Assembly (NCBI GenBank): GCA_041496705.1
Contig: JBGQFD010000006.1
Span: 244 to 64,243, forward strand
DNA: 64,000 nucleotides
Direction: 5' to 3'
DNA from: Gammaproteobacteria bacterium
Lineage (GTDB): Bacteria > Pseudomonadota > Gammaproteobacteria > Burkholderiales > SG8-39
The stretch's first letter is position 1; the number at the start of each line of letters is the position of its first letter. Both the position numbers and the translations under genes were made by a program. The notes below the pieces were generated by a model. The model was not told where the DNA came from, ran no database searches, and saw only the letters and a program-made list of their open reading frames with translations. Positions 1 to 64,000 of this stretch are shown one piece after another.

Positions 1-230
1 GCGGCGTGCTCCGGCCGCACCAGATGGCGCGGCATGATGCCGAGCACCTCGCCGCCCGCTTCCGCCGCGGCGCGCGCGGCGATGCCCATCAGCCCCCGGC
101 TGCTGCCGCCGTACACCAGGCGCAGGCCGCGCGCCGCGCAGGCGGCGCCGAACTCGGCGGCGAGCGCTCGCGCCGCGACCGGCAGGTTCTCCACCGAGGA
201 GCAGAACAGGCACACCGAGCGTTGCGTCAT
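1..230 (-). CDS. LOG/TIGR00730-family Rossmann-fold protein (5' part; runs off window start)
   Basis: Manual translation from ATG 230: MTQRSVCLFCSS...LVYGGSSRGLMGIAARAAAEAGGEVLGIMP, the typical LOG N-terminus (CxFCxS, YGG-x-GLMG). Not in the ORF track. Confidence 0.85.
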   Translation of the reverse strand, partial: MTQRSVCLFCSSVENLPVAARALAAEFGAACAARGLRLVYGGSSRGLMGIAARAAAEAGGEVLGIMPRHLVRPEHA

Positions 231-231
231 T

Positions 232-1074
232 TCATGCCTCGATCAGCGTGTCCAGGGCGATGTCCACCGCCGGGGCCGATTGCGTGATGCGCCCCACCGA
301 GATGAAGTCGACGCCGGTCTCGGCGATGGCGCGGATGGTTTCGAGACGTACGCCGCCCGAGGCCTCGAGCGGAACGCGACCAGCGGAGAGCGCCACGGCT
401 TTGCGCATATCCTCCAGGCCCATGTTGTCCAGGAGGATCATGTCGGCCCCGGCGGCGAGCGCCTCGCCGACCTGCGCGAGCGTATCGCATTCGACCTCGA
501 TCTTCGTCAGCACCGGCGCGCCCGCGCGCGAACGCTGCACTGCCGCGGCGATCGAACCGCAGACGCCGATGTGATTGTCCTTGATCAGGATTCCGTCATC
601 TAGTCTCAGCCGGTGGTTGCGCGCGCCGCCCAGGTGCGCCGCGTGCTTCTCGAGCGCGCGCAGGCCCGGCGTGGTCTTGCGGGTGTCGATCAGCACGGCG
701 CGCGTGCCGGCAATGCGCGCGACGTACTGGGAGGTCAGCGTGGCGATCCCCGAGAGATGCTGGAGGAAATTCAGCGCCGTGCGCTCGACGGCGAGCAGCC
801 CGCGTGCGTCGCCTTCGACCCTCCCCATGGCGCTACCGGCCTTGACGTGCTCACCGTCGGCGACGTTCAGCTCGATGCTGCACCCGGGTTCGCGGCGCCG
901 GAACACACGCGCCGCGACGTCGATCCCGGCGACGACGATGTCCTCGCGCGCGTTGAGCGCGAGCGTCGCCCGCGCGCCCGCGGGGATCACCAATTCCGAG
1001 GTGAGGTCGCAGAAGCCGACATCCTCGGCAATGGCGCGCTCGATCAGGCCGTCGACGATGAGGGGGTCGATCAT
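232..1074 (-). CDS. nadC: Nicotinate-nucleotide diphosphorylase (quinolinate phosphoribosyltransferase)
   Basis: DTRKTTPGLR, NHR, LIKDNH, IEVEC, LLDNM, LEASGG motifs; start set at ATG 1074 (MIDPL). Confidence 0.95.
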   Translation of the reverse strand: MIDPLIVDGLIERAIAEDVGFCDLTSELVIPAGARATLALNAREDIVVAGIDVAARVFRRREPGCSIELNVADGEHVKAGSAMGRVEGDARGLLAVERTALNFLQHLSGIATLTSQYVARIAGTRAVLIDTRKTTPGLRALEKHAAHLGGARNHRLRLDDGILIKDNHIGVCGSIAAAVQRSRAGAPVLTKIEVECDTLAQVGEALAAGADMILLDNMGLEDMRKAVALSAGRVPLEASGGVRLETIRAIAETGVDFISVGRITQSAPAVDIALDTLIEA

Positions 1075-1166
1075 GTTTCGCGCGTCGGCGCCGCGGCATC
1101 GGCGCGCTTTTCTCCTGGAAACTTCACGTGGAATTATCGGCCTTCGGGAAACCCGCGGCAAGCTGC

Positions 1167-1175
1167 TGCTATAAT
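1167..1175 (+). promoter_or_regulatory. Extended -10 element (TGcTATAAT) upstream of VOC gene
   Basis: Consensus TATAAT 1170-1175 with TG at 1167-1168 in the divergent intergenic region. Confidence 0.5.
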
Positions 1176-1260
1176 GCGCGCATTTTCCGGCCTGGAAAAG
1201 GCGCAAGGCATGAGCGCAAACGAAAACCAGGCTCAAACCTTTCCACCCGCGGCGACATTC

Positions 1261-1641
1261 ATGATCGATCACCTCGATCACCTGGTCCTCACCACGGCGC
1301 GCACCGAGCAGTGCGTGGATTTCTACACCCGGGTGCTCGGCATGAAATTCGAACGATTCGGCGCGGGGCGCATGGCGCTCACCTTCGGCGGCCAGAAGAT
1401 CAATCTCCACGAGAAGGGCAGGGAATTCGAACCCAAGGCCACGGTCGCGATGCCCGGCACGCTGGATGTCTGCTTCATCACCGCAGTACCGCTGAAAAAC
1501 GTGATCGCACGCCTTGCGGAATGCACCGTGCCCATCATCGAAGGGCCGGTGATGAAAACCGGGGCGCGAGGGCCGATCCGCTCGGTCTACGTGCGCGATC
1601 CCGACGGCAATCTCGTCGAGATTTCAGAGCAGGCCGTCTGA
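1261..1641 (+). CDS. VOC/glyoxalase family protein
   Basis: LDHLVLT...FYTRVLGM...QKINLH...SVYVRDPDGNLVEI; alternative start 1211. Confidence 0.9.
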   Translation: MIDHLDHLVLTTARTEQCVDFYTRVLGMKFERFGAGRMALTFGGQKINLHEKGREFEPKATVAMPGTLDVCFITAVPLKNVIARLAECTVPIIEGPVMKTGARGPIRSVYVRDPDGNLVEISEQAV

Positions 1642-1669
1642 GGCTGTTATGTCAACAGGAGGAAAGACC

Positions 1670-2674
1670 ATGAAGCTCGTGCAACTCGCTGGAGCAGCAA
1701 TCGCGCTCGCACTCTTCACCGGCGCGCAAGCGCAGCAGCCCATCATCGTCAAGTTCAGCCACGTCGTCACCGACGATACGCCCAAAGGCAAGGGCGCGAT
1801 CCGCTTCAAGGAGCTCGCCGAAGCGAAAACCAAGGGGCGAGTCAAAGTCGAGATCTACCCGAACAGCCAGCTCTACAAGGACCGCGAGGAGCTGGAAGCG
1901 CTGCAACTCGGCGCGGTGCAGATGCTCGCGCCCTCGGTATCGAAGTTCGGACCGCTCGGGGTGCGCAAGTTCGAGGTGTTCGACCTGCCGTACATGTTCG
2001 CCGACGAGAGGTCACTCGAACGGGTGGTCGAGGGCCCTGTCGGCACCGGGCTGTTCGGGCTTCTCGAGCCCAAGGGTATCGTCGGGCTCGCCTACTGGTT
2101 CAACGGCTTCAAGGAATTCACCGCCAACAAACCGCTGAGGAGGCTCGACGACTTCAAGGGCCTGAAGATCCGCATCCAGTCCTCCAAGATCATCGAGGGC
2201 CAGATCAAGGCGCTCGGCGCGATCCCGCAGGTGATGGCGTTCTCCGAGGTGTACACGGCGCTGCAGCAGGGCGTGGTCGACGGCGAGGAGAACACGCCCT
2301 CGAACAAGTACACGCAGAAGATGCACGAGGTGCAGAAGCACATGACGCTTTCGGACCACGGCGTGGTGATGTACGCGGTGATCGTCAACAAGAAATTCTG
2401 GGACGGCCTACCGGCGGACGTCCGCAAGGCCCTCGGCGAAGCCATGGCGGAGTCGACCAAGTACGTGTGGCAGATCGCCAAGAAGGAAAACGACGACGCG
2501 CTGGCGAAGATCAAGGCCGCCAAGACTACCGAAGTCTACGCGCTGCCGGCGGCGGAAAAGGCGGTGTGGCGCAAGGCGATGCTGCCGCTCTACCAGGAGT
2601 ACGAGGGCGTCGTCGGCAAGGACACCCTGCAGGCGATCGAAAGAACGGTCGCGCAATCGGCGGCGAAGAAGTAG
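1670..2674 (+). CDS. dctP: TRAP transporter substrate-binding protein
   Basis: Signal peptide, KFSHVV, YPNSQL, KIRIQ, VDGEEN; AGGAGG RBS before ATG 1670. Confidence 0.93.
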   Translation: MKLVQLAGAAIALALFTGAQAQQPIIVKFSHVVTDDTPKGKGAIRFKELAEAKTKGRVKVEIYPNSQLYKDREELEALQLGAVQMLAPSVSKFGPLGVRKFEVFDLPYMFADERSLERVVEGPVGTGLFGLLEPKGIVGLAYWFNGFKEFTANKPLRRLDDFKGLKIRIQSSKIIEGQIKALGAIPQVMAFSEVYTALQQGVVDGEENTPSNKYTQKMHEVQKHMTLSDHGVVMYAVIVNKKFWDGLPADVRKALGEAMAESTKYVWQIAKKENDDALAKIKAAKTTEVYALPAAEKAVWRKAMLPLYQEYEGVVGKDTLQAIERTVAQSAAKK

Positions 2675-2725
2675 CCACCTGCCGCGGCGGCCGGCGCGGC
2701 TCATCCACCCGCGCGGCGCGCCCTC

Positions 2726-3283
2726 ATGCGCACGCTCGACCGCGTCCTCGATCACCTCGAGGAATGGCTGGTTGCAGGCTTCATGGCGCTCGCGACGGGC
2801 GTCATTTTTATTTCAGTGGTGTATCGCTACACCGCCGACGTCGCCTGGATCTGGAATTACACCCGGCACATCAACCTCACCTGGACGCAGGAGCTGTGCA
2901 TCTACCTCTTCATCTGGATGGCGAAGTTCGGCGCGGCCTACGGGGTGCGCACCGGCATTCACGTCGGGGTTGACGTCCTGGTGCGGCTGCTCGCGCCGCC
3001 CAAGCGGCGCTTCTGGGTCACTTTCGATCTGCTCGCGGGCGCGTTTTTCACCGGCGTCATCGCCGTTCTCGGCGGAATGTTCGTTTGGCGCATGGTTGGC
3101 ACCGGGCAAGTCTCGCCCGACCTCGAGCTGCCGATGTGGGTAGTCTATCTCGCGGTGCCGCTCGGCTCCTCCCTCATGTGTTACCGGTTTCTGCAGGTTG
3201 CATGGCGCTTCCGCCGCACCGGCGAGCTGCCCTCGCACAGCCACGCGCACATCGAGGGCCTCAACGCGGAGGTGCGGACGTGA
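2726..3283 (+). CDS. dctQ: TRAP transporter small permease
   Basis: About 4 TM segments, W-x-QEL, HVGVD; lies between dctP and dctM. Confidence 0.92.
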   Translation: MRTLDRVLDHLEEWLVAGFMALATGVIFISVVYRYTADVAWIWNYTRHINLTWTQELCIYLFIWMAKFGAAYGVRTGIHVGVDVLVRLLAPPKRRFWVTFDLLAGAFFTGVIAVLGGMFVWRMVGTGQVSPDLELPMWVVYLAVPLGSSLMCYRFLQVAWRFRRTGELPSHSHAHIEGLNAEVRT

Positions 3284-4569
3284 ACGCCTGGATCATTTTC
3301 ATCCTGCTGATCGTCCTGATGCTGACGGGCATGCCAATCTCGATTGCGCTTGGCCTCACCGTGCTCACGTTCCTGTTTTTCATGACCGATCTCCCGGCAG
3401 AACTGGTGTCGCAGCGCCTGTTCACCGGCCTGGACCAGTTCGCGATCATGGCGATCCCGTTCTTCATTCTCGCCGGCACCTTCCTCACCCACGGCGGGGT
3501 GGCGCGGCGCATGATCCGTTTCGCCACGGCCCTGGTCGGCCACTTCCACGGCGGACTCGCCATGGCCGGGGTGTTCGCGTGTGCCCTCTTCGCCGCGGTG
3601 TCGGGCTCGAGTCCCGCGACGGTGGTGGCGATCGGCACGATCCTGATTCCGGCCATGGAGAAACAGGGTTACCCGCGCAAGTTCGGCGTCGGCTCGATCG
3701 GCACCGCCGGCGCACTCGGCATCCTGATTCCGCCGTCGATCGTGATGGTGATCTACTCGGTATCCACCAACACGAGCGTCGGCAAGCTCTTCATCGCCGG
3801 CATCGTGCCCGGCGTCCTGCTCGCCGCGATCCTCATGGGGATCACCTGGGTCATCGCGCGGCGGCGCGACTACCCGCGTATGCAGCGCGCGAGCCTCAAG
3901 GAGGTCTGGACGGCGTTCTGGGACGCGATCTGGGGACTCCTCTTGATCGTGGTGGTGATCGGCGGCATCTACGGCGGGGTGTTCACCCCGACCGAGGCCG
4001 CGGCAGTGAGCGCGGTCTACGCCTTCATCGTCGCCGTGTTCGTGTACCGCGACCTGAAGCTCTCGGACGTGCCGAAGGTGCTGCTAGCTTCGGCCAACAT
4101 GAGCGCGATGCTGCTCTACATCATCACCAACGCGATCCTGTTCTCGTTCCTCCTGACCAGCGAGAACATCCCGCAGGCGATGGCGCAGTGGATCATCGAC
4201 AAGCAGCTCTCTCCCTGGGTGTTCCTGCTCGGCGTGAACGTCCTGCTGCTCATCGCGGGCAACTTCATGGAGCCCTCGTCGATCGTCCTGCTGCTCGCGC
4301 CCATCCTGTTCCCGGTGGCGGTGAGGCTCGGCGTCGACCCGATCCACTTCGGCATCATCATGACGATCAACATGGAAGTGGGGCTGATCCATCCGCCCGT
4401 GGGCCTCAACCTCTACGTCGCGAGCGGCATTGCCAAGATGGGACTGACCGAGACCACGGTCGCGTTCGCGCCGTGGATCGTCATCATGGTCCTGTACCTC
4501 ATGCTCGTCACCTACGTGCCCACGATCGCGACCTGGCTACCCAACCTGGTGTACGCGCGCCCGGGCTGA
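3280..4569 (+). CDS. dctM: TRAP transporter large permease
   Basis: AIPFFILAG, SGSSPA, IPPSI, FTPTEAA, HPPVG; GTG start overlaps dctQ stop. Confidence 0.93.
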   Translation: MNAWIIFILLIVLMLTGMPISIALGLTVLTFLFFMTDLPAELVSQRLFTGLDQFAIMAIPFFILAGTFLTHGGVARRMIRFATALVGHFHGGLAMAGVFACALFAAVSGSSPATVVAIGTILIPAMEKQGYPRKFGVGSIGTAGALGILIPPSIVMVIYSVSTNTSVGKLFIAGIVPGVLLAAILMGITWVIARRRDYPRMQRASLKEVWTAFWDAIWGLLLIVVVIGGIYGGVFTPTEAAAVSAVYAFIVAVFVYRDLKLSDVPKVLLASANMSAMLLYIITNAILFSFLLTSENIPQAMAQWIIDKQLSPWVFLLGVNVLLLIAGNFMEPSSIVLLLAPILFPVAVRLGVDPIHFGIIMTINMEVGLIHPPVGLNLYVASGIAKMGLTETTVAFAPWIVIMVLYLMLVTYVPTIATWLPNLVYARPG

Positions 4570-4647
4570 CGCCCGGGCTCCGCTTTCGCTACAATTGCTG
4601 CACTGCCCGCGGCGCTCCAAACGCGCTCCGCTCCCACCGAGATTCCG

Positions 4648-5601
4648 ATGAAAATCTGCTTCATCGCCGACCCGCTCGCGTCATTCAAGATCGCCAAGGA
4701 CTCGACCTACGCGATGATGGTCGAGGCGGCGAAGCGCGGTCATGAGCTGACCTCCATGCTTCAGGAAGGCGTGATGTGGAAGGGAGGCCACGTCGTGGGC
4801 GAACACTGTCCGCTCACGCTCACTGGAAACCAGGAACCGTGGTACCGCACCGGGCCAGCGCGGCAGGCATCCCTTGCCGAATTCGACGCCGTGCTGATGC
4901 GCAAGGATCCGCCTTTCGACGCCGAATACCTGACTAGCACCTGGCTGCTCGAACTCGCCGAGCGCGAGGGCGCGCGCGTGTTCAATCATCCGCGTGCGTT
5001 ACGCGACCACAGCGAGAAGCTCGCGATCGCCGAGTTCGCCCGGTTCGCGGCGCCTAGCCTGGTGACGCGCGCGGAGCACGAGCTGCAGGGATTCATCGAC
5101 GCCAACGGCGACGTCGTGCTCAAGCCCCTGGATGCCATGGGCGGGCGCTCGGTATTCCGCGTGACCGACCGCGACCCCAACCGCAACGTCATCATCGAGA
5201 CGCTCACCGGCGACGGCACGATCTCGATCATGGCGCAGCGCTATATCCCCGAGATCCGCGACGGCGACAAGCGCATCCTGCTGATCGCCGGAAAACCGGT
5301 GCCGCATTGCCTGGCGCGCATTCCCAAGGCCGGAGAAACCCGCGGCAACCTGGCCGCGGGCGGCACCGGGGTGGCGCGGGCACTCACTGCACGCGATCTC
5401 GAAATCGCCGGCGCGCTCGGCCCGACCCTGGCAGCGCGCGGCCTGCTGCTCGTTGGCCTGGACGTGATCGGCGACTGGCTCACCGAGATCAACGTCACCA
5501 GCCCGACCTGCTTCCGCGAGATCACCGAGCAGAGCGGCTTCAACGTGGCAGGGATGTTCATCGATGCGCTCGAGGGCGCGGTGAAATCCGCGGAGCGCTA
5601 G
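4648..5601 (+). CDS. gshB: Glutathione synthetase
   Basis: KDST, MRKDPPFD, KPLDAMGG, GDKRI, RGNLAAGG, EINVTSPT. Confidence 0.96.
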   Translation: MKICFIADPLASFKIAKDSTYAMMVEAAKRGHELTSMLQEGVMWKGGHVVGEHCPLTLTGNQEPWYRTGPARQASLAEFDAVLMRKDPPFDAEYLTSTWLLELAEREGARVFNHPRALRDHSEKLAIAEFARFAAPSLVTRAEHELQGFIDANGDVVLKPLDAMGGRSVFRVTDRDPNRNVIIETLTGDGTISIMAQRYIPEIRDGDKRILLIAGKPVPHCLARIPKAGETRGNLAAGGTGVARALTARDLEIAGALGPTLAARGLLLVGLDVIGDWLTEINVTSPTCFREITEQSGFNVAGMFIDALEGAVKSAER

Positions 5602-5606
5602 CGGCC

Positions 5607-6020
5607 ATGATAGGAATCCTGATCGTCTCCCAGGGCAACTTCGGAGAAGCGCTGATCCGCAGCGCCACCCACGTAATCGGCGCGCGACCCCTGCGGGTCC
5701 TCCATTTGGAGGTCACCGTCCGGGACGACCCCGCCGCGGTGCTGCCGCGGGCGCGTGAGCTGTTGCGCCAGCTGGATTCCGGCGCGGGCGTGCTGCTCCT
5801 CACCGACATGCTCGGCGCCACGCCTTCCAACATCGCCACGCGGTTGCTGCAGCCGGGCAGGGTCGAGGGCATCGCCGGGGCGAGCCTGCCGATGCTCATC
5901 CGCGCCCTCACCTATCGCAACGAACCGCTCGCCGCCGTCGTCGACAAGGCGCTGAGCGGCGGACGCGACGGCGTGGCGCGGCTCCAGGAAGAGGTGCGCA
6001 GTGCCGCAGGCAGAAGCTGA
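5607..6020 (+). CDS. PTS EIIA mannose-family component (phospho-acceptor His replaced by Gln)
   Basis: MIGILIVSQG...LTDMLGATPSN...SLPML; directly upstream of ptsH-ptsI. Confidence 0.88.
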   Translation: MIGILIVSQGNFGEALIRSATHVIGARPLRVLHLEVTVRDDPAAVLPRARELLRQLDSGAGVLLLTDMLGATPSNIATRLLQPGRVEGIAGASLPMLIRALTYRNEPLAAVVDKALSGGRDGVARLQEEVRSAAGRS

Positions 6021-6270
6021 CATCGTCAACAAGCTCGGGCTGCACGCGCGGGCTTCGGCGAAGCTCACCCAGGTCGCGACCGGTTTCGCCTCCGAGGTTT
6101 GGCTGTCGCGCAACGGCCGGCGCGTCAACGCCAAGAGCATCATGGGGGTGATGATGCTCGCCGCGGGTAAGGGCAGCCGCGTGATGATAGAAACCCAGGG
6201 AGCTGACGCGGACGCGGCGCTCGCCGCCGTGCTCAAGCTCATCGCCGACGGCTTCGGCGAAGCGGAGTGA
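6001..6270 (+). CDS. ptsH: Phosphocarrier protein HPr
   Basis: NKLGLHARAS (His15) and NAKSIMGVM (Ser46). Confidence 0.95.
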   Translation: MPQAEADIVNKLGLHARASAKLTQVATGFASEVWLSRNGRRVNAKSIMGVMMLAAGKGSRVMIETQGADADAALAAVLKLIADGFGEAE

Positions 6271-6280
6271 GAATACGACA

Positions 6281-8032
6281 ATGACGGCACCGCACCCCCT
6301 GGCGATGAGCGCGAGCTTCACCCTGCAGGGCGCGGGCGTGTCCGGCGGCATCGCCATAGGCCACGCGCACCTCGTCTCCACCGCGCGGCTGGAGGTCGCG
6401 CACTACGAGATCACGCCCCAGGAAGTCGCGGCCGAGCTGCTGCGCTTCGACACGGCCGTGGCCAGAGTACGCAGCGAACTCGCCGGATTGCAGGCCGGCG
6501 TTTCCGCGACTGCCCCGGCGGAAATCCGGGCCATCCTCAACCTGCACGCGATGCTGCTCGACGACGCGAGCCTGTCGCTCGTGCCGCGCGATAACATCCG
6601 CAAGCGCCAATGCAACGCGGAGTGGGCGCTGGTGATGCAGATGGACCATCTCGCCGCCCAGTTCGAGGCGATCGAGGATTCCTACCTGCGCGAGCGCAAA
6701 CAGGACATCGTGCAGGTGGTCGAGCGCGTGCTCAAGGCGATGCTCGGCACCGGGCACGTCCCCGCCGGGCCTTCGCACGAGGAGGACGTGATCGTCGTCG
6801 CGCACGACCTGTCTCCGGCGGACATGATCCTGTTCAAGCAGCATCAGTACGCGGGCTTCGTGACCGACCTGGGCGGGGTGACCTCGCATACGGCTATCGT
6901 CGCGCGCGGCCTCAACATCCCGGCGATCGTCGGGCTGCATCACGCGCGCAACATGATCCGCGAGGGCGAGCTGCTCGTCGTCGACGGACGCGAAGGCGTC
7001 CTCATCGTCGACCCGGGACCACAGGTGCTGGAGGAATACCGGAAGCGCAGCCGCGAGATCGAGGGCGAGCGGCAGAAACTGAAGCACCTGCGCACGGCGC
7101 GATCCTCCACCTTGGACGGCACGCTGATCGACCTCCAGGCCAACATCGAGCTGCCGCAGGACGTCGAAAAGGTGAGGGAGGTTGGCGCGGCGGGGATTGG
7201 TCTCTTCCGCAGCGAGTTCCTGTTCCTCAACCGCGACGACCTGCCCTCCGAGGACGAACAATTCGAGGCTTACCGCGAGGTCGCCGACGCGATGCACGGG
7301 CGGCCCGTGACCATACGCACGCTCGACCTGGGCGCGGACAAGAGCATCAACGGCGCCGACCGCATGGGACCCAACCCGGCGCTGGGGTTGCGCGCAATTC
7401 GCTTTTGCCTCGCCGAACCGCAGATGTTCCTCACGCAGTTGCGCGCCATCCTGCGTGCCTCGCGCCACGGCAAGGTGCGCCTGCTCATCCCGATGCTGGC
7501 CCACGCTCACGAGGTGGAACAGGCGCTCGCCGCAGTGCGGCATGCAAGGGAGACCCTGGACGACCAGAAGATCCCGTACGACCGGCGAATCGAAATCGGC
7601 GGCATGATCGAGGTGCCGGCGGCCGCTTTGTCGCTCTCCTATTTCGTCAGCAAGCTCGACTTCCTTTCGATCGGCACCAACGACCTCATCCAGTACACGC
7701 TGGCGATCGACCGCACCGATGACGCTGTGGCGCATCTGTACGACCCGCTGCACCCCGCGGTGCTGCAGCTCGTCGCGCAGACCATCCGCACCGCCAACCG
7801 CGCCAAGACGCCGGTCGCAGTCTGCGGGGAGATGGCCGGGGATCTGGCGATGACGCGCCTCTTGCTCGGCTTCGGCCTGCGCCAGTTCTCGATGCATCCT
7901 GCACAGTTGCTCGAGATCAAGCAACAGGTGCTGCGCACGCGGCTGGACGACGTGCGGGCGCTTGCCGCGCGCGTCGCGCGCGCCCACGATCCCGACAAGG
8001 CCCGCGCGCTGCTCGCCAAGCTGAACGCCTGA
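6281..8032 (+). CDS. ptsI: PEP-protein phosphotransferase (Enzyme I)
   Basis: TSHTAI phospho-His motif, GLFRSE, NPALGLR, SIGTNDL, VCGEMAG. Confidence 0.96.
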   Translation: MTAPHPLAMSASFTLQGAGVSGGIAIGHAHLVSTARLEVAHYEITPQEVAAELLRFDTAVARVRSELAGLQAGVSATAPAEIRAILNLHAMLLDDASLSLVPRDNIRKRQCNAEWALVMQMDHLAAQFEAIEDSYLRERKQDIVQVVERVLKAMLGTGHVPAGPSHEEDVIVVAHDLSPADMILFKQHQYAGFVTDLGGVTSHTAIVARGLNIPAIVGLHHARNMIREGELLVVDGREGVLIVDPGPQVLEEYRKRSREIEGERQKLKHLRTARSSTLDGTLIDLQANIELPQDVEKVREVGAAGIGLFRSEFLFLNRDDLPSEDEQFEAYREVADAMHGRPVTIRTLDLGADKSINGADRMGPNPALGLRAIRFCLAEPQMFLTQLRAILRASRHGKVRLLIPMLAHAHEVEQALAAVRHARETLDDQKIPYDRRIEIGGMIEVPAAALSLSYFVSKLDFLSIGTNDLIQYTLAIDRTDDAVAHLYDPLHPAVLQLVAQTIRTANRAKTPVAVCGEMAGDLAMTRLLLGFGLRQFSMHPAQLLEIKQQVLRTRLDDVRALAARVARAHDPDKARALLAKLNA

Positions 8033-8071
8033 TCCTCAGGCCACGGGCGGCGCCATGCCTTGCAACTGCAA

Positions 8072-8100
8072 TTGACGCCCCGTCGCTGCTGCGGTAACGT
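8072..8100 (+). promoter_or_regulatory. Sigma70-type promoter of metXW (TTGACG-17 bp-TAACGT)
   Basis: -35 at 8072-8077, -10 at 8095-8100, 17-bp spacer; predicted TSS near 8107, just before the riboswitch. Confidence 0.65.
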
Positions 8101-8107
8101 CCCCCTT

Positions 8108-8182
8108 GCGCCGATTTGAACATCAGCTTGCAGGCGCCGCCGGCACCTGTCGGGCGAAAAACAAATATGGCTAAAGCGAGGG
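8108..8182 (+). ncRNA. SAM-II (SAM-alpha-like) riboswitch aptamer with inserted hairpin
   Basis: P1 GCGCC/GGCGC (8108-8112/8133-8137); conserved GAUUUG, GCUUGCAG, AAACAA and GCUAAAG blocks; upstream of metX. Confidence 0.88.
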
Positions 8183-8185
8183 CGA

Positions 8186-8221
8186 CCCGTTTAGCTCGCA
8201 GGCTGAACGGGCTTTTTCTTT
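8186..8221 (+). terminator. Intrinsic terminator forming the riboswitch expression platform
   Basis: Stem CCCGTTTAGC/GCTGAACGGG (10 bp, one G-U) followed by CTTTTTCTTT, right before the metX ATG. Confidence 0.8.
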
Positions 8222-8222
8222 C

Positions 8223-9371
8223 ATGGCGCCTAGAAACAATCAAGGTCCGCGCTCGGTCGGCGCGGTCAAGCCGCAGACACTGCATTTTTTCGAGCCGCTC
8301 GCCTTCAAGAGCGGCGCGGTGCTCGACGCCTACGACCTGGTCTACGAGACCTACGGCACCCTGAACGCGGCAAGGTCGAACGCGGTACTGGCCTGCCACG
8401 CACTCAACGCCGCCCATCACGTCGCCGGCTACTACGCCGACAACCCCGAGAACGTCGGCTGGTGGGACAACATGATCGGTCCGGGCAAGCCGGTGGACAC
8501 GGACAAATTCTTCGTCATCGGAGTCAACAACGTCGGCGGCTGCTTCGGCTCGACCGGCCCGGCCAGCGTCAGTCCGCGAACCGGCAGACCCTACGGCTCT
8601 TCGTTTCCCGTGGCCACGGTCGAGGACTGGGTGAACGCCCAGGCGCGCCTCGCCGACCGGCTCGGCATCAATCGCTTCGCCGCGGTGATGGGCGGGAGCC
8701 TCGGAGCGATGCAGGCGCTGCAGTGGGCGATCGGCTATCCCGATCGCATCCGCAACTCGATTGTCGTCGCGGCAGCGCCGAAGCTCTCGGCGCAGAACAT
8801 CGCGTTCAACGAAGTGGCGCGCCAAGCGATCACCACCGATCCGGATTTCCACGGCGGCGACTACTACGAGCACGGCGTCGTGCCGCGCCGCGGCCTGCGG
8901 CTCGCGCGCATGATCGGGCACATCACCTACCTGTCCGACGACGCCATGATGGAGAAATTCGGCCGGGCGCTGCGCACCGGCGCGATCGGGTTTCATTTCG
9001 ACGTCGATTTCGAGATCGAATCCTACCTGCGCCACCAGGGCGACAAGTTCTCGGAGTACTTCGACGCCAACACCTACCTGCTGATCACGCGAGCGCTCGA
9101 CTATTTCGACCCGGCGGCCGCGCACGGCGACAGCCTCGCCAGGGCGCTCGCAGCGGCACGGGCGCGCTTCCTGGTGGTGTCGTTCACCTCCGACTGGCGC
9201 TTTTCCCCGGCACGCTCGCGCGAAATCGTCAAGGCGCTGCTCGACAACCGCCTGGATGTCTCCTATGCGGAGATCGATGCGCCCCACGGCCACGACGCGT
9301 TCCTGCTCGACGATCTGCGCTACCACGCGCTGGTGCGCGCCTATTTCGACAACATCCACGCCGCCCTATGA
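8223..9371 (+). CDS. metX: Homoserine O-acyltransferase (MetX family)
   Basis: [33 protein letters not shown]. Confidence 0.95.
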
Positions 9372-9979
9372 CCGGACACGAGCAAAAAGCTCTCTCCGGC
9401 CGCTCGGATTTCCAGGCGATCGCCGCCTGGGTGCGGCCGGACTCGAGCGTGCTCGACCTGGGCTGTGGAGACGGGCTGCTGCTGCGCTTCCTCGCGCAGA
9501 CCCGCAATGCGCGCGGCTACGGGATCGAGATCGCCGACGCCAACGTGCTTGCCTGCGTGGAAAACGGGGTCAACGTCATCCAGAGCGATCTCGAGCGCGG
9601 CCTCGCCGGGTTCGACGCCGGCTCGTTCGACTGCGTGATCCTGTCGCAAACTCTGCAGGCAGTACTGCACACCGAGGAAATCATGCTGGAGATGCTGCGC
9701 GTGGGCCGCGAGGCAGTCGTGTCCTTCCCGAATTTCGGGCGCTGGGACTTGCGACTGCAGATCGCGCTCGGCAGGATGCCCGTATCGGCGGAGCTTCCCT
9801 ACCAGTGGTACAACACGCCCAACGTGCACCTGTTCACCCTCGCGGATTTCGAGTCGTTCTGCGCGAGCCACGCCATCCACGTTCTCGAGCGCGTGGTGCT
9901 GCACCGCGGGCGGCCGGTCGCCGCCTTCGCCAATTTCTTCGGCAGCCTCGCCGTCTACCGCGTCGAGAAACGGCGTTAA
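9368..9979 (+). CDS. metW: Methionine biosynthesis protein MetW
   Basis: [30 protein letters not shown]; coupled to metX. Confidence 0.93.
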
Positions 9980-9983
9980 TGCC

Positions 9984-11582
9984 ATGTCGTACGACGTCGT
10001 CATCATCGGCGGCGGTCACAACGGCCTCGCCTGCGCCTGCTACCTCGCCGGCGCCGGCCTCAAGGTGCGCGTGCTCGAGCGCCGCGCCGTCGTCGGCGGC
10101 GCCGCTGTCACCGAGGAGTTCGCGCCGGGTTTCCGCAATTCCTCCGCCGCGTACACGGTCAGCCTGCTCAATCCGAAGATCATCCGCGATCTGCGGCTCT
10201 ATCATCACGGACTGAAAATCATCGAGCGCCCGTTTGCCAATTTTCTGCCGCTGCCCGACGGGCGTTCCTTCAGTCTCGGCCCGACCCTTGCCGACACGCA
10301 GAGAGAGGTCGCGCGTTTCTCCGCGCGCGACGCGCAGCGTTTACCCGATTACTACCGCACCATCGACGCGGTCGCGCAGACGCTGCGCGATCTGGTTCTG
10401 GAGACGCCGCCGAACCTGGGCGGCGGCTGGCGCGACTGGCTGCGCGGAATTCTGCTTGGTCGAAGACTCGCGCGTCTGGCGCGATCCACGCAACGCGACC
10501 TGTGGGAATTCGTGACCCGGAGCGCTGGCGATCTCCTCGATTACTGGTTCGATAGCGATCCGGTGAAGGCAGCGCTCGGATTCGACGCACAGGTCGGGCA
10601 TTTCGCAAGCCCATATTCGCCGGGGTCGGCCTACGTGCTGCTGCACCACGCGTTCGGCGAAGTGAATGGAAAGCGCGGAACCTGGGGACACGCCCTGGGC
10701 GGCATGGGAGCTATCAGCGAGGCGATGGCGAAGGAGGCACGCGCGCGAGGAGTCGAAATCACCACCGGGGCCGAAGTCTTGGCGGTGCGGGTGAAAGCCG
10801 GGCGCGCTACGGGCGTGACTCTTGCCGATGGCAGGGAGATTGAGGCGCACGCGGTGGCCGCCGGCGTCAACCCGAAGTTGCTCTACCTGCGCCTGATCGA
10901 GCCGCAAGCGCTCGATGCCGATTTCCGCGCGCGCATCGAGCGCTGGAGGTGCGCCTCGGGCTCGTTCCGCATGAACGTCGCGCTTGCCGAGCTACCGGAT
11001 TTTACGTGTCTGCCGGGCACGCGGGCTCAGGCGCACCACAGCTCGGGGATCATCTTCGCGCCTTCGCTCGCTTACATGGAGCGCGCCTACTTCGATGCGC
11101 GCAGCAGCGGCTTTTCGCGCGAGCCCATCGTCGAGCTGCTGATCCCGAGCACGGTCGACACCACGCTCGCCCCGCCGGGGATGCACGTGGCGAGCCTCTT
11201 CTGCCAGCACTTCAATCCCACGCTGCCCGACGGCCGCAGTTGGGACGAAGAGAAGGAAGCGGCGGCAGACCTCATCGTCGGGACGGTCGATCGTTACGCG
11301 CCGAATTTCGGGAAGAACATCGTCGCGCGCAAGCTGCTCTCGCCGCTCGACCTGGAACGCGACTTCGGCCTGATCGGCGGCGACATCTTTCACGGGGCGC
11401 TTACTCTCGACCAGCTCTTTTCGGCGCGGCCGCTGCTCGGCTACGCCGACTACCGCTCGCCGGTGAGCAGACTCTATCTCTGCGGCGCAGGCGCGCATCC
11501 GGGCGGCGGCGTCACCGGCGCGCCCGGCCACAACGCGGCGCGGGAAATCCTGAGGGATTTTCAAAAGCGCCCGGCGAGCTAG
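9984..11582 (+). CDS. Phytoene-dehydrogenase-like FAD-dependent oxidoreductase
   Basis: IIGGGHNGL, GGAAVTEE, GGMGAI, GGDIFHG, LYLCGAGAHPGGGVTGAPG. Confidence 0.9.
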   Translation: MSYDVVIIGGGHNGLACACYLAGAGLKVRVLERRAVVGGAAVTEEFAPGFRNSSAAYTVSLLNPKIIRDLRLYHHGLKIIERPFANFLPLPDGRSFSLGPTLADTQREVARFSARDAQRLPDYYRTIDAVAQTLRDLVLETPPNLGGGWRDWLRGILLGRRLARLARSTQRDLWEFVTRSAGDLLDYWFDSDPVKAALGFDAQVGHFASPYSPGSAYVLLHHAFGEVNGKRGTWGHALGGMGAISEAMAKEARARGVEITTGAEVLAVRVKAGRATGVTLADGREIEAHAVAAGVNPKLLYLRLIEPQALDADFRARIERWRCASGSFRMNVALAELPDFTCLPGTRAQAHHSSGIIFAPSLAYMERAYFDARSSGFSREPIVELLIPSTVDTTLAPPGMHVASLFCQHFNPTLPDGRSWDEEKEAAADLIVGTVDRYAPNFGKNIVARKLLSPLDLERDFGLIGGDIFHGALTLDQLFSARPLLGYADYRSPVSRLYLCGAGAHPGGGVTGAPGHNAAREILRDFQKRPAS

Positions 11583-12442
11583 GATGCGCGCTCCGCCCGA
11601 AAGCTGCCCGCAGGTTTGCCCGCGGCGCGCATCGAGCCGACGATGCTCGAGCGCAGCACGCGGCCGGAGAATTCGCAAAGCACGCCGCGATCGTCGACGA
11701 AGCTGAACTCGAGGCGATCGCCGCGCAGCCGCAGGTCGCGCAGGCCCAGCCGCACCGAACCTTCAACGATCCCGCCTTCGACCTTCTGGTAGGTCTGCTT
11801 CAGGTTGAGCGTGCGTAGCACCTTCGCCTTGTCTGCGCCGTAGCTCAGCTTCCACTCGCCCTCTACCTTCGCCGGCACGACCCAGAAATGGGCGGTGCGG
11901 CCGTCGAAGGTCGAGGTCTCGTCGGGTTGCCAGTCGCCCATGTTGAACTGGTGCGACACCAGTCGCGTGCCCGGCTTCATTTCCAGCAGCTTGGGACGCA
12001 GCCGTAGGTTGAGCTCAGGCAGGAGATACATGGTCACCACCGTGGCCTTGTGGAAATCGCTGGCGAAAATGTCGGCCTCGATGAATTTGGCGTCGGCGAT
12101 GACGCCGGCCTTCTCTGCGTTGCGCCTGGAAAGCGCCACCATGTCGGGGTTGTACTCGATGCCGACGCTGTTCGCGCGGAATTTCTTTGCGGCCGCTATC
12201 ACGGTGCGGCCGTCCCCGGAGCCCAGGTCCACCACGAGGTCGTTGGGTCCGACCTGGGCCATCTGCAGCATCCGGTCTACCAGGACTTCCGGCGTCGGCA
12301 CCCAAATGACGTCCTTGCCGGCCTGGCCGACTTCGGGCTGGAATTCGTCCTTGCCGGCTGGAGCCTGCGCGAGCGCAAGGACCGGCGCTACCGCGAGCGC
12401 GAGAATGAATCCGCGCCAACGCTGCAAATCAGCTGCTGTCAT
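11579..12442 (-). CDS. Exported class I SAM-dependent methyltransferase-domain protein
   Basis: Signal peptide, GKDVIWVPTP, DLGSGDGR, VTMYLLP. Confidence 0.85.
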   Translation of the reverse strand: MTAADLQRWRGFILALAVAPVLALAQAPAGKDEFQPEVGQAGKDVIWVPTPEVLVDRMLQMAQVGPNDLVVDLGSGDGRTVIAAAKKFRANSVGIEYNPDMVALSRRNAEKAGVIADAKFIEADIFASDFHKATVVTMYLLPELNLRLRPKLLEMKPGTRLVSHQFNMGDWQPDETSTFDGRTAHFWVVPAKVEGEWKLSYGADKAKVLRTLNLKQTYQKVEGGIVEGSVRLGLRDLRLRGDRLEFSFVDDRGVLCEFSGRVLRSSIVGSMRAAGKPAGSFRAERAS

Positions 12443-12500
12443 CTCATAGCCTCCACGTAAACGGAATTGCAAGAATATCAAGAATACCCGGGCCGGGCTC

Positions 12501-13751
12501 TCAGTTGCGCGCCGGAGCGCCTGCTTCCACCGCCGCGATCTCCCTGCGCAGCAGCCACACCAGCAGCAATCCGGGCAAGGCGGCGACGAAGGTAACGATG
12601 AAGAAACCGGCCCAGTCCATGAATACGACCATCTCCCCGGTTGCGGGTCCGAAAACGACGCGCCCGAGCGACGCAAGCGCCGAAAGCAACGCGTACTGAG
12701 TCGCCGAAAAGCGGTGATTGCACAGGGCCATCGCAAGAGCGACGAATGCCGCAGTGCCCATTCCGCTTGCGAGGTTCTCGAACGCCACCGTGAAAACGAG
12801 CAGCGCGTAGCTCTTGCCCGCCCAGGCGAGCACTGCAAACGAAAGGTTCGACACCGCCTGGAGGACGCCGAACAATAGCAGCGCCCGAACCAGACTCATG
12901 TTCGTCATCAGCATCCCGCCGAGCAGCGCCCCGGTGACGAGCGACGCGAATCCGAGCCACTTGTTGACCAGGCCAACCTCGGTCAGTCCGAAACCAACGC
13001 CGCGGATCAGGAACGCGGTGGTGAGCGTGCCAGCCAGAGCATCGCCAAATTTGTACAGAATGATGAGCAACAGCAGACTCACCGCTCCGGGGCGCAGGAA
13101 AAAATCCTTTAGCGGCGCCACGACCGCCTCTGCGAGCGTGCGTGGCACGTCGGGTGGCGTCGCGGGCTCGGGAGCGAAAAACGATGCGAGAACGCCGATC
13201 CCCATCAGCGCAGCCATGAGGAAGTAAGTCGAGCGCCAGCCGATCTGGTCCGCCAGGATCAGCGCGAGCCCGCCAGAGGCGAGCATCGCGATGCGATAGC
13301 CGAGCACGCCGACCGCGGCGCCAATGCCGCGCTCCTTCGCAGCCAGCAAGTCGGTGCGGTAAGCGTCAACGACGATGTCCTGCGAGGCCGAGGCAAACGC
13401 CACCCAGAGTGCCAATGCCCCGACCACCCAGATCGAGTCATCGGGAGAGGCCGTGCCCATTGCCACGATGCCGAGCACCAGCGCAAGCTGGGTGAGAAGC
13501 ATCCAGCCGCGTCTTCTGCCGAGAAACGGCGGGACGTACCGGTCAAGCGCGGGAGACCAGAGAAATTTCAGCAGGTACGGAATCCCGATCCAGGAAAACC
13601 AGGCGATCGTTCTGATGTCGATTCCGGCGACCGTGAGCCAAGCTTGCAGCGTGCCGCCGGTGAGGGCGAGCGGCAGCCCCGAGGAAAATCCGAGGACGAG
13701 GATCGCGGCGAGCCGGGGATTGCGAAGCGCTTCGAAGTAAGGCGAAAACAT
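12501..13751 (-). CDS. ampG: Muropeptide MFS permease AmpG
   Basis: LGFSSGLP, KFLWSP, SASQDIVVDAYR, GYRIAM, SATQYALLS. Confidence 0.93.
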   Translation of the reverse strand: MFSPYFEALRNPRLAAILVLGFSSGLPLALTGGTLQAWLTVAGIDIRTIAWFSWIGIPYLLKFLWSPALDRYVPPFLGRRRGWMLLTQLALVLGIVAMGTASPDDSIWVVGALALWVAFASASQDIVVDAYRTDLLAAKERGIGAAVGVLGYRIAMLASGGLALILADQIGWRSTYFLMAALMGIGVLASFFAPEPATPPDVPRTLAEAVVAPLKDFFLRPGAVSLLLLIILYKFGDALAGTLTTAFLIRGVGFGLTEVGLVNKWLGFASLVTGALLGGMLMTNMSLVRALLLFGVLQAVSNLSFAVLAWAGKSYALLVFTVAFENLASGMGTAAFVALAMALCNHRFSATQYALLSALASLGRVVFGPATGEMVVFMDWAGFFIVTFVAALPGLLLVWLLRREIAAVEAGAPARN

Positions 13752-13810
13752 GCGTGATTGTAACCTCACGCACTTGCACGCCAGACAGGCACGAACGTCC
13801 GCGCCCGCCG

Positions 13811-14590
13811 CTAGAGTTTCGTGTCGTAGTCGATGGTGAGCGGCGCGTGGTCCGAGAACCGCCGGTCCTTGTAGATCGCGACCCTTTTTGCCCGCGCTGC
13901 GATGCCGGGCGTGGCGATCTGGTAGTCGATGCGCCACCCGACGTTCTTCGCCCAGGCCTGGCCGCGGTTCGACCACCAGGTGTACTGGTCCGGGCGCGGG
14001 TCGACGCGGCGAAACACGTCGACCCAGCCAAGTTCGTCGAACACCTCGGTGAGCCAGGCGCGCTCTTCGGGGAGAAAACCGGAGTTCTTCCGGTTGGAAC
14101 GCCAGTTCCTCAGATCGATTTCCTTGTGGGCGATGTTCCAGTCCCCGCACAAGACGAATTCGCGCCGGCTGGCCCTGAGCCTTTTCAGCACCGGTGCGAA
14201 CTCTTCGAGAAAACGGAACTTGGCCTGCTGACGCTCTTCGGAACTCGATCCCGAGGGAAGGTACGCCGACACCACCGAGACAGAGCCGAAGTCCGTGCGC
14301 AGGAACCGCCCTTCGGCGTCGAATTCCCGGCTGTCGAAACCGCGGGACACGGCATCGGGCCGGATCTTCGAGTAGATCGCGACACCACTGTAGCCCTTCT
14401 TGGTCGAGCAGCAATGGTAGTGGCCGTGAAAACCCTTCGGAACGAGCGCGAGCCCAGAAAGATCCGCCTCCTGGGCCTTGACTTCCTGCATGCATACCAC
14501 GTCGGCGCGCTGGCGCGCGAGCCACTGCGGGAATCCCTTGGCGAGCGCCGAGCGGATGCCGTTGAGGTTGAGCGTGATAATGCGTAACAT
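13811..14590 (-). CDS. xth: Exodeoxyribonuclease III / AP endonuclease
   Basis: NLNGIR, QE, GYSGVA, GDWN, WRIDY, SDHAP all intact. Confidence 0.92.
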   Translation of the reverse strand: MLRIITLNLNGIRSALAKGFPQWLARQRADVVCMQEVKAQEADLSGLALVPKGFHGHYHCCSTKKGYSGVAIYSKIRPDAVSRGFDSREFDAEGRFLRTDFGSVSVVSAYLPSGSSSEERQQAKFRFLEEFAPVLKRLRASRREFVLCGDWNIAHKEIDLRNWRSNRKNSGFLPEERAWLTEVFDELGWVDVFRRVDPRPDQYTWWSNRGQAWAKNVGWRIDYQIATPGIAARAKRVAIYKDRRFSDHAPLTIDYDTKL

Positions 14591-14618
14591 TCGAACTCCG
14601 TGTTCCTCACGTACGGCG

Positions 14619-15278
14619 ATGCTGCCCGCGGCCGACTTTCGCAAGGAGTTCATCGCCTTCTGCGTCGCGCAGGGCGTGCTCAAGTTCGGCCGCTTCGTCA
14701 CCAAGTCGGGACGCACGACCCCATACTTTTTCAACGCCGGCCTGTTCAACACCGGCGCGTCCCTGGACCGCCTGGCGCAATTCTACGCAAGAGCGATTCT
14801 GTCTTCGGACCTGAATTTCGACATGCTGTTCGGGCCGGCGTACAAGGGCATCGTGCTCGCCGCGGGCGCCGCCATGGCGCTCGCCCGCGAAGGGCGCGAC
14901 GTGCCCTTCGCCTTCAATCGCAAGGAGGCAAAAGACCACGGTGAAGGCGGCGATCTCATCGGCGCTCCGCTTGCGGGGCGGGTGTTGATCGTGGATGATG
15001 TATTGACCGCAGGCACCGCGGTTGGCGAATCGCTCGCCCTGATCCGCAGGCACGGCGCGGTTCCCGCGGGGGTGGTGATTTCGCTCGACCGGATGGAGCG
15101 CGGCACCGGATCGCTGTCGGCTATCCAGGAAATCGAGCGCGCCTACGCGATTCCGGTCAGGGCGGTCGCGAACCTGGATGACCTGATGGGCTGGCTGCAG
15201 GCGAGCGAGGAATTGCGGGAGAATCTCGGTGCGATCAGGGAATACAGACAACTCTATGGGGTCGCTCAACATGCGTAA
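14619..15278 (+). CDS. pyrE: Orotate phosphoribosyltransferase
   Basis: KSGRTTPYFFN, FGPAYKG, NRKEAKDHGEGG, IVDDVLTAG. Confidence 0.96.
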   Translation: MLPAADFRKEFIAFCVAQGVLKFGRFVTKSGRTTPYFFNAGLFNTGASLDRLAQFYARAILSSDLNFDMLFGPAYKGIVLAAGAAMALAREGRDVPFAFNRKEAKDHGEGGDLIGAPLAGRVLIVDDVLTAGTAVGESLALIRRHGAVPAGVVISLDRMERGTGSLSAIQEIERAYAIPVRAVANLDDLMGWLQASEELRENLGAIREYRQLYGVAQHA

Positions 15279-15894
15279 CCAGGCGGTAGCCTTGCTGTGC
15301 TTGAGCATGCTTGCGGCGCCGGCGACGGCGCAGCTGCGCATGTACAAATGCGTCGATGCCAAGGGCAAGACCTACTACACGCAGATACCCCCGCAGGAGT
15401 GCCTCGGCCGCGATACCCAGGAGTTGAACAAGTCCGGCACGACGATACGCAAGGCTCCCCGCGTAGTTCCCCTGACGCCGGAACAGCAGGCGGCGCGCGA
15501 AGCCGAGCGCAAGAAGAAGCTAGGCGACGAAGAAAAGGCGAAGGAGGAGCGGCGCAAGGGCGCGGCCCTGATGAACACCTACTCGAGCGAAAAGGACATC
15601 GACGACGCTCGGGCGCGCGCCCTCAAGGAGGCGGAAGCCGCGATCAAGGATACGGAACGGCGCATCGCGGACGCAATAAAGCGCCAGAAGGCGCTCGACG
15701 CGGAGAAGGAGTTCTACGTCAAGAAGCCCATGCCGCTGAAGCTCAAGCAGGACATCTCCAATATCGAGATCGAGATCAAGAACCAGACGGAGCTGCTGGA
15801 TGCCAAGAAGAAGGAAATCGGCACCATCAGCGCCAAGTACGACGAAGACAAGCGGCGCTATCTCGAGCTCACCAAGACCGCGCAGAAGAAATAG
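15271..15894 (+). CDS. DUF4124-domain exported coiled-coil protein
   Basis: Signal peptide, MYKCVDAKGKTYY, long charged helical tail. Confidence 0.75.
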   Translation: MRNQAVALLCLSMLAAPATAQLRMYKCVDAKGKTYYTQIPPQECLGRDTQELNKSGTTIRKAPRVVPLTPEQQAAREAERKKKLGDEEKAKEERRKGAALMNTYSSEKDIDDARARALKEAEAAIKDTERRIADAIKRQKALDAEKEFYVKKPMPLKLKQDISNIEIEIKNQTELLDAKKKEIGTISAKYDEDKRRYLELTKTAQKK

Positions 15895-15915
15895 GGCTGC
15901 GCTGCGCTCGGGCTC

Positions 15916-17367
15916 TCAGCCCGCGAGCCTGCGCTTGAGGATTTCATTGACCTGCGCGGGGTTGGCCTTGCCCTGAGTGGCTTTCATGACTTGGCCGACC
16001 AGTGAATTGAACGCTTTGTCCTTTCCCGCCTTGTAGTCCTCGACCTGCTTCGCGTTCCGGGCGAGCACCTGATCGACGACCTTCTCGATTGCGCCACTGT
16101 CGGAGATCTGCTTCAACCCTTTAGCAGCGATGATGGCGTCGGGGTCGCCCTTGCCGGCCCACATCTCAGCGAGAACTTCCTTGGCGGACTTACTTGAGAT
16201 CGAACCGTCCAACACGCGCGTACGCAGCTTTGTCAGCTGCTCCGACGTAATCCGACTCTCGGAAAATTCAAGCCCCGCTTCATTTAGAAGACCGGCCACC
16301 TCTCCAACTATTGTGAATGCGATGTCCTGAGCCGCCGCCGGAAACATAATGATATCGGCCGCACCCGCTGAACGTTCAAAGAACTCTGCCTTATCACGGC
16401 TCGCAGTAAGTTGAACCGCTACGGTCGGGGAAATTTTGAAGTCGGAGCCGTAACGCTTGCGTTTCGCTTCAGGTAGCTCCGGCAACTTCGCATTAATCTC
16501 CTCTATCCACTTTTCCGAAACCTCAAGGGGCAGTAAGTCAGGGTCTGGGAAATAGCGGTAGTCATGCGCTTCCTCCTTTGTGCGCATCGAGCGCGTCTCG
16601 TCCTTGTCGGGATCGTAGAGCCTCGTCTCCTGCACGATCTTTCCGCCGTCCTCCAGAATTTCGATCTGGCGCTTCGCCTCGAACTCGATCGCGCGCTCGA
16701 GGAAGCGGAAGGAATTGAGATTCTTGATCTCCGCCCGGGTACCGAGCGGCGCCCCGGGCCGCCTCACCGAAACGTTGGCGTCGCATCGGAACGAACCCTC
16801 CTGCATGTTGCCGTCGCAGATGTCGATCCAGCGCACTAACCCGTGCAGCGCCTTGGCGTAGGCGACCGCCTCCTCGGCCGAACCCATCTCGGGCTCGGAA
16901 ACGATTTCCAGCAGCGGCGTGCCTGCCCGGTTGAGATCGATCCCGGTCAAGTTCTGGAAGTTCTCGTGCAGAGACTTGCCGGCGTCCTCTTCGAGGTGGG
17001 CCCGCGTCAGATGAATCGCCTTTTCTCCGCTTTTCGTCAGGATGCGGATTTCTCCACCTTTGACGATGGGAAGCTCGTACTGGCTGATCTGGTAGCCCTT
17101 GGGCAGATCCGGGTAGAAATAATTTTTCCGCGCGAAAATCGAACGGCGATTGATCACTTTCTCTCCGCCGACCGCGAGCCCGAATCGTATCGCGCGCTCG
17201 ACCGCGCCGCGGTTCGCGACCGGCAGCACGCCCGGCAGCGCGATGTCCACCGCGTTCGCCTGCGTGTTGGGCGGCGCGCCGAAGGCGGTCGAGCCCCCCG
17301 AGAACATTTTCGACTTGGTCGAGAGCTGCGCGTGCGTCTCGAGGCCGATGACGATTTCCCAGTTCAC
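15916..17367 (-). CDS. gatB: Asp/Glu-tRNA amidotransferase subunit B
   Basis: [47 protein letters not shown]; GTG start. Confidence 0.97.
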
Positions 17368-18824
17368 GGCTCGATCCCTGCGGGTTCGCGCTTGTGCCAA
17401 TCGGTCGCGCGCTGGTACTGGTGCGCGGCGTTCAGCATCTTCGTTTCCGCAAAATAATTGCCGACGATGTGCAACCCGACCGGAAGATTGCCGGCTCCGA
17501 ACCCGCACGGGACCGACATGGCAGGCAAACCGGCGAGGTTGGCGGGAATCGTATAGATGTCGTTCAAGTACATCTGCACAGGGTCCGCCGTCTTGGCGCC
17601 GATTTTGAAAGCCTCTGTAGGCGATGTCGGGCCTACGATGATGTCGCATTGCTTAAAAGCCGCCACGAAGTCGTCTGCGATCAGCCGCCGGATTTTCTGC
17701 GCCTTGAGGTAATAGGCGTCGTAATAGCCGTGCGAGAGCACGTAGGTGCCGATCAGGATGCGGCGCTTGACCTCGGCACCGAATCCTTCGGCGCGCGTTC
17801 TGCGGTACATGTCGGCGAGGTCAGCGTATTCCTTGGCACGATGCCCGTAGCGCACCCCGTCGAAGCGCGATAGGTTGGACGAGGCCTCTGCGGGCGCGAT
17901 GACGTAATAGGCAGGCACCGAGAGCCCGCTGTTCGGCAAGCTGATCGGTACGCGCTTCGCGCCGAGCTTCTCGAATTGCGCAAGCGCCGTTTCGACCGCT
18001 TTGCCGACGTCGGCGGCGAGCCCTTCGCCGAAGTGCTCCTTGGGTACGCCGATGCGAAGACCCGCAAGCGGCTTGTCCAATTCGCGCGTGTAATCCTCGG
18101 GGGCTCGCTCGGTCGAGGTCGAGTCGCGCGGATCGAACCCCGCCATGCAATTGAGCAGGATCGCCAGGTCCTCGGCGCTTTTTGCCATCGGCCCGCCCTG
18201 ATCCAGGCTGGAAGCGAAGGCGATCATGCCGTAGCGCGAAACCAGGCCATACGTGGGCTTCAGCCCCGACAGACCCGCGAGCGCCGCCGGCTGTCGTATC
18301 GAACCGCCGGTATCGGTGCCGGTCGCCGCCGGTGCCATGCGTGCCGCGATGGCGGCCGCCGACCCCCCCGAGGAGCCGCCCGGAACGCATTCACGGTTCC
18401 AGGGGTTTCTCACCGGTCCGTAGAACGAGGTCTCGCTCGATGAGCCCATCGCGAACTCGTCCATGTTGGTCTTGCCTAGGATCACCGCACCCGCATCGTT
18501 GAAGCGCCCGATCACGTGCGCGTCGTAGGGTCCGACGAAGTTCGACAGCATCTTCGAACCACAGGTGGTGAGCCACCCCTTCGTCACGAAAATATCCTTG
18601 TGCGCGACCGGGATTCCGGCGAGCGGCTGCGCTCCGCCTCTCGCGATGCGCTCGTCGGCAGCGCGCGCCTGCGCGAGGCTCCTTTCTTCGTCGATCGTGA
18701 TGAAGGCGTTGAGTGCGCCGTTCAGCTTCGAGATGCGATCGAGACAGAGCCGGGTCAGCTCCACGCTGGAGATTTTCTTCTGCGCGAGCGCTGCGGAGAG
18801 CTCTTTGAGCGAAGCGTTCAGCAT
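17364..18824 (-). CDS. gatA: Asp/Glu-tRNA amidotransferase subunit A
   Basis: Amidase signature [32 protein letters not shown]. Confidence 0.97.
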
Positions 18825-18845
18825 GGGATTCAGGCCCGAATCCCG

Positions 18846-20271
<1,426 letters not shown>

Positions 20272-20360
20272 GGCGGGCTCGAGGCCCAGAGGGAAAGGCG
20301 ACGGTACGGACGATGGCTGCGCATTTTCCGATTCGCAACTGACGTCTCCCTGCCCGCTCC

Positions 20361-21269
20361 ATGGATTATCAGCCGCCGCCTTTCTTCAGCCGCGGGCCGG
20401 CCCCGCTGGTGCGCTTGGGCTTTTTCATCTCCCTCGCGTTCCTCCTCATGGTGCTGGACGCGCGCTTTCGCTACGCGGAATCGATACGCCAGGCGGTGGC
20501 GCTGCTCGCCTACCCGATGCAGTGGGTGGTGCTGGCTCCGATCGAGCTGGTCAGTGCATCCGCAGATTTTTTCACCACCCAGGTGGCGCTCAAGCGCGAG
20601 AACGACGCGCTGAAATCGAGGCAGCTGCAGGACGCCAAGGACCTGCTGACGCTCGAGGCGTTGCGCGCCGAGAACGCGCAATTTCGGCGCTTGCTCGAAG
20701 CGCGCGAACGCCTGCCGCGGTCCTCCACGCTCGCCGAGATCCTGTACACGGGACGCGATCCTTTTTCGCGCAAGATCGTGATCGACAAGGGACGCCAGCA
20801 GGACATCCAGGAAGGCCAGGCGGTCATCGACGACGTCGGCGTCATCGGCCAGGTGACACGCGTGTATCCGCTGCTCGCCGAAGTCACGCTGATCACGGAC
20901 AAGGAGCAGAGAATCCCGGTGGAAGTCGTGAGAAACGGCCTGCGCGCCATCGTCTACGGCGGCGGGGCGGCGGGCACGCTCGACCTGAGCTACATGGCGG
21001 CGAACGCCGACGTGCAGGCCGACGACCTGCTCGTGACCTCGGGAATCGACGGCACCTATCCGCCGGGGCTCCCGGTGGCCAGGGTTTCGCGCATCGAGCG
21101 CGACGCCGCCTACGCCTTTGCAAAGATCACCTGCGTGCCGACCTCAGGCACCGAGCAGAACAAGCAGGTGCTGGTGCTGTCGGTCGAATCGAATCTTGCG
21201 CCGCCCCCGGCGGAGGTCGAGACCGCGGCCAAGTCCGCGAAGGCGAAGCGCCCGAGGAAACGCGAATGA
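20361..21269 (+). CDS. mreC: Rod shape-determining protein MreC
   Basis: TM segment, coiled coil, VTSGIDGTYPPG; synteny. Confidence 0.95.
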   Translation: MDYQPPPFFSRGPAPLVRLGFFISLAFLLMVLDARFRYAESIRQAVALLAYPMQWVVLAPIELVSASADFFTTQVALKRENDALKSRQLQDAKDLLTLEALRAENAQFRRLLEARERLPRSSTLAEILYTGRDPFSRKIVIDKGRQQDIQEGQAVIDDVGVIGQVTRVYPLLAEVTLITDKEQRIPVEVVRNGLRAIVYGGGAAGTLDLSYMAANADVQADDLLVTSGIDGTYPPGLPVARVSRIERDAAYAFAKITCVPTSGTEQNKQVLVLSVESNLAPPPAEVETAAKSAKAKRPRKRE

Positions 21270-21285
21270 ACACTGGAAACGCCTG

Positions 21286-21807
21286 ATGCGTCTCGATGAT
21301 CGGCCGCAGCGCATCCTGTTGCCCGTGAACGCCGGCTTCATGGCGTTGAGCCTCGCCCTCGGGCTGCTGTTCAATCTGCTCCCCTGGCGCGACGTATCCG
21401 GATTGCCCGACCTCGCGGCGCTGGTGCTCACCTTCTGGTGTGTACACCAGCCGCGCAAGATGGGGATCGGCGCTGCCTGGATGCTCGGGCTCATCATGGA
21501 CGCCGCCAACGGCGCGCTGCTCGGGCAGCACGCCCTTGCCTACTCGGTTCTCGCTTTCGCTGCGCTCGGCCTGCACCGGCGCATCCTCTGGTTTTCGCCC
21601 TGGCGGCAGGCCGCCCACGTGCTGCCGCTGCTGCTCGGCTGCCAGGTGCTGATGCTCGGCGTGCGTATGATCGCAGGCGGCGTGTTCCCCGGACTGCCTT
21701 ATTTTGCCGGCAGCCTGATCGGTGCCGCTTTGTGGCCGAGCGTAACGTTCCTCCTCCTCTTGCCCCAGCGCAGGCCCGAGAGCGTGGACGAAAACCGGCC
21801 GATCTGA
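21286..21807 (+). CDS. mreD: Rod shape-determining protein MreD
   Basis: Hydrophobic, PDL..LV..FW, LGQHAL; synteny. Confidence 0.93.
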   Translation: MRLDDRPQRILLPVNAGFMALSLALGLLFNLLPWRDVSGLPDLAALVLTFWCVHQPRKMGIGAAWMLGLIMDAANGALLGQHALAYSVLAFAALGLHRRILWFSPWRQAAHVLPLLLGCQVLMLGVRMIAGGVFPGLPYFAGSLIGAALWPSVTFLLLLPQRRPESVDENRPI

Positions 21808-21816
21808 GGACCTCCA

Positions 21817-23742
21817 GTGGCCGAAATCCGCAACACCCAGCGCGAGCTGTACTACTTCCAGCTGCGGCTGGGCGTGGCCGGTGCCGTGGTAATGGCCGCG
21901 TTCGCGCTGTTGTTCGCCAGGTTCGTTTACCTGCAGGTTGTCCAGCACCAGTACTACGACACCAAGGCCGAGGACAACCGTATCTCGATCATGCCGATGC
22001 AACCGAACCGCGGCCTGATTCTCGATCGCAACGGCGTGGTGCTCGCGCGCAACTACTCCGCCTACACCTTGGAGCTTACCCTGAGCAAGATCGCGGACCT
22101 TGATGCCACCATAGATGCGCTTTCGGCGATCGTCGACATCCAGCCGAAGGACCGCCGGAAATTCCAGCGCCTGCGAGAGGAGAGCAAGGGTCTCGACAAT
22201 CTGCCCCTGCGGAGTCGGCTCACCGATGAAGAGGTTGCCAAGCTGGCGGTCAACCGTTACCGCTTTCCCGGCGTGGACATCAAGGGCCGGCTGTTTCGCC
22301 AATATCCCCTCGGCGAGAGCGCCTCGCACGTGGTCGGTTATATCAGCCGGATCGACGATCGCGACCTCGCACGCATCGAGGAGGCGGATCAATTCGCCAA
22401 CTACAGGGGCGCCGACCATATCGGCAAGACCGGCCTGGAGCAAAGTTATGAGCGCGAGCTCCATGGCACGACCGGTTTCAGACAGATGGAGACCGACGCC
22501 GGTGGACACATCGTGGATTCCGGTGGACGCAACGTGGGCCTGCTCAAGCCCACAGCACCCGCGGTGTCGGGAAACAACCTTAGCCTCACGCTGGATGTCG
22601 GCCTGCAGCAGGCCGCCGAGCACGCCTTCGGCGACAACCGCGGGGCGCTCGTCGCCATCGAGCCTTCCACCGGCGGAATCCTCGCGTTCGTGTCCAAGCC
22701 GGGCTACGATCCGAACCTGTTCATCGACGGCATCGATCCGGTGAACTGGGACGCGCTCAACAATTCTCCGGACCGGCCGCTCAACAACCGCGCGCTCACC
22801 GGGCTGTACCCGCCGGGCTCGACCTTCAAGCCGTACATGGCGCTTGCCGCGCTCGAGCTCGGTAAGCGCACGCCGACACAGACCATCTTCGATCCGGGCT
22901 ATTTCATGTTCGGGAGCAATCGCTTTCGCGACGACAAGGCGAACGGCCACGGCTACGTGGATATGCACAAATCGATCGTCGTCTCCTGCGACACCTACTA
23001 CTACATGCTCGCCAACGACCTGGGGATCGACAACATGGCGCGCTTCATCGGCCAGTTCGGCTTCGGTTCGCGCACTGGTATCGATGTCGAGGGCGAGTTC
23101 ATCGGCGTGCTGCCGTCGCCGGAGTGGAAGCAAAAGCGTTTCAAGAAACCGGAGCAACAGCGCTGGTACGCAGGCGAAACCATCAGCGTCGGCATCGGCC
23201 AGGGCTACAACTCGTACACGCCGCTGCAACTCGCGCAGGCCGTGGCGGCGCTGGCGAACGACGGCGTGATTTATCGGCCGCACCTCGTTGACTACATCGA
23301 GAATCCAAAGACGGGCGAGCGATCCTACGTGGAACCGCAAGCGACCAGGACGATCTCGCTGAAACCGAGGAATCTCGAGATCATCAAGCGCGCCATGGTC
23401 GACGTGAACCGCGAAGGCACGGGGGCGCGCGCTTTTGCCCGCGCCGGCTACGTGAGCGCAGGCAAGACCGGCACAGCGCAGGTGGTGGCGCTCAAGCAGA
23501 ACGAAAGGTACGACGAAAAGCGCGTCGCCGAGCACTTGCGCGACCACGCCTTGTTCATCGCTTTCGCGCCCGCGGACGAACCGAGGATCGCGCTTGCCGT
23601 GCTGGTGGAGAACGCAGGATTCGGTGCGCGCGCCGCGGCGCCGGTGGCGCGCCAGGTGCTGGACTACTACCTCCTCGGCAAGCGCGCGGCCAGGCCGGCC
23701 GACCCCGCGCCGCCGCTCAAGGACGACGACGGCGATGATTAG
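21817..23742 (+). CDS. mrdA: Penicillin-binding protein 2
   Basis: RGLILDRNG, YPPGSTFK (SxxK), SCD, GKTGT. Confidence 0.96.
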   Translation: MAEIRNTQRELYYFQLRLGVAGAVVMAAFALLFARFVYLQVVQHQYYDTKAEDNRISIMPMQPNRGLILDRNGVVLARNYSAYTLELTLSKIADLDATIDALSAIVDIQPKDRRKFQRLREESKGLDNLPLRSRLTDEEVAKLAVNRYRFPGVDIKGRLFRQYPLGESASHVVGYISRIDDRDLARIEEADQFANYRGADHIGKTGLEQSYERELHGTTGFRQMETDAGGHIVDSGGRNVGLLKPTAPAVSGNNLSLTLDVGLQQAAEHAFGDNRGALVAIEPSTGGILAFVSKPGYDPNLFIDGIDPVNWDALNNSPDRPLNNRALTGLYPPGSTFKPYMALAALELGKRTPTQTIFDPGYFMFGSNRFRDDKANGHGYVDMHKSIVVSCDTYYYMLANDLGIDNMARFIGQFGFGSRTGIDVEGEFIGVLPSPEWKQKRFKKPEQQRWYAGETISVGIGQGYNSYTPLQLAQAVAALANDGVIYRPHLVDYIENPKTGERSYVEPQATRTISLKPRNLEIIKRAMVDVNREGTGARAFARAGYVSAGKTGTAQVVALKQNERYDEKRVAEHLRDHALFIAFAPADEPRIALAVLVENAGFGARAAAPVARQVLDYYLLGKRAARPADPAPPLKDDDGDD

Positions 23743-24829
23743 GCAGCTCACCGAGCGGCTCACCGCCAAGATCGACGTGCCGCTGTTCGCCGTGGTCTGC
23801 AGCATCATGCTGCTTGGCCTCGCCACGCTCTACAGCGCCGCCTACCAGGCTCCCGGCCGGTTCGGGGCGCAGGCGCTCAACGTGCTGCTGGCGCTCGCCC
23901 TGATGTGGGCTGCGGCCCAAGTGCCCCCGCAGGCCTTCCTGCGCTACGCGATTCCGGTCTTCGCCGCGGTGCTGGTGATGCTCGTCTGCGTCGCCCTGTT
24001 CGGCGACGTGAGGAACGGCGCGCGCCGCTGGCTGCCGCTTGGGTTCACCAGCGTCCAGCCGTCCGAGCTCATGAAGATCGCCATGCCGCTGATGCTGGCC
24101 CGGTACTTCCATCGCCACGAGCAGACCTTGCGCGTGCGCGAGTTTGCGATCGCCTTCGTACTGCTCGCCGTGCCCACCTGGGCGATCGCGCGCCAGCCCG
24201 ATCTCGGTACCGCGCTGCTGGTGGCGAGCGCCGGGTTCTACGTCATCTTCCTCGCCGGCCTGTCCTGGAAGCTGATCGCCGGGGGCAGCGCGGTCATCCT
24301 CGCGAGCCTGCCGATCCTGTGGGGCGTGCTGCACGACTACCAGCGCCGGCGCTTCCTCACGCTCTTCGATCCCTCATCCGATCCGCTCGGCGCCGGCTAT
24401 CACATTATCCAGTCCACCATCGCGGTAGGCTCCGGCGGCATCATCGGCAAGGGCTGGCTGAAGGGCACCCAGACGCATCTGGAGTTTATCCCCGAGCGCG
24501 CCACCGACTTCATCTTCGCCGTGTACTCGGAGGAGTTCGGGCTGATCGGCAACAGCATCCTGCTCGTCCTTTACCTCGCCCTGATCATGCGCGGCCTCAT
24601 GATCGCCGCGAACGCTCCGACGTTCTTCACCCGGCTGCTCGCCGGCGCGATCACGCTGACGTTCTTCACCTACGCGCTGGTCAACATGGGCATGGTTTCC
24701 GGGTTGCTGCCCGTGGTCGGCGTGCCCCTGCCCTTCGTCAGCTACGGGGGGACTTCGCTGGTGACGCTGTTGCTGGGCGTCGGTATCCTGATGAGCATCC
24801 AGTATCATCGGGCGCTCGTGCAGACTTGA
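23735..24829 (+). CDS. rodA: Rod shape-determining protein RodA
   Basis: GARRW, QPSELMK, QPDLGT, PERATDFIF, LPFVSYGG. Confidence 0.96.
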   Translation: MIRQLTERLTAKIDVPLFAVVCSIMLLGLATLYSAAYQAPGRFGAQALNVLLALALMWAAAQVPPQAFLRYAIPVFAAVLVMLVCVALFGDVRNGARRWLPLGFTSVQPSELMKIAMPLMLARYFHRHEQTLRVREFAIAFVLLAVPTWAIARQPDLGTALLVASAGFYVIFLAGLSWKLIAGGSAVILASLPILWGVLHDYQRRRFLTLFDPSSDPLGAGYHIIQSTIAVGSGGIIGKGWLKGTQTHLEFIPERATDFIFAVYSEEFGLIGNSILLVLYLALIMRGLMIAANAPTFFTRLLAGAITLTFFTYALVNMGMVSGLLPVVGVPLPFVSYGGTSLVTLLLGVGILMSIQYHRALVQT

Positions 24830-25737
24830 GGACGGAACGATTTTCCATTCGCGCGGCACTCGCGATCGCGGTGCTGGCGACGGGCTTGAGCGGCTGCGGC
24901 AGCGCACCGACCCGCGGCGGCTACTACAAGGACGACGGCCCCGGGGGTCGCGCGCCGTCGAACCTGGACAAGGTGCCCGATGCAAAGCCGCGCGTCGAGC
25001 CGCTGCACCCCGCGGCGAACAACGCCTACACCGCGCTGGGCAAGCGCTACATTCCCTACAAGGCGCTCAAGCCCTACCGCGAGCGCGGCATCGCCAGCTG
25101 GTACGGGCGCCGCTTCCACGGCCAGCCGACTTCTAGCGGGGAGCGCTACGACATGTACGCAATGAGCGCCGCGCACACGATTCTCCCGATCCCGAGCTAC
25201 GCTCGCGTCACCAACCTCGCCAACGGCCGCAGCGTGATCGTCCGCGTCAACGATCGCGGGCCGTTTCATTCCGGCCGCATCATCGATCTCTCCTACGCGG
25301 CCGCGCACCGGCTGGGCTACGTCGGCAGCGGCAGCGCTAGGGTCGAAGTCGAAGCCATCCTGCCCGGCAAGGCAGCCGTCCCGACCCGGAGCGCGTCAGC
25401 GGCGCCTGCGACAGCGACGACACTGGTCGAAGCGGGCGCAGCGCCGGCGCTCGCCGCGCCGCAAGCGCAGAGCCTCGACGCCGGCATCCCGCTCGCCCTC
25501 GACCCGCGCGGTGTGTTCCTGCAACTGGGTGCGTTTTCCAGGCGCGACAACGCCGAGGAGATGCGCGCGAAGATCTACCGGCGCCTCGACTGGCTGAACG
25601 ACCCCGTCGAGATCCGGTCCCGGGGCGGCCTGTACAAGCTGTACGCGGGCCCGTACCGCGATCGCGCCGCAGCCCAGGCGGTCGCTGCGCGGATAGACGC
25701 ATCGATGCAGCTCACCCCAGTCATGGTCGTGCGCTGA
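24826..25737 (+). CDS. rlpA: Septal ring lytic transglycosylase RlpA (DPBB + SPOR lipoprotein)
   Basis: Lipobox LSGC, GIASWYG, VNDRGPF, IIDLS, LQLGAFS; start uncertain (TTG overlapping rodA stop). Confidence 0.9.
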   Translation: MRTERFSIRAALAIAVLATGLSGCGSAPTRGGYYKDDGPGGRAPSNLDKVPDAKPRVEPLHPAANNAYTALGKRYIPYKALKPYRERGIASWYGRRFHGQPTSSGERYDMYAMSAAHTILPIPSYARVTNLANGRSVIVRVNDRGPFHSGRIIDLSYAAAHRLGYVGSGSARVEVEAILPGKAAVPTRSASAAPATATTLVEAGAAPALAAPQAQSLDAGIPLALDPRGVFLQLGAFSRRDNAEEMRAKIYRRLDWLNDPVEIRSRGGLYKLYAGPYRDRAAAQAVAARIDASMQLTPVMVVR

Positions 25738-25802
25738 TGCGCCGGAACCCGGCGCTCGCTTCTGCCAGGTGCGGATTTCGCCACCGGTATAATCGGGCGG
25801 AC

Positions 25803-26921
25803 ATGCTGCGCCTTTGCCTGGGTTCTCTCGCTCTCCTGCTCGGCACCGCCGTGCTCGCGGAGCCGCCGCCAGCGGTGGCCGCACGCGCCTGGCTGCTCCT
25901 CGACGCCACCAGCAACCAGCCCATTGCCGGCCACAACTCCACGGAGCGCATCGAACCTGCCTCGCTCACCAAGCTCATGACCGCGTACCTGGTGTTCGCC
26001 GCGCTCCGGGAGAAGTCGCTCGTCTCGGGAATGCCCGTGCGCGTGTCGGAGCGTGCCTGGCGTGCCCCGGGCTCGCGCATGTTCATCGCCCCCGGGAGCA
26101 TGGTGACGGTGGCCGACCTGCTGCGCGGGATGATCGTCCAGTCCGGCAACGACGCCTGCATGGCACTTGCAGAGGCCGTCGCGGGCTCCGAAGAGGCGTT
26201 CGTACAACGCATGAACCGCGAGGCGCTGCGTTTGGGCATGCACGAGACGCGTTTCGCCAATTCGAGCGGCCTGTCCGATCCGGAGCACTACTCCACCGCC
26301 AGCGACTTGGCGCTGCTCACCACGTCCCTGATCCGCGATTTCCCCGAGCACTACAGGCTCTACGCGGAGCGCGAGTACCGCTACAACAACATCACCCAGC
26401 AGAACCGCAACCGTCTCCTTTGGCTCGATCCCAACGTGGATGGGGTCAAGACCGGCTACACAGAGAGCGCCGGATACTGCCTGATCGCGTCGTCGCGGCG
26501 CGCAGAGCGCAGGCTGGTGTCGGTGGTGATCGGCGCGCCCTCGGACCGGCTACGCGCCCAGGACAGCCAGAAGCTGCTCAACTTCGGGTTCCAGTCCTAC
26601 GACGGCGTGCGCCTGTACGGCAAGGGCGACGAGGTGAGCAGGCTCAAGGTGTGGAAAGGCAGCAAGCGCGAGTTCAAGGCCGGCGTAATGAACGACCTGT
26701 TCGTAACGGTGCCGAAGGGGACCGCCCAGGGTTTGCGCGCGGATCTCATCAGCCAGCAGCCGCTGGTGGCGCCGGTCGCGGCCGGGCAGCGCGTTGCGAC
26801 GCTGCGCGTGTCGCACGAGGGCCGGCCCGTCGGCGAGTACCCGGTGGTGGCGCTGGAGAACGTCGATGTCGCCGGTATTTTCCGGCGCGCCTGGGACGGC
26901 ATCGCGCTGTGGTTCCGATAA
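25803..26921 (+). CDS. D-alanyl-D-alanine carboxypeptidase (PBP5/6 family)
   Basis: PASLTK, SGN, KTG motifs; TATAAT at 25788-25793. Confidence 0.93.
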   Translation: MLRLCLGSLALLLGTAVLAEPPPAVAARAWLLLDATSNQPIAGHNSTERIEPASLTKLMTAYLVFAALREKSLVSGMPVRVSERAWRAPGSRMFIAPGSMVTVADLLRGMIVQSGNDACMALAEAVAGSEEAFVQRMNREALRLGMHETRFANSSGLSDPEHYSTASDLALLTTSLIRDFPEHYRLYAEREYRYNNITQQNRNRLLWLDPNVDGVKTGYTESAGYCLIASSRRAERRLVSVVIGAPSDRLRAQDSQKLLNFGFQSYDGVRLYGKGDEVSRLKVWKGSKREFKAGVMNDLFVTVPKGTAQGLRADLISQQPLVAPVAAGQRVATLRVSHEGRPVGEYPVVALENVDVAGIFRRAWDGIALWFR

Positions 26922-26931
26922 AGGAAACAGA

Positions 26932-27789
26932 ATGATCTATCTCAACGGCGATTTAATGCCGATCGAGGACGCCAGGATCCCGGTGCTCGACCGCGGCTTC
27001 ATTTTCGGCGACGGCGTGTATGAAGTGATCCCGGTTTACTCGCGACGGCCGTTCCGGCTCGCCGAGCATCTGGCGCGATTGCAGGCCAGCCTCGACGCGA
27101 TCCGCATCGACAATCCGCATTCGGCCGCGACCTGGAGCGAGATGATCGGTAAGGTCATTGCCGGCAATCCCTGGGACGACCAGGGCGTCTACGTGCAGGT
27201 TACGCGCGGCGTGGCGAAGCGTGACCACACTTTCGTCAAGGGCGTGAAGCCTACCGTGTTAGTGATGTCGAACCCGCTGGTGACACCGACACCTGAGCAG
27301 ATCCGCGACGGCGTGCCGGCGATCGTGCACGAGGATTTCCGCTGGCTGCGCTGCGATATCAAGTCGGTTTCGCTGCTGGGCAACTGCATGCTGCGCACCG
27401 CGGCGGCCGACGCCGGCTGCGCCGAGGCCATCCTGGTTCGCGACGGCCTGCTCACCGAAGCCTCGGCAAGCAACGTCTTCGTCGTCAAGGATGGAACTGT
27501 TCTCGCGCCGCCCAAGTCTCATCTCATATTGCCCGGGATCACCTACGACGTGGTGCTCGAGATTCTGCACGATCACAAGTTGCCGCATGCGGTGCGCCCG
27601 GTGACCGAAGGCGAGCTGCGCTCGGCCGGCGAAGTGTGGATCACGTCGTCCTCGAGGGAAGTGCTCGCGATCACGACGCTCGACGGCAAGCCGGTGAATA
27701 CGGGCAAACCCGGGCCAGTGTTCGCTCGCGTGCATGCCCTCTACCAGCAGTTCAAGGCCACCGTGATGCGCGCTCCCGCCCATGTCTGA
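26932..27789 (+). CDS. dat: D-amino acid aminotransferase (class IV)
   Basis: DRGFIFGDGVYE, RGVAKRDH, DIKS, EASASN, LPGIT. Confidence 0.88.
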   Translation: MIYLNGDLMPIEDARIPVLDRGFIFGDGVYEVIPVYSRRPFRLAEHLARLQASLDAIRIDNPHSAATWSEMIGKVIAGNPWDDQGVYVQVTRGVAKRDHTFVKGVKPTVLVMSNPLVTPTPEQIRDGVPAIVHEDFRWLRCDIKSVSLLGNCMLRTAAADAGCAEAILVRDGLLTEASASNVFVVKDGTVLAPPKSHLILPGITYDVVLEILHDHKLPHAVRPVTEGELRSAGEVWITSSSREVLAITTLDGKPVNTGKPGPVFARVHALYQQFKATVMRAPAHV

Positions 27790-28051
27790 ACACGACGCAC
27801 CCGTACTCGCGTTCCCGTGCGCCTTCCCGATCAAGATCATGGGAAAAACGCAGTCTGGTTTCGCGCAGGCGATCACGGGAGTGGTACAGCGGCACGCACC
27901 GGATTTCGACCCGGCATTGCTGGAGATGCGCTCCAGCCGCGAAGGCAAGTATATGTCGCTCACCTGCACCATCCGCGCGGTGTCGCGCGAGCAGCTCGAC
28001 GACTTGTACCGGGAGCTGTGCGATCACCCGATGGTGACCATGGTGCTCTGA
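27782..28051 (+). CDS. ybeD: DUF493/YbeD family protein
   Basis: FPCAFPIKIMG, SSREGKY, HPMVTMVL; upstream of lipB. Confidence 0.9.
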   Translation: MSEHDAPVLAFPCAFPIKIMGKTQSGFAQAITGVVQRHAPDFDPALLEMRSSREGKYMSLTCTIRAVSREQLDDLYRELCDHPMVTMVL

Positions 28052-28746
28052 TGCTGAACTCCGGAAAATCCTCTCCGTCGGCGAGCGAATCCGCGCGCGG
28101 CGCCCCGCGCCCGGCACCCGGCACGATCGAGTCGAGGTACCTCGGCCTGGCCGGATACCTTCCGACCTACGACGCCATGCGCCGGTTCACCGAGGAGCGC
28201 AGCGACTCGACATCCGACGAGATCTGGATTCTCGAGCATCCGCCGGTGTACACCGCGGGCATGGCCGCTCGAGCCGAACATTTCCCGCGCCGGCCAGGGA
28301 TTCCACTCGAACGCATAGACCGCGGCGGGCAGATCACCTACCACGGCCCGGGACAGGCCGTCGTCTACACGCTGGTCGACCTCGAGCGGCGTGGCCTGGG
28401 CGTTCGCGCCATGGTGCGCTTGATCGAGCAAGCGGTGATTGAGGTGCTCCACGCATGCGGCGTGCGCGCCGAGTTGAGGAGCAGCGCGCCGGGCGTGTAC
28501 GTGGCCGGAGCGAAGATCGCTGCGCTCGGCCTGCGCGTGCGCCGCGGCTGCTGCTATCACGGGGTGGCGCTTAACGTCGACATGGACCTCGCGCCGTTTT
28601 CGGACATCGACCCGTGCGGCTATCCCGGGCTCGCCGTGACCCAGACTTCGGCGCTCGGAGCGAAGGCCGGTGTCAAAGAACTGGGCGAAGCGCTGGCGCG
28701 AGGTATTGCGGACCTGCTGGAGGACGCGCATGACGCCCGCCGCTGA
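28051..28746 (+). CDS. lipB: Octanoyltransferase LipB
   Basis: [34 protein letters not shown]. Confidence 0.95.
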
Positions 28747-29668
28747 GAAGCAGAAGGGTCTGGCGAAGACGCGCATTCCGATCGCGGTTGCCCCGGCGGA
28801 AACGCTCGCCAAGCCCGACTGGATCCGCGTGCGCGCGGCTTCTCCCGGCTCGCGGTTTCACGACATCAAGAAGATCTTGCGCGACAACAATCTGCATACC
28901 GTGTGCGAGGAGGCCTCCTGCCCCAATATCGGCGAGTGCTTCGGCAAGGGCACGGCGACCTTCATGATCCTCGGAGATCTCTGCACGCGGCGCTGCCCGT
29001 TCTGCGACGTCGCGCACGGCCGGCCGAAGCCCCCCGACGCCGAGGAGCCCGCGCACCTCGCGCAGACCATCGCGACGCTGAAACTATCCTATGTCGTCAT
29101 CACCAGCGTCGACCGCGACGACTTGAAGGACGGGGGCGCGCAGCATTTCGTCGACTGCATCCGTGCGGTGCGGGCCAGCTCGCCTGCGACGCGCATCGAG
29201 GTGCTGGTGCCGGATTTCCGCGGGCGGCTGGAGCGCGCCCTCGAAGTGCTCGACGCCGCGCTCCCCGACGTGATGAACCACAACCTGGAGACCGTGCCGC
29301 GGCTGTACCGGCAGGCGCGGCCGGGCGGCAACTACCCGCACTCGCTTGCGCTGCTGCAGCAGTTCAAGGCGCGCCACGCGCAGGTGCCGACGAAATCGGG
29401 CCTGATGGTGGGGCTGGGCGAAACTGACGATGAGATCGTTCAAGTCATGCGCGACCTGCGCGCGCACGACGTCGACATGCTGACGATCGGACAATACCTG
29501 CAGCCCTCGGCGCACCACCTGCCGGTGCTGCGCTATGTCGAGCCGGCGACCTTCGTACGCTTCGAGCGCGAAGCCCAGTCCCTGGGGTTTACCCACGCCG
29601 CGGTCGGACCGATGGTGCGTTCCTCCTACCACGCCGACCGGCAGGCGCACGCCGCCGGGGTGGCATGA
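28730..29668 (+). CDS. lipA: Lipoyl synthase
   Basis: [25 protein letters not shown]. Confidence 0.97.
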
Positions 29669-30354
29669 AAGCGATGCGCCGTGTTGCTCTCGTCGTCCTT
29701 ATCGCGGCGCCGGCGGCCACGGCGGCGGCCGGCCTTGCCGACCTCTCCAGCCTCGACGCCATCGCGGGTCTGAAGGAGGCGCTGGCGAAAGGCTCGCACG
29801 CCGCGGTGGAGCGCCTCGGCGTCGAGAACGGATTCTTCGGCAACGAGCGCGTGAAGATCCCGCTGCCGGATTCCTTCAAGCGCGCCGAGCGGCTGATGCG
29901 CTCGGTCGGCCTGGGAAAACACGCCGATGAGCTCGTGCTGCGCATGAACCGTGCCGCCGAGGCCGCTGTACCCGAAGCCAAGGCGCTGCTCGTCAATGCA
30001 GTGAAAACCATGAGCGTGCAGGACGCCAAGGGTATCCTCACGGGCGGTGATGATGCCGCGACCCAGTATTTCAAGCGCACTACCTCGGATCCCCTCGTGC
30101 AAAAATTCCTCCCCATCGTGAAGAAGTCGATGGAAAAGGTAAGGGTCGCCGAGCAGTACGACGAGTTCGCGCGGCGCGGCAGCCGCTTCGGGCTGGTGAG
30201 GGAGCAGGACGCGAATCTGGAGACTTACGTCACCCGAAAGGCGCTCGACGGGCTGTTCCTCGTCATCGCGGAGGAAGAAAAGAAGATCCGCAAGGACCCG
30301 CTTGGCAGCGCCTCGGCGATCATCAGCAAGGTGTTCGGGGCGCTCCGCAAGTAG
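29665..30354 (+). CDS. DUF4197 exported protein
   Basis: GLKEAL, KIPLP, MNRAAE, ALDGLF...EEKKIR. Confidence 0.85.
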
Positions 30355-30357
30355 CTG

Positions 30358-31017
30358 CTAGAAGTACACCCGGCTGCGGCCGGGCTCGCGCGAGATCTCG
30401 TACAAGGCCGAGCGCGCCACGTTGGCTACTTTGCGCACGCCCGAGCGCGACAGCAGCGTCTCGCTGGCGTAGTCGCCGTCCTCGTCGCAGACCAGGCGCA
30501 GCTCCACGATCGAAAGCCGGGCTGCGAACGCGCGGCGCAGGATGCGATCGTTGAAAATCGCCAGGGCCGTTGCTGCCACGCGCTGCCGGGAGGGTTCCTC
30601 GTAACGCGCCGGAACCAGCGTGCATACGATCGTCGGCAGGCCGGCCTCGGTGGCCGCGGCGATCAGACGGACAAAGACGTTCTCGAACTCGTCGGCCGCC
30701 GAGGCCAGTACGTCCAGAGCGCCGCGGATCGACTGCGTGCCATCCATCATCAGCAGACCGCTCGTCTCGATGGCCCAGCCCCCGTCTATGCACACCCCGA
30801 TATGACTCGCGTCCGCCGGAATCGCACGGATTTTCCCTTGCTGCAGCACTTGCGGAGGCTCGAGCACCGTCAGCTTCCACGGATTGCGCGGACGCGGTAC
30901 GAGTGCGCTCTCGCGGTCGCCTTCGCCGAGGTCGATGTTCTGCAGAGCGTCACCGAGCAGCACCAGGTGCCGGATGACGTCGGGGGAAGTCTCTGTCTGG
31001 CCGGGAACCTTCGACAT
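30358..31017 (-). CDS. SGNH/GDSL-hydrolase-like protein, catalytic motifs degenerate
   Basis: HLVLLGDA, LPTIVCT, ALAIFND, ELRLVCDEDGDY resemble a recalled bacterial SGNH family. Confidence 0.65.
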   Translation of the reverse strand: MSKVPGQTETSPDVIRHLVLLGDALQNIDLGEGDRESALVPRPRNPWKLTVLEPPQVLQQGKIRAIPADASHIGVCIDGGWAIETSGLLMMDGTQSIRGALDVLASAADEFENVFVRLIAAATEAGLPTIVCTLVPARYEEPSRQRVAATALAIFNDRILRRAFAARLSIVELRLVCDEDGDYASETLLSRSGVRKVANVARSALYEISREPGRSRVYF

Positions 31018-31083
31018 GGAATCCTCCTTTGCAAGTGCGGTCTACATTTTCCTTTTGGCGGAGTCAACGCGCTGCGGGTGCCG

Positions 31084-33792
31084 TCAGTGCGCTTTTTCCC
31101 AATTCGGCCCAGAACCGATGTCGACGACCAGCGGCACCTTGAGCTGCGCCACTCCGCTCATCAGCTTCGGCAGCTCGGCCTTTACCCGGTCGAGTTCCGC
31201 GGCCGGCGCCTCCACCACCAGTTCGTCGTGCACCTGCATGATGAGCTTTGTGGCGAGCCGCTCGCGGTCGAGCCAGGCCTGCACCGCAATCATGGCGAGC
31301 TTGATCAGGTCGGCGGCGGTGCCCTGCATCGGCGCGTTGATCGCGGCGCGCTCGGCGCCGCCGCGGCGCGCCGGGTTGGAACTGGCGATCTCGGGCAGCC
31401 ACAGGCGCCGGCCGAACACGGTCTCGACGTAGCCCTGCTCTTTCGCAAGCGCGCGCGTTTCCTTCATGTAGCGGTCGACGGCCGGGTAGCGCATGAAGTA
31501 GCTTGCAATGTAGGCCTGCGCAGTGGCGCGCTCGATCCCCAGCTGTTGCGCCAGGCCGAACGCCGACATCCCGTAGATCAGCCCGAAGTTGATGGTCTTG
31601 GCGTAGCGCCGCTCTTCGGCAGTGACATCCTGCAAGGCGCGGCCGAACACCTCGGCAGCAGTGGCGCGGTGTACGTCTTCTCCCGCCGCGAAGGCGCGCA
31701 GCAGGTTTTCGTCCCCGGAGATGTGCGCCATGATGCGCAGCTCCACTTGCGAATAATCGGCGCTAACGATGGCGTGGTCCGCGGGCGCGACGAAGGCTTC
31801 GCGGATGCGCCGGCCTTCGGCGGTGCGCACCGGGATGTTCTGCAGGTTGGGGTCATTCGAGGCGAGCCGCCCGGTGACGGCGGTCGACTGGCCGTAGGTG
31901 GTGTGCACGCGGCCGGTCCGCGGATTCACCATTTTTGGCAGCTTGTCGGTGTAGGTGGACTTGAGCTTGGAGATCTCGCGGTAGTCGAGGAGCATCTTCG
32001 CAAGCGGATGATCGAGTGCCAGCCTGGCGAGAACCTCCTCGTCCGTCGACGGCGCACCCGAGGGCGTCTTCTTCACCACCGGCATGCCCTTTCTCTCGAA
32101 GAAGATCTCGGCGATCTGCTTGGGCGAGCCCAGATTGAAGGGCTGCCCGGCTTCCTGGTGCGCCAGTTTCTCGAGCTTGAGCATCTGCTGGCCAAATTCG
32201 CGGCTCATGCTCTCTAGCTGGCCGGCGTCGATGAGCACGCCTTCGCGCTCCATGCGGAACAGCACTTCGCGCACCGGGATCTCGATTTTGCCGTACACAT
32301 AAGCGAGCTTCGTCTCGGCGCTGATGCGCGGGTACAGCACCTGGTGCAGCCGCAGCGTCACGTCCGCGTCCTCGGCGGCGTACGCCGCGGCACGCGCGAC
32401 CTCCACCTGCCCGAAAGGAATGCGCTGCGCGCCGGTCCCCGTCATTTCGTCGTAGCCGATCGTCTTCAGACCGAGGTGCCGCTCGGCGAGCGAATCCATG
32501 TCGTGGCGCGCATGGCTTTCCAGCACGTACGACTCGAGCAGCGTGTCGTGCGCGACGCCAACGAGGGCAACGCCGTGGTTCGCGAGCACGTGCTGGGCGT
32601 ACTTGACGTTCTGGCCGAGTTTCGCGTGCTGCGCACCTTCCAGCCAGGGCCGCAGGATTGCCAGGGCCGCCTCGACGCCGAGTTGCGCCGGCGCGCCGGC
32701 GTAGTTGTGCGCGAGCGGCAGGTACGCCGCTTGGCCAGCGACCGCCGAGAAGGACACGCCGACCAGGCGCGCCCGCATCGGATCCAGATCCGTCGTTTCC
32801 GTATCGAACGCAACCAGCTCGGCGGCTTGGAGCGTCTTCAGCCATCGGCGCAGCGCGGATTCGTCGGTGAGCGTTTCGTAATGGCGCTCGATGCTCGTCC
32901 CCGGGGCCTGTGCCTTTGGTGAGGGCACGGGAGCCTCGTCGCGCGTACCGCCGGCATCCTTGAGCCAGTTCTTGAACCCGAAGCGCGCGAACAGCTCCGC
33001 AAGCCGCTGCTCGTCGCGCGGAGAGAAACCCAGTTCGTCGAAATCGAAGGGCAAGGGCACGTCGCACTTGACCGTGAGAAGCTCACGCGCCTTCGGCAGC
33101 CAGTCGAGCGCCTTGCGCAGGTTCTCGCCCACGGCACCGCCGACCTCGGAAGCGTGCGCGACAACTTCTGCGAGCGACCCGTACTGCGCGAGCCACTTGG
33201 CCGCCGTCTTCGGCCCGACCTTGTCGACGCCGGGAACGTTATCGACCGCATCGCCAACGAGGGTCAGGTAGTCGAGAATGCGCTCGGGCGGCACGCCGAA
33301 CTTGGCCTGAACGCCCGCAGGATCGAGACGTTCGTTTGACATGGTATTTACTAGCGTCACGCGCGAACTCACGAGCTGCGCCAGGTCTTTGTCGCCAGTC
33401 GAGATCACGCAGTTCAGCCCGCAGTCCTCGGCGTGGCGCGCGAGCGTGCCGATGACATCGTCGGCTTCCACGCCTTCGATCTGCAGCAGCGGCCACCCGA
33501 GCGCCCGGATCGCCTCGAACAGCGGCTCGATTTGCCGGCCGAGATCGTCGGGCATCGGCGGCCGGTTCGCCTTGTACTCGGCATACAAATCGTCGCGGAA
33601 CGTCTTGCCGCGCGCGTCGAACACGCACGCGAGGTACTCGGCCTTGTGGTCGGCGAGGAGCCGTCGTAGCATGTTCAGCACGCCGTAGATCGCGCCGGTC
33701 GGCTCGCCGGCAGCGTTGCGCAGGTCGGGCAGCGCGTGAAACGCGCGATACAGGTACGAAGACCCGTCAACCAGCAGCAGGGTTTTTTCCAA
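31084..33792 (-). CDS. polA: DNA polymerase I
   Basis: 5'-3' nuclease LVDGSS/VEADD, ExoI FDTET, motif A ADYSQVELR, motif B K-x-INFGLIYG, motif C QVHDE; TTG start. Confidence 0.98.
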   Translation of the reverse strand: MEKTLLLVDGSSYLYRAFHALPDLRNAAGEPTGAIYGVLNMLRRLLADHKAEYLACVFDARGKTFRDDLYAEYKANRPPMPDDLGRQIEPLFEAIRALGWPLLQIEGVEADDVIGTLARHAEDCGLNCVISTGDKDLAQLVSSRVTLVNTMSNERLDPAGVQAKFGVPPERILDYLTLVGDAVDNVPGVDKVGPKTAAKWLAQYGSLAEVVAHASEVGGAVGENLRKALDWLPKARELLTVKCDVPLPFDFDELGFSPRDEQRLAELFARFGFKNWLKDAGGTRDEAPVPSPKAQAPGTSIERHYETLTDESALRRWLKTLQAAELVAFDTETTDLDPMRARLVGVSFSAVAGQAAYLPLAHNYAGAPAQLGVEAALAILRPWLEGAQHAKLGQNVKYAQHVLANHGVALVGVAHDTLLESYVLESHARHDMDSLAERHLGLKTIGYDEMTGTGAQRIPFGQVEVARAAAYAAEDADVTLRLHQVLYPRISAETKLAYVYGKIEIPVREVLFRMEREGVLIDAGQLESMSREFGQQMLKLEKLAHQEAGQPFNLGSPKQIAEIFFERKGMPVVKKTPSGAPSTDEEVLARLALDHPLAKMLLDYREISKLKSTYTDKLPKMVNPRTGRVHTTYGQSTAVTGRLASNDPNLQNIPVRTAEGRRIREAFVAPADHAIVSADYSQVELRIMAHISGDENLLRAFAAGEDVHRATAAEVFGRALQDVTAEERRYAKTINFGLIYGMSAFGLAQQLGIERATAQAYIASYFMRYPAVDRYMKETRALAKEQGYVETVFGRRLWLPEIASSNPARRGGAERAAINAPMQGTAADLIKLAMIAVQAWLDRERLATKLIMQVHDELVVEAPAAELDRVKAELPKLMSGVAQLKVPLVVDIGSGPNWEKAH

Positions 33793-33800
33793 GGGAACGT

Positions 33801-34520
33801 ATGACCAGCAAGATTCCGAAGTCCTTCGACACCGCCTCCAGGGACATGAATGCGGCGGCCGAGGCCTGGCGCCTGTTCCGCATTATGTCAGAATTCGTCG
33901 AGGCCACCGAGCGCATAGACGAGATCCGCCCGGCGGTGAGCCTCTTCGGCAGCGCGCGGATTCCGGCCGGACATCCCTATTACGTTCTCGCGGAGAAAAC
34001 ATCGCACCTGCTCTCCGATGCTGGCTTCGCCGTCGTCTCTGGGGGTGGCCCGGGCGTGATGGAGGCGTCCAATCGCGGAGCACATTTCGGGCGCTCGCCT
34101 TCGGTCGGACTCAACATCGAGTTGCCGCGCGAGCAGTTCGGCAATTCCTACCAGGACATTTCGCTGCTCTTCCGCCACTTCTTCGCGCGCAAGGCGATGT
34201 TCGTGCGCTGTGCGAGCGCCTTCGTGTTCCTGCCGGGAGGTTTTGGAACGCTCGACGAGCTCGCCGAGGTACTCGCGCTGATGCAGGCCGGAAAGAGCAC
34301 GCGCGTGCCGTGCATACTGGTGCACGGTCCATTCTGGCGCGGATTGCTCGACTGGCTGCGCGACCGTCTCGCGGGCGAGAACATGATCCAACCCCAGGAC
34401 CTCGAGCTGATGCAGGTGATCGACGAGCCGCAGGGCGTGGTCGACGCGATCTTCAAGCACTACGAGCATCGCAGCTTCCACCCGCGTTCCGCCGAGCGGG
34501 ACGTGCTGCTCAATCTCTAG
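33801..34520 (+). CDS. LOG/TIGR00730-family protein
   Basis: FGSAR, GGGPGVM, RK, PGGFGTLDE. Confidence 0.92.
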   Translation: MTSKIPKSFDTASRDMNAAAEAWRLFRIMSEFVEATERIDEIRPAVSLFGSARIPAGHPYYVLAEKTSHLLSDAGFAVVSGGGPGVMEASNRGAHFGRSPSVGLNIELPREQFGNSYQDISLLFRHFFARKAMFVRCASAFVFLPGGFGTLDELAEVLALMQAGKSTRVPCILVHGPFWRGLLDWLRDRLAGENMIQPQDLELMQVIDEPQGVVDAIFKHYEHRSFHPRSAERDVLLNL

Positions 34521-34710
34521 CAAAGACCGACGCGCTTTGCGCGCGGCTTTGCTTCTGCGCGATCGAGCGGGCGTATTGAGCAGATTCAACTCCTGCCAGC
34601 TCCGGAGACGCCGCTCATCGCGCAGCCTTCCTCGGCTTTTCGCGTGGTCGCCGCATCACGGGGCGTGGCAGTTCTGCTAGACTGCCTGCATAAGAATCGT
34701 TCGGTGTCTC

Positions 34711-35040
34711 ATGCTCCATCGAGCTCTTGCTTCCGCGCTGTTTGTCATTGCCCTACCGCTCGCGGCGCAGCAGCCGCCCAAGCTCGAACCGCTTCCAGAG
34801 CCGCCTCCCCCGCCGCCCGGTGCGTCCGGCGACCCTTGGGGGGAAAGCCCGGTGCAGATCGAGCCTGGCTCGACCGAGCAGATCGAGGAAAGGATCGTAG
34901 ACGGCAAACGCGTGGTGCACGTCACCACGCCCTCGGGTCAGGAGTACTACCTGATCGAGGAGCAGGGCGACGGTTCGGGAATGAGGTCCGAAGGCATCGG
35001 TCGCGTGCGCGTGCCGCTCTGGGTGATCCGCAGGTTCTGA
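34711..35040 (+). CDS. DUF2782-like exported protein
   Basis: Signal peptide, Pro-rich linker, IEERIVDGK..VHVT...YYL...VPLW. Confidence 0.75.
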   Translation: MLHRALASALFVIALPLAAQQPPKLEPLPEPPPPPPGASGDPWGESPVQIEPGSTEQIEERIVDGKRVVHVTTPSGQEYYLIEEQGDGSGMRSEGIGRVRVPLWVIRRF

Positions 35041-35074
35041 CGCGGGCGCGGGCCTCGGCCATCGCAGCGCCGCC

Positions 35075-36013
35075 ATGTCCGTTTTCACGCGCGTCTCCGC
35101 CGAGGAACTGTCCGCGTGGCTCAAGCGCTACGCGATCGGCACGCTCGTCGATCTGCACGGCATCGCCGCCGGAATCGAGAACACCAACTACTTCGTCGAC
35201 ACCTCGCACGGGCGCTTCGTCCTCACGCTTTTCGAGAAGCTTACCGCGGCAGAGCTTCCTTTCTACCTCAACCTCATGGCACACCTGGCGCGCCACGGAA
35301 TTCCCTGCCCCGCGCCAATCGCCGACAGTTCCAACAAATACCTCGGATCGCTCAACGGCAAGCCGGCAACACTGGTCACCTGTCTTGCGGGCGCGCCGGT
35401 GATGGCGCCCGAGGCGCGCCACTGCGAGCGCGTCGGCTCGGTCCTCGCCGACATGCATCTCGCCGGTGGAAGCTACCGTGGCAATCTAGAGAATCCGCGC
35501 GGACCGCACTGGTGGACCGTGGCCGCCAGGGAAGTGGCGCCTTTTCTCGACGAAGCACGGCGCGGACTTCTCGCGACCGAGCTCCAATACCAACTGGAAC
35601 ATCGCGCGCTCAACCTGCCGCGCGGACCGGTTCACGCCGACTTGTTCCGCGACAACGTGCTTTTCGACGGGGAACGCGTCGGCGGGGTGATCGACTTCTA
35701 CTTCGCCGGAATCGACGCGCTGCTATTCGACGTGGCGGTAACGGTAAACGACTGGTGCGTTGACGCCTCGGGCGAAGTCGACACTGCTCGCGCCGCGGCG
35801 CTGCTCGCCGCCTACCGCGCGACGCGCGATCTCACCCGCGACGAGCGGGCGGCCTGGCCGGTGCTGCTGCGGGCGGCGGCATTGCGCTTCTGGCTGTCGC
35901 GGCTCCACGACTTCTATCTGCCTCGCTCCGGGGAACTCACCCACGCCCACGATCCGGAGCATTTCCGCCGCGTTCTCGAGGCGCGCCGCGCGCGGCCGCT
36001 CCCGCTCGACTGA
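35075..36013 (+). CDS. thrB: Homoserine kinase (type II, APH-like)
   Basis: MSVFT, GIENTN, LTLFE, HADLFRDN, IDFYFA, LRFWLSRL. Confidence 0.94.
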   Translation: MSVFTRVSAEELSAWLKRYAIGTLVDLHGIAAGIENTNYFVDTSHGRFVLTLFEKLTAAELPFYLNLMAHLARHGIPCPAPIADSSNKYLGSLNGKPATLVTCLAGAPVMAPEARHCERVGSVLADMHLAGGSYRGNLENPRGPHWWTVAAREVAPFLDEARRGLLATELQYQLEHRALNLPRGPVHADLFRDNVLFDGERVGGVIDFYFAGIDALLFDVAVTVNDWCVDASGEVDTARAAALLAAYRATRDLTRDERAAWPVLLRAAALRFWLSRLHDFYLPRSGELTHAHDPEHFRRVLEARRARPLPLD

Positions 36014-36017
36014 CCCG

Positions 36018-36797
36018 ATGCGGATTGTCCCGGCGCGAAACGGATGGATGTGGCTGGTGCAGGGCTTTGCGCTGTTCCGCCGAAGCCCTGCGACGTGGCT
36101 GCTGCTGGTGTTCGCCTACTGGATCGCGATGGCTCTCCTCGGACAGATTCGCTACCTGGGTCTGGCCGTGTCCACGGTGCTGTTGCCGGCGTTCTCGGTG
36201 AGCTTCATGAACATCTGTGCGGCGCTCGACCGCGGCGAGGCATCGCGCCCGGCGCTGCTCGCCTCAGGATTCCGCAAGCGCCTGGCGACGCTGCTTGCGC
36301 TGGGAGCGCTGTACCTAGCATCGATCGTCGCAACGCTGGTCGTCGCGTCGCTCGCCGACGCCGGCGCACTGCTGCAATGGGTACTACTCTCCCGCGAGCC
36401 GTCGCTGGAGGCGTTCCGCGAAGGCAGCGTGTCACGCGCGCTGATGCTCGCGGCGGCGGCAGGCACGCCGGTCCTGGCGGCGTTCTGGTTCGCCCCGGTG
36501 CTGGCGGCCTGGGACCGGATGGGTGCGACCCAGTCTCTGTTCTACAGTTTCTTTTCCGTGCTGCGCAACTGGCGGGCGTTCCTCGTGTACGGCGGCGCCT
36601 TCGTGCTCCTCGGCTCGGGCTTCATGCTGCTCGCGCTGGCCGTGCTGGTCCTGAGCGGCGGGCAGGTACAGGCGATGCGCGCCCTCGGCCTGACCTGCAC
36701 CCTGCTGACGCTGCCCACGGTATTCGCCAGCTTCTACGCAGGTTATCGGGACGTCTTCCCCGGGGGCGCGGTTCCGCCTGCGCCTGACTCGCCCTGA
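36018..36797 (+). CDS. BPSS1780-family membrane protein
   Basis: GWMWLVQGF, WFAP, NWRAFLVYG; follows thrB. Confidence 0.75.
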   Translation: MRIVPARNGWMWLVQGFALFRRSPATWLLLVFAYWIAMALLGQIRYLGLAVSTVLLPAFSVSFMNICAALDRGEASRPALLASGFRKRLATLLALGALYLASIVATLVVASLADAGALLQWVLLSREPSLEAFREGSVSRALMLAAAAGTPVLAAFWFAPVLAAWDRMGATQSLFYSFFSVLRNWRAFLVYGGAFVLLGSGFMLLALAVLVLSGGQVQAMRALGLTCTLLTLPTVFASFYAGYRDVFPGGAVPPAPDSP

Positions 36798-36877
36798 GCC
36801 TGGACGCGGCGCGGGGTTCTGCTATGCTGTGCCCCGATGCATCCCCGCCCGCGTCACGATCGCGGTTCTTCGGCCGA

Positions 36878-37297
36878 ATGCAGGACGTGACCCCCTGCGA
36901 GCTCTGCGATTGCGCCGGGGGAGATCTGCTCTGGAGGGATGAATTCTGCCGAATCGTCCTGGCCGACCAGCCCGACTATCCCGGTTTCTGCCGCGTGATC
37001 CTCGATCGGCACGTCGCGGAAATGACCGACCTCGCGCCGAATGAGCGCACGCGCTTGATGGACGCCGTGTTCGCCACCGAGACCGCGCTGCGCGAACTGA
37101 TGCATCCGCACAAGCTCAATCTTGCGAGCCTGGGCAATGCCACGCCGCACCTGCACTGGCACGTGATCCCTCGCTTTCGCGACGACTGTCACTTCCCCCG
37201 GCCGATATGGGCCGAGCCGGCGAGGGCCGACGCCCCGCGCGTGCCCGGACCCGATCGGGATCTGCTGGTGGCGGCGCTCGCGCGCAGCCTGGGGTGA
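36878..37297 (+). CDS. HIT family protein
   Basis: CxxC, HVAEMTDL, NLASLGN, HLHWH triad. Confidence 0.92.
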   Translation: MQDVTPCELCDCAGGDLLWRDEFCRIVLADQPDYPGFCRVILDRHVAEMTDLAPNERTRLMDAVFATETALRELMHPHKLNLASLGNATPHLHWHVIPRFRDDCHFPRPIWAEPARADAPRVPGPDRDLLVAALARSLG

Positions 37298-37302
37298 GCG
37301 CG

Positions 37303-38907
37303 ATGCCCGACTTCGATCCACCGAACCTCGCTCCCGATGCGGCGCCGGATTTTACCGACGCCTCCGCCTGCACCAAGTGGCTGCGCGAGCTGCCGCTCGT
37401 CAACGTGCCTGCCGCGCACGCCGCCCTTCTGGAAGAACTCGAGGAGCTCAACCGCTGCAGCATCGCCCCGACCGAGCGACTGAAAATCATGGAACTCCTT
37501 CGCGAACCTGTGACTTTCGTGCAGAAGGAGTACGCGAAGAAGATCGCCAGTCGTCCCGCGCCCCTCGCCTATCCGGAGCGCCGCATATTCGCCGACGTGA
37601 GCGCGCTGTGGAGCGCTCTTTCCGGTGGCTACCGGCACTGCCTGCAGGCCGCCGCGGACGGCTCGCCCGGCGCCGGGATCGCGCTCATGTGCCAGAGGGT
37701 GCTGTGGTGCGCGGGAGAGAAGATGGTGGCGTGCTATGAAACCTACTACGACGTTCCGGAGCGCGACTGGCACGCACTGCACCGTGCCTTTGCGTTTTCC
37801 GAGGAGCGGCAGGTCGCCGCGGAGGAAGTCGCGCACCCTCTCCGCAAGAACAAGCTCACGAGCTGCACCGAGACCTACGCGCAGGTTCTCCTGCTCGATC
37901 TCGCGAGTCCCTCGAAGCTCACGCCGCGCCAGATCGAACTGATCTCGCCGTGGCTCGAGCACTGGGCGGTGAAGGTCTCGGTCGTGCCCACGCCGCAATC
38001 CGGTGGCGCCGACATGGCGCCCCTTTGCGTCGACCTGGAAGGCAGCGCGGGCGCCTCGCGACGGGTCGCGCAAGGCGAGGCCTTGCGCTTCCTCGATCTG
38101 GAAGACCTGCGCAAGAGCACGCGCAGGCGCGTGGGCCTGTTGCGCAAGGGCGAGTCGCCCGCATCGCTGGGTCTGGGCGACGACGTCACCGCACCTCTCG
38201 CCGAGAGCCTGCTGATGATGCTGTACCGGCAGTGGTTCGAAGACAAGCACTCGCGCGCCCTGCCGCGCCATGGCGCCAGCGGGACCGCTCAGATCTGCTC
38301 GGGCATGGCCGCGATCCACTACTTCGTCACCGGGCAAACATTCCGGCCACGCGGAGGCCGGCGCGAACTGTCCAAGGCGCAGCACGACGAGATCGCGACA
38401 TTCGGGCGGGTCGCGTCGCGGCACGAGGAGGCTTCCGGACTCTCAGGCGATTTTGCGTCGGAAACCTGGCAGATCAAGGACGAAAGCGCATCGGGACTGC
38501 GCCTGGAACGCATCGACCAGGCTGCGACCGCGCGCCTAGTGATCGGCCAGTTGTTGGGCATACGCCCGGCCGATGCCAAGGGCTTTCTGCTGTGCACGGT
38601 GCGCTGGCTTTCGGTCTCCGCGGCCTTCGATCTGCGCATCGGGGTGCAAATCCTCCCCGGCGTGCCGCTGGGAATCGCGATCCGCCCGGCGAGTCCCACG
38701 ACGGGCGACTACACGCAGGCCTTCATGCTTCTGGCGGTCGCCGCGCTGCGCAGCCCCGACACGCTGGTCGTGCCTTCCGGGTGGTTCAAACCGCAGCGCG
38801 CCATCGAGGTCCTGACCGAAGGCAGCCACACGCTGCAACTTTCGGCGATCGTCGATCGCGGCTCGGATTTCGAACGCGTCACCGTCGGGGCGGTCCCCGG
38901 AGGCTAA
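37303..38907 (+). CDS. FimW-like putative c-di-GMP receptor (helical N-terminus + PilZ-like C-terminus), copy 1
   Basis: WLRELPLVN N-terminus, LLLDLASP, RALPR (RxxxR), DESASG (DxSxxG). Confidence 0.6.
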   Translation: MPDFDPPNLAPDAAPDFTDASACTKWLRELPLVNVPAAHAALLEELEELNRCSIAPTERLKIMELLREPVTFVQKEYAKKIASRPAPLAYPERRIFADVSALWSALSGGYRHCLQAAADGSPGAGIALMCQRVLWCAGEKMVACYETYYDVPERDWHALHRAFAFSEERQVAAEEVAHPLRKNKLTSCTETYAQVLLLDLASPSKLTPRQIELISPWLEHWAVKVSVVPTPQSGGADMAPLCVDLEGSAGASRRVAQGEALRFLDLEDLRKSTRRRVGLLRKGESPASLGLGDDVTAPLAESLLMMLYRQWFEDKHSRALPRHGASGTAQICSGMAAIHYFVTGQTFRPRGGRRELSKAQHDEIATFGRVASRHEEASGLSGDFASETWQIKDESASGLRLERIDQAATARLVIGQLLGIRPADAKGFLLCTVRWLSVSAAFDLRIGVQILPGVPLGIAIRPASPTTGDYTQAFMLLAVAALRSPDTLVVPSGWFKPQRAIEVLTEGSHTLQLSAIVDRGSDFERVTVGAVPGG

Positions 38908-39036
38908 AGGCGCGCGCAGGGTTCTGCGTGCGTGCGGCCCCTGCCAAGTTTGTCACATCCCCGTCCGGGCGATGCTGACGGCATACCTCCGTCATAGTAC
39001 ATTGTCATGCCCTGGGCAACGCCTCCAGGGATCCTC

Positions 39037-40581
39037 ATGACCAGCCAGACGCTTTCAGCCGCCTTCCCGCGGCTCGACCTGAAGAGCGGCGAGAATCCGG
39101 CCGCGAACGCCGATGCGCTGCCCGCGGACCGCTCGCTGCTCAAGCTGCTGCAGGAAATCGAGGACGCACCGCCGCGCCCGGCGGCCTACCTGCATACGCT
39201 GGAGCGTCTTCGCAAGCCGATCCTGCTCGCCCTGGAAGATCTCGCCGACGGATATGCAGGCAAGCCCGTACCGCTTGACCAGACCGCGAACGCCGCCTTA
39301 GCGAGGGCGAGCGAGTTGTGGGCCGCCGCGCTGCGCGGTTACCGGCGGCTGCTCGCCGCGGCGCTGGGGGGAAATCATCCCGAGCTAGAAACGTCGCTTG
39401 CGCTCATCTGTCAGCGCGCGCTCGCCGGTGCCGGGGAATTGTTCATCACGCGGTTTCTTGCGAGGCGCGAAATCGAAGACACCTTGTGGCACTTTGTGCA
39501 CGAGACCTATTTGGTCGCCGAATCGCGCGGCCTCACCTCCGCGGCGGCGGAGCCGCATGCGGAGACACCGCTAGTAGCGTACGCGGAAACCCTGCTGCTG
39601 CAGCTCGCCAACCCCTACGCCCTGTCGCCGCGCGAGTTCGGCTGGGTACGGCGCTGGATCGGTCGCTGGTCGGCCAAAGCTCAACTCGTTCGCCGCGCGC
39701 CGCGTCAGGGCGGCTACGCGATCGACCTCGCCGGCCACGCCGGACCAGTCTGGATGAAGTCAGGCGCCAACGGCGAATCGCTGAGGTATCTCGATCTCGC
39801 CGACGTGGGCAGCTCGATCAAGAAACGCCTGCGCCGCCTCGAAGACGGCGTCGAGCCCGCTGCCCTTGGCTTGGGAGAGGACTGCACACCGCGCGCGGCG
39901 GCGGAAATCCTCAGGACCTTGGGGCGCGCCTGGCTCGAGTCGCCGGCAGCGCGGGACTTTACGCGCGTCGGCGGGACTTTGCCGACATTGCTGGCAAGCG
40001 GATTTTCTGCCGTCCACAGAGCGCTCGGGGAGAATTCCCGCCCGACACCGGCGAACCGCCCGGGGTATTCATACGGAGAGGCCGACAGGGTGCACACGCT
40101 GCAGCGCGCTTTCGACGCGGGCGCGAACTGGGAGAGCCACCTGCCGGGCCTGGAAAACTGGGAGCGTTTCGAGGAATCGGCCTCAGGCTTCCGCCTGCGC
40201 CGCAAGGATCTCGGTGTACGCCTCGCGTTTCGCCAATTGCTGGCACTTCGGCCCCGCGGGGCAAGGCAGTTCGTGCTCTGCGAGGTCCGTTCGCTCGCCG
40301 AAGGTGCCGATCGCAGCCTCAGCATCTGCGCGCGGCCGCTACCCGGTTTTGCGCGGACCTGCACGGTCCAGGCGGTCGACGGGAAGACGCAGTCCCCGAC
40401 CGAAGCCCTGCTGCTCCCGCCGGGCCAGGGTCTGCCCTCGGTGCTGCTCTTGCCCGCGGGCTGGTACCAGAACGGGCGCGAGATCGAAATCCGCGAAGCC
40501 GGCCGCGTCACCCGCGTCAGGCTGACGGCGCTGCTGGAGCGCGGCTTCGACTACGAGCGCGTGCAGACGAGCAGCGCCTGA
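39037..40581 (+). CDS. FimW-like putative c-di-GMP receptor, copy 2 (diverged paralog)
   Basis: LLLQLANPYAL, RDFTR, EESASG; shares ALICQRAL, LRYLDL, LGLGED, PAGW, ERGFDYERV with copy 1. Confidence 0.55.
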   Translation: MTSQTLSAAFPRLDLKSGENPAANADALPADRSLLKLLQEIEDAPPRPAAYLHTLERLRKPILLALEDLADGYAGKPVPLDQTANAALARASELWAAALRGYRRLLAAALGGNHPELETSLALICQRALAGAGELFITRFLARREIEDTLWHFVHETYLVAESRGLTSAAAEPHAETPLVAYAETLLLQLANPYALSPREFGWVRRWIGRWSAKAQLVRRAPRQGGYAIDLAGHAGPVWMKSGANGESLRYLDLADVGSSIKKRLRRLEDGVEPAALGLGEDCTPRAAAEILRTLGRAWLESPAARDFTRVGGTLPTLLASGFSAVHRALGENSRPTPANRPGYSYGEADRVHTLQRAFDAGANWESHLPGLENWERFEESASGFRLRRKDLGVRLAFRQLLALRPRGARQFVLCEVRSLAEGADRSLSICARPLPGFARTCTVQAVDGKTQSPTEALLLPPGQGLPSVLLLPAGWYQNGREIEIREAGRVTRVRLTALLERGFDYERVQTSSA

Positions 40582-40665
40582 TCGCGGCCGAAGGCCGCAG
40601 CGCCGCCGCCGCGAGGGCGCCGGGCAGAACGAGTATGATTCGCTGTCTTGCCATCGCGGCGCGTC

Positions 40666-41034
40666 ATGGCAGCAGCCGACCGACCCACCCCCACCGAGAT
40701 CACCTTGCACCAGAAGTCGCGGGTGCTCGAGATCGCGTTCTCCGACGGGAGCCGCTTCGAGCTTCCCTTCGAGCTGCTGCGTGTGTACTCGCCTTCGGCC
40801 GAGGTGCGCGGCCACGGTCCGGGGCAGGAGGTGCTGCAGACCGGAAAGAAGGACATCGACATCCTCGCTCTCGAGCCGGTGGGCAGCTACGCGGTGCAAC
40901 CGAAATTCTCGGACGGACACGCCACTGGCATCTTCTCCTGGGAATATCTCCACGAACTCGGCAGCAACCGCGCCGAGCTGTGGCAGACCTATCTCGAGCG
41001 CCTCAAGGCCGCCGGGGGGCGCCGCGAGCCCTAG
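40666..41034 (+). CDS. DUF971 (GBBH-like N-terminal domain) protein
   Basis: LRVYSPSAEVRGHG, VGSYAV, FSDGHATGIFSW. Confidence 0.9.
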   Translation: MAAADRPTPTEITLHQKSRVLEIAFSDGSRFELPFELLRVYSPSAEVRGHGPGQEVLQTGKKDIDILALEPVGSYAVQPKFSDGHATGIFSWEYLHELGSNRAELWQTYLERLKAAGGRREP

Positions 41035-41075
41035 GCGCGCCAATGAAACGCCGCGGGGCGTGCTAGCATGCCCGC

Positions 41076-41807
41076 GTGACCCAGACCGACTTCGGCTATC
41101 AGCGGATCGACGAGGCTGCCAAGGCTTCGCGTGTCGCCGGCGTTTTTTCCTCCGTGGCGAGCCGGTACGACCTCATGAACGACGTGATGTCGGGCGGTAT
41201 GCACCGGCTCTGGAAAGCCTTTACGGTGTCTCAGAGCGGCGTGCGCGAAGGCCAGCGCGTGCTCGACGTGGCCGGAGGCTCTGGGGACCTTGCGCTGGAA
41301 TTTTCCAGGCTCGCGGGGTCCTCGGGACAAGTCTGGCTCACCGACATCAACGCTGCGATGCTCGAGACCGGGCGTGACCGCCTGCTCGATCGCGGACGAG
41401 CGCTTCCAGCGGTACGCTGCGACGCCGAGCGGCTGCCGTTTCCGTCGAACTATTTCGATTGCGTAAGTGTCGCCTTCGGGCTGCGCAACATGACGCGCAA
41501 GGACCGTGCACTTTCCGAAATGCAGCGGGTGCTGAGGCCCGGCGGCCGGCTGCTGGTGCTCGAGTTCTCACGCATCTGGCGGCCGTTCGCGCGCGCCTAC
41601 GACTGGTATTCGTTCAAGGTGTTGCCGTGGCTGGGCGAGAGAATCGCCGGGGACGCGGCCGCCTACCGCTATCTCGCCGAGTCGATTCGCCAGCATCCGG
41701 ACCAGGAGGGCGTCAAGCTGTTGCTGGAACGCGCCGGGCTCGAGAATGTCGAATACTTCAACTTGAGCGCGGGGATTGTTGCCCTGCACCGGGGATTCAA
41801 ATTCTAG
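41076..41807 (+). CDS. ubiE: Ubiquinone/menaquinone C-methyltransferase
   Basis: [32 protein letters not shown]. Confidence 0.96.
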
Positions 41808-41821
41808 GAGGAGGCTACACC

Positions 41822-42664
41822 ATGAAGAGAACTCTGATCTCTCTGCTCGTCGTGGGTTTCGGCGCACTTGCCGTGTTCGACGACGCGCAGGCTGCCCGGC
41901 TCGGCGGCGGGCGCAGCGTCGGCGCGCAACGTCAGCTCACTACACCGCCGAAGCAGGCGACGCCCCCGACCACGCAGCAGCAGCCCGCGGCGGCGCAACA
42001 GCCCGCGGGAAACCGCTGGCTCGCGCCGCTGGCGGGTCTCGCCGCAGGGCTCGGACTCGGGTGGTTGTTCTCTCAAGGTGGATTCGGAGCGGTGGCGGGC
42101 GCCCTCATGATGGCGCTGCTCGCGGCCGCCGCCGTGTTCGTCGTCATGCGCGTGCTTTCGGGCCAGCGTGCACGCACGCGGCCGCTGCAGTACGCCGGAC
42201 TCGGCAACGAGACCGTGGCCGCACCGCCGCCTTCGCAGGTTCCCGGCAACGCGGACGCAAAGCCCGATTTCCGCGGCCAGTTCGTCCCGAACGTGCCGGC
42301 TGGTTTCGATGAGCCGCGCTTTCTTGCAGAAGCCAAGCGCAATTTCCTGCGGCTTCAGGAGGCGAACGATCGCGGCGATTTGGAGGTGCTTGGCGAGGTC
42401 GCCACGCCGGAGATGTTCGACACGCTGAAGGGCGACGTCGCCGACCGCAAAGGCGCGCAGCAGACCGACGTGATCACCCTGAACGCCGAGCTGCTCGAAC
42501 TCGTCACCGAGGGCGACCTGCACTGGGCGAGCGTACGCTTCAGCGGCTCGATTCGCGAGGAAGCGCTCGCCGCAGCGGCGCCCTTCGGGGAAATCTGGAA
42601 CTTGCAAAAGCCCGCGGACGGTTCCTCGGGCTGGCTCGTCGCCGGCATCCAGCAGACGCACTGA
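41822..42664 (+). CDS. Tim44-like domain protein
   Basis: ARLGGGRS N-terminus, TM segments, SVRFSG...EIWNL...WLVAGIQQ; AGGAGG RBS. Confidence 0.88.
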   Translation: MKRTLISLLVVGFGALAVFDDAQAARLGGGRSVGAQRQLTTPPKQATPPTTQQQPAAAQQPAGNRWLAPLAGLAAGLGLGWLFSQGGFGAVAGALMMALLAAAAVFVVMRVLSGQRARTRPLQYAGLGNETVAAPPPSQVPGNADAKPDFRGQFVPNVPAGFDEPRFLAEAKRNFLRLQEANDRGDLEVLGEVATPEMFDTLKGDVADRKGAQQTDVITLNAELLELVTEGDLHWASVRFSGSIREEALAAAAPFGEIWNLQKPADGSSGWLVAGIQQTH

Positions 42665-42696
42665 GCTTTTTGCGGCTTTCGCGTCGCGACACTCCC

Positions 42697-43275
42697 ATGA
42701 TCGAGCGCGGTGCAGTCGCGGCGTTGAACCACCTGCTCGCACAGCAACCCTGGGCGGCGCAGCGCCTGCAGGCATTCGCGGGAGCTTCCGCGGAACTCCG
42801 CTGCCTGCCGTTCCCGGATCTGCGGGTGAGCGTCACGAAGAGCGGCCTTCTCGAGCCGGCCCCTGCGCAGGCAGAGGTCGCACTCACCGTGAAGCTCAAG
42901 CCCGCAGCGCTGCCGCTGCTCCTCGCACGCGACGAAGCTGCGCTGAAAGAGATTCACATTGAGGGATCGGCCGAACTCGCCGCCACGGTGCAGCACCTGC
43001 TTCGCCATCTCTCCTGGGACGCCGAGGAGGATCTCTCCCGATTCGTCGGCGACGTCGTGGCGCATCGGCTGGTCGCCCAGGGCAGGGCGTTCGCCGCCTG
43101 GCAGCTCGAAGCAGCGAGGCGCCTCGCCGAGAACCTCGCCGAGTACTGGACCGAAGAGCAACCGCTGCTCGCGCGCGCCGCGGACGTCGCGAATTTCTGC
43201 CGCGACGTCGATGCCCTGCGCGACGAGGTGACGCAGATGGAACAGCGTCTCGAGCGGCTCGCCGCCATGCGCTGA
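42697..43275 (+). CDS. ubiJ: Ubiquinone biosynthesis accessory factor UbiJ (SCP2 domain)
   Basis: [28 protein letters not shown]; synteny between ubiE and ubiB. Confidence 0.9.
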
Positions 43276-43319
43276 GCGCTGGCTTCGCCCGCGTTGTCGC
43301 GCGGGCCAATTCTGGTAAA

Positions 43320-44861
43320 TTGGCCGTTTCGTCCGCGCGTATTCCCGCTTTGCTGCGTCTTGCCAAGATCCTCTGGATCGCCGCCCGCTTCGGCCTGGAC
43401 GAGTTCGCGCTCGCCCAAGGCAGTCGACTCGCGCGCGTGCTCGCGACGCTGCTGTTCTTTCGCGCGCTCTCCGAGCCGCGCGGGGTGCGGCTGCGCCGCG
43501 CCTTGGAGGCTCTGGGGCCCATCTTCGTGAAATTCGGTCAGGTTCTGTCCACGCGGCGCGATCTGCTTCCCGCCGATCTGGCCGACGAACTGGCAAAGCT
43601 GCAGGATCAGGTGCCGCCGTTTCCAGGCGAACTCGCCGTGGCCGAGGTCGAGCGCGTTTTCGGCAAATCCATCGGACAGGTGTTCGAGAAGTTCGAGCAG
43701 CAGCCTGCGGCGAGCGCTTCCGTCGCCCAGGTGCATTTCGCCGTGCTCCCCGGCGGGACCGAGGCCGCGGTCAAGATCCTGCGCCCTGGGATGCTGCCGG
43801 TGATCGCGAAAGACCTCGCGTTGATGGACGCGGCGGCCGGCCTTGTCGAGCGCTTCTGGGCGGACGGCAGGCGTCTCAAGCCCCGCGAAGTGGTCGCCGA
43901 ATTCTCCAAGCACCTGTTCGAAGAACTCGACCTCATGCGCGAGGCGGCGCACGCGAGCCAGCTGCGCCGCAACTTTCCCGACTCGCCCCTGCTTGCCGTG
44001 CCGGAAGTTTACTGGGACTGGTGCACGAGCACCGTCATGACCATGCAGAGGATGCGCGGGACTCCGGTGAGCCAGGTGGACGAGTTGCGCCGGCAAGGCG
44101 TGGACATCCCGAAGCTCGCGCGCACCGGCGTCGAGATCTTTTTCACCCAGGTGTTCCGCGATGCGTTCTTTCACGCCGACATGCACCCGGGAAACATCCT
44201 CGTCACCCCCGAGGGCCGCTACGTCGCGCTCGATTTCGGCATCATGGGCACGCTCACCGAGGTGGACAAGCAGTACCTTGCGCAGAATTTCCTCGGGTTT
44301 TTCCAGCGCGATTACGGGCGCGTGGCGCGGGCGCATCTGGAGGCCGGATGGGTTCCGGCCGATACGCGCATGGACGAGTTCGAGGGCGCGATCCGCGCCG
44401 TGTGCGAACCGTTCTTCGACCGGCCGCTCAAGGAAATCTCCTTTGGGCGGGCGCTGCTGCGACTGTTCCAGACTTCGCGCCGTTTTAACGTCGAGATCCA
44501 GCCGCAACTGGTGATGCTGCAGAAGACTCTGCTCAACATCGAGGGACTGGGCCGGCAGCTCGACCCGGATCTGGACCTGTGGAAGACGGCCAAGCCGTTT
44601 CTCGAGAAGTGGATGCGCGAGCAAGTCGGGTTCAAGGGGCTCTTGCGCACCCTGCGCAACGAGGCGCCGCGCTGGGCGACGATGTTGCCGCAGCTGCCGC
44701 GCCTTTTGCATCGCGCTCTCGCCGGGGACCGCGTGGAAAGGATCGAGGGAATGCTGGGCGAGCTGCTGGTGCTGGAACGGCGCCGCAACAGGATGATCGG
44801 CATTGCTGTCGCGCTGCTCGCGCTGGCGCTGATTCTGGCGGGAACCCTCACTCTGGCCTAG
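43320..44861 (+). CDS. ubiB: Ubiquinone biosynthesis kinase-like protein UbiB
   Basis: [38 protein letters not shown]; start uncertain. Confidence 0.95.
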
Positions 44862-44897
44862 GCGGAACCCGCCGAGCCCCGGTCTATAATTCGCGCC

Positions 44898-46337
44898 ATG
44901 CTGATCGCGTCCGTCGTGCTTTATCTGCTCGTCACGATCGCGATCGGCCTGTGGGCGGCGATGCGGGTGAAGAACTCGAAGGACTACGTCCTCGCCGGCC
45001 GCAGCCTGCCTCTGTACATGAACACGGCGACGGTCTTCGCCACCTGGTTCGGCGCCGAAAGCGTGCTCTCCGTTTCGGTCGAGTTCTCCAAGAGCGGGCT
45101 GGGCGGCATCATCGCGGATCCCTTCGGCTCCTCCGTCTGCCTGGTCATCGTCGCGCTGCTCTTCGCACGCGCGTTCTACCGCATGGACCTTCTCACGATC
45201 GGCGACTTCTATCGCAAGCGCTATGGCCGCGTCATGGAGTTCTGCACCAGCTTGATCATCGCCATCTCCTACCTCGGCTGGACCGCAGCCCAATTGACGG
45301 CCCTCGGTCTCGTTTTCTCGACGCTGACGGACGGCGCCATCTCGCTCGAGACCGGCATCATCATCAGCGGTGGCGTCGTCTTGGCCTACACCGTCTGGGG
45401 CGGCATGTGGTCGGTGGCGATGACCGATCTCTTCCAGTCCGTCATGATCATTCTCGGCCTCGCCCTCATCGCCTGGGTCGTCGGCGACATGGCAGGCGGG
45501 CCCGGCAAAGTCATCGCCGCGGCCGCCGAGGCGGGAAAGTTCGAGTTCTGGCCCAAGGGCGGCGCCAGGGAATGGCTCGCTTTCACCGCCGCGTTCCTGA
45601 CGTTGGCGATCGGATCGATCCCGCAGCAGGATATCTTTCAGCGCGTCACCTCGGCGAAGAACGAGAGAACGGCAGTTGCCGGCACCCTGCTCGGCGGGAT
45701 CGTTTACTTCACCTTCGTATTCGTGCCCGTCTACATCGTCTGTGCCGGGCTCCTCATCGACCCGTCGCTCGGCAAGCTCCTGTCGGCGGAAGATGCCCGC
45801 GAGATGCAGCGCATCCTGCCCGCGTTCATACTCGGGCACACGCCCATGTGGGTACAAGTGCTGTTCTTCGGCGCGCTGCTGTCGGCGATCCTTTCGACGG
45901 CGAGCGGGGCGATCATCGCCCCGACCTCGCTGTGCACGGAAAACATCATTCGTCCGCTCTATCCGCATATGAGTGACCGCCAGTTCCTCCTCACGCTTCG
46001 CGTCGTCCTGGTGTCCTTCACCTGCGCCGCCCTGGTATTCGCGCTGCGCTCGAAGCAGACGATGTACGACATGGTGCAGAACGCCTACACCGTGACGCTG
46101 GTGGCCGCGCTGGTGCCGCTCGCGGCGGGAATTTTCTGGAGGAGGGCGAACAATACCGGGGCAATCCTGTCCGCCGTGTTCGGCCTCGTCGCCTGGCTGA
46201 TCGCGACTTTCACAGCGGCGGATGCCCTAGTGCCACCGGCGCTGGTCGGCCTCGGGTTCTCCGTCGGAGGCATGCTGCTTGGCTCTATCGTGCCGCGCGC
46301 CGCGCCGCAAACGCATCGCCACAGCGCCCCCCGCTAG
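44898..46337 (+). CDS. Sodium:solute symporter family protein
   Basis: LAGRSLP, ATWFG, GGMWSVAMTD, QDIFQR, LSAILST. Confidence 0.92.
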   Translation: MLIASVVLYLLVTIAIGLWAAMRVKNSKDYVLAGRSLPLYMNTATVFATWFGAESVLSVSVEFSKSGLGGIIADPFGSSVCLVIVALLFARAFYRMDLLTIGDFYRKRYGRVMEFCTSLIIAISYLGWTAAQLTALGLVFSTLTDGAISLETGIIISGGVVLAYTVWGGMWSVAMTDLFQSVMIILGLALIAWVVGDMAGGPGKVIAAAAEAGKFEFWPKGGAREWLAFTAAFLTLAIGSIPQQDIFQRVTSAKNERTAVAGTLLGGIVYFTFVFVPVYIVCAGLLIDPSLGKLLSAEDAREMQRILPAFILGHTPMWVQVLFFGALLSAILSTASGAIIAPTSLCTENIIRPLYPHMSDRQFLLTLRVVLVSFTCAALVFALRSKQTMYDMVQNAYTVTLVAALVPLAAGIFWRRANNTGAILSAVFGLVAWLIATFTAADALVPPALVGLGFSVGGMLLGSIVPRAAPQTHRHSAPR

Positions 46338-46409
46338 TCCGCTCCCGTCCGGACTCGGCTACAATTCGCGCGGCCACGTTTCCTCCACCCCTTCTTGGGA
46401 GGTGCCTCC

Positions 46410-47036
46410 ATGTTCGCACGCCTCATGCCGCACGAAGGCCGGTTCTTCACGTTTTTCTCCGAGCATGCCGCCCTGATCGTCCAGGGCGCGGTCGAGCTGA
46501 AGGCAATGATGGACGACATGCGCGAGACCGAGAGCCGCGCGCGCAACATCAAGACCATCGAGAACAAGGCCGACACGGTCACCCACCAGACCATCCAGCT
46601 GCTGCACCAGACTTTCATCACTCCGATCGACCGCGACGAGATCCATCAGCTCATCACGCGCATGGACGACATCCTCGACCTGATGGAGGACGTGTCGCAG
46701 AGCGTTTTCCTCTACGACATCCACCACATCCCCGACGAGGCCAAGCGACTCGCCGAGATCTGCGTAGCCTGCGCCGAAAAGGTCAGTGCGGCGGTGAAGC
46801 TGCTCGACAACATGGCCAACGCGGAGCAGATCATGAAGATCTGCGGCGAGATCGACCGCTACGAGACCAACGCCGACAAGGTGCTGCGCGCAGCGATGGC
46901 GAAGCTGTTTCGTACCGAGCCCGACACCCGCGAACTCATCAAACTGAAGGAGATCTACGAGCACCTGGAGACGGTCACCGACAAGTGCGAGGACGTGGCC
47001 AACATCATCGAAGGCATCGTCCTCGAAAACTCCTGA
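46410..47036 (+). CDS. DUF47 phosphate transport regulator
   Basis: FITPIDRDEI, DKCEDVANIIEGI; upstream of pit. Confidence 0.9.
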   Translation: MFARLMPHEGRFFTFFSEHAALIVQGAVELKAMMDDMRETESRARNIKTIENKADTVTHQTIQLLHQTFITPIDRDEIHQLITRMDDILDLMEDVSQSVFLYDIHHIPDEAKRLAEICVACAEKVSAAVKLLDNMANAEQIMKICGEIDRYETNADKVLRAAMAKLFRTEPDTRELIKLKEIYEHLETVTDKCEDVANIIEGIVLENS

Positions 47037-47048
47037 CGCGCGGCCCCG

Positions 47049-48047
47049 ATGCCGATCAGTTTCGAAATCCTGCTGTTCCTGATAGCGGTTGCGCTGGCGT
47101 TCGACTTCTTCAACGGCTTCCACGACGCGGCAAACTCGATCGCCACCATCGTCTCCACCGGCGCCATGACGCCGCGCTGGGCGGTGGTGTGGGCGGCATT
47201 CTTCAACTTCGTGGCGTTCCTGGTTTTCGGCGTCGCGGTCGCCGCTACCATCGGTAAGGGCATCATCGATGCCAGCATCGTCGATCACTACGTCGTATTC
47301 GGCGCCTTGGTCGGAGCCATCGCCTGGAACCTGATCACCTGGTACTACGGCATTCCCTCGAGCTCTTCGCACGCGCTGATCGGCGGCTTGGCCGGCGCGG
47401 CCATCGCCAAGGGCGGCACGAGCAAATTGGTCGCTAGCGGCTTTCTCAAGACCGCCGCCGCCATCGTCGTTTCGCCGCTCGCCGGCTTCGTCCTCGCCAT
47501 CGTGCTGATGATCGCCGTGTCGTGGGTCTTTGCGCGCTCCACGCCGCGCCGCGTCGACCGCTGGTTCCAGCGCCTGCAGTTCGTCTCCGCGGCGCTCTAC
47601 AGCCTCGGCCACGGCGGCAACGACGCGCAGAAGACCATGGGCATCATCTGGATGCTGCTCATCGCTTCTGGTCTGTCCGGCGCGAGCGATCCCCTGCCGT
47701 TCTGGGTGGTGCTCGCCTGCCAGGCGGCGATGGGCCTGGGGACGCTCTTCGGCGGCTGGCGCATCGTCAAGACCATGGGCATGCGCATCACCAAGCTCAA
47801 ACCAGTGGGCGGGTTCTGCGCCTCGGCAAGCGGCGCGACCATGCTGTTTATCGCCACCAGCTTCGGCATCCCGGTGTCAACCACGCACACCATCACCGGC
47901 TCGATCATCGGCGTAGGCTCGGCCCGGAAATTCAATGCGGTGCGCTGGGGCGTGGCCGGCAATATCGTGTGGGCCTGGCTCTTCACCATCCCGGGCTCGG
48001 CCTTCATTGCCGGGATTGCCTGGCTGATCGGAACCGAATACCTGTAG
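47049..48047 (+). CDS. pit: Inorganic phosphate transporter (PiT family)
   Basis: [30 protein letters not shown]. Confidence 0.94.
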
Positions 48048-48048
48048 C

Positions 48049-48564
48049 GTGCCGGATCGCCTGCGCGCCCTCCAGGCCGAGATCACCCGGCTCGCCGTAG
48101 ACGCCATCGTCAACGCGGCGAATACAACCCTGCTCGGGGGCGGCGGCGTTGACGGCGCGATCCACCGCGCGGCGGGACCGGAACTGCTCGCCGAGTGCCG
48201 GACCCTCGGCGGCTGCGCAACCGGCGAGGCGAAGATCACCCGTGGCCACCGGCTGCCCGCGAAGCACGTCATCCACACCGTCGGCCCGGTGTGGCAGGGC
48301 GGCGGCGCAGGCGAGAGCGGCCTGCTCGCATCCTGCTACCGCGCGAGCCTCGAGCTCGCCCTCGCCCACGGCATCCGCAGCATCGTCTTTCCCGCGATCA
48401 GCTGCGGTGCGTACGGCTACCCGATGCGCGAGGCAGCTGCCATCGCGGTGCGCGAGTGCCTGAGCTTCACGCGGCACCACGATGCCGTCGAAGCAGTGAC
48501 CTTTGCGCTCTCGGGGAGCGAGGCCCTCGCCATTTACGTGGAGGAGCTGCGACGGCATCCGTGA
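48049..48564 (+). CDS. Macrodomain O-acetyl-ADP-ribose deacetylase (YmdB-like)
   Basis: [32 protein letters not shown]. Confidence 0.92.
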
Positions 48565-48578
48565 GAGAATCGCTCGCG

Positions 48579-49646
48579 ATGTCCGTTGAGCGCCACTCCA
48601 CGCTGGCCCGGTATCTCTTTATCGCGTACGCGCTGCTCGTCGTCTATGCGAGCCTGCACCCGCTGTCGGGCTGGCGAGACCGAGGCCTTCCCCAGTTTGC
48701 ATTTCTCTCGGCGCCTTTTCCGCGGCCGATATCCGCATTCGATGTCGTCGCGAACGTCGTTGGGTATGTCCCGCTTGGCTTTCTCGCGGCGCTGGCGACG
48801 TATCCCCGGCTGCGCCGCGGGCGCGCATTCGCCTTCGGTTCCGCCTTGTCGCTGCTGTTCAGTCTCACGCTGGAATCGCTGCAGCTCTATCTCCCCACGC
48901 GCACGGCATCGAATCTCGACCTGCTCGCAAACGTCGTCGGCGGTTCGCTCGGTGCGCTGGCGGCGCTGGGCGCTACGCGGCCGCTCCTGGACTCCGGGGG
49001 ACTGCAGCGGCTGCGCAATCGGGTGTTCCTTCCGGGCGCGCGCGCAGACCTGGGCCTGGTGCTGCTCGGATTGTGGCTCTTCGCACAGCTCAACCCGGAA
49101 ACGATACTGTTTGGCAACGGAGACCTGCGCGACCTGTTCAGGACGCCATCGGGAAAGCTCTATCCGGCCGAGGTGTTCCTGCGCGTCGAGGCCGGGGTCG
49201 CCTGCGCCAACGCCATCGCCGCCGGGCTGCTCGCCTCCTGCCTCACCGAGCGCGGCCAGCCGGCGCGAGCCGTGGTGCTCGCCCTGATCGGCGGCGCCCT
49301 CGCCGCCCACGGCTTCGGCTTCGGCCTGCTGATCCCGGCACAGGACGCGCTTTCCTGGGCGACGCCGGGCGCTCTCTACGGAGTCGCGGCCGCGGCCGCG
49401 CTGCTCATGTTCGGCATGGCCCTGCCGCGCAGCACCCAGCTCGCCCTCGCCGGCCTCGCCCTGCTTGCGGCTACCGCGATGGTCAACCTCGCGCCGGCGA
49501 ATCCCTACAATTCGGCGACTTTTTCGCTCTGGCAGCAGGGACGTTTCCTGAACTTCAACGGCCTCACGCGGCTGGTCTCCATCATCTGGCCGTTCGCAAC
49601 CATGTGCTACCTGATGCTGCTCGCCGCCGAGCGAAATCCGGAATAG
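48579..49646 (+). CDS. VanZ-family membrane protein
   Basis: DVVANVVGYVPLG, LESLQ..LPTR..S..DL. Confidence 0.85.
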   Translation: MSVERHSTLARYLFIAYALLVVYASLHPLSGWRDRGLPQFAFLSAPFPRPISAFDVVANVVGYVPLGFLAALATYPRLRRGRAFAFGSALSLLFSLTLESLQLYLPTRTASNLDLLANVVGGSLGALAALGATRPLLDSGGLQRLRNRVFLPGARADLGLVLLGLWLFAQLNPETILFGNGDLRDLFRTPSGKLYPAEVFLRVEAGVACANAIAAGLLASCLTERGQPARAVVLALIGGALAAHGFGFGLLIPAQDALSWATPGALYGVAAAAALLMFGMALPRSTQLALAGLALLAATAMVNLAPANPYNSATFSLWQQGRFLNFNGLTRLVSIIWPFATMCYLMLLAAERNPE

Positions 49647-49672
49647 ACTCGCTCAATCATCCGGAAGTCGGC

Positions 49673-49981
49673 ATGAGCTATTACGACAAACACGTTTTTT
49701 TCTGCTGCAACCAGCGTACGAACGGCGAGGCCTGCTGCAACGACAAGGGCGCGAGCGAACTGCGAGACTACGCCAAGAAGCGCGTCAAGGACCTGGGCCT
49801 CGCCGGCCCGGGGAAGGTTCGCGTCAACCAGGCCGGGTGCATGGACCGCTGCGAGGAAGGTCCGTGCATGGTGGTGTACCCGGAGGAGGTCTGGTACACC
49901 TACGTCGATCGCGCAGACGTCGACGAGATCATCGAGGAGCACCTCAAGGGCGGCCGCGTCGTCGCCCGCCTGCGCATATGA
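49673..49981 (+). CDS. Thioredoxin-like (2Fe-2S) ferredoxin
   Basis: HVFFCCN..CC..GCMDRCEEGP..VYP..WY. Confidence 0.92.
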   Translation: MSYYDKHVFFCCNQRTNGEACCNDKGASELRDYAKKRVKDLGLAGPGKVRVNQAGCMDRCEEGPCMVVYPEEVWYTYVDRADVDEIIEEHLKGGRVVARLRI

Positions 49982-50586
49982 ACCGCGCCGGTGAGCGCGT
50001 CTTCGTCGCGGGTGGAGCCGGCAGGATCGAGACGGTGGTGGATGTTCCCGCCGGCGCGACGCGCGGCTTGGCACTGGTCGCGCATCCGCATCCGCTCTAC
50101 GGCGGCACGCTCGACAACAAGGTCACGCAAGCGCTCGCGCGCGCCTTTGTCGAACTCGGCTACGTCGCGCTGCGCCCCAATTTCCGCGGCGTCGGCGGCT
50201 CCGAAGGCGAGCACGACAAAGGCCGCGGCGAGACCGAGGATCTGCTGGGCGTCGCCGCACACGCCAGGGAGACTTTCGGCGACCTGCCGATCGTGCTGGC
50301 GGGATTTTCCTTCGGGGCCGCAGTGCAGATCCAGGTGGCGCGGCGCATCGTGCCCCAGCGCATGGTGCTGGTGGGCGTCGCCGTCGGCCGTTTCCACGAG
50401 GAAACCGTGCCGGCCGACACCATCGTCATCCACGGCGAGCTCGACGAGACCGTGCCGCTCGCGAAAGTCCTCGCCTGGGCGCAGCCTCAGGAGCTACCGG
50501 TCGTCGTCGTTCCCGGCGCGGACCACTTCTTCCACCTGCGCCTGAACGTCATCAGGAACATCGTCAAGAACTCGTGGCGGTCATAG
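49978..50586 (+). CDS. Alpha/beta hydrolase
   Basis: [27 protein letters not shown]. Confidence 0.9.
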
Positions 50587-51485
50587 CGGCCCACAACCTG
50601 TGGAAGTCCTACGACGGCCAGGATGTGGTCGCCGGCGTCAGCTTCAGCGTCGCGCCGGGCGAATGCTACGGGCTGCTCGGGCCGAACGGAGCGGGCAAGA
50701 CCACGACGCTGCGCCTGTGCCTGGGGCTCACCGATCCCGATGCCGGCTCGGTCGAGCTCATGCAGATCCCGGTTCCGGGGGAGGCGCGACGCGCGCGCGC
50801 GCGCGTCGGCGTGGTGCCGCAGATGGACAACCTCGACCCGGATTTCACCGTCACCGAGAACCTGCTCGTCTACGGCCGCTACTTCGGCCTGGACGAACGC
50901 ACCCTCGGCGAGCGCATCCCGAAGCTTCTGGAATTCGCCGGCCTCGCCTCGCGCGGCGGCGCGCGCATCCAGACCCTCTCCGGCGGCATGAAGCGGCGCC
51001 TGACGCTCGCTCGCGCGCTCATCAACGATCCGGACATCGTCTTCATGGACGAGCCCACCACGGGCCTCGATCCGCAGGCACGCCACCTCATCTGGGAGCG
51101 CCTCAAACAGTTGCTCGCCGAGGGTAAGACCCTGGTACTGACGACGCATTTCATGGAGGAAGCCGAGCGCCTGTGTGCGCGCCTCGCGATCATGGACCAC
51201 GGGCGTTTCATCACCGAAGGCAGCCCTCGCGAGCTAATCCTGCGCCACATCGAGCCGCACGTGGTGGAAGTGCACGGCGACGGCGTGATGGACTGGGCCG
51301 ACCGCGAGGCGGCCGCGCTCGCAGCGCGCGTGGAGCGCAGTGGCGACACCGCTTTCTGCTACGCGACCGAACCGGCGCAGATCCTCGCGAGCCTGGCGAA
51401 GCGCGAGGAGCTGCGCTACCTGCACCGGCCGGCCAGCCTCGAGGACGTTTTCCTCAAGCTCACCGGCCGGGAGCTGCGCGACTGA
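50574..51485 (+). CDS. ABC transporter ATP-binding protein, NodI-like
   Basis: [38 protein letters not shown]. Confidence 0.9.
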
Positions 51486-52264
51486 TGCGACTCTTCCACG
51501 CGCCCCTTCCGAGCCTGCGCTTCGTCCCGGTGTGGCGCAGGAACCTCCTCGTGTGGCGCAAGCTCGCCGTCGCCTCGGTGCTCGGCAACCTCGCCGATCC
51601 GCTGATCTACGTACTCGGCCTGGGGTACGGCCTGGGCGCCATCCTGCCCGAGGTCGGAGGCGTGTCCTACGTCGCCTTCCTCGCCGCCGGCATGGTCTGC
51701 TCGAGCACCATGAATACCGCTTCCTTCGAGGCGATGTACTCGGCGTTCTCGCGCATGCACGTGCAGCACACCTGGGACGCCATCATGAACGCGCCGGTCG
51801 ACCTCGACGACGTGGTGCTCGCCGAGCTCGTCTGGGCAGCCTCGAAGAGCGTGCTTTCCGGTCTGGCCATCCTCGCCGTCATCTGGGCGCTCGGCTTGTC
51901 GAGCTCGCCACTGTCGCTCTGGGTGCTCGCGCTCACGCCGCTCATCGGGCTCACCTTCGCAGCGCTCGGCCTGGCGGTGACGGCGCTTGCCTGGAACTAC
52001 GACTTCTTCATGTACTACTTCACGCTGGTGATGACGCCGATGATGATGCTCTCGGGTGTGTTCTTCCCGGTCGAGCAGCTGCCCGTGCTGTTCCGCGGGA
52101 TCGCCGAGATCCTGCCGCTGAGCCACGCGGTGGAACTCTCGCGGCCGCTGTTGCTCGGCCGGATTCCCGAGCACATCCTGCTGCACCTCGGCGTTCTGCT
52201 TGCGTACACCGCCGCGGGGTTTTATGCTGCGACGGTCCTGTTCCGCAAGAGGCTGCTCAAGTAG
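51485..52264 (+). CDS. ABC transporter permease, NodJ-like
   Basis: VWRRN, SFEAMYS, YDFFMYY, SGVFFP, PLSH. Confidence 0.9.
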   Translation: MRLFHAPLPSLRFVPVWRRNLLVWRKLAVASVLGNLADPLIYVLGLGYGLGAILPEVGGVSYVAFLAAGMVCSSTMNTASFEAMYSAFSRMHVQHTWDAIMNAPVDLDDVVLAELVWAASKSVLSGLAILAVIWALGLSSSPLSLWVLALTPLIGLTFAALGLAVTALAWNYDFFMYYFTLVMTPMMMLSGVFFPVEQLPVLFRGIAEILPLSHAVELSRPLLLGRIPEHILLHLGVLLAYTAAGFYAATVLFRKRLLK

Positions 52265-52272
52265 CCGCGATC

Positions 52273-52683
52273 GTGCTCTGGGTCAAGTCGCTGCACATCA
52301 TCTTCGTGGTCACCTGGTTCGCCGGGCTGTTCTACCTGCCGCGGCTATTCGTCTACCACGCGATGGCCGGTGACCGCGAAGGCAGCGAGCGCTTCAAGGT
52401 GATGGAGCGCAAGCTCTACTGGGGCATCATGGCGCCCGGCGCCGTGCTCAGCATCGTCTTCGGCGCCTGGCTTTTGGCCTACGGATTCGCCGGCGGCTGG
52501 CTGTACGCCAAGCTCGTCGTGGTGGTGCTTCTCGTCGCCTACCACCTCTACTGCGGCAAGCTGCTCGCGGATTTTGCGCACGATCGCAACACCCGGTCGC
52601 ATGTCTGGTTCCGCTGGTTCAACGAAGTGCCGACCGTCTTCCTCTTCGCCGGGGTCATCCTCGCCGTCGTGAAGCCTTTCTAG
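52273..52683 (+). CDS. hemJ: Protoporphyrinogen oxidase HemJ (CopD family)
   Basis: LWVKSLHII..W.AGLFYLPRLFVYH, MERKL, FNEVP; GTG start. Confidence 0.88.
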   Translation: MLWVKSLHIIFVVTWFAGLFYLPRLFVYHAMAGDREGSERFKVMERKLYWGIMAPGAVLSIVFGAWLLAYGFAGGWLYAKLVVVVLLVAYHLYCGKLLADFAHDRNTRSHVWFRWFNEVPTVFLFAGVILAVVKPF

Positions 52684-52775
52684 CCGGACGCCGGCCGCGC
52701 CTGGGGGTCCTGGACCGCACTCCGGGCCGCAGGCTCGTGCTAATCTTGGCATGATCGTTGCCCTGAAACCCTACC

Positions 52776-53288
52776 ATGAACGCCAAAGACATTACGCTCA
52801 GGCCGGGGCGCGTTGCCGACGCGGGGAAGATCGCCGCCATGTCGCGCGACCTCATCGAGGCCGGCCTCGGTTGGTCCTGGGGCCCTGACCGCGTGGCGCG
52901 CTCGATTGCCAACAAGGACACCTACGCGCTGCTCGCCTGCGAGCGCGAGCGGCTCGTCGCGTTCTCGATCATGCACTTCGGCGACGAGCACGCGCACCTC
53001 AACCTCCTGGCAGTGCGCCCGTCGCACCAGCGCCTGGGCATCGGCCGCAGCATGGTCGAATGGCTGATCGAATCGGCTTGCGTGGCGGGAATCGCCACCG
53101 TCCACCTGGAACTGCGCGCCGCCAACTACGTAGCGCGCAGCTTCTACAAGTCGCTCGGATTCGCCGAATCCGCCTACATCCCGGGCTACTACCGCGGCCG
53201 CGAGATGGCGCTGCGAATGGTGCGGATTCTGCGCCGGCCGGACGCGACGCTACCGGCCTGGCCGCTGCCGAAGCTGCGCAAAGGCTGA
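52776..53288 (+). CDS. GNAT acetyltransferase (RimI-like)
   Basis: LAV...QRLGIG, LELRAAN, FY..LGF, YY. Confidence 0.85.
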   Translation: MNAKDITLRPGRVADAGKIAAMSRDLIEAGLGWSWGPDRVARSIANKDTYALLACERERLVAFSIMHFGDEHAHLNLLAVRPSHQRLGIGRSMVEWLIESACVAGIATVHLELRAANYVARSFYKSLGFAESAYIPGYYRGREMALRMVRILRRPDATLPAWPLPKLRKG

Positions 53289-53409
53289 CACCAGGCGGCA
53301 CAGGCGACTCCTGCATCAGAGCCGGGCGTTTCCCGGGAACTCGCCCGGTGGCGCACCGCGCTCTATCGCGGAAGATCCGCGCGCGCTTTGCTTCCAGGAC
53401 TCGACAAGC

Positions 53410-55068
53410 TCAGTCGAGCGGACCTGCCGAGTAGGCGCGCTCGATCTCGGCGCCGAAGGTCTTAAGCACGCGCTCGCGCCGCACCTTGAGTGTCGCCGTC
53501 AGCAGGCCGTTCTCGACTGTCCAGGGCTCGCGCGTCGCGATGACCCGCCGCACGCGGATGTAACGCGGGAAACCCTTGAGGCGCTCGTTGGCGCGACGGA
53601 TGAGCCCCTTCTCGTCGGTTTCCCGCGTCACGGCGACCAGTGTGAGGAATGGACGGCCCTCGCCGATCAGTATTCCTTGCTCGAAGGCCAGGTCGCCGAG
53701 AATTGCCAGCTCGACATCCTGCGGCGGAAGCTTCTCGCCGTTGGATAGCACGAGCACGTCCTTCAGCCGGCCGCGGATGAAGATCCTGCCCGAGCGAATC
53801 TCGGCGAGATCGCCGGTGTGCAGCCAGCCCTCGGGATCGAGCGCCTTCGCGGTCGCCTCGGGGTCATTCCAGTAGCCCAGCATGACACTCGGGCCGCGCG
53901 CGAGCAGCTCGCCTTGCGGGCCGAGGCGCACCTCGACGTTGTCGAGCGCAATCCCCACCGACTCCGGGACGTTTCCCTCGAGCCGGTTGACCGAAATCAC
54001 CGGAGAGGCTTCGGTCATCCCGTATCCCTGCAGCAGCGGCAGGCCCAGACCGATGAAGAGCCACGCGATAGACGCATCCAGGGGAGCGCCGCCGAGCACG
54101 GCGAAGCGCAGCCGGCCACCCAGCCTCGCGAGCACTGGCTGCGCGACGCGCCGGCGCAGCAGGGCGAGCACGATCCGATCGGCAAGCCCGGCCTCGCCGC
54201 GCGCAGCGCGGCCCCCCGCCGCGACCACGCGCTCGAAGAGGCGCTTCTTCGCCGGCGACGCGGCGAGCGTCTCGTTGACGCGCGCGGCGAAGCGCTCGAA
54301 AACGCGCGGCACGGCGTACACCACCGTGGGCTGCTGGCTCGCGAGGTCCTCGGCGAGCTGCGAAACCGAGCGCGCAAACGCAACCTGCGCACCGATCGAC
54401 AGAGGCAGGTAGTAGCCCCCCGTACGCTCGAGCATGTGCGACAGAGGCAGGAACGAAAGGAACCGGTCATCCGATCGGGCGAGGCGCGTGCGTTCGCTTG
54501 CGGCGACGTTGGCAAGGATGTTGCCATGACTGAGCATGACGCCCTTGGGCCGGCCGGCGGTGCCGGAGGTGTAGCACACGGTGGCAAGAGTACCTGCGCC
54601 GAGATCCGCAACGGAGAATGCGGGCGCCTGCTTCGGCAGGACCGCGTCCACCGTTGCATGCCCGCTCCCGGTTTCGGTGGCGAGGCAAAGGATGCGCGGC
54701 GCCGTGGCCAGCTTCGCCAGCTCGCCCGCCATGCGGCCGCTTTCCACCACCAGAAGGCGCGCGCCGCTGTTTTCCAGGCACCAGGCGACGTTTTCCGGGT
54801 TGTCGTCGACGTACAGCGGCACGATCACCATGCCCATTCCCAGCGCCGCCTGGTCGGCCGCGACCCAGTGAATGCCGTTTCTGAGACACAGTGCGATGCG
54901 CTCCCCGAGCGCGAACCCTTCGGCGCGCAGATACGCCTGCCAGCGCGCCGCGTAGGCGGCAATGTCGCGCGCCGATATGTCACGCCAGCTGCCCTCGAGG
55001 TGCTGGCGATAGAGAATGCGATCCGGCGTCGCCAGCTGCGCCTGCAGGAGCCCTGCGATGTTGGCCAT
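53410..55068 (-). CDS. Long-chain fatty acid--CoA ligase (AMP-binding)
   Basis: YTSGTAGRPKG, FLPLSH, QGYGMTE, WLHTGD, GRLKD. Confidence 0.92.
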   Translation of the reverse strand: MANIAGLLQAQLATPDRILYRQHLEGSWRDISARDIAAYAARWQAYLRAEGFALGERIALCLRNGIHWVAADQAALGMGMVIVPLYVDDNPENVAWCLENSGARLLVVESGRMAGELAKLATAPRILCLATETGSGHATVDAVLPKQAPAFSVADLGAGTLATVCYTSGTAGRPKGVMLSHGNILANVAASERTRLARSDDRFLSFLPLSHMLERTGGYYLPLSIGAQVAFARSVSQLAEDLASQQPTVVYAVPRVFERFAARVNETLAASPAKKRLFERVVAAGGRAARGEAGLADRIVLALLRRRVAQPVLARLGGRLRFAVLGGAPLDASIAWLFIGLGLPLLQGYGMTEASPVISVNRLEGNVPESVGIALDNVEVRLGPQGELLARGPSVMLGYWNDPEATAKALDPEGWLHTGDLAEIRSGRIFIRGRLKDVLVLSNGEKLPPQDVELAILGDLAFEQGILIGEGRPFLTLVAVTRETDEKGLIRRANERLKGFPRYIRVRRVIATREPWTVENGLLTATLKVRRERVLKTFGAEIERAYSAGPLD

Positions 55069-55160
55069 GAATTCTCCGCCACGGCGCGCGACCCGCGCAG
55101 GCCTGCGCCGCCTGTAATAAGCTGCGGTCTTGCCGCACCTCTCATCATCCTGAACCTGCC

Positions 55161-56321
55161 TTGACCCCGCAAGCCTTCTTTGCCTCCTGCCCTCGCGGCC
55201 TGGAGGCCCTGCTCGCCGACGAGCTTCGCGGGCTGGGCGCGCGGACGATGCAGACGCTTCCGGGCGGGGTGGCGTTCGAGGGCGATCTGCGTACCTGCTA
55301 CCGAGCAAACCTCGAGTCGCGGCTCGCCACGCGCGTGCTCATGTGCCTCGCGCGCACGCCCTGCCGCAACGAGGATGACGTCTACGCCGCTGCGCACGCG
55401 CTCCCCTGGAGCGACTGGTTCAGCGAGAAGCAGAGCATCCGGGTGGATGTCAACGCCATCCGCTCGCCGCTGAAGAGCCTGGAGTTCGCCACGCTGCGCA
55501 TCAAGGACGCAGTGTGCGACCGCTTCCGCGCCGATCTCGGGCAGCGCCCCGACGTCGACACACGCTCGCCGCAAGTGCGCATCCAGGCGTTTCTGGACCG
55601 CGACAGCATCACGCTGTACCTGGACACCTCGGGCGAGCCTCTGCACAAACGCGGCTACCGGCGCGAGGCAGCCGAGGCACCTCTGAAGGAAAACCTCGCC
55701 GCCGGGATCCTGCGCCTGTCGGGCTGGGATGGACGGGAACCCCTGCTCGAGCCGATGTGCGGCAGCGGCACGTTGGCGATCGAAGCCGCGCTGATGGCGC
55801 TCGCCATTCCCCCCGGACACGCGCGCCGGTTCGGTTTCGAGCGCCTGGCGGGATTCGACGCCCGGGCGTGGAACGACGTACGCGACGCGGCGCTGGCGCG
55901 CGCAGAAAGACCGCGTGCGCTGCCGATCCATGCGCGCGACCGCTACGGAGACGAACTGAAGCGCGCAAGCGCGAACGTCCAAGCAGCGGGGCTCGCCGGC
56001 TGCATCGAGCTGAAGCAGGCCGACATCCTCGACACCGGCGCTCCGGCCGCAAGCGGCGTGCTAGTCGCGAATCCGCCGTACGGCGCGCGCATCGGCGAGG
56101 ACCAGGAACTTGCCGAGTTCTACCCGAAGCTCGGCGACACGCTGAAGAAATACTACGCCGGCTGGCGCTGCTACTTCTTTTCCGGCGACGCGCGCCTGCC
56201 GAGGCTGATCCGACTCACGGCAACGAAAAAAACGCCGCTCTTCAACGGCCCTATCGAGTGCCGGCTGTACGAGTACCGGATCGTCGCCGGTTCCAACCGC
56301 AGGAAAGCCGCCACCGGCTGA
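55161..56321 (+). CDS. THUMP-domain RNA methyltransferase (RlmL-like, single MTase domain)
   Basis: GLEALL, SGEPLHKRGYR, APLKENLAA, PMCGSGT, NPPYG. Confidence 0.9.
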   Translation: MTPQAFFASCPRGLEALLADELRGLGARTMQTLPGGVAFEGDLRTCYRANLESRLATRVLMCLARTPCRNEDDVYAAAHALPWSDWFSEKQSIRVDVNAIRSPLKSLEFATLRIKDAVCDRFRADLGQRPDVDTRSPQVRIQAFLDRDSITLYLDTSGEPLHKRGYRREAAEAPLKENLAAGILRLSGWDGREPLLEPMCGSGTLAIEAALMALAIPPGHARRFGFERLAGFDARAWNDVRDAALARAERPRALPIHARDRYGDELKRASANVQAAGLAGCIELKQADILDTGAPAASGVLVANPPYGARIGEDQELAEFYPKLGDTLKKYYAGWRCYFFSGDARLPRLIRLTATKKTPLFNGPIECRLYEYRIVAGSNRRKAATG

Positions 56322-56327
56322 ACGCGA

Positions 56328-56768
56328 TCAGAGAAGGCGGCCGCGCGTTCCGGTCACGGCGAGGAAGATCTCGCGCAGAAACACCATCAGCGCCATGATG
56401 AAGGAGAGCATCGCGCCGATGAAAAGCAGCCCGATGAACTTCGAGAGGTCCAGGTCGATGAGGGCGTCGACGAAGGCGGTGGCGATCAGCATCCCGACGC
56501 AAATTGCGCACAGCACGGCGAGCACCATCGAGCCGTAGACGAGGTGCACGCGCCGGCCGAGCACCTCGAGCTCCGCGCGCACGCCGGTCTGTCCTTCCGG
56601 GGTCAGTTGTCGCAATCGATCCTCGAGCATGCGTCTGCGGTCTACGGCGCGTCCGAGCCGCGTGGTGAGGACGCCGATGATCGTGCCCACCGCGGTGAGC
56701 AGGAACACCGGCGCCACCGCTAGCTGGATGAGCCTGGTGACGTCGATTATGTTGTCCGGGCTGGTCAT
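56328..56768 (-). CDS. DUF2721 membrane protein
   Basis: IQLAVAPVFLL..RLGR.VDR. Confidence 0.85.
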   Translation of the reverse strand: MTSPDNIIDVTRLIQLAVAPVFLLTAVGTIIGVLTTRLGRAVDRRRMLEDRLRQLTPEGQTGVRAELEVLGRRVHLVYGSMVLAVLCAICVGMLIATAFVDALIDLDLSKFIGLLFIGAMLSFIMALMVFLREIFLAVTGTRGRLL

Positions 56769-56795
56769 CTCGGGTCTCCCTGGTCGGCGCCGCGC

Positions 56796-57119
56796 TTAGA
56801 CCATCGCCTTGCGCAGCGCATGCTTAAAGTGGTGGATGTGGTCCAGCGCCACCTTGAGTTTCTCGCGGTCCTTCGCGGCGAGCGCTTCGTCGCGCTTCTT
56901 CTGCCATTCGCGGATCTTTGCCTTGAACGCGCCCTTGTCGATCCCCTTTACTTCGTGGTGGACGTGCATGTCGATGCCGAGCGCCTTGCAGAGAGCCTCG
57001 AGCAGGTGATCCTTGTTGAGCTGGGTGTAGCCCTTCACCGCCTCGTGCTCGATGCCCGCCGCGATCTCGCGCAGCTCGGCGAGGGGCTTCGCTTTCAGCT
57101 CAGGAAAAGTGTGTGCCAT
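56796..57119 (-). CDS. Small basic hypothetical protein with Rho-N-terminal-like helical motif
   Basis: ELKAKPLAELREIA...GYTQLNKDHLL; GGAG RBS. Confidence 0.65.
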   Translation of the reverse strand: MAHTFPELKAKPLAELREIAAGIEHEAVKGYTQLNKDHLLEALCKALGIDMHVHHEVKGIDKGAFKAKIREWQKKRDEALAAKDREKLKVALDHIHHFKHALRKAMV

Positions 57120-57163
57120 GGTTTCAGCTCCCTGAAAGAACGGCAATGATACCTCGCGCGACC

Positions 57164-57664
57164 CTAGGCCGCGCCCAGCTCCTTCTCGATGTCGGGCTCG
57201 AGCGCCTCAGGGACGGTCTTGGGCGCATAGCGCTCCACCACCTGGCCGTCGCGGCCGATCAGGAACTTGGTGAAATTCCACTTGATCGCCTCGGTGCCCA
57301 GAAGCCCCGGCGCCTCGCGCACCAGCCACCGGTACAGCGGGTGGGCGCCCGGACCGTTCACCTCGATCTTGTCGAACATCCGGAAGCTCACGCCGTAGTT
57401 CTTCTCGCAGAACGCGCCGATCGCCGCGGCGTCGCCGGGCTCCTGCTTGCCGAACTGGTTGCAGGGAAAGCCGAGCACCGCGAGGCCCTGGTCGTGATAC
57501 TTGCGGTGCAGCGCCTCCAGACCCGCGTACTGCGGCGTGAAGCCGCATTCGCTCGCGGTGTTCACCACCAGCACCACCTTGCCGCGGAAGTCCGCTAGCG
57601 GCAGCTCGCCTCCCTGCAGCATCTTCGCGGAGAAATCGTAGAGTGTGCCCTGCGGCTTGCCCAT
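57164..57664 (-). CDS. Glutathione peroxidase (BtuE/Gpx family)
   Basis: VNTASECGFT, GFPCNQF, KWNFTKFL. Confidence 0.95.
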   Translation of the reverse strand: MGKPQGTLYDFSAKMLQGGELPLADFRGKVVLVVNTASECGFTPQYAGLEALHRKYHDQGLAVLGFPCNQFGKQEPGDAAAIGAFCEKNYGVSFRMFDKIEVNGPGAHPLYRWLVREAPGLLGTEAIKWNFTKFLIGRDGQVVERYAPKTVPEALEPDIEKELGAA

Positions 57665-58318
57665 TCAGGAGCCTCCCGCGCTGCGGCGTATGTCCGCAAC
57701 GCCGCAGAATCTTACACCCTCGCCCCCCCTTTCCACCGCATCAGCCAGCGCCGCGACCATCTGCGCGAGCGTGACCAAGCCCAGGCGCTGCGCCGCGGCC
57801 CGCGTCGCCGGAATCACCTCGAGCAGCTTGAACACCGGCAGCAGCGCAAGCGGCCAGCGGTGGCCGGGTCCGAGCACGTACCAAGGCCGCAGTATCGTCG
57901 CCGCGATGCCACTCGCCACGACGAGCGCCTCGCCCTCCCTGCGCGCGGCGATGTAGGCCTGCATCACCGGCGCCGGATGCGCGACGCTGACGTAGACGAG
58001 GTGGCGCACCGTGGAATTGTGCGCCGCCGCTAGCGAAGCGCGGATCGACGCCAGATCGACCTGGAAAAACTCATCCGCCTTGGCGGGATTGGGGTGCGGC
58101 GTGCCCACCAGGTGCACAAGCGTGTCGCACGGCGCGATGGCCGCCGCGAAGCTCGCCGCATCGAGCGCGTTGCCGCTCACCGCCTGCGCCCCTCGCGGCA
58201 GCTTCGACTCCGAGCCGCGCCGCACCAGCGCGCGCACCGCGTGCCCGCGCGCGAGCAGCTCGCGCACGAGCGCCCGCCCCATGTAGCCGGTACCCCCGGT
58301 GACGAACACCGCCGTCAT
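57665..58318 (-). CDS. NAD(P)-binding epimerase/dehydratase-like protein
   Basis: VTGGTGYMG Rossmann motif, LRPWYVLGP. Confidence 0.85.
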   Translation of the reverse strand: MTAVFVTGGTGYMGRALVRELLARGHAVRALVRRGSESKLPRGAQAVSGNALDAASFAAAIAPCDTLVHLVGTPHPNPAKADEFFQVDLASIRASLAAAHNSTVRHLVYVSVAHPAPVMQAYIAARREGEALVVASGIAATILRPWYVLGPGHRWPLALLPVFKLLEVIPATRAAAQRLGLVTLAQMVAALADAVERGGEGVRFCGVADIRRSAGGS

Positions 58319-58935
58319 CTAACCACCGCGCCGTTCCAGACGCGCAGCGCGAACACGAAGATCCACAGCGACAGAGTTCCCGACGCGAGGCGCTCGTACA
58401 ATCCGCGCCATCCTCCAGGCTCCGGGTTCCAGGTCATCAGCGCGAGAAACGCGAGGCCGAGCACGCTCGAAACGGCCGAATACGCCACCAGGCCGCGCAG
58501 GTCGCGATGCCGCCTGAACTCGATGCCCCAGAGAAATACCGACAGCAGCAACGCGACGAAGCCGGCGGTCGCAAACATGCCGTGCAGGCGCGCGGCGAGC
58601 GACGCGGCCTCGGCGCACCCCGGCTCGCAGGAGAAAAAGCCGGCGCCGAGTCGCGAAAGACCATTCACGCCGAGCAGCGCCGCCGCGGACGCCGCGAGCC
58701 GGCCGCGGAACAGAACGCCGAGAACCGCAGCAAAGGCGACGTGCATGAGCCCGGTGGGCGCAAAGCCGGCGTAGCGCATGAGGAGCTCGGTCGGGCTGCC
58801 GCGCTCGCCGAGTTCGCTGATGTATTGCGCGGCGTGGCTGAACCCGGGGCGCAGCGCGCCGCAGAAGGCGATGCTTGCTGCCCACAGGAGCGGCGCGAGT
58901 ATGCCGCAGAAAACGCCGATCCTGCGCGGATTCAT
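58315..58935 (-). CDS. DUF998 membrane protein
   Basis: QYISELG, multiple TM segments, LHG, GLYER. Confidence 0.8.
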   Translation of the reverse strand: MNPRRIGVFCGILAPLLWAASIAFCGALRPGFSHAAQYISELGERGSPTELLMRYAGFAPTGLMHVAFAAVLGVLFRGRLAASAAALLGVNGLSRLGAGFFSCEPGCAEAASLAARLHGMFATAGFVALLLSVFLWGIEFRRHRDLRGLVAYSAVSSVLGLAFLALMTWNPEPGGWRGLYERLASGTLSLWIFVFALRVWNGAVVR

Positions 58936-59144
58936 GTCGTCAGGCGTGTCACGACGGGGAGTGGCGGGATGGCGCGACTTGCAGAATTGGTAGCGGGGGT
59001 TGCGTAGCTAGACGCATGACTGCGACCTCGACACGCCGGCGACGCAAATAGTCGCCGAGCTCTTGGAAGCGCTTGCCACCCGGTGCCTCGACGCGTTGGC
59101 GGTCGATCTGGCGGCAACCCTGTGTGTCCAAGAGCATTGCCGCG

Positions 59145-59202
59145 CGCCAACGTTTGAGTTCAGCGGCTGGTAAAGGCAGTCCGCTGAAACGAAGCGCCAG
59201 GC
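59145..59202 (-). repeat. attC site with mutated R'' (GCCTGGC in place of GCCTAAC)
   Basis: Minus strand gcctggc-gcttc-gtttcagcggactg-cctttac-cagccgctgaac-tcaaac-gttggcg; L-box pairing with bulged bases retained. Confidence 0.8.
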
Positions 59203-59218
59203 TGCTGCGATGCGGGCT

Positions 59219-59731
59219 TCATGGGCACTCCTTTGAAACTCTGAGCCCCTTCAGGAAAGCACGGCGAACTGTCCCCGCAGCGATGGCCGCAGCAACCTGC
59301 TTCGAGTAACGCTCTGCCCCACTGAGCTTTCTGACCCACCCTCGGAAGGGAACGACAGCTTCTGCTGTGCGACGCAGGGCGCCAACCGCTGCCGTACTTG
59401 CCGCGCTAGAGCCGCGCTCGATGAGGCCTGGATTGCTGGCGGAAGCGGCTGCATCCAAGTCCGGGCCAAGCACCTCATCAAGGGCGCGAACACTCGCTTT
59501 GAGAGAGGCACAACTCTGATCTGGCGGTACCGAGTAAGGCTCCTTCTGCGCCTCCACAAGGACAGCCGGTATTTCCGCGTGAACCACGTTCAGATCGCTG
59601 AGCGGTGTTGCGGCCGCATCCACAACGCCTGACTGCCCTTGTGTTGTGCAAGCCACCTACACGAGCGCAAGCAAGACAGAGGTTGATCGGTGCACGGCGC
59701 CGACGAGCATGCATGGCCTATGTGTTTGCAT
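59219..59731 (-). pseudogene. Cassette lipoprotein gene with in-frame TAG in the signal peptide
   Basis: GGAGG RBS + ATG 59731, MQTHRPCMLVGAVHRSTSVLLALV*VACTTQ; TAG at 59657-59659 just before lipobox-like VAC; frame open to 59219. Confidence 0.75.
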
Positions 59732-59772
59732 TTTCCTCCACCGTGACGACGTGTCACCTTCCTTGAACAGCA

Positions 59773-59854
59773 GCCTAAGGTCGTGCCGTGCGGCGGGCCG
59801 CCGCGATACCAATAAAACCCGCTCGCCGCTGCCGGGCCGACGCGGACGTCAGAC
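59773..59854 (-). repeat. Decayed attC-like site (R'' GTCTGAC, R' CTTAGGC)
   Basis: Upstream gene's TGA lies in the R''-like box; the R'-like box begins a 9-bp inverted repeat with the far end of the next cassette. Confidence 0.5.
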
Positions 59855-60085
59855 TCTCTTCTCGAGGACGAAGCTGAGCACGAGAAGTGTCACCGGCCAA
59901 AGTCCGACGAAGATTCCCCAGCGTTCTGCGTGAGCTTCCTGCAGCGCCGCCTTCAGCGCGGGATCGGTGATATTGCTGAGGACACGCCGTCCCATCTCGA
60001 ATTGCGGTCCGAAAAACCACACCAGCCATGACAGCGGGATCGAAAGCAATCCGACCCAGAACAAGACTTGCGATAGCATTTGCAT
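59849..60085 (-). CDS. Small two-TM hypothetical protein (probable old cassette)
   Basis: AGGAGG RBS; HAERWGIFVGLWP; two hydrophobic helices. Confidence 0.75.
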   Translation of the reverse strand: MQMLSQVLFWVGLLSIPLSWLVWFFGPQFEMGRRVLSNITDPALKAALQEAHAERWGIFVGLWPVTLLVLSFVLEKRV

Positions 60086-60210
60086 GTCGTCCTCCTTGCG
60101 TTAAGGTGCAACAAACCCTCGTCTAAGGTCATCCGACATTATCTCCTCCACCATTCACCTGAACAATATAGAAGAAAAGCGAATCGCGAGGATGAATGCC
60201 GTCATGATCT

Positions 60211-61302
60211 TCAGCCATTGCTTCGCGGGGACAACGGCAGGCTCCTTGGCGGGCTGTGCCAGGGCAGCAGGTGCTTGCGAAAGAACGCCGCGATCTTGCG
60301 GTCCACCTCGGGGAGCACGGAGCGGTCGAAGCCAAGCGGGTCGTTCAGCAGGTCAGCGATGACGCCGGACAGCCCGGGCGGAAAGGGTGACAGCAACGCG
60401 CCATGGCCCCCGTTTAGGAAATCACCCAGCCGCTCGCACCCGGCGCATGCTTGGAGCACGCGGTCACTGTGAAAGCGTGGGACCAGCCATTTGTCCTGCC
60501 GTGCGGTCACCAGTGCCAGGGGCACACGCGGTGCAGCCAGCGAGGCGAAGTCAAAGTCCACGGCAAACGGGACACCGGCGACGACCGCGGCGAGGCGCGG
60601 TTCAGTGTGGGTGTACCACGTAGCGTCTTCGAGCCGCCAGCGAATTACCGTCAGGGCGACCGTCTTCTTCAATCCATCCAGGAAGTCGCCGTTCAGCCGG
60701 GTCGCCAGACCAACGCAGGAGTGAAAATCCTCGGCGATGTGCGCTTCGCAGTGATCTCTCAATTGTGCCGGCGACCATCGGCCGCCTGCCAGGCTGAGGG
60801 CTGTGTGCCCGCCTGCGGACATGCCATACATGCCTACCTTGTCCAGCGCGAGCAGCGGCGCGAAGCGCCGATCCTGCCTCACCGCGTCGATGGCGCGCGA
60901 CACCTCAACCGGCCGGCGCTTCCAGCTCTCGGGCCCCGCCGCGCTTGAATCCTTGTAGTTGTCGCCCCGGTGCTCGGGCATGGCGACCACGAAACCGCTT
61001 TCTACCAAGGCGCGAGCCAGGTCGGCATGCACCCAAGGGGAGCCGCCCGAGCCGTGCGAGATGACGATGAGGCGCCCATTGCCGCGCACGATGGCGCCCT
61101 GCGAGGCGACATGGAGAGTGAAGGGGCCACGTTTGAGCGGCTGCGCTTCGCTGCTGGAGGGGTAGTAGACGGTCACGCGGCCATTGCCGTCCTCGTCGTC
61201 GATCTCGGTCAAGCCCACAGCGGCCTGCGCTACGGCGGCCAGCAGAGCGAGCGCTGCGGCGAGGAGAAAGCGAGCTTCGGAAATGTTTGAATGCGTGGAC
61301 AT
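60211..61302 (-). CDS. Cassette gene: exported predicted dienelactone-hydrolase-like alpha/beta hydrolase
   Basis: Signal peptide, ISHGSGG, HRGDN, GMSAGG nucleophile motif; ATG 3 nt after GTTAGCC. Confidence 0.85.
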   Translation of the reverse strand: MSTHSNISEARFLLAAALALLAAVAQAAVGLTEIDDEDGNGRVTVYYPSSSEAQPLKRGPFTLHVASQGAIVRGNGRLIVISHGSGGSPWVHADLARALVESGFVVAMPEHRGDNYKDSSAAGPESWKRRPVEVSRAIDAVRQDRRFAPLLALDKVGMYGMSAGGHTALSLAGGRWSPAQLRDHCEAHIAEDFHSCVGLATRLNGDFLDGLKKTVALTVIRWRLEDATWYTHTEPRLAAVVAGVPFAVDFDFASLAAPRVPLALVTARQDKWLVPRFHSDRVLQACAGCERLGDFLNGGHGALLSPFPPGLSGVIADLLNDPLGFDRSVLPEVDRKIAAFFRKHLLPWHSPPRSLPLSPRSNG

Positions 61303-61305
61303 GTC

Positions 61306-61398
61306 GGCTAACGTCCGCGTTGAGCGGCGCGCCGCCACGGACACCAGCTAAAGGCGCACTGCTTATCGGTGCGTCCGCTCTCGAACGCGTTGTTAGGG
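61306..61398 (-). repeat. attC site (intact, 93 bp)
   Basis: ccctaac-aacgc-gttcgagagcggacgc...gcgccgctcaac-gcggac-gttagcc; TAA of upstream gene in R''. Confidence 0.92.
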
Positions 61399-61749
61399 CG
61401 CTCGTGCCTTGCGAAGTGCCGCACTCCAACCCCCAGAAAGAACAAATCGCGGAAACGTTACCCACTGTTCAAAGAAAAGACGCGACACGAAATTTAGCGG
61501 CCCGCTGAAGGGTTCGGGCGGTACCGGTTCCAGGCGGTGTCCACGACCTTGTAACGCGACCGCCACGACGATACATCCGAGAAACACCGCGAAAAGCAAG
61601 AGCGAAACTTGAACGACGGCCGCAACAAGACCAATGGTTCCGACCAAAAATAGAGGAACGGCAAAAATGTGAATGAGCAAGTTGGCGTGAGCCTGGTGAT
61701 ACTTGGGATAGCCCTCCCACTGCCATTGTAATAGTTGACTGACGCTCAT
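61393..61749 (-). CDS. Cassette gene: DUF962/Mpo1-like membrane protein
   Basis: YPKYHQ..NLLIH..AVP...QGRGH.LE. Confidence 0.8.
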   Translation of the reverse strand: MSVSQLLQWQWEGYPKYHQAHANLLIHIFAVPLFLVGTIGLVAAVVQVSLLLFAVFLGCIVVAVALQGRGHRLEPVPPEPFSGPLNFVSRLFFEQWVTFPRFVLSGGWSAALRKARAP

Positions 61750-61766
61750 ACTCTAGCGCTAGAGAG

Positions 61767-61822
61767 CTCTAACGTCCGCGTTCAAAGACGCGCCAAGGAC
61801 GATTTGCAACGTCTAGTTAGGC
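61767..61822 (-). repeat. attC site (intact, short, 56 bp)
   Basis: gcctaac-tagac-gttgcaaa...tttgaac-gcggac-gttagag; one extra base in L''. Confidence 0.85.
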
Positions 61823-62209
61823 GTCAGTGTCGGCGACACAGTCGGCCTCGATTTCCACCAGCCAATCGCGGTTGATCAGCCCCTTCACCTCCACGAAGGT
61901 ACAGGCAGGCCTGATACCGGAAAACACCTCTCCGTGTGCGCGTGCTGCTTCTTCCCAGCGAGAAATATCGGTGAGCATTACGCGAGTGCGAATGACGCTC
62001 TGAAGCCCGAGACCGGCACTACCGATCGCCTGGGAAATAATGTCCAGGCAACGCTTCGTCTGACCATAGACATCGCCAGGGGCCGCGACCCCGCCATCAG
62101 CTGCGATGGGTGCCGTGCCTGCAACCGCAACGAATGGCCCGATCCTCACCGCTCGAGAAAACCCGATCTTCGGTTCGAAGGGTGACCCGGAGGATATGAG
62201 CTTGCGCAT
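61817..62209 (-). CDS. Cassette gene: RidA/YjgF family protein
   Basis: SSGSPFE..GFSRAVR...AGT...RPACT...LVEIEAD. Confidence 0.92.
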   Translation of the reverse strand: MRKLISSGSPFEPKIGFSRAVRIGPFVAVAGTAPIAADGGVAAPGDVYGQTKRCLDIISQAIGSAGLGLQSVIRTRVMLTDISRWEEAARAHGEVFSGIRPACTFVEVKGLINRDWLVEIEADCVADTDA

Positions 62210-62222
62210 AATGTCCTCTGAC

Positions 62223-62289
62223 GTCTAACGTTTACAGCGAGGGGCGCGCGCCGCTCTTGCGCGCGTCCCTCTCGACTGTGGGGTTAGAC
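62223..62289 (-). repeat. attC site (intact, 67 bp)
   Basis: gtctaac-cccac-agtcgagagggacgcgcgcaagagcggcgcgcgcccctcgct-gtaaac-gttagac. Confidence 0.92.
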
Positions 62290-62290
62290 C

Positions 62291-62581
62291 TCATGCTTTC
62301 CCCATTCTCCGTTCGAAATCAGTAGCTCGTTCCGAAAGCCCCATATTTTCCGCCGCTTGCACGAGTTGACGCCAGAATTCTGGAGGTGGCGCATTCGTGA
62401 GCCCCAGATCTTCGAGTTCATCGAGGGCAAGCTCCATCTCGTTGTGGCGAAGACACTCTTCGAAGCCGCTGACCGTTGCCCCTTCAGCGCCTGGAGCAAG
62501 CGCTTTCGGCAATAGGTTGCGGGCCGCATTCAAATGCTTGGCGGTACTGGCCCAGCTTCTTTCTAGCTCAGCTCGGTTCAT
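62291..62581 (-). CDS. Cassette gene: small helical hypothetical protein (possibly MafI-like immunity)
   Basis: ECLRHNEMELALDEL...FWRQL..AA; bounded by gttagacctc and gaggtctaac. Confidence 0.7.
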   Translation of the reverse strand: MNRAELERSWASTAKHLNAARNLLPKALAPGAEGATVSGFEECLRHNEMELALDELEDLGLTNAPPPEFWRQLVQAAENMGLSERATDFERRMGKA

Positions 62582-62611
62582 TTAGAGCAAGAGGTCTAAC
62601 TTCCACGACTT

Positions 62612-62749
62612 TCAGCGCACCCAGTAGGTCAAGACCGTCGACCACGGCGATGAATTCCCAGCCCCGGTGATTTTCCAGTGAGTCCACTTTCCGGACAAGT
62701 CTGGAAATCTTCGCTCCCAGCCTCTTTTGATCTGGCGAGGAACTTTCAT
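62612..62749 (-). pseudogene. Truncated cassette remnant lacking its own attC
   Basis: ATG 6 nt after GTTAGAC core; 45-aa ORF MKVPRQIKRGWERRF...; followed by a bare GTTAGAC with no stem. Confidence 0.5.
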
Positions 62750-62755
62750 AGAGAG

Positions 62756-62820
62756 GTCTAACGTTCACGGCGAGGAGCGCGCGCCGTTCTTGCGCGCGTC
62801 CCTCGACTGTGCGGTTAGGC
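62756..62820 (-). repeat. attC site (intact, 65 bp)
   Basis: gcctaac-cgcac-agtcgagggacgcgcgcaagaacggcgcgcgctcctcgcc-gtgaac-gttagac; close relative of 62223-62289. Confidence 0.92.
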
Positions 62821-62841
62821 CGCAGTCCGTCGTTACCTGGT

Positions 62842-63036
62842 TCACTGACGTGCCCGACCGACGAGGCGAAACGCCCAGACGCAAAGCGCCCCCGCTATGA
62901 AAATTGCTACCCATGATATCCAAATCGGAACCACCCAGCTCGCCACCTGGGCGGACCAATTCAATATCAGTCTGACTACATGGACAAGCGCCATCACGCC
63001 GAAGACAACACCTGTGATTTGAATGTACGTCCGCAT
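62842..63036 (-). CDS. Cassette gene: 64-aa two-TM hypothetical protein
   Basis: AGGAG RBS, MRTYIQITGVVFGVMALVHVVRL...W.SW. Confidence 0.8.
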   Translation of the reverse strand: MRTYIQITGVVFGVMALVHVVRLILNWSAQVASWVVPIWISWVAIFIAGALCVWAFRLVGRARQ

Positions 63037-63092
63037 AGCGTGGGCTCCTGTCGACGAATCCAGCTGCCTGGTAAGAATGAGTTCTTGATGCG

Positions 63093-63182
63093 TTCTAACG
63101 TGGAGGTGAGGGGCGGCCGTAGCGGGAAGCGCGAAGGAAACCACTTGCCCGAGGGCGGCTACCGCTCGACCCCGCGCAGTCT
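63093..63182 (-). repeat. Head-of-array attC-like site lacking a recognisable R'' box
   Basis: gtcgagcgg...ggccgcccctcac-ctccac-gttagaa; expected RYYYAAC position reads agactgc; no cassette ORF upstream. Confidence 0.65.
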
Positions 63183-63234
63183 GACGCTGCGCGCCGGGTG
63201 CGACCAGGACGCGCCCCTGCGGGCCGCGCCCGCG

Positions 63235-64000
63235 TCAGACGATGTTCAGGTGCTCGGTGCCCTGCATGATGTCCTTGTTCTTCGCTTCCTTGGAGTGCAG
63301 CTTGATCTGCAGGCGCAGGTCGTTGACGCTGTCGGCGTTCCTGAGCGCGTCCTCGTAGCTGATCCTGCCCGACTCGAACAGGTCGAACAGGGCCTGGTCG
63401 AAGGTCTGCATGCCCAGTTCGCGCGATTTCTTCATGATCTCCTTGATCTCGTGCACCTCGCCCTTGAAGATGAGGTCGGAGATGAGCGGGGAGTTGAGCA
63501 TGATCTCTACCGCGGCGCAGCGGCCCTTGCCTTCCTTCAGCGGGATGAGGCGCTGCGAGACGAGGCCGCGGATGTTCAGCGAAAGATCCATGAGCAGTTG
63601 CGCACGCCGTTCCTCGGGGAAAAAGTTGATGATGCGGTCCAGGGCCTGGTTGGCGCTGTTCGCGTGCAAGGTGCACAGGCACAGGTGGCCCGTTTCGGCG
63701 AACGCAATCGCATGCTCCATGGTCTCGCGGTCGCGGACCTCGCCGATGAGGATGACGTCGGGCGCCTGGCGCAGGGTGTTCTTGAGCGCGCTCTCCCAGT
63801 TGAGCGTGTCCACGCCCACCTCCCGCTGCGTGATGAGGCAGCCTTTGTGCGGGTGGGTAAACTCGACCGGGTCCTCGATGGTGATGATGTGTCCTTGAGA
63901 GTTCTCGTTGCGAAAACCGACCATCGCCGCGAGCGTGGTGGACTTGCCCGAGCCGGTGGCGCCCACCATGATCACCAGGCCGCGCTTGGTCATGATGATG
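63235..64000 (-). CDS. pilU: Type IV pilus retraction ATPase PilU (3' part; start outside window)
   Basis: GATGSGKSTT, TIEDPVE, LIGEVRD, TLHANSA, PilU-type C-terminus (DLIFKGE...GMQTFDQAL...NADSVNDLRL). Confidence 0.9.
   Translation of the reverse strand, partial: IIMTKRGLVIMVGATGSGKSTTLAAMVGFRNENSQGHIITIEDPVEFTHPHKGCLITQREVGVDTLNWESALKNTLRQAPDVILIGEVRDRETMEHAIAFAETGHLCLCTLHANSANQALDRIINFFPEERRAQLLMDLSLNIRGLVSQRLIPLKEGKGRCAAVEIMLNSPLISDLIFKGEVHEIKEIMKKSRELGMQTFDQALFDLFESGRISYEDALRNADSVNDLRLQIKLHSKEAKNKDIMQGTEHLNIV

Follow-up and report, generated by a model that had tools for sequence, protein, structure and literature searches.

An integrase-less integron cassette array downstream of pilU in a genus of uncultured sediment bacteria

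Directly behind pilU, in a 64-kb stretch of contig C6 (64,000 nucleotides; here called the window), lies a series of cassette-like units. How did these cassettes come to be there, and where is the integrase to go with them? An earlier note on this DNA, made from the letters alone, had proposed an integron array that lacks an integrase of its own, sits docked at a decayed attC site, and is perhaps transcribed from pilU. The genome is a draft bin, 86.5% complete and in 168 contigs.

attC sites and cassettes of the window

We searched for attC sites with a covariance model, R1, derived from the other arrays of this genome (12 training sites, 11 from contig C38 and 1 from C15) and thus different from IntegronFinder's own attC model. 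Because training took only sites on other contigs, the window sites provide an independent test. The training alignment exhibited covariation, with compensatory changes at 10 of 16 pairs. Across both strands of the whole 64-kb window, with filters off, R1 gave five significant matches, all on the minus strand, within 3.7 kb and each at E ≤ 7e-5 (Table 1). Beyond these, the only matches at E < 1 were the plus-strand echoes of two of these palindromic sites and one partial match at 34561-34622 (15.5 bits); below E 0.1, only such echoes occurred.

The four attC sites named in the earlier note (62756, 62223, 61767, and 61306) were matched at exactly those positions, and all four carry the inverse core sites R'' (RYYYAAC) and R' (GTTRRRY), with R' of the 61767 site reading GTTAGAG. 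On the plus (bottom) strand, the DNA of 62756, 62223, and 61306 folds into bulged R and L stems, whereas the 61767 site, despite its intact boxes, shows no folding advantage over shuffled sequences (z −0.9). At 59145, 59773, and 63093, mutations affect one box or both. Of the several decayed sites also claimed, one is clear, 59145-59202, which retains its L stems with the R box unpaired; 59773-59854 (8.9 bits, E 0.45) and 63093-63185 (7.2 bits, E 1.2) were not significant in a 4.5-kb R1 search, and their DNA folds were no better than shuffles. Two attCs within the array are 86% identical, and one is 88% identical to a site on another contig of the genome (C69:19774-19850).

Table 1. Features of the pilU-downstream region in window coordinates
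Feature	Coordinates	Strand	Description
pilU 3' part	63235..64000	-	Second gene of a pilT-pilU pair, encoding a PilT/PilU-family ATPase; TIGR01420
Junction	63100..63234	-	135 nt; G+C-rich hairpins (RNA folds), no canonical U-tract
R'-type core site heading cassette 1	63093..63099	-	GTTAGAA; 3' end of a weak R1 match
Cassette 1	62762..63098	-	64-aa ORF 62842-63036, two predicted membrane helices, and attC 62756-62820
attC	62756-62820	-	R1 53.4 bits; DNA fold z −2.7
Cassette 2	62229..62761	-	Overlapping ORFs of 66 aa (62568-62768) and 96 aa (62291-62581); attC 62223-62289
attC	62223-62289	-	R1 59.3 bits, E 4e-12; DNA fold z −5.6
Cassette 3	61773..62228	-	RidA/YjgF-family protein 61817-62209 (PF01042, 1.2e-22) and attC 61767-61822
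attC	61767-61822	-	R1 29.3 bits, E 7e-5; weakest of the four box-intact sites
Cassette 4	61312..61772	-	Mpo1-like/DUF962 membrane protein 61393-61749 and attC 61306-61398
attC	61306-61398	-	R1 52.2 bits
Cassette 5	60211..61311	-	Alpha/beta-hydrolase-fold protein, ATG 61302 to 60211, 363 aa
Unit	59773..60210	-	78-aa membrane ORF 59849-60085 and probable decayed attC 59773-59854 (GTCTGAC ... CTTAGGC)
Unit	59145..59772	-	145-aa ORF without a family (59219-59656); attC 59145-59202
attC	59145-59202	-	R1 32.0 bits, E 2e-5; R''/R' boxes mutated; fold z −2.8
Array tail	58936..59144	-	62-aa ORF 58949-59137, no family
Rest of genus-variable interval	57164..58935	-	DUF998, NmrA-like NAD(P)-binding protein, glutathione peroxidase (GPx); Pfam
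p116	56796..57146	-	Rho_N-domain-like protein; PF07498 at 4.5e-5, just below gathering

As previously proposed, the units are co-oriented, and about 8 to 9 ORF units can be counted, all on the minus strand. The cassette 1 ORF, whose ATG is preceded by AGGAG (the ORF list gives a 100-aa GTG-start version), matched no family in Pfam or NCBIfam. Family searches likewise returned no known family for either cassette 2 ORF, and an extra GTTAGAC in that cassette (62600-62594) had no R1 match. The stop codon of cassette 3 falls within the R'' of its attC. The cassette 4 protein matches PF06127 at 1.4e-4, under the gathering score; a homologue, 79% identical, sits between two attCs in the complete integron of another metagenome-assembled genome (L121), where it is bounded exactly by R' and R''. 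Matches of the cassette 5 protein to Hydrolase_4, Abhydrolase_1, and DLH are weak, all under gathering, and neither a recognizable attC nor an R1 match follows it. Family searches of the cassette ORFs recognized no toxin-antitoxin cassettes. The 62-aa ORF of the array tail is possibly a truncated cassette.

G+C is 0.54 to 0.62 in the array versus 0.69 to 0.71 in the flank (57.6-59 kb). The genes at 57164..58935 are tightly packed, native-like in G+C, and without attC, and p116 forms the conserved distal flank of the genus-variable interval. On the proximal side, the full pilU (G000:C6:63481-64614, 378 aa) extends beyond the window end, and its product scores 455 bits with TIGR01420 (cut-off 319); the gene, which we take to be pilU by conventional naming, was so assigned by position and length only. 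The 2 kb of C6 past the window hold pilU, pilT, and one divergent gene.

In a metagenome bin of 168 contigs, a chimeric contig joined through a repeated attC could place an array behind pilU where it does not truly lie. Public contigs do break at the attCs, with depth spikes there: they share the window attCs and then diverge at attC ends (loose ends 62285, 62224/62227, 61309, and 61397), which is the one indirect hint that an integron integrase might recombine these sites. However, independent contigs with 0 differences span the pilU/cassette 1 junction in two of the four runs compared, namely X1 (record 3, 62304-63306, reaching 72 nt into pilU) and X3 (record 32, 63007-63277, 43 nt). The junction carries no significant attC repeat, and congener arrays occupy the same place. 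X1 record 1 (58700-61342) spans the distal array end. X1 may itself be the source sample. We consider an assembly or binning artefact extremely improbable.

Integrase genes in the genome and at the pilU locus of congeners

A TIGR02249 profile search of contig C6 found no intI, and tblastn with IntI over 55000-64000 (E ≤ 10) returned only noise, with no credible intI or attI remnant. The absence of intI-attI-Pc at the array head thus bears out the earlier note: with no adjacent intI, attI, or Pc, the window does not hold a complete integron. By the IntegronFinder definition (Cury et al. 2016, PMC4889954), a CALIN (cluster of attC sites lacking an integron integrase) comprises two or more neighbouring attCs on the same strand, with no intI within 4 kb (10 kb for a pseudogene). 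With five one-strand attCs, no intI on C6, and only tblastn noise, the array is a CALIN, and in this sense lacks an integrase of its own, as had been claimed.

Elsewhere in the bin, where a search for intI had been suggested, contig C15 carries an intact integron integrase gene, an open frame without stops that scores 477 bits with TIGR02249 (cut-off 265). Its product aligns end to end with VchIntIA (IntI4, PDB 2a3v; E 9e-96) and retains the conserved C-terminal block ending IYTHV, as fits a tyrosine recombinase with the additional domain specific to IntI. Because this intI has its own attI-like site and first cassette, action of the C15 integrase in trans on the window cassettes is possible: acting on the folded bottom strands, it may excise them and move them into the attI beside its own gene. 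C15 and C6 may come from different cells. A rearrangement could instead have parted the window array from this very intI. Rearrangement is among the CALIN origins listed in PMC4889954, and the C15 array is itself unassembled, the contig ending 143 nt past its first attC. Yet the C15 intI adjoins an Lhr-type helicase gene in an arrangement repeated in three congeners (G002, G018, and G031), which marks a separate, conserved locus, and its product is only 64% identical to the integrase that congener G042 carries at the pilU locus. Such a split is therefore very unlikely.

We compared the locus in 15 congeners, all draft bins, with one genome per species. In 12 of the 15, pilU is followed by a variable stretch of 0.1 to 8.5 kb and then p116; wherever the fetched stretch extends that far, DUF2721 and a THUMP methyltransferase usually come next. 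Between pilU and p116, G042 carries an intact intI (TIGR02249 487 bits, 365-aa open frame), convergent with pilU and 176 nt from it, followed by two attC matches on the pilU strand; the interval is a complete integron as regards intI and attC, with attI and Pc read by eye only. In G014, a 5'-truncated, frameshifted intI lies in the same place and orientation, covering aa 119 to 346 only, and is 85% identical to the G042 integrase over the last 54 aa and only 50% before. Full-length R1 matches (E ≤ 0.003) occur downstream of pilU and on its strand in 6 of the 15, among genes entirely different from those of the window; the same chromosomal position, between pilU and p116, holds attC or intI in 6 of the 15, as would that of a sedentary chromosomal integron. 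Two congeners (G012 and G010) have an empty site, with pilU and p116 about 100 nt apart. The locus varies among relatives as anticipated: apart from GPx, found there in 3 of the 15, none of the 11 window-interval genes (c1 to c9, DUF998, and NmrA-like) occurs at the 15 congener loci. Elsewhere in these genomes, intI occurs in two or more other contexts, with up to three intI matches in one genome.

Because the intact intI of G042 and the pseudogene of G014 hold the same position, loss by deletion is favored as the simplest account: the window array probably derives from a sedentary chromosomal integron at pilU-p116 from which intI, attI, and Pc were deleted. The same two genes speak against an array merely docked on a decayed attC behind pilU. 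In the proposed course of events, an integron would have stood between pilU and p116 in this genus. A deletion in the present genome would then have taken away intI, attI, and Pc (the cassette promoter), running from the 3' flank of pilU to a point that apparently lies within an attC, and would have brought the cassettes directly behind pilU, co-oriented with it. Left over would be a CALIN of about eight promoterless ORF units with five recognizable attCs, four of them box-intact, the attCs of the older units having eroded.

Since the window shows no intI or attI remnant, we infer the deletion from the comparison of genomes. Orthology with the G042 array is one of position, as the two have no cassette in common. 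Both single-gene FastTree trees (pilU, support 0.93; methyltransferase, 0.73), which are rooted by assumption on G010, place the window together with G042 or close to it. Because these trees are so rooted and place the empty-site genome G012 differently, the direction of change, loss versus gain, is not firm. A different integrase may have assembled or reassembled the present cassette content, because under a model drawn from the genome's other arrays the window attCs (52 to 59 bits) outscore those at the G042 pilU locus (31 to 37 bits).

The pilU/cassette 1 junction and transcription

The proximal part of the junction is homologous to what lies 3' of pilU in congeners, and its distal ~40 nt resemble the L'-R' half of an attC. 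The R''-less attC that the earlier note saw about 50 nt past the pilU stop corresponds to 63093-63185; at 7.2 bits, at most its 3' part looks attC-derived, and its 5' half can be matched by eye to the 3' flank of pilU in congeners, one empty-site genome included.

These details bear on independent seeding, in which cassettes were inserted serially at a secondary attG-type site past pilU by an integrase in trans (e.g., that of C15), and which implies that the window lineage never carried intI at the pilU site. IntI insertion outside att sites with expression from a resident promoter was demonstrated experimentally (10.1101/2022.09.11.507474), and seeding is among the CALIN origins listed in PMC4889954. 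Both the likeness of the window attCs to those of the genome's other arrays (one is 88% identical to the C69 site) and the lack of an intI remnant by tblastn are in keeping with it. However, intact (G042) and decayed (G014) intI genes lie in the same interval, and a coincident target of ~100 nt is less parsimonious; attCs occur at this locus in 6 of 15 congeners; and the sequence left of the first GTTAGAA resembles, by eye, the L' arm of an attC rather than plain chromosome. We therefore hold seeding to be unlikely, and retain a deleted integron as the preferred origin.

A terminator scan detected nothing terminator-like from the end of pilU to cassette 1, in agreement with the earlier note; the two such sites in 58700-63500 (5.2 expected) both lie away from the junction. 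The sole sigma-70-like site of the region is at 59757-59730 (1 found versus 0.7 expected). Because the scan shows no terminator, transcriptional read-through from pilU into the array is plausible, and expression of the proximal cassettes would then depend on pilT-pilU read-through, attenuated by the hairpins. The proposed functional tie between cassettes and pili is one of adjacency only. In five congeners that form a clade (G006, G013, G017, G018, and G031), the first cassette gene starts ~25 nt past the pilU stop; it has a ribosome-binding site of its own, and no hairpin separates it from pilU. Tentatively, the pilT-pilU unit might have taken over the array after loss of Pc and might co-express its proximal cassettes, the same having happened separately in the five-congener clade; we regard this as doubtful. 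If true, a housekeeping operon would repeatedly have stood in for the lost promoter of decayed integrons in this genus.

Relation to known integron arrays

Like sedentary chromosomal integrons such as the Vibrio cholerae superintegron, the array has a chromosomal, vertically inherited location, similar attCs, and cassettes of unknown function; it differs in being tiny and in having neither integrase nor attI nor recognized toxin-antitoxin cassettes. Sedentary chromosomal integrons are recognized by a large array (>19 attCs in the classification of PMC4889954) or by presence in all genomes of the species; with five attCs this array falls short in size, and each species is represented by one genome. 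As a CALIN, the array has five sites, equal to the reported average of five (PMC4889954); most of its cassettes have no known function, and the genome carries an intI at another place. In the same study, only 15 of 279 CALINs had a recognizable intI pseudogene nearby. The window has none either, but how the array arose can be traced by comparison because congeners keep intact and decayed integrase genes at the orthologous site.

The chromosomal integrons downstream of ilvD in Xanthomonas (Colombi et al. 2025, preprint 10.1101/2025.06.18.660453) are likewise genus-wide and keep a constant position next to a housekeeping gene, with intI full-length or inactivated by species and with species-specific cassettes. 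In the present genus, by contrast, the anchor is pilU, convergent with intI, and there are also empty sites and at least two further intI contexts. The attG insertions described by Loot et al. (2023, preprint 10.1101/2022.09.11.507474) are alike in having cassettes outside an integron platform, whose expression would depend on an upstream resident promoter; they differ in being single, non-att insertions by an integrase in trans, whereas relatives of the window held an integron platform at the site.

Integrase loss of the kind proposed here is a known and fairly ordinary form of decay: loss of intI is one of the four CALIN origins proposed in PMC4889954, and genus-wide ancestral integrons with lineage-specific intI inactivation are described for Xanthomonas (10.1101/2025.06.18.660453). 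Most CALINs are without any integrase trace, and their origin is debated (PMC4889954). One fixed site in a genus of uncultured sediment bacteria presents four states: (i) an intact integron, (ii) a drifting intI pseudogene, (iii) integrase-less arrays, which differ wholly in cassettes, and (iv) empty sites. This series is compact natural support for the origin of CALINs via integrase loss. It leaves the accepted view of integron function unchanged, and makes the pilU locus a place to study the later expression and turnover of integrase-less arrays.

attC sites of the array downstream of pilU

The genome bin that contains the window comprises 168 contigs and is 86.5% complete. Both ATPase genes preceding the cassette region scored over the cutoff of the PilT/PilU family model TIGR01420, and the second is presumably pilU, a name we assigned by position and length according to convention. 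Downstream of pilU, approximately eight to nine ORFs run on one strand, in agreement with the co-oriented cassette-like units described in the earlier note. The G+C content of this array is 0.54 to 0.62, versus 0.69 to 0.71 for the flanking genes at 57.6 to 59 kb. A search of Rfam with positions 56500-64000 returned no family at E ≤ 0.1.

Reading of the minus strand revealed textbook attC sites (GYCTAAC ... GTTAGAC with an imperfect inner palindrome), and two of the preceding ORFs have their stop codon within R″. To avoid circularity, the attC covariance model R1 was trained on 11 sites from contig C38 and one from contig C15 of the same genome, with the window sites left out. The training alignment (RNAalifold) exhibited the expected R and L stems, with compensatory changes in 10 of 16 pairs. 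When the entire window was searched on both strands with filters off, R1 recovered five sites, including all four attCs previously called intact, at the same coordinates (61306, 61767, 62223, and 62756). Matches at E < 1 in the whole window were otherwise limited to the palindromes' echoes on the opposite strand and to a partial match distant from the array (34561-34622, plus strand, 15.5 bits, model positions 13 to 54, E = 0.15), which is probably just a G+C-rich hairpin. A GTTAGAC motif at 62600-62594 was considered as an additional cassette boundary and rejected, as R1 has no match there. The array is a real CALIN (a cluster of attCs lacking an integron integrase) of the ordinary kind: the R1 sites, all on one strand, confirm the initial observation.

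Features at and downstream of the pilU locus. Folds are for single-stranded DNA; E values of candidates are from a 4.5-kb search.
Feature	Position	Strand	R1 score (bits)	Remarks
pilU stop codon	63235-63237	minus		gene order pilT, pilU, cassette region
Candidate attC	63093-63185		7.2	E = 1.2; fold no better than shuffles
attC	62756-62820	minus	53.4	R boxes paired, L stem bulged
attC	62223-62289	minus	59.3	R boxes paired, L stem bulged
attC	61767-61822	minus	29.3	weak fold
attC	61306-61398	minus	52.2	R boxes paired, L stem bulged
Candidate attC	59773-59854		8.9	E = 0.45; fold no better than shuffles
attC	59145-59202	minus	32.0	no R-box pairing in fold
Glutathione peroxidase (GPx) gene	57164-57664			shared with three congeners
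Cassette ORF				64-aa membrane protein
Cassette ORFs				two, small, overlapping
Cassette ORF				RidA-family protein
Cassette ORF				Mpo1-like/DUF962 membrane protein
Cassette ORF				alpha/beta-hydrolase-fold protein
Three further ORFs				no family

Four metagenome runs were compared with the locus. In run X1, a 1,003-nt contig with 0 differences spans 62304-63306, including 72 nt of pilU, and a 3,891-nt contig covers 58700-61342 of the compared stretch; in run X3, a contig, likewise with 0 differences, spans 63007-63277, including 43 nt of pilU. X1 is possibly the sample of origin, so this bridging support is only partly independent. Nevertheless, the bridging contigs, together with the synteny among congeners described below, make it unlikely that the window is a chimeric contig. 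Metagenome contigs break at the attCs, and several share an attC and then diverge exactly at its ends (62285, 62224/62227, 61309, and 61397), which would be expected of a community in which other cassettes are bordered by similar attCs. Joints of 61397 to 62243 (X3) and 61323 to 62243 (X1) were rejected as excision products, since their sides are only 24 nt long or unreported and the attCs are alike. The spikes in depth that occur at the attCs and across 59869-60202 are not readable as copy number.

The pilU-p116 interval in congeners

We compared the stretch downstream of pilU in 15 genomes of the same genus. A common backbone of pilU, a variable stretch, and the Rho_N-like gene p116 was present in 12 of these, usually followed, where the fetched stretch reaches, by a DUF2721 gene and a divergent THUMP methyltransferase gene. 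p116 was not reached in the remaining three (G009 has only 344 nt to the contig end; G014 and G041 have none within 10 to 12 kb). The variable stretch is approximately 100 nt long in G012 and G010 (empty sites); the other ten have 1.9 to 8.5 kb here, compared with 6.1 kb for the window. Full-length attC matches (E ≤ 0.003) on the pilU strand were detected downstream of pilU in six of the 15 congeners, and a seventh, G017, carries a 15.8-bit site at the position occupied by sites of 41 bits in G006 and 40 bits in G013. Apart from the GPx gene, none of the 11 genes in the window's interval was found at the locus in any of the 15 congeners; cassette content is therefore variable among relatives, the comparison that the earlier note had proposed. 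The GPx gene common to the window, G008, G002, and G040 may be an old terminal cassette because, in G040 (locus L074, contig C55, 9507-9570), a 24-bit attC lies directly upstream of the GPx gene preceding p116. Five loci (L044, L046, L047, L048, and L073, from G006, G017, G013, G018, and G031, respectively) have in common a gene for a 136-aa membrane protein that begins ~25 nt beyond the pilU stop. In G006 and G013 this gene is followed by an attC; in G017 the attC is decayed. By eye, the G006 array goes on with acetyltransferase-like and dihydrofolate-reductase-like ORFs.

Two congeners carry integrase sequence at this position. G042 carries an intact intI (487 bits, 365-aa frame) at a distance of 176 nt from pilU; this gene is convergent with pilU and divergent from the array and is followed by two attC matches on the pilU strand and then by p116. 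Judged from these predicted elements, G042 holds a complete integron in exactly the pilU-p116 interval. G014 has an intI remnant in the same position and orientation, without the first 118 codons and frameshifted. Over the final 54 residues it shares 85% identity with the G042 IntI and over the rest only 50%, as expected of a drifting pseudogene. In single-gene FastTree phylogenies, for which the most divergent genome was assumed to be the root, the window groups with G042 for pilU (support, 0.93) and with G042 and G012 for the methyltransferase flank (supports, 0.49 to 0.73). In other taxa, pilU was near none of 80 loci whose integrase is related to the G042 IntI (62 to 74% identity; flanks of at most 4 kb, often shorter), a set that excludes the window's genome and perhaps its near kin. 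Among the papers listed by a word-beginning search of the literature, none concerned an integron at pilU, a result too loose to claim absence from print.

Integrases of the genome and origin of the array

Searching for intI elsewhere in the genome, as had been suggested, yielded one integron integrase over the TIGR02249 cutoff (C15:42682-43626, 477 bits versus 265), with an open frame that aligns end to end with IntI4 of PDB 2a3v (E = 9e-96). It belongs to a complete integron head (C15:42682-44483; loci L001 and L009), in which the intact intI adjoins an Lhr-type helicase gene and is preceded upstream by an attI-like site and a first cassette with one attC; the contig ends 143 nt later. Additional attCs, which lie terminally on contigs C69, C68, and C63 and are also present on C52, may be the remainder of this array. 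Another array that lacks an integrase, on C38 (139-12861, minus strand; locus L007), has at least 14 R1 matches; it runs off the contig start and abuts a 51-aa in-frame intI fragment (12709-12861, plus strand) that is 70% identical to residues 139 to 181 of the C15 IntI. The genome is thus rich in integron material and would contain a candidate integrase for action in trans, provided that C15 and the window's contig C6 come from the same cell.

The earlier note had proposed that the array was docked behind pilU on a decayed attC. With an intact intI in G042 and a remnant in G014 in the same interval, we replace this proposal: the array is most likely explained by integrase loss from a genus-level chromosomal integron. 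The pilU-p116 interval would once have held such an integron, and intI, attI, and the cassette promoter would have been deleted in the window's lineage. The ~75 nt immediately downstream of the pilU stop can be aligned by eye with the 3′ flank of pilU in G014, G009, G042, and even the empty-site G012, and the 40 nt ahead of the first GTTAGAA resemble an attC L′-R′ arm. The deletion would therefore extend from the pilU flank into an attC. Hence, of the "R″-less attC" reported after pilU, the distal half is indeed attC-like, whereas the proximal half, in this by-eye alignment, is pilU flank. The proposed history corresponds to CALIN origin (iii) as set out by Cury et al. (PMC4889954), and resembles the Xanthomonas ilvD integrons, for which repeated inactivation of intI is described (10.1101/2025.06.18.660453).

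The cassettes might instead have been seeded independently, at a secondary site, by an integrase that works in trans, but the occurrence of intI at this site in two congeners makes that reading less parsimonious. It is unlikely that the array split off from the C15 integron, since the C15 intI adjoins the Lhr-type helicase gene, likewise in three congeners, and its product is only 64% identical to the G042 IntI at the pilU locus. The array's content is closer to that of its own genome's other arrays than to that of G042 (R1 scores of 52 to 59 bits for window attCs versus 31 to 37 bits for G042), which hints at exchange within the genome. The four boxed attCs should remain substrates of the C15 IntI.

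Across the genus, intI matches at E ≤ 1e-40 occur in 19 of 31 genomes, the window's included (17 over the family cutoff), with up to three per genome (G012). These lie in at least three chromosomal contexts (pilU, Lhr, and others); among 22 intI loci examined, four were Lhr adjacent and two pilU adjacent. The genus is unusually rich in integrons.

Cassette content and expression

The cassette content is typical of chromosomal arrays, and no cassette points to pilus biology. The Mpo1-like cassette recurs at ~80% nucleotide identity in a complete integron of another betaproteobacterial MAG (locus L121), where it sits between two attCs; the likeness starts directly after R′ and stops at R″, and the attCs themselves differ. 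Because it recurs from R′ to R″ between attCs, there is good evidence, from this comparison of sequences, that the Mpo1-like unit is a mobile cassette. There, at L121:749-1283, the homologue of this ORF (cassette 4; 79% aa identity) lies in a 7-attC array adjoining an intact intI, and its attC is of the 84-nt type particular to the host array, as though the recombination site had been exchanged.

The only sigma-70-like site in 58700-63500 (59757-59730) is no more than expected by chance. A terminator scan found no terminator-like site between pilU and cassette 1, which agrees with the lack of a U-tract terminator noticed initially. The long G+C hairpins at this junction are not significantly stabler than shuffles (z = −1.5 and −0.6). 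By contrast, G014 and G010 have strong hairpins with U-runs directly after them (z = −5.8 and −3.8), and G042 has a hairpin and U-run after pilU by eye that the terminator scan did not flag; for these three relatives, the contrast with the window is one of folds and reading only. G012 also has hairpins, but these lack a U-run. The long hairpin of the window is followed, 6 nt further on, by the start of a U-rich patch, which makes partial termination possible. Given these promoter, terminator, and hairpin data, read-through from pilU into the cassettes is plausible, and cassette expression from resident promoters has experimental precedent (10.1101/2022.09.11.507474). We infer both that the C15 IntI may act in trans on the array and that pilU transcripts may extend into it. 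The best hint that fusion of cassettes to the pilTU unit may be tolerated or favoured is the spacing in five congeners (G006, G013, G017, G018, and G031), where ~25 nt separate the pilU stop from the start of the first cassette gene.
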